From the NCBI RefSeq assembly GCF_000009045.1, contig NC_000964.3, positions 2,760,001-2,792,000 on the forward strand: a stretch of 32,000 bases of DNA. The letters run 5' to 3'. How positions within the stretch are numbered: the first letter of the stretch is position 1; the number at the start of each line of letters is the position of its first letter. The notes below the pieces were generated by a model that made no database searches, had not been told where the DNA came from, and saw only the letters and a program-made list of their open reading frames with translations. This DNA is from Bacillus subtilis subsp. subtilis str. 168. GTDB lineage: Bacteria > Bacillota > Bacilli > Bacillales > Bacillaceae. The position numbers were made by a program, and so were the translations under genes. This document shows positions 1 to 32,000 of this stretch, one piece after another.

Positions 1-76
1 CGGCTGCATCTGCCGAAAATGCCATAGTCAACAGCAGGGTGAACATGATCATGACTTGAATCAGTCTCTTTTTCAT
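1..76 (-). CDS. sacC: Levanase SacC, 5' end only (gene continues past the window start)
   Basis: The reverse strand from 76 reads ATG AAA AAG AGA CTG ATT CAA GTC ATG ATC ATG TTC ACC CTG..., giving MKKRLIQVMIMFTLLLTMAFSADAA. This is a typical Sec signal peptide. GAGGAG/AAGGAA SD-like purines lie just upstream (81-97). It matches my recollection of the SacC N-terminus and its position as the last gene of the lev operon. Confidence 0.8.
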   Translation of the reverse strand, partial: MKKRLIQVMIMFTLLLTMAFSADAA

Positions 77-232
77 TTGTTCCTTCGCTCCTCTCTTCAT
101 GTTTGAACACTTTCAAAAGAGACTGCTGCGCAAGCTGGTCCGTTTCTGGCAATTCTCCTCTGTTTCACTGTTATCCGAATGATTTATATATGAAAAGACT
201 GCTGCAGTTTCTCTCTCTTTCCTTCACACACC

Positions 233-1060
233 TTATGCTAAGAATCCAGCCCAATACCCGAGAATCCCGATGACAAAGATGCCGCAAATAATGAGAAGTG
301 GATTCACCCCTTTGCGAAGCATCCATGCCACCAATAACGTTAATCCGAGAGGCAGCGCCCCCGGCATAATGCTATCTAGCACGTTTTGTACCGTTTGAAC
401 ATCTACTTTTCCGCTTTCATCCTTAATCCTGGATACAACGATTGGAATGTTGATGGTGGTCCATTTGGACACGAGAGCCCCCATAACAAATAACCCGAGA
501 ATCGAAGCGCCCTCTGTAAGCTTTTGAATGCGATTCCCCGCTAAATCCTGAAGAATCTCCATTCCTTTCACATAGCCATACTTTAATCCGTAATATTTTG
601 TGCTTAATCTTATGGCATTCAGCAAGAAAAAGAATAGCAAAGGACCGGCAATGTTTCCTCCTAAAGCAAGGGAGGCTCCTAGCGCAGCTAAGACAGGACG
701 AATCGTTCCCCAAAAAATTGGATCGCCTACGCCCGCTATTGGTCCCATCAAACCGATTTTCATTCCGCTTATCGCTTTTCCGTCAATTCCTTTATTGTTC
801 GCCATTTCTTCTTCCATGGCTGCCGTCACGCCAAATATAGGCGCTGTCAGCCACGGATGTGTATTAAACCATTCCAAATGCCGCTGTAAGGCTTCGTTTC
901 TTTTCGCTCCGGGACCGTACAATTTTTTGATCGCCGGTATCATGACATAACAATATCCCATTGCCTGCACACGTTCGAAGTTAAAGGAACCGAGTAAAAA
1001 ATTTGAACGAATAAACATGCTGAAAATTTCTTTCTTCGTTAATCGTTTTTCTTTCTCCAT
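233..1060 (-). CDS. levG: PTS fructose/mannose-family EIID component LevG
   Basis: 275 aa ORF with a polytopic membrane profile and an EIID-Man-like N-terminus (MEKEKRLTKKEIFSMFIRSNF..FERVQAMGY). SD GAGGGGGAAG lies 5 nt upstream. It sits 20 nt downstream of the levF stop. The length matches LevG as I recall it. Confidence 0.95.
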   Translation of the reverse strand: MEKEKRLTKKEIFSMFIRSNFLLGSFNFERVQAMGYCYVMIPAIKKLYGPGAKRNEALQRHLEWFNTHPWLTAPIFGVTAAMEEEMANNKGIDGKAISGMKIGLMGPIAGVGDPIFWGTIRPVLAALGASLALGGNIAGPLLFFFLLNAIRLSTKYYGLKYGYVKGMEILQDLAGNRIQKLTEGASILGLFVMGALVSKWTTINIPIVVSRIKDESGKVDVQTVQNVLDSIMPGALPLGLTLLVAWMLRKGVNPLLIICGIFVIGILGYWAGFLA

Positions 1061-1080
1061 TTTTTCTTCCCCCTCATCGT

Positions 1081-1890
1081 TTAGGCATCAAGATCATCAT
1101 CATCGTCATCATAAACAGCAACACTGCCACTGTCTGATGCGGCCGCGACTGCTCCGTGAGCGCTTTGTTTTTGCATCACCTGCTGGTATAAAAGCGCCAG
1201 ACAGAGACCAAGGGCTCCAAATCCCACTAAGTTAAAATCGGTAAACGCCGCTAATAAGAAACCAATATAGAAAAATGGCTTTAAATAAGGAATATTCATC
1301 ATATTGATCACCATGGCATACCCGACAACCACAATAATGCCTCCGCCTATTTGCAGTCCTTTTGTAATGACATCAGGAATATTTCCCAGGAACGCCTGAA
1401 CAGCGCTGACACTAATTAAAGCAACAATCAATGTAGGAATCATGACGCGCAAAGCTTGAAACACCATCGCGGTAATATGCATAATTTCAATTCCTTTTAT
1501 ATTTCCCGCTTTTGCATATTGATCAGCGCGGTGGATGAAAAAGACAGTGATCGTCCGAACAAAAATCGTCAGCGCCTGACCCGCAGCTGCTAAAGCAACA
1601 GCGACAGCAATCCCTTCGCCAATTCCTTGATCAGCGGTAATAACTAAAATGGTTGAGATGACAGAGGCGATCGCTGTATCAGGTGCCATGGCAAGCCCGA
1701 CGTTCATCCAGCCGAGCGCCATCAGCTCCAGTGTGCCTCCAAGAATAATTCCCGTTTTTAAGTCCCCGAGCACCAAGCCAACCAACGTACAGGCCACTAG
1801 CGGCCGGTGTGTCTGCCCTTCATCCAATACACTTGCGATTCCGGTGATTGCTGCAATGATTAACAACAAAATAATTTGTAATGAAGACAT
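1081..1890 (-). CDS. levF: PTS fructose/mannose-family EIIC component LevF
   Basis: 269 aa hydrophobic ORF (MSSLQIILLLIIAAITG...) with an acidic tail, VYDDDDDDLDA. SD AGGGGATGAG is upstream. It is tightly packed between levE and levG. Confidence 0.95.
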   Translation of the reverse strand: MSSLQIILLLIIAAITGIASVLDEGQTHRPLVACTLVGLVLGDLKTGIILGGTLELMALGWMNVGLAMAPDTAIASVISTILVITADQGIGEGIAVAVALAAAGQALTIFVRTITVFFIHRADQYAKAGNIKGIEIMHITAMVFQALRVMIPTLIVALISVSAVQAFLGNIPDVITKGLQIGGGIIVVVGYAMVINMMNIPYLKPFFYIGFLLAAFTDFNLVGFGALGLCLALLYQQVMQKQSAHGAVAAASDSGSVAVYDDDDDDLDA

Positions 1891-1906
1891 ATTCTCATCC
1901 CCTTGA

Positions 1907-2398
1907 TTATTTTGTTACGTTCCGTAAAATCTGTACAAAATCCTCACTGGCATCTGAAGGCAGCTGCCTCAATTCCAGTTTCACGCCCTTGTCACTTAAT
2001 GTTTCAAATGCCTTTATATCTTGTTCTGTGACACTGACTGATTTTGTGATTTGCCTGCGATGATTTTCAAAACGCATTCCCCCGACGTTTACGGTTTTGA
2101 TCGGTACACCTGCTTCTATAAGAGATACAATATCGGACGGATTTTCAAACAAGAGCATTGCCGTTACCCCTTCGTAGCGCGGACTATGAAATGCTTTTGC
2201 CATTTTAGAAACCGAGACGGCACTCGCCTTTACATTTGAAGGCGCAACAGAAAGGATCAGCGTTTTTCTCATTTCGTCCTGAGCAATATCGTCGGAGACA
2301 ACGATGATTCGGTCGGCTGCATGGACTTTTATCCACCTTGTCAGGATTTGGCCGTGAATAAAGCGGTCATCAATTCTTGCTAACACAATGTTCATCAT
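1907..2398 (-). CDS. levE: PTS EIIB component LevE (mannose family)
   Basis: 163 aa ORF. The N-terminus MMNIVLARIDDRFIHGQ carries the EIIB-Man phospho-histidine motif (His15). Its ATGATG overlaps the levD TGA stop (ATGATGA), which indicates translational coupling. Confidence 0.95.
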   Translation of the reverse strand: MMNIVLARIDDRFIHGQILTRWIKVHAADRIIVVSDDIAQDEMRKTLILSVAPSNVKASAVSVSKMAKAFHSPRYEGVTAMLLFENPSDIVSLIEAGVPIKTVNVGGMRFENHRRQITKSVSVTEQDIKAFETLSDKGVKLELRQLPSDASEDFVQILRNVTK

Positions 2399-2835
2399 AA
2401 TTCATCCTCTCTTGTATCTTGATTGGCTGTTTTTACTTTTTCTAAATGTTCACTGCACACTTGAAAGCTTTGCTGACTCATTGCTTTTAAGTTGTTCAGC
2501 AAATCTTTGAGAGCCAGATGTTCTCTCAGGCTTAATACCTCCAGCAGAATCGGCAGGTTTACGCCGGCAGCCATATCCATTCTTTGATCCTCAGCAATAA
2601 AGGAAGCTGCCGCGTTATATGGCGTCCCTCCAAAAATATCGACTAAAAAAAGCACTTCATGTTCTTCCGGGATATCCTTGAGCGCCTGATGATATTTTTC
2701 TTGCAGCGTTTGTATTCCTTCCCCTTTGAAAAACGGCACTGCAATCAGGTTATTTTCTTCACCGAATATCATCCCTGAAGACTCTTTTAATGCTATGGGA
2801 AAATCTCCATGACCGCTGATAATAACTGAAATCAT
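2395..2835 (-). CDS. levD: PTS EIIA component LevD (mannose family)
   Basis: The track ORF is 157 aa. SD AAAGGAGCAA is 6 nt before the internal ATG at 2835, giving 146 aa that start MISVIISGHGDF (EIIA-Man phospho-His9 motif). The longer ORF start has no SD. Confidence 0.93.
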   Translation of the reverse strand: MISVIISGHGDFPIALKESSGMIFGEENNLIAVPFFKGEGIQTLQEKYHQALKDIPEEHEVLFLVDIFGGTPYNAAASFIAEDQRMDMAAGVNLPILLEVLSLREHLALKDLLNNLKAMSQQSFQVCSEHLEKVKTANQDTREDEL

Positions 2836-2874
2836 ATCTATTGCTCCTTTCCTGTTTTGTACATCCATATATAA

Positions 2875-2890
2875 TGCAAGGATCGTGCCA
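2875..2890 (-). promoter_or_regulatory. Sigma-54 (SigL) -24/-12 promoter of levDEFG-sacC
   Basis: The reverse strand reads TGGCACGATCCTTGCA, which matches the consensus TGGCAC-N5-TTGCA exactly. It lies about 40 nt upstream of the levD start and downstream of the gene for a sigma-54 enhancer-binding protein. Confidence 0.9.
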
Positions 2891-2899
2891 ACACAGTTG

Positions 2900-2914
2900 T
2901 GTTAAGCGTTTTCA
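2900..2914 (-). promoter_or_regulatory. Catabolite-responsive element (cre, CcpA site) of the lev operon
   Basis: The reverse strand reads TGAAAACGCTTAACA, which fits cre consensus TGWAANCGNTNWCA. It sits between the upstream palindrome and the -24 element, where I recall the lev cre was mapped. Confidence 0.75.
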
Positions 2915-2960
2915 TTGTTATTTCAGCCAATAGCAATTTGTTGTTGAAACACTTAAAACG

Positions 2961-3006
2961 AAAAAAATAAACCTGTATTAAAATGGTGTTCCATTTAATA
3001 CAGGTT
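2961..3006 (-). terminator. levR intrinsic terminator; the inverted repeat probably doubles as the LevR upstream activating sequence
   Basis: The reverse strand reads AACCTGTATTAAA-(loop)-TTTAATACAGGTT followed by TATTTTTTT, 19 nt after the levR stop. The centre of the palindrome (~2988) is about 120-125 bp upstream of the expected sigma-54 start site. That is where the LevR UAS palindrome was mapped, as I recall. Confidence 0.75.
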
Positions 3007-3024
3007 CATATGAAAAAACTGTTT

Positions 3025-5832
3025 TTAAAACAGCTGGCCATGCACTTCTTCAGCAAATATGGCGGCTATAAATAATTTTTCATCATCACTTATGCGAAGT
3101 CCGAGCTTTTCTTCATAAGGGGCTAATGTTCGCTCTGTCACGTACACCATTTCCTTCAGCTGATCATTGATCTCTTCTTCCTCTGAGAAAGCGATCGGAT
3201 TCTGCTTAATTACCCTTTCAAAGGCGAAAGCCGTGTGCATAATGACTTTGATCAAAACCGCATTATTGAAAATGACCCCCAGCTCATCCTGAACGGTTTG
3301 CAGCCACTCCAATAACATGTCGATCACATGGTGGGGATTCAAGAAGACAAGGTATTTTTTCAGGCTATCCTCGCAAAGCTCCCTGACAATAATATTTGCT
3401 TCGTTCAATCCATTGCTCAAGGAGATGCTTCCTTTTGTAATCGCCTGTTGAATCAGCTTCTCTCCCTCCCCTTCAATTAACACTTCTAAAGATACATGCG
3501 GAGCATTGATTTTAGGGTCTTTCGTTCCGACTGTCGCAAGGATTTCATACTCTTTTTCGATTTCTTTTATGCTGTTGGCCAGCTTAATCGATGATACGGT
3601 CAATATGTGAATGGGGGTATCGGAGGCCTTGTTTACGATCGTGGTTAGAATGTCTTCCAGCTTTTTGGCCGTTCCGCTACCCGTCGTGCAGATGGATACC
3701 AATGCCTTCTTTTTGCCGGATGCCGCTGGCTGACGCTCCCACAACTCGATAAAATCCTTCGTGACCGATTGATAGATCGCATGCAAATTTAAATTCAAAT
3801 AGTTGACCTTTCTGACAGCATCCAGCACCATTGAAGTCGTAACATTGCTGATCGTTTTAATAGAAATGCCTGTCTTTTCCTCCAGCCTGCTTTCCAGCAT
3901 TGCAAGCGACCCCATATCTACCAGCATTAAAACACCTTCACCTTCATCAACCTGTTTCATTTTTTCTGCTACGCATTCAAGAATGTCCGAAGGTGAAACA
4001 GTAAGCGGCATGTCAACTGCTGCAATCGGCGTACTCCCTAGCAGTTCTGTCGCGACTTCAACCATTGAACTCGCCGTGCTGTTTCCATGAGCTGCCACGA
4101 TAATACCGACTCTTTTGTTCTCCTTTAACGATTTGATGGAATGAATTAACATCGTTAAGTAGATGACTTCTATTTCAGGAATAGCCACTTTAAAATATTC
4201 CTGAATTTTATCTTTAAAAATCATCGCCACCCGATATTCTTTCACATGGGTATCACGAATTTCATCTGTCTCCTGTGTATTCAAAACATCAATTTGCTTT
4301 CCTCGCTTTAAAAATGCGTCAATATGCATACTCAAGAAATAAATAAACTTACGGTCAAATGTGCAATCCAGCTCATGTTCAGCTATTTCTTTTAACTGTT
4401 TTGTCATTTGAATCACATCGTCTTCAACGAATGTCAGCAGGTTGTCTTTTTGAAAAGCTTGATGATGAAAAAAACTTCTGACATGCAAATGGACATCAGT
4501 CAAGATGTACTGGTTAATATCCTTTTTGGATAAACCTTCTTTCATAAGCGTTTTCACTTTTTCCTCAATCAAATGATATAAGTTAAATGAGAGGTCTTCG
4601 TCAATTTTTGTTGTTTCATCTTCTACAATCGGAGAGATAATCGTTGTAATATTGACATATTCAGAAATGGCTTTGCTTCTTTGCATGTTTTTGCTGCTGG
4701 ACATCCATTCTTGCTTGATTTCATCAGGCAGATCGCGAACAGTCAGTTCAATAACTTCATTTCTGTCAAGGTTATGCAAAAATCCGTGTGCGCAAACTAA
4801 CTGAACATTTGATTTCAGCTGTCCGACATTCCCAAATTTCGCAGAGTGAATAAGCGCATTATAGACATCGATATGCACACTCAGATTCTTCTTAATTCGC
4901 TCTGCTTCTTTCCCTAATAAAAACGTCGTCAGATCCACTCTTTCATTAAGCGATCGTTCTTCAAGCGAAGGAATATGAATGGTCATTGGGATTCTTCGCA
5001 AAAACGTTTTCAATAGTGCAGAACTCGGATTTTCTGTAGTCGCACAAATAAACAATACGTTCGATGTTCGTTTATGTTCAGATTCTCCAAGCCTGTTATA
5101 AGAACCGCTGTCAATAAAATAAAACAGCATTTCTTGTCCCTCGGGAGGGAGACGGTGGATTTCATCCATAAAAAGAATGCCCCCATTGGCCTGTTCGACT
5201 AAACCCGCCTTATCCTCGGCAGCACCTGTAAATGAACCTTTTTTGTGTCCGAATAATTGAGAAAGCAATAATTGAGGGTTGTTGTAGTAGTCTGCACAGT
5301 TAAATGTAATAAATGGTGCGCCGGCCTTCAATATGTCAGAGTAAATGGCAAACTGGTAAATTCGGTTCGCAAAAAGGGATTTACCGGAACCAGTCGGCCC
5401 TAGGAGGAGCATATGCAGACCGTTCGGCGGATAAAAGACAGCTGCTTTTGCCTGGGAGATCGCTTTCTTCAAACTCCCTTTTGCCCCTATCATAAGCTCT
5501 AGGGGATTCGTGGAAATGTGTTGATGATTTTGCTTTGAATTTCCGGAAAACGCCTGAAGGTCTTTCACTTCCATCATCTCTGTATCCCATTTCTTGTTGA
5601 ATAATTTTTCTGCTATCTCGACTGGGATGTATCTTACAGGAAATGTTTTAATTTTGATGACCTTTTTGGACCGGACGAGATTGTTCAATTCAAAGCTGAC
5701 ATTGGACCGCTCCATTTTCAGCTGCTCGGCAATCTCCTTTGCTGAATTCCCTTGTATTTTTAAAAGATGATCTAAGGTTGAATCATGAAAATTATGCTTG
5801 AGCTGATGGTATATTTTATCTATTCTTCTCAC
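3025..5832 (-). CDS. levR: Sigma-54-dependent, PRD-containing transcriptional activator LevR
   Basis: N-terminal HTH. AAA+ sigma-54 interaction module (Walker A GPTGSGKS, GAFTGA-type loop GSFTGA). These are followed by PRD and EIIA/EIIB-like regulatory domains. The track ORF starts at ATG 5841, but that ATG overlaps the SD (AAAGGATG). The GTG at 5832 is 8 nt from AAAGGA and gives 935 aa, the length I recall for LevR. Confidence 0.93.
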   Translation of the reverse strand: MRRIDKIYHQLKHNFHDSTLDHLLKIQGNSAKEIAEQLKMERSNVSFELNNLVRSKKVIKIKTFPVRYIPVEIAEKLFNKKWDTEMMEVKDLQAFSGNSKQNHQHISTNPLELMIGAKGSLKKAISQAKAAVFYPPNGLHMLLLGPTGSGKSLFANRIYQFAIYSDILKAGAPFITFNCADYYNNPQLLLSQLFGHKKGSFTGAAEDKAGLVEQANGGILFMDEIHRLPPEGQEMLFYFIDSGSYNRLGESEHKRTSNVLFICATTENPSSALLKTFLRRIPMTIHIPSLEERSLNERVDLTTFLLGKEAERIKKNLSVHIDVYNALIHSAKFGNVGQLKSNVQLVCAHGFLHNLDRNEVIELTVRDLPDEIKQEWMSSSKNMQRSKAISEYVNITTIISPIVEDETTKIDEDLSFNLYHLIEEKVKTLMKEGLSKKDINQYILTDVHLHVRSFFHHQAFQKDNLLTFVEDDVIQMTKQLKEIAEHELDCTFDRKFIYFLSMHIDAFLKRGKQIDVLNTQETDEIRDTHVKEYRVAMIFKDKIQEYFKVAIPEIEVIYLTMLIHSIKSLKENKRVGIIVAAHGNSTASSMVEVATELLGSTPIAAVDMPLTVSPSDILECVAEKMKQVDEGEGVLMLVDMGSLAMLESRLEEKTGISIKTISNVTTSMVLDAVRKVNYLNLNLHAIYQSVTKDFIELWERQPAASGKKKALVSICTTGSGTAKKLEDILTTIVNKASDTPIHILTVSSIKLANSIKEIEKEYEILATVGTKDPKINAPHVSLEVLIEGEGEKLIQQAITKGSISLSNGLNEANIIVRELCEDSLKKYLVFLNPHHVIDMLLEWLQTVQDELGVIFNNAVLIKVIMHTAFAFERVIKQNPIAFSEEEEINDQLKEMVYVTERTLAPYEEKLGLRISDDEKLFIAAIFAEEVHGQLF

Positions 5833-6501
5833 GTCTATCATCCTTTGTCCTTATTAGATAAGCCATTAACAAGAATATTTCGAAACTTTATAGTCCGCGT
5901 TGAGATTTACACGTTTAAAAAGGTCTCTATAGCAGATTGACAAAGCTGGCTTTTATGCGTATATGTTTACATGTTGAATCATTTGCACCTCATATTAGTA
6001 TGATAGATGCTCAGTTCTGGAGGGCCAGTCCCCTTCAAAAGTAATAATCAGTAAACAGTTTATCATTCTCGGGGAATGTAATGATGTCAAAATAATCAAT
6101 GACAAAAAATGAATCTTATAGATCATGACAAATTACCCAAATATAACCCCTTAAGTTCGTTCACAACTAAAAAGACGGACACTCTATGTGACCGCCACAG
6201 TATTACAATTTGCAAAACTTCGTCATTTTTGCAATCCACATTGGAGGTTAAGGAATCTGTAAGCTTAAAAACTTTATCTCCGATCCTATCGATTTGATCC
6301 CCCTGCCGGCCTCAATCATAGTGGGTATGCAATTATACAAATCGTTACCGATTAAAACTAGCCTGTCAGATTGTCCAAATGACTTTCCTGTTTTACTCTG
6401 CTATTCAGGTAGAATCACGAGTGAAAAATAGAGCCACAAGACATGTAACAGCACTTAAAATAGTTTTAAAATTTAAAAATAAAAGTATCTATTCTTTTAA
6501 A

Positions 6502-6510
6502 TGTTATAAT
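6502..6510 (+). promoter_or_regulatory. Candidate extended -10 promoter element for aapA
   Basis: TGTTATAAT (TGnTATAAT) lies 48 nt upstream of the aapA TTG start. The -35 region is weak (AAAGTA at 17 bp). The surrounding DNA is very AT-rich. Confidence 0.4.
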
Positions 6511-6557
6511 ATCCGATAAAACTTTACTCATCTTTTTATTACTGGAGGAAAATAAAA

Positions 6558-7946
6558 TTGATAGGCAATTCTAGCAAAGACAATTTTGGCCAGCAACAGA
6601 AATTGTCTAGAGGCCTTAAAAACAGGCATATACAATTAATGGCGATTGGAGGTGCAATCGGTACAGGTTTATTTTTAGGTTCAGGTAAATCCATCCATTT
6701 TGCAGGACCATCCATTTTATTTGCTTACTTGATCACCGGCGTATTTTGCTTTTTCATTATGCGTTCGCTCGGAGAACTGCTCTTATCAAATGCGGGATAC
6801 CACTCTTTTGTTGATTTTGTAAGGGACTATTTAGGAAACATGGCAGCATTTATCACTGGGTGGACCTACTGGTTCTGTTGGATTTCCCTCGCGATGGCTG
6901 ATTTAACGGCGGTCGGCATTTATACGCAATATTGGCTTCCCGATGTGCCTCAATGGCTGCCGGGTCTTCTTGCGCTTATTATCCTGCTGATCATGAACCT
7001 TGCCACCGTTAAACTTTTCGGAGAATTAGAATTTTGGTTTGCATTGATCAAAGTCATTGCCATACTGGCTCTGATCGTAACTGGTATTCTCCTGATTGCG
7101 AAAGGTTTTTCCGCAGCTTCCGGCCCTGCCAGCCTCAACAACCTTTGGAGCCACGGCGGCATGTTCCCAAATGGATGGCATGGGTTTATCCTATCTTTCC
7201 AAATGGTCGTCTTCGCTTTCGTGGGTATTGAACTTGTTGGACTGACAGCAGGTGAAACAGAAAATCCCCAAAAAGTGATCCCTAAAGCCATCAATCAAAT
7301 TCCTGTCCGGATTTTACTTTTTTATGTTGGCGCACTTTTCGTGATTATGTGTATCTATCCTTGGAATGTGTTGAATCCAAACGAAAGCCCATTTGTTCAG
7401 GTCTTCTCTGCAGTAGGCATCGTTGTGGCTGCCAGTTTGATCAATTTTGTTGTATTAACATCAGCCGCATCAGCTGCAAATAGCGCTTTATTCAGCACAA
7501 GCCGAATGGTCTATTCACTTGCAAAGGATCATCACGCACCTGGACTATTAAAGAAATTAACTTCTTCTAACGTGCCAAGCAATGCGCTGTTCTTTTCATC
7601 CATCGCCATTCTGATTGGCGTTAGTCTGAATTATTTAATGCCCGAGCAAGTCTTCACGCTGATTACAAGTGTTTCAACAATATGCTTCATTTTTATTTGG
7701 GGCATCACGGTGATTTGCCATTTGAAATATCGAAAAACAAGGCAGCATGAAGCGAAAGCAAACAAATTTAAAATGCCTTTTTACCCATTATCCAACTATT
7801 TAACACTTGCATTTCTCGCGTTCATTCTTGTCATATTGGCACTGGCGAATGATACACGTATTGCTTTGTTTGTCACCCCGGTCTGGTTTGTTTTATTGAT
7901 TATTTTGTATAAGGTGCAAACCCGCAGAGGACATAAGGTGAAATAA
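6558..7946 (+). CDS. aapA: APC-family amino-acid permease (CycA-like D-Ser/D-Ala/Gly transporter homologue) AapA
   Basis: 462 aa ORF with about 12 predicted TM segments and the amino-acid permease signature GGAIGTGLFLGSG. It uses a TTG start 9 nt after GGAGG. Confidence 0.93.
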   Translation: MIGNSSKDNFGQQQKLSRGLKNRHIQLMAIGGAIGTGLFLGSGKSIHFAGPSILFAYLITGVFCFFIMRSLGELLLSNAGYHSFVDFVRDYLGNMAAFITGWTYWFCWISLAMADLTAVGIYTQYWLPDVPQWLPGLLALIILLIMNLATVKLFGELEFWFALIKVIAILALIVTGILLIAKGFSAASGPASLNNLWSHGGMFPNGWHGFILSFQMVVFAFVGIELVGLTAGETENPQKVIPKAINQIPVRILLFYVGALFVIMCIYPWNVLNPNESPFVQVFSAVGIVVAASLINFVVLTSAASAANSALFSTSRMVYSLAKDHHAPGLLKKLTSSNVPSNALFFSSIAILIGVSLNYLMPEQVFTLITSVSTICFIFIWGITVICHLKYRKTRQHEAKANKFKMPFYPLSNYLTLAFLAFILVILALANDTRIALFVTPVWFVLLIILYKVQTRRGHKVK

Positions 7947-7984
7947 AAAAAAGACAAGGGATACTCACTCCCTTGTCTTTTTAT
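7945..7984. terminator. Bidirectional intrinsic terminator between convergent aapA and yrhP
   Basis: AAGACAAGGGA-tactcac-TCCCTTGTCTT, flanked by an A-run (7945-7952) and a T-run (7978-7982). Confidence 0.85.
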
Positions 7985-8041
7985 ATGTGTCAAACACTAA
8001 ATTAAACTTTGGTTTCAAATTTCATTCACTTCATTTAAGTG

Positions 8042-8674
8042 TTAACTCAAACCAGTTTTGATGCCGAAACCTACTAATATTATTCCGGTAATTTTTTGAA
8101 ACACTTTCTGGAACTTCGAGTTTTTCATCCATTTTTTTGCGTAATCAATAATATAAACAAGAAACAGGAACCACAACACCGCTAATAAGGTTAGGATTGA
8201 AGCTAAAATGATGAGCTGCTGGTTTATATTTCCGTTCAAATTGATAAATTGGGGCATGATTGTAACATACACCAAAACAGTTTTAGGATTGAGAATGTTA
8301 CTGAGTGATCCCTGCATAAAGGAAGTTTTATAATAACGTTTCGGAGAACTTGCCATATTTTTTGCTTGGGATTGCATGTCATCTAACGAAAACATACTTT
8401 TAGCAAAAAAACTTTTTACACCTAAATAAATTAAGTATGCCGCTCCCAAATATTTGATCGTTGTGAAAAGAATCACTGACTTTGCGATTACCACTGATAA
8501 TCCTAAAATGGCAATCACCGTCCAAAAGGAAAGTCCTGTCGCCAATCCGAGAATGTTATAACGGCCGGCTTTCGGACCATACCTAAGCGTATTTTTCATC
8601 ACAAGCATCGTATCTGCCCCCGGTATGATAACCATCATGGCAGCGATCGGTATGTATGCGAGTAAGCTGTGCAT
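8042..8674 (-). CDS. yrhP: LysE/RhtB-family amino-acid efflux protein YrhP
   Basis: Hydrophobic protein with 5-6 TM segments. SD AAAGGGGGAGAG is 6 nt before the ATG at 8674, giving 210 aa (MHSLLAYIPIAAMMVIIPGADTML, a LysE-type N-terminus). The 10-codon extension in the track ORF lacks an SD. Confidence 0.88.
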   Translation of the reverse strand: MHSLLAYIPIAAMMVIIPGADTMLVMKNTLRYGPKAGRYNILGLATGLSFWTVIAILGLSVVIAKSVILFTTIKYLGAAYLIYLGVKSFFAKSMFSLDDMQSQAKNMASSPKRYYKTSFMQGSLSNILNPKTVLVYVTIMPQFINLNGNINQQLIILASILTLLAVLWFLFLVYIIDYAKKWMKNSKFQKVFQKITGIILVGFGIKTGLS

Positions 8675-8826
8675 TGTTCTCTCCCCCTTTAAAAATCCCC
8701 TCAATCATATAGTGACTACAAAAGTAACTACTTATAAAAGTGTATCAATGCGTTTGGAATAAATCAATATGATTTGTTAAAATAGCGATTACTAAGGCAG
8801 CGATTGCTCTTTATATTGGAGGATAT

Positions 8827-9654
8827 ATGAAAGAAAATATGTTAGACATTTTAAAAAACCTCAATTTTACAGAATATGAATCGAAAGCGTATTTAGCATT
8901 ATTGCAAGAATCACCTTTAACAGGCTATGCCGTTGCCAAAAAATCCGGAGTGCCCCGTTCTAAAATTTATGAAGTATTGGAAAGTCTTGTCATAAGGGGA
9001 GATGTTTTTGTCAGTCATGGAAATACGCCTCAGTATGTTCCAGTCCCCGCAAAAGAACTGATTAAAAACCGCCGGCTCAAAGCGGAAGAGCATTTTGATC
9101 AGGCTGAGAAATATTTTGAAAAGTTCGAGCAGACCGCAAATGACCGGGAAAACATCTGGAATATCACCGGCCGCAGTGAAATTCTTGAAAAGGTGAAGGC
9201 TTGTATCTTATCTGCCAAAAAAAGAATCCTCTTAGAAATATGGAAAGAGGATTTTAAGGAGATAGAAGCAGAGCTCAAACAGGCGGCAGAACAAGGCGTT
9301 ATTGTCACCATTATTGCGTACGGAGACATCGTATCTGATTTTGCCAATGTTTACCTTCATGATATGAGCAGTGAAATTACAGAAGAGTATGACGGACGGT
9401 GGCTTGTCTATAGCGGAGATGATTCAGAAGTAGTAGCGGGCATTGTCTCACTTGGCAACGACAGCCGTGCTGCATGGACGATGCATGTAGGGTTAGTCAT
9501 GCCTATTACTGAAGTGATCATTCATGATCTGTACCTCATGGAAATTCTGAAAAAGCATAGAGAGCTTTTAGAAGAGAGCTTCGGGAAAAATCTCATCCAG
9601 TTGCGCCGTAAATTTTCTATTCACTCAGATTTCAAAAAACATTATTTGGAATAA
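8827..9654 (+). CDS. yrhO: TrmB-family transcriptional regulator YrhO
   Basis: 275 aa ORF. The N-terminal winged HTH (NFTEYESKAYLALLQESPLTGYAVAKKSGVPRSKIYEVLESL) is typical of TrmB-like regulators. SD GGAGGA is 5 nt upstream. It is divergent from yrhP. Confidence 0.88.
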   Translation: MKENMLDILKNLNFTEYESKAYLALLQESPLTGYAVAKKSGVPRSKIYEVLESLVIRGDVFVSHGNTPQYVPVPAKELIKNRRLKAEEHFDQAEKYFEKFEQTANDRENIWNITGRSEILEKVKACILSAKKRILLEIWKEDFKEIEAELKQAAEQGVIVTIIAYGDIVSDFANVYLHDMSSEITEEYDGRWLVYSGDDSEVVAGIVSLGNDSRAAWTMHVGLVMPITEVIIHDLYLMEILKKHRELLEESFGKNLIQLRRKFSIHSDFKKHYLE

Positions 9655-9674
9655 TGTTTGTCATCTCTTACCCC

Positions 9675-9712
9675 AAAAACAAGGCTTGTACAAAACAAGC
9701 CTTGTTTTTTTA
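9675..9712 (+). terminator. yrhO intrinsic terminator
   Basis: ACAAGGCTTGT-acaaa-ACAAGCCTTGT followed by TTTTTTT. Confidence 0.85.
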
Positions 9713-9767
9713 TGCATAAACCCCCCATGCTGATTTACTTCTCTCTTTTAAAAAATGTGATTCTGCG

Positions 9768-9795
9768 CAAACTATTTTTCAGCCTGCCGCGTCTA
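9768..9795 (+). promoter_or_regulatory. ECF-type (SigV autoregulated) promoter
   Basis: CAAAC (9768-9772), a 17 nt spacer, then CGTC (9790-9793). This is the AAC/CGTC architecture typical of ECF sigma promoters. It lies about 55 nt upstream of sigV. Confidence 0.6.
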
Positions 9796-9849
9796 TCCTA
9801 GGTAACAGCCTACGATATACGTATATTCAAAAAGGAGCCCTTTATTGCA

Positions 9850-10350
9850 ATGAAGAAAAAACAAACAACAAAAGCGTTGCTTGTCACATGCATAACTGAC
9901 CATAAGCAAGATTTCTACAGGTTGGCTTTCAGTTATGTGAAAAATCAAGATGACGCATTAGATATTGTTCAGGAATCTATAAAAAAAGCGCTGAGCTCAG
10001 TTGAAACGGTCAGGAACCCTGAGACGATAAAAAGCTGGTTTTATAAAATTTTAGTACGGACAGCCATTGACTTTTTGCGCAAACAAAAAAAGATAAGAGT
10101 GATGGACGACGAAACGATAGAATTTTTAAGCAAAGGAAAGGAAGACCATTACAAGGATACTGATCTCCATGAAGCGCTTGACGAATTGCCGTACCGCTAT
10201 AAAACCATTATTATTTTACGTTTTTTTGAAGACCTCAAATTAGAAGAAATTGCGGAAATTACAGGAGAAAACACGAATACCGTCAAAACGCGCCTATACA
10301 GAGCATTGAAGCTGATGCGCATTCAGTTGACGAAGGAGGATCTTTCTTAA
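9850..10350 (+). CDS. sigV: ECF RNA polymerase sigma factor SigV
   Basis: 166 aa ORF with sigma-70 region 2 (DALDIVQESIKKAL...WFYKILVRTAIDFLRK) and region 4 (LPYRYKTIIILRFFEDLKLEEIAEITGENTNTVKTRLYRALKLM). Confidence 0.95.
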   Translation: MKKKQTTKALLVTCITDHKQDFYRLAFSYVKNQDDALDIVQESIKKALSSVETVRNPETIKSWFYKILVRTAIDFLRKQKKIRVMDDETIEFLSKGKEDHYKDTDLHEALDELPYRYKTIIILRFFEDLKLEEIAEITGENTNTVKTRLYRALKLMRIQLTKEDLS

Positions 10351-11207
10351 TGGATAAGAGATTACAGCAATTAAGAGAAGAATATAAAAATGTTCAGATT
10401 CCTAAAGAATTGGATATCATTGTTGAAAAAGCCCTTCAGCAAGAACCAAAAAAGAAAAGAATCGTTATGTGGCCGACATCAGCAGCAATCGCTGCAGCTA
10501 TTTTATTCACTGCGCTTGTTAATATCAACCCGGACGCCGCTCAGGCTATGTCAAAGATCCCTGTCATCGGCAAAATCGTCAAAGCGATCACCTTTATTGA
10601 AATCAAAGAGGAAAAAGACCAATCAAGCATTGATGTCAAAACACCTGCTTTGTCCGGGCTTTCTAATAAAGAGCTTGAAAACAGCATTAACGAGAAATAC
10701 TTGAAAGAAAGCCAGCAGCTGTATAAAGAGTTTATACAGTCCACATCCAAAAACAAAAAAGGGCATCTCAGCATCTACAGTGATTACGAGACGGTCACAG
10801 ACACGCCAGATTTACTCTCTATCCGGCGCAATATTGAAACAACACAAGCATCTTCCTACACACAAAGCCGTTATATTACAATTGACAAAAAGAATGATAT
10901 TTTACTTACATTAAAAAGCTTATTCAAAGATGAGCGCTATATCAAAGTCATCAGTCAAAACATCAAAGAACAAATGAAACAGCAAATGAAGGAAGATCCA
11001 AATAAAATATATTGGCTCACTGACGAAGATGCAGAACCGTTCAAAACGATTCTTCCTGATCAGACGTTTTACATTACTGAAGACCATAAACTTGTGATCT
11101 CATTTGACGAATATGAAGTCGCCCCCGGCTATATGGGCGTTACAGAGTTTACAATTCCAACCGGCGTCATTTCAAACTTGCTCGTGGGAGAACGTTATAT
11201 TCGATAA
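10350..11207 (+). CDS. rsiV: Anti-sigma-V factor RsiV (lysozyme receptor)
   Basis: 285 aa ORF with a short cytoplasmic N-terminus, one TM segment (WPTSAAIAAAILFTALVNI) and a large extracytoplasmic domain. Its start overlaps the sigV stop (TAATG), the classic sigma/anti-sigma coupling. Confidence 0.93.
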   Translation: MDKRLQQLREEYKNVQIPKELDIIVEKALQQEPKKKRIVMWPTSAAIAAAILFTALVNINPDAAQAMSKIPVIGKIVKAITFIEIKEEKDQSSIDVKTPALSGLSNKELENSINEKYLKESQQLYKEFIQSTSKNKKGHLSIYSDYETVTDTPDLLSIRRNIETTQASSYTQSRYITIDKKNDILLTLKSLFKDERYIKVISQNIKEQMKQQMKEDPNKIYWLTDEDAEPFKTILPDQTFYITEDHKLVISFDEYEVAPGYMGVTEFTIPTGVISNLLVGERYIR

Positions 11208-11210
11208 AAT

Positions 11211-11250
11211 AAAAACATCCATCTAAGATTATGGATGTTTTCTCTCTTCT
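11211..11250 (+). terminator. Internal (probably leaky) terminator hairpin after rsiV
   Basis: AAACATCCAT-ctaagatt-ATGGATGTTT followed by TCTCTCTTCT (the run of four consecutive Ts is the stem's last three plus one more). It begins 4 nt after the rsiV stop, and oatA starts 68 nt later. Confidence 0.55.
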
Positions 11251-11317
11251 CTATTCGAGGTCGTAACCCCGCTATCAAAAACAACGAGAATATTTGCATA
11301 CTATTGGAGGAATACCC

Positions 11318-13222
11318 ATGTATCACAAGACACAGCATCATCGATACATTCCTGGACTTGATGGCCTTCGGGCTTTCGCCGTCCTGTCAGTTATCACTTA
11401 TCACCTAAATTTCAATTGGGCTAACGGTGGTTTTATCGGGGTTGATATCTTTTTTGTTTTATCCGGATATTTGATTACATCTATTCTATTACCGGCATAT
11501 GGAAATGATATCAATCTTGATTTTCGGGATTTTTGGGTGCGCCGCATTCGGCGGCTTCTCCCGGCAGCGTACCTTATGATCTTTTCCACTGTTGTGTGGG
11601 TCGTATTGTTTGATCGAGAACTATTGCACACTGTACGTGGAGATGCGATCTCTTCTCTCTTTTATATGAGCAATTGGTGGTTTATTTTTCACAAGCTATC
11701 ATATTTTGATAGTTTCGGTTCCCCATCACCTCTAAAAAACCTTTGGTCGCTGGCGATTGAAGAACAATTTTATATCATATGGCCGATGTTTTTAGTTGTT
11801 GGAATGTACATAATGAAAAGCCGCGCCAGATTGGCTGCGGTGATATCATTGCTTGTGCTTTGTTCAGCCGTGATGATGAGCGTACTGTATGAACCTGGCG
11901 GAGATCCGAGCCGCGTTTACTATGGCACAGACACTCGTTCGTTTGAACTTCTCATCGGATGTGCCTTGGCTTTGGTATGGCCGATGAAAAGGCTGTCTTC
12001 CAACAGGCTGCCAAGCAAACTGAAGCACACTTTGCACGCCACTGAATTTTTGGCATTTTGTATTTTAGTGTTGTGTGTCTATTTCACAGATGAATACGAG
12101 CCTTTTCTTTACAGAGGCGGAATGCTATTCATTAGCGTGACTGCCGCAATCCTTATTGCATGTGTTTGCCATCCGAGCAGCTTTTTAGGCAATCTGCTTT
12201 CATGGAGGCCGCTTCGGTGGCTTGGAACGAGGTCTTACGGAATTTATCTTTGGCACTACCCTGTTATTGTGTTAAGCACGCCAGTTCAAGAAATCGGAAA
12301 CCCTGTTTTTTGGCATATCGTGCTAAAGGTCATTGTGACATGTATACTTGCCGAGCTCTCCTACCATTTTATTGAGAAGCCGATACGGACACAGGGATTT
12401 AGGTCATTTTCCCGCCGTGTTTTTATACATAGAATCAAGGAATGGAAAACGACATCTGTCATCAGCAAAATGTCAATTGGTTTCATTATTTTCGCTATAC
12501 TTATTTTTGCAGGCGGGCTGTCAGGGCTAGCCGGCGAGCAAAAGCACCCTACCAAATGGACCTATAGCTCACAAGAAACAAATGCTGACACCAGCCAGGC
12601 TTCTGGGGATAAAAAGAACGCTGCAGCAGATAAAAAACACAATCCTGAACAAAAGACAACAGATTCCAATCAGGGTCAAAAGGAAAACAAAGATAGTGGG
12701 CAAGAGACTCATAAAAAGAAAGACACGCAATCCCAACAGTTGAAAAAACCAGCAGACACTGCGAAAGAAGTTTTAGCTATAGGAGATTCCGTCATGCTTG
12801 ATATTTCTTCACACCTGCGTCAGTCATTTTCAAATGTGACGATTGATGGAAAGGTAGGGAGACAAATGTCTCAAGCTTTGGAACTCGCAAGGGAATACAA
12901 GTCTTTTAATCAGCCGAACAAGGCTGTCATCATTGAGCTTGGAACCAATGGCTATTTTACAAACAGCCAAATCGAACAACTGCTTCAATCTTTCTCAAAA
13001 GCTCATATTTATCTTGTCAATACACGGGTTCCCCGCCAATGGGAAAGCAAGGTAAATGAATCTTTGCAGCAACAGGCCCACGCACATCAAAATGTTACGT
13101 TAGTTGACTGGCATACAGAAGCTCTTCAGCATCCGGAATATTTTACCCCTGATGGTGTTCACTTGGTTCCTAAAGGGGCAAAAACTTTGACTGCTCTTAT
13201 TGTTCAGGCGATGAAATCGTAA
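11318..13222 (+). CDS. oatA: Peptidoglycan O-acetyltransferase OatA (acyltransferase-3 domain plus SGNH domain)
   Basis: The N-terminal half is a multi-TM acyltransferase-3 domain (GLDGLRAFAVLSVI..HL). A K/Q/D/T-rich linker follows, then a C-terminal SGNH-like domain (VLAIGDSVML...). SD GGAGGA is 7 nt before the ATG at 11318, giving 634 aa. The TTG start of the track ORF overlaps no SD. Confidence 0.92.
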   Translation: MYHKTQHHRYIPGLDGLRAFAVLSVITYHLNFNWANGGFIGVDIFFVLSGYLITSILLPAYGNDINLDFRDFWVRRIRRLLPAAYLMIFSTVVWVVLFDRELLHTVRGDAISSLFYMSNWWFIFHKLSYFDSFGSPSPLKNLWSLAIEEQFYIIWPMFLVVGMYIMKSRARLAAVISLLVLCSAVMMSVLYEPGGDPSRVYYGTDTRSFELLIGCALALVWPMKRLSSNRLPSKLKHTLHATEFLAFCILVLCVYFTDEYEPFLYRGGMLFISVTAAILIACVCHPSSFLGNLLSWRPLRWLGTRSYGIYLWHYPVIVLSTPVQEIGNPVFWHIVLKVIVTCILAELSYHFIEKPIRTQGFRSFSRRVFIHRIKEWKTTSVISKMSIGFIIFAILIFAGGLSGLAGEQKHPTKWTYSSQETNADTSQASGDKKNAAADKKHNPEQKTTDSNQGQKENKDSGQETHKKKDTQSQQLKKPADTAKEVLAIGDSVMLDISSHLRQSFSNVTIDGKVGRQMSQALELAREYKSFNQPNKAVIIELGTNGYFTNSQIEQLLQSFSKAHIYLVNTRVPRQWESKVNESLQQQAHAHQNVTLVDWHTEALQHPEYFTPDGVHLVPKGAKTLTALIVQAMKS

Positions 13223-13355
13223 AAAAGAGATCCTATACAGATCACTTTTTTACTTTAGTTTCTGATCGTTGATTATGTCTTCTTTCAGCAAGGCAGCCCT
13301 TATGTTTACATGCCGTTTACGTAAGGGTAAGCCAAAATTGAATGGAGGGATGATA

Positions 13356-13646
13356 ATGAAAGGAAATGAAGAACATGACATCCAAAAAGAGTTGAAACGA
13401 TATGAGCTTTTTTTCAAAAAACGATATAAGGTTCTTTATACAGTAAACGATTTTATCATCGGTGCTATGTTTCTCGTTGGAAGTTTTTTCTTTTTTTATG
13501 ACCGGTTAATGTCGGCAGGGATATGGCTGTTTGCGATCGGAAGTTTGCTGCTGTTAATCAGGCCGACCATTCGGCTGATTCATGACTTTCATTACCGTAA
13601 GCATGTGGAACAGCAATTCAAGCATCAATCTTCAACAGATGACTGA
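13356..13646 (+). CDS. yrhK: Small membrane protein YrhK (last gene of the sigV operon)
   Basis: SD GGAGGG is 6 nt before the ATG at 13356, giving 96 aa (MKGNEEHDIQ...) with two hydrophobic segments. The longer 125 aa track ORF starts at a TTG without an SD. Confidence 0.8.
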   Translation: MKGNEEHDIQKELKRYELFFKKRYKVLYTVNDFIIGAMFLVGSFFFFYDRLMSAGIWLFAIGSLLLLIRPTIRLIHDFHYRKHVEQQFKHQSSTDD

Positions 13647-13745
13647 TCTTAAGGAATAAGAAAGAACAAAATGCCAAAAGCCTGAGTCGAAAATCAAAAA
13701 CAAGACTTTCAGACTATTTATTTTTAAAAACAAGGTAAAAAGAAC

Positions 13746-13772
13746 TAAACTTTTGCCTCTGCATGCCGATAT
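13746..13772 (+). promoter_or_regulatory. SigD-type promoter (drives the RnaC sRNA)
   Basis: TAAA (13746-13749), a 15 nt spacer, then GCCGATAT (13765-13772). This matches the SigD consensus TAAA-N15-GCCGATAT exactly. Confidence 0.8.
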
Positions 13773-13779
13773 GAATAAT

Positions 13780-13890
13780 AAGGCCGGCGCGATACTCCCT
13801 ATAACATCCTTTTCAGTAGATTTCATTATCGTGCCGGTTTTCTCATATGCAAAGCAATCCCGCCAATCAGATTGGCGGGATTTTATATTT
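13780..13890 (+). ncRNA. rnaC: Small regulatory RNA RnaC/S1022 (approximate ends)
   Basis: The SigD promoter is immediately upstream. There is no SD-led ORF. An internal stem pairs CCGGCGCGATA (13784-13794) with TATCGTGCCGG (13827-13837). The strong terminator at 13856-13890 ends the transcript. I recall that RnaC/S1022, a SigD-dependent repressor of abrB mRNA, maps between yrhK and cypB. The 5' end given here is inferred, not observed. Confidence 0.7.
13856..13890. terminator. Intrinsic terminator for RnaC and sigV-operon read-through; abuts the cypB stop
   Basis: AATCCCGCCAATC-a-GATTGGCGGGATT followed by TTTATATTTT on the plus strand. The T-run overlaps the cypB stop codon (13890-13892), so it may also act on the minus strand, although the U-tract is poor in that direction. 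Confidence 0.85.
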
Positions 13891-16800
13891 TACATTCCTG
13901 TCCAAACGTCTTTCACATAACGTCTTTGATCTTGCAGCTTTTGCAGCCATACAGCTGATTCTTCCTGACTTGCTGCTTTTTCAGCTTCATATGCCAATCG
14001 CAAAGTTCTCTCTACATCAGGAGCCATTTGCGATCCATCACCGCATACGTAAATATGAGCCCCTTTTTCAATGAGTGTCATCAATTTCTGCGTATCTTGC
14101 TTGAGCAAGTGCTGGACATATCCTTTTGGTTCGTTTTCGACGCGCGAGTAGCATCGGCGGATTGTGACCAAACCGTCCTGTTCCGCTTGATCCAGCTCTT
14201 CTCTGTAAAGGTCGTCATGGTCCGGGCGGCGGCAGCCGAAGTATAAAAGTGCTTCACCAAGGGTGCTTCCTTCCTTCTTCAAAACCGATCTTGCCTGAAT
14301 AAAGCCTCTGAATGGCGCAATTCCTGTGCCCGGCCCGACCATAATCATAGGCGTTTCAGGATCATTCGGCATCTGAAATCCGGACTGCGGCGTACGAATG
14401 AAGCAAGCTGCTGCATCACCTGTATTCAATTCTGCTAAATAATTAGAGGCGACACCCCGGTATTCACCTCGGCCGCTCCATGCTGAGGCTTTCACAACTC
14501 CTACCGTCATGCTCACGATATTTGCATGAACTTTCGGTGAGCTTGAAATGGAATAGTATCTCGGTTTTAGTGATGGCAAAAGTGCTAAAAACCGTTCAAA
14601 CGGCATTTCGCAAGCAGGATAATCCTCTAAAAAATCAAGCATGGTAAGACGTTTTGCAAGTACCTGCTCTTTGTAAATGCCATCATCTGAAACGAGCTGT
14701 TCCAGCTCTTTTTGATGCGGCGGACAAACTGTATAAGAGGCCAGCTCCCGAAGCTGAAGCCTTGATGCCGGTTCCTGCAGCTCTACATAGGACGACAATA
14801 AATCCACTACTTTGATTGGCCGATCCATCGGCAGATGAGCCATATGAGCGCTTCCGCTTACTTTTATCACATGATTGGACTGCAAACCGAATCGGCTGAG
14901 AACCCGCTGAACAAGCTCCCTGCTGTTCTTTGGCAGGATTCCGATATGATCGCCTTCTTTATATGTTTTACCAGCCGGAATTTCCAATTCAATATGGCGG
15001 GTTGAACGCGTGCTGGCAGCTGTCTGGAGTTCTCGATTCTCTAACACAATCCCTTCAAACGCGCCATATGCTTTAGCAACCGGCGTTTCCGTCGCTTCAC
15101 TGAGAAAAGTAATCGATAATGAAGGCCTGTCTTCTTTCTGGGCTATTTCGTTAATATCAAATGCGTCCATCGTTTCCTTCCAGAAGCGGTTTTCCCAAGA
15201 CTCGCGGTGGCTTTCAAAATCATCGGCGGCGTCACCTTCCCCAATCGCTGTTAAACGCGATGCCCCCTTTGCTTTCATCATGTCATCAATCAGGCGGGGA
15301 ATCCGCTGATACGTGCTGGCCCAGCTCCGGTTTCCGCAGCCGAATACCGCATAGGAAACACCTTTCAATTGGCCTTCCTCAAGCTCTTTCAGCCACTCTA
15401 CAAATCCGGCAGCATTATCAGGCGGCGCCCCATTATAAGAAGCCGTTACAATGACGACTGCCCCTTCTTCAGGGAGCTTGCCGATATAATCATCAAGCGG
15501 AGCCGTTTCAGCTGTAAAGCCCATCTGGCGGCCTTGAGCAGCCAGTTCACCGGCTATTCCCTCAGCTGTCCCAAGATTTGAACCAAAAAGAACAAGTAAA
15601 GGTGTGCCGTGTTTAGGTTTGGTTTCTTTTGGCTTTGTTTCTGCTTTGATGTCTGCCTGTTCTTTTCTCTGTACATTGATTGCCGCTGTTTTTCGCGGTT
15701 TCACAGTAATTTTAAAATCATCCGGCTTGATCGTTAATGCTTCTTTGATTTTTAGTTCGTAGCCAGTATGGTTTATCAATTCAAAATGCTTTAATACAAG
15801 ACCGAGAACCATTGTCGCTTCTTGAAGAGCAAACTGCATGCCAATACAAGCGCGCTGTCCGTTTCCAAACGGCTTATACGCATGGTGAGGGATACTTGAA
15901 GGATCCTCAAACCGTTCCGGACGGAAATCTTCCGCATCCGGTCCCCAAGCGTTTTGATCCCGGTGCAGTTTTGGAATTAAAACAGTGACTGGCTGCCCTT
16001 TGCTGATCGGATATTCCCCGCCTAGAACAGTATCCTCCTTCGCATATAGAGAAAAAGCCGGAGCTGTTGGATACAGTCTGAGGGTTTCATTTAAAACCAT
16101 CCGAATGTATTTGAGCTGCTGGATTTGTTTATATTCAGGCGTGTCATCCGTTAACACGCGATCCGCTTCCTCCTGAGCTTTTTTCAGTTTTTCCGGATGT
16201 GTAAGCAGACAATAAATCGCAAAGGATAGCAACCCGCTTGTTGTCTCATGTCCAGCAATTAAAAATGTGATGATTTGGTATCGAATGTTTTCGTCATCCA
16301 GCGTTTCACCCGTTACTGGATCTTTGGCATAAAGCATGAGAGACAAGAGATCCTTAATGTTTTCATCCGGATTCGCCTTTCGCTCCGCTATCATTCTATC
16401 AACCAGGGAGTTCATGACTTCTATATCCTTTTGGAACTGCAGCTTCGTTTTCACCATCATTTTATCTTGCAGGCCCAGTCTTTTCGATTGATTCATCGCC
16501 TCTTTTAAGGCACGGAGCATACTGGTGATAAACGGATGCTGTGAATCACGGTAAAAGCTGTTGAATCGATAGTTAAACCCGCATAACCCAATCGTATCAA
16601 GCGTCAGACGTGTCATATCGTCCGCTACATCAATTTCTTCATTAGGGTTTAACCGGCTCCACTTTTGAATCAGCTGGGTTGCGATATCCAGCATCATAGA
16701 ATGATAGCCTTTCATCGCTTTTTGACTAAAACTCGGCAGCAAAATGCGGTGGGCTTTTTGCCAGTTCGGTTCGTGCGTCCAGCTTGTAAATAAGCCATCT

Positions 16801-17054
16801 CCCCCGAACTCACGCACCTTTTGCAAGCCTTTGCCAAGGTTCTTGTCAAAGCGTTTTTCATCACACACTTCAGCCACAAGATTGTGGCCGGACACAAAAA
16901 CACTGGATACTCCCGGAAAATCAAAACGGAAAATCGGTCCCAATTCATCAGCTATCCGCCATAAGGATTGAGAAAGCTGTTCTTTTTCCAGATGCGGAAG
17001 ATTTTTTAAAGGTCCGTATGTTTTGGGCTGAGGTATTGCGCTTGCCTGTTTCAT
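13890..17054 (-). CDS. cypB: Self-sufficient cytochrome P450-NADPH P450 reductase fusion, CYP102A3 (YrhJ)
   Basis: The N-terminal P450 domain has the heme-thiolate loop [14 protein letters not shown] and the I-helix AGHETTS. A flavodoxin-like FMN domain follows, then an FAD/NADPH domain ([20 protein letters not shown]). SD GGGAG is 6 nt before the ATG at 17054, giving 1054 aa ([16 protein letters not shown]). The ATG at 17060 directly abuts the SD. Confidence 0.95.
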
Positions 17055-17069
17055 TAACATCTCCCTTTC

Positions 17070-17654
17070 CTATTTTTGTGATGAATGAAGCTTAATGGCG
17101 TCCCAGCAGCATTGTTCCAATTCAGTAATTAAATCAGTGTCCATCTCTATATCACCTGTTTGAACGAGCTGATATATCTTGAGAAACGCCCCTAATACAA
17201 TCGCAATTAACACATTAGAGGGCAGGCTGCGAATCACGCCTTCCGCTTTTCCCTTATTAAAATAGTCATCAAGCATTTGAGTCAGATTTTCTATCATTTT
17301 TTTGCTTGTATGATTTAAGTAATGAGCGTCTTTTTTGGTTTCAAGAAAAAAAAGCGCATAGTCGCTCTCTTTCGTAAACTGAACGAGACAGCAAAATACG
17401 TGGTGAAAGCCTTCTCTGACAGGCAATTCTGAAACGTCTTGCTTCAGTTTTTCCGTAAATCGCTGGATGCTTTCTTGAAACAGTACGTTAACGAGTGTTT
17501 CTTTGCTGTCAAAATAACGATAGATCGTTCCTGTCCCTACATGAGCACGTTCAGCTATCATAGGAATAGTGGTAGCGTCAAAACCCCTTTCCGTAAAAAG
17601 TGAGACTGACGCTTTCATAATCATGTCGTATTTACTGCTGGATGCGGATATCAT
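17070..17654 (-). CDS. bscR: TetR-family fatty-acid-displaced repressor of cypB (BscR/FatR, YrhI)
   Basis: TetR HTH ([41 protein letters not shown]). Its stop is 15 nt upstream of the cypB start, an operon arrangement. I chose the ATG at 17654 (194 aa) because the TTG at 17666 directly abuts GGAGG. The 12 nt SD spacing leaves the start uncertain. Confidence 0.85.
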
Positions 17655-17682
17655 GTAATCTGACAACCTCCGATTCGTTTAC

Positions 17683-17700
17683 GGAATGAATATTCATTCC
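17683..17700. promoter_or_regulatory. BscR/FatR operator: perfect 18 bp palindrome
   Basis: GGAATGAATATTCATTCC is a perfect inverted repeat 29 nt upstream of the bscR start. It closely resembles the Bm3R1 operator of B. megaterium CYP102A1 as I recall it (CGGAATGAACGTTCATTCCG). Confidence 0.8.
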
Positions 17701-17876
17701 TTTTGTTCACAAAGAATGTCTGCCCTGTCTGATATCACCTCTTTGTTCTTTCTTCTGTTATAAGTTTATATGAAAAAAACTTTTTTTAATATAAAGTATA
17801 TGCAAAAAATAAAAAATTAAGAAAATATACCCAAATCCTAATACGAGGATCTTGGATATATTTCCCGAGAAATTTT

Positions 17877-18419
17877 TTATTTAACAGCCACAATACATAG
17901 ACAGGAAGCACGCCTGATAACAGAAAGATCCCTGAAATGCTGGTCTTTCAGCAGTTGAATATACGTTTTCTCTTTTTCACCGGTATTTGTGTCAATACTG
18001 ATATAAAACCGGCCGTCAATTTGAAGCACCCTGTAAATTTCTCTTAATGCAAGCCTAATATCGGTGCAGCTTTGAACCGTATGTAAAGAAAAGACTTTAT
18101 TAAAGGTACGGTCATCAAAGGGAATGTCCTCTGGATAGCCATGAAAAACCTCCCCGTTCCCCATGTTCTTTCGATTCGCACGTGATATCTGTCTTACCTT
18201 TCGTTTTGAAGGATCAATGCTTTTTAGGCTACCCTTTTTTAGTTTCTTGGTTATGCTTTTAAAGACAGTGCCGTTTCCAATTCCAATTTCTAAAATTCTG
18301 TCATTTTCTTGTATATCTATAGAGTCAATCATCATATGCTCAATTGTTTTGGTTAGCTTATATTTCCGAGAAAATAATTTCCAAAAATCCGATCGTTTAT
18401 AGAGTCTATTTTCTAGCAT
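17877..18419 (-). CDS. yrhH: Putative SAM-dependent methyltransferase YrhH
   Basis: Class I methyltransferase motif I (ILEIGIGNGTV). The GTG start of the track ORF lies inside the SD (AGGTG). The ATG at 18419 is 6 nt downstream and gives 180 aa (MLENRLYKRSDF). Confidence 0.85.
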   Translation of the reverse strand: MLENRLYKRSDFWKLFSRKYKLTKTIEHMMIDSIDIQENDRILEIGIGNGTVFKSITKKLKKGSLKSIDPSKRKVRQISRANRKNMGNGEVFHGYPEDIPFDDRTFNKVFSLHTVQSCTDIRLALREIYRVLQIDGRFYISIDTNTGEKEKTYIQLLKDQHFRDLSVIRRASCLCIVAVK

Positions 18420-18567
18420 TTTAAACACCTGCTTTTGGTTTCCTATGTTTATTTATTATCTTAAAAAAATAAACATCATCTTCATTTCTAAAAGTGAAGG
18501 AAGGTACCAACTAGACGGCAATGTATTGAAAAATGTTTCAATAGAACTAAACTTTTTCATTTTTTTC

Positions 18568-18601
18568 CGAAAAAAAAGCAGAAAACATAATGTTTTCTGC
18601 C
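18568..18601 (-). terminator. Intrinsic terminator of the yrzI micro-ORF operon
   Basis: The reverse strand reads GCAGAAAAC-atta-t-GTTTTCTGC followed by TTTTTTTT. It starts 7 nt after the stop of the 52-codon ORF. Confidence 0.85.
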
Positions 18602-18607
18602 CTCTTT

Positions 18608-18766
18608 CTAATGCCAATGATAAGGGAATACATACAGCCTTTGCTGCTGCATTGCCATCAGCCTCTGCTGTCGGAATGGATTTCCATAACCATGTTTGAA
18701 GGAATGCGGCATGGACGCATAACCATGGCCAATCGACGGCAGTCTTTTTTGATAATCGTTCATCAT
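18608..18766 (-). CDS. Unannotated 52-codon ORF, last cistron of the yrzI operon (probably the S1024 region)
   Basis: My hand translation of the reverse strand gives MMNDYQKRLPSIGHGYASMPHSFKHGYGNPFRQQRLMAMQQQRLYVFPYHWH*. SD AGGTGA is 4 nt before the first ATG and 7 nt before the second. A terminator follows immediately. The ORF is below the 60 aa cut-off of the supplied track. Confidence 0.55.
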   Translation of the reverse strand: MMNDYQKRLPSIGHGYASMPHSFKHGYGNPFRQQRLMAMQQQRLYVFPYHWH

Positions 18767-18835
18767 GCCATCACCTGCCTCACAATAACGTTGATTTACT
18801 ATATGCAGGCGCGCATTTTCTTGACAGCTATTTCG

Positions 18836-18889
18836 CTAAACTTGGTCCTTCTCCATTGTATAATGCATCAATAGTTCCATTCTAAGCAT
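18836..18889 (-). CDS. 17-codon micro-ORF (S1025 as I recall; reported Rae1 cleavage target)
   Basis: Reverse-strand translation gives MLRMELLMHYTMEKDQV*. SD AAGGGGGA is 7 nt upstream. It starts 33 nt after the yrzI stop. Its length of 17 aa matches the S1025 peptide in the Rae1/YacP study as I recall it. Confidence 0.6.
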   Translation of the reverse strand: MLRMELLMHYTMEKDQV

Positions 18890-18922
18890 ATGCCATTCCC
18901 CCTTCAGTTTTTTTCGTTGCTT

Positions 18923-19072
18923 TTAGCGCCAGTTTGTTAAATAAAGATGCTTTAACTGAGACTCTTTCATTTCATCATAAATTTGTTCAATCTGCTGTTC
19001 TCGTTCGAATTCTTCCAGGCTTTTAAACCGTTTTTTAATCGTTAACGTTAAAAAGAATAGGTTAATCGTCAT
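18923..19072 (-). CDS. yrzI: Small protein YrzI (49 aa)
   Basis: Reverse-strand translation gives MTINLFFLTLTIKKRFKSLEEFEREQQIEQIYDEMKESQLKHLYLTNWR*. SD AAAGGGGGTGA is 5 nt upstream. Gene order (between yrhH and yrhG) and the 49 aa length fit yrzI. Confidence 0.75.
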   Translation of the reverse strand: MTINLFFLTLTIKKRFKSLEEFEREQQIEQIYDEMKESQLKHLYLTNWR

Positions 19073-19219
19073 ATCGCTCACCCCCTTTCAAAGTCCGCAT
19101 CAAGCGAAATAACCCGCGGCACAACCCTTCTGCCGCGGGCAAATAAAAACCGCAGACAAAAGAAGACACCAATGCCTCTACTGCCTGCGGGGAGTTGCGT
19201 ATGTCCGACTATTCCGAAT

Positions 19220-19336
19220 TTAATGCGTGCGATAAGCATCGGTTAAGGAAGGACACGAACTCTTCCACAGGCTGAATAAACCATGAACTTTTACATGTGT
19301 ATCACGTACAGGTTGACGTCGTTGTCTCATTGTCAT
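19220..19336 (-). CDS. Unannotated 38-codon ORF, first cistron of the yrzI operon (probably the S1026 region)
   Basis: Reverse-strand translation gives MTMRQRRQPVRDTHVKVHGLFSLWKSSCPSLTDAYRTH*. A consensus SD, AAAGGAGG, is 10 nt upstream. It starts about 30 nt downstream of the predicted transcription start. Confidence 0.5.
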   Translation of the reverse strand: MTMRQRRQPVRDTHVKVHGLFSLWKSSCPSLTDAYRTH

Positions 19337-19373
19337 TTTGGTTCAGCCTCCTTTGCTTTTTTCTTACTTTGTA

Positions 19374-19402
19374 AGTATATCCACCAAATTCCATTTTGTA
19401 AA
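19374..19402 (-). promoter_or_regulatory. SigA-type promoter of the yrzI micro-ORF operon
   Basis: The reverse strand reads TTTACA (19402-19397), a 17 nt spacer, then TATACT (19379-19374). Confidence 0.6.
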
Positions 19403-19461
19403 CATCTTTTTCTAAAAATGGACGGAAATTGTGCAAATCATCGAATGGATTTGCCCGTTGG

Positions 19462-20262
19462 TCATGACACCTGCTTCATTTCTTTTCTGGAGCGGTCTTT
19501 CTTATGATATGCAATAAAATAAATGAGACCGACAAATACAGCTCCGCCGATGACATTACCGATAAAAGCCGGAATGATGTTTCCGATGAACTGCCCCCAC
19601 GTGAATGAGCCTGCAAAAATGGCAGCAGGAATCACAAACATGTTGGCGACAACGTGCTGAAATCCGATAGCCACAAAAGCCATGATTGGGAACCAGATGC
19701 CAAGGATTTTTCCTGCTGCGTCTTGGGCGCCGAAAGAAAGCCACACTGCAAGACATACAAGCCAGTTACAGCCGATGGCGGAAATGAGAACCTTGCCAAA
19801 GCTCATATCAAGCTTTCCTTGGGCAACGGCAATCGTTTTTTCTAAATAAGGACCTGTTTCAGTCAATCCAACCAAATGCCCGAAAAAGTAAGCAACAAAC
19901 AATGCGCCGATTAAGTTCATAATTGTGACGATTCCCCAGTTAATCGCTAACTCTTTTACTGATATTTTTCTCGAAAATAACGCCATCGCAACTGACATCA
20001 TATTGCCTGTGATCAGTTCAGCGCCAGCGAGAACGACAAGGATCAGGCCGACTGGAAATACTGCTGCACCAATCAAACTGGACAGGCTCCCCCATTCTTT
20101 CGGAAGATCGCCAATTACCCTGATATCAAGCAAATACCCAAGCGCGATAAATGCACCGCCTAAAAACCCCAGCACAAGCAGTGACGGCAGCGGGAGCTTT
20201 ATTTTTTTCATCCCTGCTTCAATTGCTGCTTCCGCTATTTCATCCGGTTTTCGAAAAGCCAT
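19462..20262 (-). CDS. yrhG: Formate/nitrite transporter (FNT) family channel YrhG
   Basis: 266 aa ORF with six hydrophobic segments and FocA/NirC-like motifs (GAELITGNM, GCNWLVCLAVW, FVIPAA). SD GGAGGCG is 8 nt upstream. Confidence 0.93.
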   Translation of the reverse strand: MAFRKPDEIAEAAIEAGMKKIKLPLPSLLVLGFLGGAFIALGYLLDIRVIGDLPKEWGSLSSLIGAAVFPVGLILVVLAGAELITGNMMSVAMALFSRKISVKELAINWGIVTIMNLIGALFVAYFFGHLVGLTETGPYLEKTIAVAQGKLDMSFGKVLISAIGCNWLVCLAVWLSFGAQDAAGKILGIWFPIMAFVAIGFQHVVANMFVIPAAIFAGSFTWGQFIGNIIPAFIGNVIGGAVFVGLIYFIAYHKKDRSRKEMKQVS

Positions 20263-20313
20263 AATAAAACGCCTCCATTACTTCTTCTTTTCTCACAGTT
20301 ATGCAAGAAAGGC

Positions 20314-20370
20314 AATAAAAAAGGCAGCACTCAAATAACCTGTGTCAAACCAGGCGTTTGAATGCTGCCT
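20314..20370 (-). terminator. Strong intrinsic terminator between yrhF and yrhG, within the predicted yrhG leader
   Basis: On the reverse strand a 14 bp stem pairs AGGCAGCATTCAAA with TTTGAGTGCTGCCT (one G-U pair). An inner 4 bp stem pairs CCTG with CAGG. TTTTTTATT follows. The structure ends about 40 nt before the yrhG SD. Confidence 0.8.
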
Positions 20371-20483
20371 AACTTGTATGCATACCCATACAACAATATC
20401 AAGCAGTATATAAGATATTGAAAGAGAATATATACAGTTCGTGCATACATTCCATTGCTTTAGCCTTCTATAACTGTAGCAAC

Positions 20484-20513
20484 ATCATATCAAATGTGAC
20501 AAATTTGTGTCAA
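20484..20513 (-). promoter_or_regulatory. Candidate SigA promoter for yrhG, 12 nt after the yrhF stop
   Basis: The reverse strand reads TTGACA (20513-20508), an 18 nt spacer, then TGATATGAT (extended -10, 20492-20484). It overlaps near-palindromic TTTGTCA/TGACA/ACAAATTTGT repeats. Confidence 0.55.
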
Positions 20514-20524
20514 TGACAAATATA

Positions 20525-20893
20525 CTAGCTTTGCAGAGCTTCTTTTTGCTCATCTATTTTTCGGTCAAAAACAAATACAGATACAGCGATGTTTTCCTCA
20601 ATTTTAATATCAGAAAACAAATGGACTAGCTTAGCTCCCATAAGTTCCTCCATTCCTTCCGGTGTTTGTTTGGAATAAAGGTCTTGAATTAGGCTTGTCC
20701 GGGCCGCATGTACCATCTCTCTTCCTTCAGGCGTGCGGGCAATAAACTGCTCGCTTGCACTCAGATTTCCGTATAGTGTTGAAACTGCCATGTTTTCTAC
20801 AAATACAGTATGAATTCTCTCAGGCCCTTTTCCGAACAATTCTTTGCGAAGTTTTCGAATAATATCATTGAATTCATGAATTTTTTTAGACAT
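20525..20893 (-). CDS. yrhF: Small cytosolic protein of unknown function YrhF (DUF2294-like, from memory)
   Basis: 122 aa hydrophilic ORF (MSKKIHEFNDIIRKLRKELFGKGPERIHT...). SD GGAAGGGG is upstream. It is divergent from yrhE. Confidence 0.85.
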   Translation of the reverse strand: MSKKIHEFNDIIRKLRKELFGKGPERIHTVFVENMAVSTLYGNLSASEQFIARTPEGREMVHAARTSLIQDLYSKQTPEGMEELMGAKLVHLFSDIKIEENIAVSVFVFDRKIDEQKEALQS

Positions 20894-20980
20894 GCTGATT
20901 ACCCCTTCCGATATTGCCTTATAAAGGCTTTTCCCGGTTCCCCTCAGGACATTTCACTTGGTTAAAATTTTCCTGCCATA

Positions 20981-21009
20981 TTGTATTATAATAAATATCA
21001 CATTATAAT
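20981..21009 (+). promoter_or_regulatory. Candidate SigA promoter for yrhE-yrhD
   Basis: TTGTAT (20981-20986), a 17 nt spacer, then TATAAT (21004-21009). The palindromic ATTATAAT boxes here could also serve the divergent yrhF. Confidence 0.5.
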
Positions 21010-21113
21010 AAAAGCAGTGTTGATGGATTTGTAATAGGATCTTGTTATGAGTCTATCGTTTTATAAAAATCAAGGATTGGTCTGTTAGTAAGACTTGCTA
21101 GTGAACTATTCCG

Positions 21114-21174
21114 CCATGTGTGTTTACACCTTCTTAGAATTAAGGGCAGGTGTATCTATACATGGCTTTTTTTG
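21114..21174 (+). terminator. Leader terminator (attenuator-like) immediately upstream of the yrhE SD
   Basis: An interrupted stem of about 19 bp is built from CCATGTGT/ATACATGG, TACACCT/AGGTGTA and CTTA/TAAG. CTTTTTTT follows (21166-21173). The yrhE SD starts about 17 nt later. There is no upstream co-directional gene for it to terminate. Confidence 0.6.
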
Positions 21175-21208
21175 ACTTCTTGAAAGAAAGATGGAGGGGA
21201 ATATGAAT

Positions 21209-24151
21209 ATGATGGACGTTAAGTCGATCAGTGTCCGTGTAGACGGAACAGAAATTCAAGCACGAGCAGGGGCCACAATTTTAGATATTTTAAATGAAAA
21301 CGGAATTGAGTACCCGCAGATTTGCCACGTACCAGAGGTTGACCCGATTCAAACTTGTGATACTTGCATAGTAGAGGCAAACGGCAAGCTGGTTCGTTCA
21401 TGCGCGACGGTTGCAGAAAACGGGATGTCTATTGATCTTTCAGGAAATCGAGTGAAAGAAGCGCAAACCGAAGCGATGGACCGCCTTCTTGAAAATCATT
21501 TGCTGTATTGTACAGTTTGCGATAACAACAATGGAAACTGTACGCTGCATAATACAGCGGAAATGATGGGGATCGAGCATCAAAAATACCCATACACGCC
21601 AAAAGAAGATCCTTCTTGCGCGGTTGATATGTCTCATCCTTTTTACCGCTATGATCCAAACCAATGTATTGCCTGCGGCCAGTGTGTTGAGGTCTGTCAA
21701 AACCTTCAGGTAAATGAAACACTCTCAATCGACTGGGAACGCGAACGCCCTCGCGTCATTTGGGATGAGGGAGTTCCGATCAATGAATCTTCCTGTGTCA
21801 GCTGCGGTCAGTGTGTAACAGTATGTCCATGTAATGCACTGATGGAAAAATCAATGCTCGGGCAGGCTGGTTTTATGACAGGCATTAAAGAGGACGTCAT
21901 GGAACCGATGATTGATCTCGTGAAAAATGTTGAACCGGGGTATGGCAGCATTTTTGCCATTTCTGAAGTCGAAGCGGCAATGCGTGAAACGAGAACGAAA
22001 AAAACGAAAACTGTATGTACGTTCTGCGGTGTCGGATGTTCATTTGAAGTATGGACAAAAGGACGGGATATTTTAAAGATCCAGCCTGTTTCTGATGCTC
22101 CGGTTAACGCAATTTCCACATGTGTCAAAGGGAAATTCGGCTGGGATTTTGTCAATTCAAAAGAGCGGATCACAAAGCCTTTAATCCGTAAAAACGGAGC
22201 CTTTGTGGAATCTTCTTGGGAAGAAGCCCTCGATCTTGTCGCAAGCAGATTAGGATCAATTAAAGAGCAGTACGGTAAAGGCTCTGTAGGGTTTATTTCT
22301 TCTTCTAAAATTACGAATGAAGAAAACTACGTCATTCAAAAACTAGCGCGTCAGGTATTTGAAACAAACAACGTCGATAACTGCTCACGCTACTGCCAGT
22401 CTCCTGCTACAGACGGATTGTTCCGCACTGTCGGCATGGGCGGTGACGCCGGCACGATTAAAGATATTGCCAAAGCAGGCCTGGTCATCATTGTCGGTGC
22501 CAATCCGGCGGAAGGACACCCAGTGCTCGCAACACGCGTCAAACGGGCACACAAGCTCCACGGTCAAAAACTGATTGTTGCTGACCTGCGTAAAAATGAG
22601 ATGGCTGAGCGATCTGATCTGTTCATCAGCCCTAAACAAGGCACAGACCAAGTTTGGCTGATGGCTGTTACGAAATATATGATCGACCAAGGCTGGCACG
22701 ATCAGGCGTTTATTGATGAGAACGTCAATTACTTTGAAGATTATAAAGAAACCCTTAAAACGTATACGCTTGATTATGCAGAACGCATCACAGGCCTTTC
22801 AAAAGAAAACATCATTCAAATTGCTGAAATGATTCGTGATGCTGACGGCACTTGTGTCCTTTGGGGAATGGGTGTCACACAAAATACAGGCGGTTCTGAT
22901 ACATCAGCAGCCATTTCAAACCTGCTTCTCGCTACGGGCAACTATCGCCGTCCAGGTGCCGGCGCTTATCCTCTGCGCGGACACAATAACGTGCAAGGCG
23001 CATGTGATATGGGAACATTGCCTGGCTGGCTGCCGGGATATCAGCATATTACAGATGACAAAGCACGCGCTAAATTTGAAGAGGCATATGGTGTCGAGAT
23101 TGATGGAAAGCCTGGTTTAGATAATATTCAAATGCTTCATGCCATTGAAGAAGGAAAAATGAAAGCTATGTATCTTGTCGGTGAGGATATGGCACTGGTC
23201 GATTCAAACGCGAACCATGTGCATGATATTTTATCAAGCCTTGATTTCTTCGTGGTACAGGACATCTTCCTGTCAAGAACAGCTCAATATGCTGATGTCG
23301 TCTTGCCGGCCACTCCTTCACTTGAAAAAGACGGAACATTTACCAACACAGAACGCCGTGTCCAGCGATTGTATCAGGCGCTTCCGACGCTTGGTGACGC
23401 AAAACCGGACTGGTGGATTATTCAAGAGGTGGCAAACCGTTTAGGAGCGAATTGGAATTACAGCCATCCAAGTGACATTTTCTCTGAAATGGCGAGTCTT
23501 TCTCCTCTGTTTGCCAAAGCAAGCTATGAGGTGCTTGAAGGCTGGAACAGCTTCCTATGGGGCAGCTTCACAGGTGAAAGCACACCGCTTCTGTATGAAG
23601 ACGGATTTAATTTCCCTGACAAAAAAGCCCGCTTTGCCCTTTCTGATTGGACCGAGCCAGCGGCATTTCCGGAGGAATATGACCTTCATATCAATAACGG
23701 CCGGATGCTGGAGCATTTCCACGAAGGAAACATGACAAATAAATCGAAAGGCATCCAAGCGAAAGTGCCGAATGTATTCGTTGAGATCTCACCTGAGCTT
23801 GCACAAGAGCGAGGTGTTTGTGACGGTTCGCTTGTACGGCTCGTTTCTCCGTTCGGAGCAGTCAAATTGAACGCGCTGATCACAGACCGGGTACGGAAAA
23901 ATGAACTCTATTTGCCAATGAACTCGACAGACAAGGAGTCAGCGATTAACTTCTTGACGGGCCCTGCAGCTGATAAACGGACGAACACGCCTGCTTATAA
24001 ACAGACAAAGGTCCGCATGGAAGTGCTTGGCGGCTGTGAAACAGCGCCGCTTCCAAAAACAAATCCGCGCAACAAAAAACGGCATCCGCAAAACGGAGTC
24101 GAAGCAGAAAGAAAATGGAACCGCCCTGGCTATGTACATCTGACTGATTAA
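21209..24151 (+). CDS. yrhE: Molybdopterin-dependent formate-dehydrogenase-like oxidoreductase with fused N-terminal 2Fe-2S and 4Fe-4S domains, YrhE
   Basis: An N-terminal plant-type ferredoxin fold is followed by 4Fe-4S motifs (CIACGQCVEVC, CVSCGQCVTVCP), a MopB 4Fe-4S motif (CTFCGVGCSF), molybdopterin oxidoreductase core and a C-terminal MopB-CT domain. The start is uncertain: ATG codons lie at 21191, 21203, 21209 and 21212. The one at 21209 is 9 nt from GGAGG and gives 980 aa. Confidence 0.92.
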   Translation: MMDVKSISVRVDGTEIQARAGATILDILNENGIEYPQICHVPEVDPIQTCDTCIVEANGKLVRSCATVAENGMSIDLSGNRVKEAQTEAMDRLLENHLLYCTVCDNNNGNCTLHNTAEMMGIEHQKYPYTPKEDPSCAVDMSHPFYRYDPNQCIACGQCVEVCQNLQVNETLSIDWERERPRVIWDEGVPINESSCVSCGQCVTVCPCNALMEKSMLGQAGFMTGIKEDVMEPMIDLVKNVEPGYGSIFAISEVEAAMRETRTKKTKTVCTFCGVGCSFEVWTKGRDILKIQPVSDAPVNAISTCVKGKFGWDFVNSKERITKPLIRKNGAFVESSWEEALDLVASRLGSIKEQYGKGSVGFISSSKITNEENYVIQKLARQVFETNNVDNCSRYCQSPATDGLFRTVGMGGDAGTIKDIAKAGLVIIVGANPAEGHPVLATRVKRAHKLHGQKLIVADLRKNEMAERSDLFISPKQGTDQVWLMAVTKYMIDQGWHDQAFIDENVNYFEDYKETLKTYTLDYAERITGLSKENIIQIAEMIRDADGTCVLWGMGVTQNTGGSDTSAAISNLLLATGNYRRPGAGAYPLRGHNNVQGACDMGTLPGWLPGYQHITDDKARAKFEEAYGVEIDGKPGLDNIQMLHAIEEGKMKAMYLVGEDMALVDSNANHVHDILSSLDFFVVQDIFLSRTAQYADVVLPATPSLEKDGTFTNTERRVQRLYQALPTLGDAKPDWWIIQEVANRLGANWNYSHPSDIFSEMASLSPLFAKASYEVLEGWNSFLWGSFTGESTPLLYEDGFNFPDKKARFALSDWTEPAAFPEEYDLHINNGRMLEHFHEGNMTNKSKGIQAKVPNVFVEISPELAQERGVCDGSLVRLVSPFGAVKLNALITDRVRKNELYLPMNSTDKESAINFLTGPAADKRTNTPAYKQTKVRMEVLGGCETAPLPKTNPRNKKRHPQNGVEAERKWNRPGYVHLTD

Positions 24152-24169
24152 ACGATAGGAGGAAAACGA

Positions 24170-24652
24170 ATGGCCACTCCGATTACGACGATCAAAAAAG
24201 AAACAAAAACAGCTGAGCAAATTAAGCTTGAAAAAATAGAAGAACTGAAAGAGCTGCTGGCGGAAAATGAGGACGCCGTCTCTAAAACGATGACGTTAAT
24301 GAATGAACTCAATGATCTTGGAATTTTTGATGCGGCAACAAGCATGCTCAGAGCGAAGGAAGACATTGCCAAGATTGCGCTTGGCCAAGTTTCCCGCGAG
24401 CCTGTCACCAACCTCATCAACACGATGATGGCCGCCGGAGGCGCATTGACAAAAGCCGATCCTGAGTTTACAGCAAAGCTTTTAGAAAGCGTAATGGCTG
24501 GGACTGAACAGGCACAAAGCTTTTTAAAAGAAGACAAGAAAGTCGGGATTCTCGACCTGTTAAAAGCAATGAACGATCCTGACATCAACAGAGCCGTCGG
24601 GTTCGGCCTTCAGTTTTTAAAAGGCATGGGAAAAGAACTTCGAGAACAATAA
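24170..24652 (+). CDS. yrhD: DUF1641-family partner subunit YrhD
   Basis: 160 aa ORF. SD AGGAGGAAAA is 5 nt upstream. It starts 18 nt after the yrhE stop. I recall its paralogue YjgD as the ForE subunit of a menaquinone-linked formate dehydrogenase. Confidence 0.9.
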   Translation: MATPITTIKKETKTAEQIKLEKIEELKELLAENEDAVSKTMTLMNELNDLGIFDAATSMLRAKEDIAKIALGQVSREPVTNLINTMMAAGGALTKADPEFTAKLLESVMAGTEQAQSFLKEDKKVGILDLLKAMNDPDINRAVGFGLQFLKGMGKELREQ

Positions 24653-24653
24653 C

Positions 24654-24690
24654 AGAAAAACAGCCATCTCTGATGATGGCTGTTTTTTTA
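24654..24690. terminator. Bidirectional terminator between convergent yrhD and yrhC
   Basis: AAAAACAGCCATC-tctgat-GATGGCTGTTTTT, flanked by an A-run and a T-run. The T-run overlaps the yrhC stop codon. Confidence 0.88.
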
Positions 24691-24918
24691 TTCGTCGGCT
24701 TCTTCCAGACGCTTCTTGTAAATAAGTGAACGGTCAGCGCAAAAGAAGGCACCGGCTAAAAATACGCAATCCGCTAAAAACATCGTCGATTTCTGGCCTA
24801 ATGTTAAGCCTTGATCAGGGAGAACTGCGCCTATATATAAAAAAGTGCTGACTGCAAGCAATGTAAAAGCAAAATGCTTGTAGTCTTCTTTTAAAGATTT
24901 CATTCTATTTTTGTTCAA
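24688..24918 (-). CDS. yrhC: Small two-TM membrane protein YrhC
   Basis: Two hydrophobic segments (FAFTLLAVSTFLYIGAVL, FLADCVFLAGAFFCA). The GTG at 24927 lies inside the SD (AGGTGA). The TTG at 24918 is 4 nt after it and gives 76 aa. The start is uncertain; the ATG at 24903 is an alternative. Confidence 0.7.
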   Translation of the reverse strand: MNKNRMKSLKEDYKHFAFTLLAVSTFLYIGAVLPDQGLTLGQKSTMFLADCVFLAGAFFCADRSLIYKKRLEEADE

Positions 24919-25000
24919 AAGAATCACCTGCCAGATTCATAGTATACGACTATTATAATATAATCCGGCGGCTTACAGAGAAAGTAATTCTATCCATTTG

Positions 25001-27065
<2,065 letters not shown>

Positions 27066-27099
27066 ATATGTCCTCCTCCTTAATAGAGGTTGTTTTTAG

Positions 27100-27130
27100 A
27101 GAAAAACGGAGGAGAACGTTCTCCCCGTTT
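27100..27130 (-). terminator. Internal terminator-like hairpin between mtnN and mccA
   Basis: The reverse strand reads CGGGGAGA-acgt-TCTCCTCCG (one bulge) followed by TTTTTCTCT. It begins at the mtnN stop codon, and the mccA SD lies about 25 nt downstream. Confidence 0.5.
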
Positions 27131-27825
27131 TAATGAATTCGTTTGATCACCTTTAACACAAGCTCTGTTGAATGAACAGCCGCCTGCTCTAAAAATTGGT
27201 CAAATGAAACATGTGATTCTTTGCCTGCGATATCTGATAACGCTCTGATGACGACAAACGGCGTTTTAAATTGATGGCATACTTGAGCCACTGCCGCAGC
27301 CTCCATTTCAACCGCGTACAGATCAGAAAATCTCGCACGCACCTCTTCAACCCGCTTCGGATCGTTCATGAAAGAATCGCCTGTTGCAATCGTTCCTTTT
27401 GCAACCTGAATGCCGTCGAGTTCAGATACCGCTTCTTCAGTGATGCTGATCAGCTTTTCATCCGCCGCATAAGCAGCCGGAAGACCCGGCACTTGGCCGT
27501 ATTCATAGTCAAAAGCCGTTACGTCTACATCATGGTGGCGAACGTCAGTGGAAATGACGACATCCCCTACATTCAATGTATGATGAAATCCGCCGGCTGA
27601 GCCTGTGTTAATGACATAATCAGGCTTGTAACGGTCAAGCAGAAGCGTCGTGCTGATAGCAGCATTTACTTTTCCAATTCCTGATTTTAAAAGAATCACT
27701 TCAGTTCCTTCATATTCGCCTGTTGTAAATTCACAGTGTGCGATCGTTTCTGTTTTTGCATTTTCAAGTTTGTTTCTTAAGATGGTAACTTCCTCTTCCA
27801 TTGCTCCGATGACTGCTAGTCTCAT
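27130..27825 (-). CDS. mtnN: 5'-methylthioadenosine/S-adenosylhomocysteine nucleosidase
   Basis: 231 aa ORF of the MTA/SAH nucleosidase family ([12 protein letters not shown]..., [20 protein letters not shown]). Confidence 0.95.
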
Positions 27826-27845
27826 CTATTCACATTCCCTTCACT

Positions 27846-28487
27846 TTACCGTTTGATCGCCTCCATTATCCACACGAAGTCGTTTTGCTGAGTGAATCGG
27901 ACTGCAAAACCTTCAGCTGTAAACATTTCTTTCAACGCATCCAATGTAGGATAATGCTCTGTCTCTAAATCATTTGCAAGCTGATAAAAGCCTTGAGAAC
28001 GGGCTTTATCGATAGCCTGTTGATACGCTTGCGCATTTTCAAAGACGGTATCGGCAAACACTATTTTATCATGCAAGTGAAGGTATTTGCCATATTGCTT
28101 TATGGCAGCCCGCTTTTCTTCGTCAGTCAAATGATGAAAAGCATATGAACTGACAATCGTATCAGCCTGAAATGGCGGCTCAGGGAATGTCAGGAAGTCT
28201 CCATCAACGATTTCCGTCCTGCCTGAGAGCTTGTCAGAAGCCAGTTTACGCATTGCTGGAGAAGGTTCGATTCCAAATACAGTTTTGCCTGCATCGAGCA
28301 GCTTAGCTGTCAAATTCCCGGTCCCCGGGCCAAATTCTAACACATGCGTTCCAGATTTTCTGACGATGGCATCAAGGATATGATCGTAGCCTCTGAACGC
28401 TTCTTTATACTGAATATCTAAACCTTGTACTGTTTGATCATAAGTTGCTGCCCAATCTTCAAAGAGAGGGATAAATTCACGGCCCAT
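27846..28487 (-). CDS. yrrT: SAM-dependent methyltransferase YrrT
   Basis: Methyltransferase motif I (VLEFGPGTGNLT). The ATG at 28487 is 8 nt after GGAGTG and gives 213 aa (MGREFIPLFEDW). The GTG of the track ORF overlaps the SD. Confidence 0.9.
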   Translation of the reverse strand: MGREFIPLFEDWAATYDQTVQGLDIQYKEAFRGYDHILDAIVRKSGTHVLEFGPGTGNLTAKLLDAGKTVFGIEPSPAMRKLASDKLSGRTEIVDGDFLTFPEPPFQADTIVSSYAFHHLTDEEKRAAIKQYGKYLHLHDKIVFADTVFENAQAYQQAIDKARSQGFYQLANDLETEHYPTLDALKEMFTAEGFAVRFTQQNDFVWIMEAIKR

Positions 28488-28509
28488 ATTTGTCACACTC
28501 CATATTTAA

Positions 28510-28536
28510 TAATTCCTATAAGTATACTATGGATTA
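28510..28536 (-). promoter_or_regulatory. CymR operator upstream of yrrT
   Basis: The reverse strand reads TAATCCATAGTATACTTATAGGAATTA. This fits every specified position of the 27 bp CymR motif as I recall it (TAAWNCN2ANTWNAN3ATMGGAATTW). It lies between the candidate -10 element and the yrrT start. Confidence 0.75.
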
Positions 28537-28553
28537 ATGATGGAACAGTTCCT

Positions 28554-28562
28554 ATAATACCA
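28554..28562 (-). promoter_or_regulatory. Candidate extended -10 promoter element for the yrrT-mtnN-mccAB operon
   Basis: The reverse strand reads TGGTATTAT (TGn plus TATTAT). I found no good -35 element. The CymR box begins about 18 nt downstream. Confidence 0.45.
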
Positions 28563-28679
28563 CATATTCTGAAAAGCAGGTACTAAAACACTTTGTGTAT
28601 TTTATGCCATCTCATATTGCGCATTGACCGCAAAAAAGCTTATACTTCATATGACTTGTGAAAGCTGGAGGGTCAAGAC

Positions 28680-28883
28680 ATGAATTTTCAATTAGATCTG
28701 ATTAAAGACAAAGTGGAATTTTTTGAAGCGGCTTCATTGCAGGAGCTTGAAAAGAAAATCAATACACAAATTGAAAACAATAAAGCCATCATGCTCCGGG
28801 TGAAATCTGTTTCACACCAAACTCTTGTGGCAGAAGGAAGAATATTGTACAGCGCGGTGGTTCATTTCTCAGCTGAAGCCTAA
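28680..28883 (+). CDS. yrzA: Small conserved protein YrzA
   Basis: 67 aa ORF. SD GGAGGG is 7 nt upstream. A strong terminator follows directly. Confidence 0.85.
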   Translation: MNFQLDLIKDKVEFFEAASLQELEKKINTQIENNKAIMLRVKSVSHQTLVAEGRILYSAVVHFSAEA

Positions 28884-28922
28884 AACAAAAGCAGCCGGTT
28901 TTAACCCGGCTGCTTTTGTTTA
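28884..28922. terminator. Bidirectional terminator between convergent yrzA and yrrS
   Basis: AAAAGCAGCCGG-ttttaa-CCCGGCTGCTTTT, flanked by an A-rich run and then TGTTTATTTT. It overlaps the yrrS stop. Confidence 0.88.
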
Positions 28923-29621
28923 TTTTAGCTTTTCTACTTTTGTCGGCTTCCAGCCTTTTTCATCGACCCATGTAATCGTGACTTGATATTTATTCCCAGT
29001 CGCCTTGTCCAAAATCTTGCCTTTGGCATCCTGAGGGCTGCCGTTATTTCCAAGCCAGAGCACCGTCATGTTATCTGTTGAGACACCAGTTGCGTACGAA
29101 ATGGCTTTCAGCATCTCAGCCCAGTCTTGTGAGCTTGAATCATAAGTAGCGGCATGCTCGCCAGTCTGCTCAGTTCCGACTGCTTTCCAGTCAGGATTTT
29201 CATACGTTTTTTCCACATCGCTCGATGAGCCGCCTTCTGTTACTTTTGCATCTTTAAGCCCGTCACCGGCTGAATCTGAGCTTGAATCTGAATCAGAGTC
29301 ATCTTTTTTAGAAGAAGAATCATCTTTTTTGGAATCAGAGTCAGAAGACTTCTCAGAATCCTTTTCGCTGTCAGATGTATCTTTCTTGCTGTCTTTTATA
29401 TCCTCATCCGATTTCTTTTCCGTCTTTCCTGAAGCCGGAGATTCCTGTTTTTGCGCCGTTTCAGAATCCTTGCTGACATCTTTGCTAGAAGGACTGTTAA
29501 TGAAGAGATTCGCTGCTACTACGACAATTAGTATGGATACGATTGCGATTAAAATGTTAAGCACTAAATTGGCTTTTCTGCGTTTATCACGATTTTCATA
29601 ACGAGATTGATTATTGCTCAA
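28920..29621 (-). CDS. yrrS: Membrane-anchored protein YrrS (DUF1510-like) with an acidic Ser/Asp/Lys-rich linker
   Basis: 233 aa ORF with a TTG start 8 nt after AAAGGAGTG. It has one N-terminal TM segment (LVLNILIAIVSILIVVVAANLFI), a low-complexity region of about 90 aa, and a conserved C-terminal domain. Confidence 0.88.
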   Translation of the reverse strand: MSNNQSRYENRDKRRKANLVLNILIAIVSILIVVVAANLFINSPSSKDVSKDSETAQKQESPASGKTEKKSDEDIKDSKKDTSDSEKDSEKSSDSDSKKDDSSSKKDDSDSDSSSDSAGDGLKDAKVTEGGSSSDVEKTYENPDWKAVGTEQTGEHAATYDSSSQDWAEMLKAISYATGVSTDNMTVLWLGNNGSPQDAKGKILDKATGNKYQVTITWVDEKGWKPTKVEKLK

Positions 29622-29685
29622 TAATTCTGCACTCCTTTATCCCTCTTGGCTCAGCATATATTTTAACATGTGCTGAGAAGTTGTT

Positions 29686-31440
29686 CTATTTCTGATTGAT
29701 TTCAATTTCGTGTACTTTTTTAACAATATCATAAAACACCGAATTTGTCAGAGCCTTATCTCCCGGTGTATCCATGTGTAAAACAACTAGAGCGTATTTC
29801 GGCTTATCCGCGGGAAAATATCCGGCAAACCATTTTTCGTAGAGCGTTTCCTTCTCTTTTGAAAGCTTGCCTGTCTGGGCTGTGCCCGACTTCCCTGCTA
29901 CAGTATACGGAAGATCTTGAAACCTTCTGCCCGTTCCGGAAGGAGATTCTACTACCCGCCGCAGTATTTTTTGAAGCTGCTGTGACGTATATTTGTCTAT
30001 CGTTTCCCCTTTGAGCTTCTGATCTTTAAACGTAACGAGCGTTGTGCCGTTCTTATACTCAATTTGTTCGGCAATTTTCACCTGCCGTTTTTCTCCGCCG
30101 CGGGCGATTGTCGCCATCATATTGGCTACCTCCAGCGGCGTTACCTTTACATTTTTCTGCCCGATTGCTGTTTGCGCAATGGCTTTTTTGACTGATTTGT
30201 CTTTTTCATCCCCCCAAATCACGCCGCTTTTTTCGTTATACAGCTGGCGGAAATCGGTTTCGTGGTACAGTTTTCCCTCCCAGCCTGCCCGATCAGTGAG
30301 AGCCAGCTTCTCGGACATATCTTCAATAACCGAGCTGTCTTTTTTCATTAATTGTTCTGCAAGACTCGTAAATGTGTAATTACAGCTTTGGGCAAAACTT
30401 TCATCAAAAGACAAGGTGCCTTTGTCGTCCCCCGGTTCCCCGTACAGGTTTAAATTGCAATTAAAGGTTTGACTAGGCTTCACCATATTATTTTCGATTG
30501 CAGCTGCGGCAATGACTGTTTTAAAAACTGATCCGGGATAGATTGGCGTCAGCATATAATTTTGAAGTGTGTTTTGCCGGGACACGTCTGCATCTGGTTT
30601 GCTTACAATTCCCAGAACACTGCTATTTTCGATGTCCAGCAGCACAGCTCCTCCCTTTTTCAGCCCCTGTTCATCCAATACCTCCTCCATCGCTTTTTGA
30701 ATGCTTTGATCGATCGTTGTTTTGATCTGGAGCGGATAAAATGTATTGGCTTCAGCTGTATATTTGACGTCCATGCCAAACAAAGGGTTTCCTTTTCCGT
30801 CCACATGATATAAAAGCTTTGTGTCTTGTTCCGGAAGCAAAAACTCGTCAAATGTCCGTTCTAAACCGGTTGTTCCGATTTCTGTTGTAATCGGAAGGCT
30901 CTCCTTGTCAGGATATTTCTTGCGAAGCAGCGCCGGATCTTGGTTCGTGCTCCCTATCGTATGTGAAGCAAGGCTGGGCTTGTCTTCATTCTCCATATAT
31001 ACGCCGTAAATGCCGGGATATTTCAAAGAATTGATTTTTGTGATAGATTGTTTTGAAAGTGTTTTGATTTTCTTTTGCTGCAAAATGACCGGTTTTTTTG
31101 CCTGACCTAGTGTCTGGCGCAAATCATCTTCAGACATGCCGAGGATGTCCGCAACTTTTTTGATCGGCCAATCCTGCGTCAGCAGAAAAGGGAACAAAAC
31201 AACCGCAGGCTCGCTTTGTCCTGTCAGCGCCCGCCCGTTTCGATCTAAAAAAGAGCCTCTTCCATCTGAAATGAGCACTTCCTCCGTCCGCTGTTTCACA
31301 CTTTCTTGAATCAAATTAATTTTCTTTTTAGAAAATGATTCTGTGAAAAACAGCTGGATTTCTGCAAGTCTCAGCAGAAGCAGAAAAAATACAATCAAAA
31401 AAGCGATGACTGCCAGCTTCATTCGTTTCGATATCTTCAT
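29686..31440 (-). CDS. pbpI: Class B penicillin-binding protein PbpI (YrrR)
   Basis: N-terminal TM anchor. The transpeptidase domain has SVFK (SxxK), SCN (SxN) and KSGT (KTG-type) motifs. The ATG at 31440 is 7 nt after GGTGAGGTG and gives 584 aa ([11 protein letters not shown]). Confidence 0.92.
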
Positions 31441-31478
31441 AAAAAAACACCTCACCCACATTGTGGACGAGGTGTTTC
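31441..31478 (-). terminator. greA intrinsic terminator (its 3' arm contains the pbpI SD)
   Basis: The reverse strand reads AAACACCTC-gtCCACAatgTGGgt-GAGGTGTTT followed by TTTT and then the pbpI ATG. It begins 15 nt after the greA stop. Confidence 0.75.
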
Positions 31479-31493
31479 GCTGCTAAACAGATA

Positions 31494-31967
31494 TTATGAA
31501 ATTTTCACAATTTTCACGAGCATTTCTCCGCCCGGTGTTTGTACTGTGACTTCTTCATCTACTTTTTTGCCCAAGAGGCTTTTTGCGATCGGTGAATCGT
31601 TTGAGATTTTCCCTTCAAACGGGTCAGCTTCCGCGCTTCCGACGATCGTATATGATTCTTCATCACCGTCAGGCAGTTCGACGAAAGTGACGGTTTTACC
31701 CAAACCGACAACGTTAGAGCCGCCGTCATCTTCAATGATTTTCGCATTGCGAATCATATTTTCAAGAGTCGTCACGCGGCCCTCTACAAATGCCTGCTCT
31801 TCTTTCGCTGAATCGTATTCAGAGTTCTCGGAAAGGTCTCCGAAGCTTCTCGCAATTTTGATTCGCTCTACTACTTCTTTTCGTTTAACCGTTTTCAAAT
31901 ATTCTAATTCTTGTTCAAGTTTTTGTTTTCCTTCTGCAGTCATAGGAAAAACTTTCTCTTGTGCCAT
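31494..31967 (-). CDS. greA: Transcription elongation/cleavage factor GreA
   Basis: 157 aa ORF. The N-terminal coiled-coil carries the acidic tip ([16 protein letters not shown]) and is followed by the C-terminal globular domain. SD GAAGGAGTGAAGGGA is upstream. Confidence 0.95.
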
Positions 31968-32000
31968 GTCCCTTCACTCCTTCTGGTTGTCCCTCAACAT

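Follow-up and report, generated by a model that had tools for sequence, protein, structure and literature searches.

Rae1, an endonuclease associated with the ribosome, cleaves mRNA behind ribosomes that have stalled, and its founding model is the yrzI locus of Bacillus subtilis. At this locus the peptide YrzI (SpyT) is toxic and is counteracted by the antitoxin S1025 (SpyA), as described by Gilet et al., 2025 (PMC12067863), and spyTA is an unusual toxin-antitoxin pair in consisting of two micro-peptides. The functional claims for SpyT and SpyA come from overexpression and RNA work in one laboratory (PMC12067863). Targets of Rae1 are described as short translated ORFs of at least 16 codons which are cut 12 nt upstream of the stall site, the stop codon, and the enzyme is now assigned to the tail of the ribosome stalled on this codon and not to the A site (PMC12407103). 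A ribosome-collision model has also been proposed for Rae1 in the literature.

The other known Rae1 operon, bmrBXCD (PMC10351889, PMC12407103), resembles the yrzI locus in several respects. It has an AbrB-repressed promoter and a 5' leader ORF with a terminator, and the nascent peptide of its 26-codon bmrX ORF stalls the ribosome at the stop codon, with Rae1 cutting 12 nt upstream. The cargo, however, is an ABC exporter instead of a toxin-antitoxin pair, the arrest peptides are unrelated (EKIEGG in bmr, MEKDQV in S1025), and the stop codon is UGA where S1025 has UAG. Furthermore, attenuation at bmrB is antibiotic-responsive, whereas the corresponding elements of the yrzI locus, S1027 and the terminators T2 and T3, have no known signal. 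Toxin-antitoxin systems of type II and type V, a comparison drawn by the original authors, share with spyTA the adjacent position of the toxin and a proteinaceous antidote in one operon and the possibility that an RNase, here Rae1, removes the toxin mRNA. They differ from spyTA, in which both partners are micro-peptides (49 and 17 aa), SpyT toxicity is seen only on overexpression and, in rich medium, cells lacking rae1 show no major phenotype. TnaC, MsrDL and MifM are regulatory arrest peptides with stalling at or near a stop codon. Like S1025, they halt the ribosome as short nascent chains from within the exit tunnel, and the stall is converted into a regulatory event, but for S1025 the read-out is Rae1 cleavage behind the ribosome, and the peptide is also an antitoxin. 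Finally, in stabilisers of the STAB-SD or hbs type a ribosome on a very strong Shine-Dalgarno sequence (SD) blocks RNase J1, the 5' end lying 8 nt before the G-run, as at yrzI; the difference is that at yrzI the toxin gene's own SD serves as the stabiliser.

The region studied here covers positions 18568-19402, read on the minus strand, of the window, which is the whole 32,000-nucleotide stretch of B. subtilis DNA that was analyzed. Between yrhG and yrhH it contains four consecutive SD-preceded ORFs, in the order S1027, yrzI, S1025 and S1024, and their lengths of 38, 49, 17 and 52 codons are identical to the published lengths. All four, each with its own SD at 4-10 nt, were present as proposed in a first-pass annotation made from the sequence. 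On the same strand the region is preceded by yrhG (19462-20262), encoding a formate/nitrite transporter (TIGR00790, 272 bits), and by yrhF (20525-20893), which was assigned by synteny and lies upstream of yrhG. The synteny comparison resulted in the gene order yrhF, yrhG, yrzI, 52-aa ORF, methyltransferase, TetR and P450.

The published fragment sizes could be reproduced on the window coordinates. The fragment from the E1 cleavage site to the Rae1 site, 19197 to 18851, is 347 nt long, exactly the published size. When the published 521 nt of the R-T4 RNA were counted from 19093, the end fell inside the U-tract of the terminator T4, and the 798 nt published for P3-T4 agreed with the window within ∼3 nt. 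The distance from R to the Rae1 site is 243 nt here, compared to 241 nt in the published work. In the comparison with published spyTA (PMC12067863, Gilet et al., 2025), the number, order and lengths of the ORFs, SpyA, the SD, P3, T2, T3 and T4, the fragment sizes and the flanks were the same, and no material difference was found, as is expected for one and the same locus. With gene order, SpyA sequence, fragment sizes and YrzI profiles in agreement, the earlier assignment to yrzI is upheld, and it is almost certain that the region is the B. subtilis yrzI (spyTA) locus with its published RNA-processing, toxin-antitoxin and Rae1-decay scheme. No evidence contradicting this identification was found. 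The present analysis covers the identity of the locus, its conservation and its coding and non-coding signatures; the steps of the mechanism are those of published experiments.

The four ORFs are found in colinear order in another 20 genomes of the B. subtilis group, and codon and conservation tests were performed on the resulting 21 genomes. The best genome match for YrzI was B. stercoris, with 100% identity. The locus, the roles of SpyT and SpyA, the Rae1 cut and the AbrB control are already published and not new; since this holds for the Rae1 model as well as for the micro-peptide pair, finding the locus adds nothing new to the field. It was reportedly first described by Leroy et al. in 2017, and its four ORFs have carried names in the literature since then. 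Contrary to the earlier claim, the operon is not hidden: gene calls for the exact 52-aa protein (S1024) exist in more than 1000 assembly blocks, and some blocks have a call for the 38-aa ORF (S1027). Nor can all four functions be called unknown, given the roles of SpyT and SpyA (PMC12067863).

The promoter P3 (19374-19402, minus strand) was recovered by a consensus scan as a SigA-type promoter with 10/12 consensus matches, as the first-pass annotation had read it, with a -35 element TTTACA at 19402-19397, a 17-nt spacer and a -10 element TATACT at 19379-19374. Both elements are invariant across the 21 genomes. The 5' end at P3 has been mapped, and the promoter is repressed by AbrB (PMC12067863). 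The intrinsic terminator T4 (18570-18600, minus strand), also correctly recognized at first reading, ends the unit with a hairpin at 18600-18578 followed by U8 (-19.5 kcal/mol, z = -6.7), and it is here that all yrzI transcripts end (PMC12067863). Two further hairpins on the minus strand, at 19145-19190 (-22.8 kcal/mol, z = -4.0, followed by U5) and at 19105-19140 (-21.8 kcal/mol, z = -3.95, with a U-tract), correspond to the published terminators T2 and T3. The T3 hairpin is kept in all clades, with arms that differ between clades. A pairing between the 3' arms of T2 and T3 in the RNAalifold output was rejected as an artefact of palindromic CCGCGG arms and clade misalignment, because each hairpin folds strongly alone.

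According to the published scheme, transcription would have two start points, the AbrB-repressed P3 and P1, which lies upstream of yrhF-yrhG. Of the P3 transcripts, many would end at the tandem T2/T3 right after S1027, and read-through RNAs would reach T4, carrying yrzI, S1025 and S1024. Abundant short P3-T2 and P3-T3 RNAs coexist in vivo with read-through P3-T4 RNA, the P3-T2 RNA is visible on Northern blots, and a 2.4-kb P1-T4 transcript contains yrhF-yrhG plus the micro-ORFs (PMC12067863). Of the dedicated four-cistron operon proposed earlier, the four ORFs remain, but it is not a simple unit, with T2/T3 located after S1027 and the 2.4-kb yrhF-yrhG transcript starting from P1. Neither the T2 and T3 hairpins between S1027 and yrzI nor the long yrhF-yrhG co-transcript had been mentioned in the first-pass annotation.

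The yrzI (spyT) ORF of 49 codons (18923-19072, minus strand; ATG at 19072) is preceded at 5 nt by the SD GAAAGGGGGTGA (19089-19078). YrzI matched Pfam PF09501 with 71.4 bits (cut-off 23) and TIGR02413 with 78.2 bits (cut-off 47.05), and among the 21 genomes a dN/dS of 0.11 and a third-position bias with p = 1.6e-9 were found. [quoted passage not shown] For yrzI RNA, the action of RNase J1 and degradation by 3' exonucleases have been described, as well as the toxicity of YrzI and the protection of the R-T4 RNA by the ribosome (PMC12067863). In this scheme an endonucleolytic cut at E1, upstream of yrzI, would allow RNase J1 to trim the RNA from 5' to 3', and trimming would halt at a ribosome bound to the unusually strong yrzI SD, leaving a very stable 0.5-kb mRNA. 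Over-produced YrzI (SpyT) would be toxic, and the 17-residue S1025 (SpyA) would neutralise it.

A C-rich stretch, CGCAACUCCCC (19189-19199, minus strand), lies just 5' of T2 and is a candidate partner for the yrzI SD; the E1 cleavage site at -125/-126, corresponding to 19197/19198, falls inside it (PMC12067863). In RNAalifold the C-rich stretch formed a helix with the yrzI SD in which 96.8% of cells were paired, and in all 21 species the SD was predicted to be paired with this stretch (P ≥ 0.88). When the upstream sequence was mononucleotide-shuffled as a control, the mean P for masking of the SD was ∼0.8, and 15-31% of the shuffles reached the observed value, which is not significant. The prediction was therefore kept as a weak hypothesis: the C-rich stretch may mask the yrzI SD until the E1 cut and RNase J1 trimming have taken place, in which case processing would activate translation of the toxin.

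S1025 (spyA; 18836-18889, minus strand) has 17 codons, with the SD GAAGGGGGA at 18905-18897, a spacing of 7 nt, an ATG at 18889 and a TAG stop. Its translation, MLRMELLMHYTMEKDQV, is identical to published SpyA, i.e., M, then LRM at residues 2-4 and ELLMHYTMEKDQV at residues 5-17, with UAG as the stop. The ORF showed a dN/dS of 0.10 and a strong third-position bias among the 21 genomes; the motif ELLxHYTxEKDQV is invariant in 21/21 genomes despite synonymous changes, and the stop is TAG in every one of them. The Rae1 cleavage position, transferred from PMC12067863 and PMC12407103, maps to 18850/18851 on the minus strand, between codons 13 and 14, and this codon boundary is located 12 nt before the TAG. 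S1025 thus fits the rule for Rae1 target ORFs in its length, its cut distance and its conserved arrest peptide. The nascent peptide ELLMHYTMEKDQV would stall the ribosome on the UAG stop, and Rae1 would cut the mRNA 12 nt upstream of it, leaving the toxin-antitoxin message to be destroyed by exonucleases. The earlier claim of a translation-dependent Rae1 cleavage inside the 17-codon ORF agrees with both publications (PMC12067863, PMC12407103). As the antitoxin role is combined with stalling at the stop codon and the Rae1 cut, S1025 would act as an antitoxin and, at the same time, as a switch for translation-dependent decay.

The last ORF, S1024 (52 codons; 18608-18766, minus strand), has the SD AGGTGA at 18776-18771, 4 nt before the ATG at 18766. 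In the 21 genomes its dN/dS is 0.15, and variable columns amounted to 49/50 at position 3 versus 42/100 at positions 1 and 2 (p = 4.7e-13), while the core IGHGYxSxPHSFKHGYGNP does not vary. S1024 matched no family of Pfam or NCBIfam, and a Pfam hit to EFG_C (E = 0.079, 13.4 bits compared to a cut-off of 27.9) was discarded as noise. An exhaustive profile search over 1.84 billion representatives resulted in five matches, of which one was low-complexity and the rest belonged to the same narrow family; S1024 is therefore not linked to known families. Its family members all belong to the B. subtilis group. As judged by this substitution pattern, S1024 is a real, lineage-restricted small protein, and the codon-level evidence for it is an addition to the published picture.

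The synonymous-site bias that had been suggested as a check was thus found for YrzI, S1025 and S1024, but not for S1027. The S1027 ORF of 38 codons (19220-19336, minus strand) has the SD AAAGGAGG at 19354-19347, 10 nt before the ATG at 19336. Both SD and ATG are conserved in 21/21 genomes and the ORF is open in all, with 29-41 codons. Its dN/dS of 0.91 indicates no purifying selection on the amino acids. Variable columns were distributed as 21/19/20 of 32 over codon positions 1/2/3, so that position 3 (20/32) did not differ from positions 1 and 2 (40/64; p = 0.59), and the frame is shifted in two of the 21 genomes. In the 3' part of the ORF, alignments revealed a 36-nt block conserved at the nucleotide level, TTCAGCCTGTGGAAGAGTTCGTGTCCTTCCTTAACC (19241-19276, minus strand), whose nucleotides are kept even where the reading frame differs, as in B. 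changyiensis and WMMC1349, in which the ORF terminates within the block. Ribosome profiling support for translation of S1027 is cited in PMC12067863. Although translated, S1027 is not under selection for its amino-acid sequence. Because codon selection is absent and the block is conserved at the nucleotide level, S1027 resembles a translated leader more than a peptide gene, and is probably a translated leader RNA before T2/T3 rather than a conserved peptide, which is a second addition to the published picture.

More specifically, S1027 and T2/T3 might constitute a cis-acting leader attenuator, controlled by the ribosome or by structure, which gates P3 transcription into spyT-spyA. The ORF would then matter only by being translated, and the block would alternate between the SD flank of S1027 and the 5' arm of T2. 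This is proposed tentatively, as possible but short of probable. The conservation of nucleotides without coding selection points in this direction, as does the position of the short, SD-preceded ORF directly upstream of the confirmed T2/T3 hairpins with their U-tracts; in 19/21 genomes, 28-35 nt separate the S1027 stop from the T2 arm. In helix A, the block sequence UCAGCCU (19275-19269) pairs with the S1027 SD flank AGGCUGA (19349-19343) in 21/21 genomes, with CG/UG/UA variation at one pair, and an internal hairpin of the block, GGAAG:CUUCC, is kept in all 21 sequences. For the nascent RNA of the subtilis and amyloliquefaciens clades, the block and the 5' arm of T2 were predicted to pair (P 0.9-1.0), with no covariation. 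The coexistence of P3-T2, P3-T3 and read-through P3-T4 RNAs in vivo and the AbrB-repressed promoter and leader-ORF attenuator of bmrBXCD are consistent with such a gate. A distant clade (Fredinandcohnia, Litchfieldia) has the same layout with an unrelated leader sequence, consisting of an SD and a 27-codon ORF (dN/dS 1.23), a leader SD paired to a block in the 3' part of the ORF, two tandem terminators and yrzI.

However, covariation is thin, with two pairs that probably reflect one or two evolutionary events, and the structures were derived from and tested on the same alignment. In the licheniformis clade the antiterminator pairing is weak (P 0.55-0.6), in B. changyiensis there is almost none (0.13-0.19), and the distant clade lacks it. 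A regulatory signal is not known for the leader, no Rfam covariance-model match was obtained at E ≤ 1 over 17800-20300, and the block could instead be a binding site for a protein or sRNA, or an RNase site. If the attenuator does exist, a transcriptional gate would be added to the already multi-layered control of the toxin and the parallel with bmrBXCD would be strengthened.

A dedicated operon in which all four cistrons, S1027 included, encode functional micro-proteins appears unlikely. All four ORFs do have an SD and an ATG, those of S1027 are invariant and its frame is open throughout the group, its translation is backed by the reported ribosome profiling, and its segment FSLWKSSCPSLT looks conserved in 19/21 genomes. 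Against this stand the dN/dS and the equal variability of S1027 across the three codon positions, and the frame change of the block in B. changyiensis and WMMC1349 with its nucleotides kept. Moreover, substitutions in the block cluster in the predicted hairpin loop, T2/T3 split S1027 from the other three ORFs, and the analogous leader ORF of the distant clade likewise has no coding signature. Since S1027 fails the coding test, to speak of four peptides may overstate the number of functional products.

That the ORFs are chance reading frames within non-coding intergenic RNA, for which their shortness and the lack of annotation of three of them in many records could be quoted, can be dismissed with near certainty, as this was refuted by the codon-position tests, which revealed strong purifying selection on three ORFs across the 21 genomes, as four such ORFs were reached in 0/2000 shuffles of the region, and as experiments in the literature show S1025 to be translated and YrzI to be active. 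Counting SD+ATG ORFs of 15-90 codons, the region has exactly four on the minus strand and none on the plus strand, compared to a mean of 0.41 after shuffling, and their density is 4.8 per kb in the region versus 0.28-0.53 per kb in the whole window.

Beyond the B. subtilis group, 27 distant loci (L020-L047) were found, each with a short ORF after the YrzI homologue. In 25/27 this ORF is located 26-40 nt after the stop of the YrzI homologue, and the short ORFs end in x-(K/R/L)-D-S-x-stop; the Fredinandcohnia-type ORF ends in VEKDST*. The succession of a leader ORF, a double terminator, YrzI and a SpyA-like ORF with the C-terminal motif x-K/R/L-D-S/Q-x-stop is seen well outside the B. subtilis group, a third addition to what was known of the locus. 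In the distant clade, the two terminators are followed by a very strong yrzI SD and then by a SpyA-like arrest ORF.

The minus strand was read over positions 18300-19700 and the ORFs in this region were listed. A consensus scan places the promoter P3 on this strand, with a -35 element TTTACA (19402-19397), a 17-nt spacer and a -10 element TATACT (19379-19374). Strand reading and ORF listing then gave S1027 (SD AAAGGAGG, 10 nt, ATG at 19336, 38 codons), YrzI (SD GAAAGGGGGTGA, 5 nt, ATG at 19072, 49 codons), S1025 (SD GAAGGGGGA, 7 nt, ATG at 18889, 17 codons) and S1024 (SD AGGTGA, 4 nt, ATG at 18766, 52 codons), all on the minus strand. The unit ends with the terminator T4, a 10-bp GC/AU hairpin (18600-18578) followed by U8 on the minus strand. 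The consensus scan called the same hairpin (18578-18600) on the plus strand, where the tail is only weakly T-rich (CCTCTTTCTA) compared with the U8. Between S1027 and yrzI, two further strong minus-strand hairpins with U-tracts were identified, the tandem intrinsic terminators T2 (19190-19145, -22.8 kcal/mol) and T3 (19140-19105, -21.8 kcal/mol); in the amyloliquefaciens clade the U-tract of T2 is degenerate and T3 is intact. The four-ORF arrangement is real and far beyond chance: a simple scan of both strands of the region found SD-preceded ATG ORFs only on the minus strand, exactly these four, while shuffles of the region contained 0.41 on average and none of 2000 reached four. Every element described in the first-pass annotation (promoter, four SD-preceded micro-ORFs and terminator) is present, but its account of the architecture was incomplete, as T2, T3 and the transcript from P1, the promoter upstream of yrhF-yrhG, were left out.

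The feature has already been described, as the B. subtilis yrzI operon, which encodes S1027, YrzI, S1025 and S1024 of 38, 49, 17 and 52 aa (Gilet et al. 2025, PMC12067863), and the 17-aa ORF of the window, MLRMELLMHYTMEKDQV, is identical to SpyA as given piecewise in PMC12407103. Positions 19197 to 18851 correspond exactly to the 347 nt of the published fragment between the endonucleolytic site E1 and the Rae1 site, the 3' end of the 521-nt processed species R-T4 falls in the U-tract of T4, and the yrzI SD forms 11 of 12 pairs with 16S rRNA, as published. YrzI scored above the cut-offs of PF09501 and TIGR02413. The micro-ORFs are flanked by yrhF (MpsC domain) and yrhG (formate/nitrite transporter) on one side and by a methyltransferase, a TetR regulator and a P450-reductase fusion on the other, and the same gene order was found in many genomes of 4.0-4.3 Mb encoding an identical 52-aa protein. 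The identification as the yrzI locus cleaved by Rae1 was thus correct, whereas the operon could not be called hidden, since the locus and its four ORFs had been published (PMC12067863). In GCA_010094155.1 (3204-3694 of the retrieved locus) the TetR-family gene 3' of the methyltransferase is called as two ORFs, of 81 and 75 aa, in place of a single 194-aa ORF, likely a frameshift or pseudogene. In the window, a full-length match to Rfam RF02450 (Bacillus sRNA ncr1175; 124.9 bits) lies on the plus strand at 13781-13886, immediately next to where the large P450-reductase ORF (13890-17060, minus strand) ends.

The belief that all four peptides are of unknown function is likewise out of date, since toxin and antidote roles have been published. 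Overexpression of YrzI lowers plating by 3-4 logs and co-expression of S1025 abolishes this loss even without Rae1 (PMC12067863), hence the names SpyT and SpyA. AbrB represses P3; the P1-T4 (2.4 kb), P3-T4 (0.8 kb) and processed R-T4 (0.5 kb) transcripts are sensitive to Rae1, and the short P3-T2 and P3-T3 RNAs are insensitive (PMC12067863). R-T4 originates from cleavage at E1 (-125/-126) followed by RNase J1 trimming up to the ribosome on the yrzI SD, and is removed by either Rae1 or 3' exonucleases (PMC12067863). For a Rae1 target, UAG is a better stop codon than UAA or UGA and an ORF of at least 16 codons is required (PMC12407103). Rae1 has been placed on collided ribosomes, feeding trans-translation (2026 preprint).

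Alignment of YrzI homologues led to the retrieval of 47 genome loci. The four ORFs occur colinear and uninterrupted in 20 B. subtilis-group genomes covering the subtilis, atrophaeus, amyloliquefaciens and licheniformis clades, and codon tests were performed on 21 sequences (19 for S1027). The dN/dS values were 0.11 for YrzI (variable columns 43/48 at position 3 and 37/96 at positions 1+2, p 1.6e-9), 0.10 for S1025 (13/16 and 10/32, p 0.0013) and 0.15 for S1024 (49/50 and 42/100, p 4.7e-13), compared to 0.91 for S1027 (20/32 and 40/64, p 0.59). By evolutionary criteria, therefore, YrzI, S1025 and S1024 code for protein and S1027 does not, so that coding conservation holds for three of the proposed peptides and fails for the first. 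S1025 ends with TAG in 21/21 genomes and its EKDQV is retained through synonymous changes. The S1024 core IGHGYxSxPHSFKHGYGNP is invariant; no family was found for S1024 in Pfam or NCBIfam, and its relatives among 1.84 billion representative proteins are limited to a handful.

A different kind of conservation was observed in S1027. Its SD and an ATG are kept in 21/21 genomes, with the ORF open at 29-41 codons; in 19 of the genomes its end lies 28-35 nt 5' of T2. The N-terminal half is freely variable and contains indels, but a 36-nt block (19276-19241) in the 3' part is almost invariant at the nucleotide level. The block is kept even in B. changyiensis and strain WMMC1349, where a 1-nt indel shifts its frame and the ORF stops inside it. 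RNAalifold predicts a helix between UCAGCCU of the block and AGGCUGA, which overlaps the S1027 SD; it is paired in 21/21 sequences, and one of its pairs varies (CG 11, UG 6, UA 4). A small hairpin (GGAAG:CUUCC) is predicted as well, with most of the substitutions falling in its loop. Overall, 98.6% of cells are paired, compared to 32-55% in slid controls, in a structure derived from the same alignment; covariation is thin. For the nascent RNA, the predicted pairing of the block with the 5' arm of T2 is strongest in the subtilis and amyloliquefaciens clades (P 0.9-1.0), lower in the licheniformis clade (P 0.55-0.6) and lowest in B. changyiensis (P <0.2). These predicted pairings fit an antiterminator/terminator switch without proving one. 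That S1027 with T2/T3 might be a conserved translated leader or attenuator and not a peptide gene is a tentative reading, possible though rather less than probable; if true, it would hold moderate interest for specialists in the RNA biology of Bacillus.

A weaker idea is that the yrzI SD may be sequestered, which would leave the primary transcript translationally masked until it is processed. In all 21 species its predicted partner is a C-rich stretch (19199-19189) just 5' of T2 that contains E1, with GGGGG pairing with CUCCCC and GGAGG with CCUCC or CCUUC. This idea is weakened by controls with shuffled upstream sequence, in which the SD is still predicted to be paired (mean P about 0.8), with a P as high as that observed in 15-31% of the shuffles.

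Beyond the B. subtilis group, a short ORF ending x-(K/R/L)-D-S-x-stop follows the YrzI homologue in 27/27 distant loci, 26-40 nt after the YrzI stop in 25 of them, which extends the SpyA-like arrest motif past the species shown in the literature. Tandem YrzI paralogues precede a single SpyA-like ORF in loci L044 (two, 2823-3138) and L046 (three, 2643-3141), recalling the seven tandem copies in B. cereus (PMC12067863).

A second, independent clade (Fredinandcohnia, Litchfieldia and 'Bacillus timonensis'-type genomes) has its YrzI homologue in a cluster of the same kind. A promoter (-35 GTTTACA, -10 TATAAT) is followed by a 27-codon leader ORF with SD and ATG but without coding signature (dN/dS 1.23), two tandem terminator hairpins, YrzI (dN/dS 0.15) and a SpyA-like ORF of 17-22 codons ending ...VEKDST-stop. 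Here, too, RNAalifold predicts a helix between the leader SD (GGUCGARUA) and a conserved block, UAUUCGACC, in the 3' part of this ORF. Because the leader is unrelated in sequence to that of the B. subtilis group, the common layout argues for a cis-acting role. 3' of the SpyA-like ORF, two hydrophobic micro-ORFs of 19 aa (MLSVHVLIFTILFSKKNKQ, dN/dS 0.22) and 26-28 aa (MFMIVMGIVITSVIAIIIGTEVSVEL, dN/dS 0.11) are under purifying selection; the pair lies at about 3250-3570 in locus coordinates in L021-L041, L044 and L046, loci from which S1024 and S1027 homologues are absent.

RNA-level constraint on the SpyA-like ORF of L021-L041, besides the peptide motif, is suggested by low synonymous divergence (pS 0.22 compared to about 0.5 in its neighbours) and by a possible hairpin at its 3' end (GUGGAGAAGGAUUCCAC, about 3215-3240) that ends at the last sense codon, directly before the stop. 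In the same loci a perfect complement of ~11 nt, conserved in the clade, was found between the 5' UTR (GUAGGAAAAAA) and a stretch 3' of the second terminator (UUUUUUCCUAC); a helix between them would have the leader ORF and both terminators inside it. Only L032 and L033 carry, between the two leader terminators, a ~140-nt insertion with internal hairpins, which may be a small mobile element or repeat.
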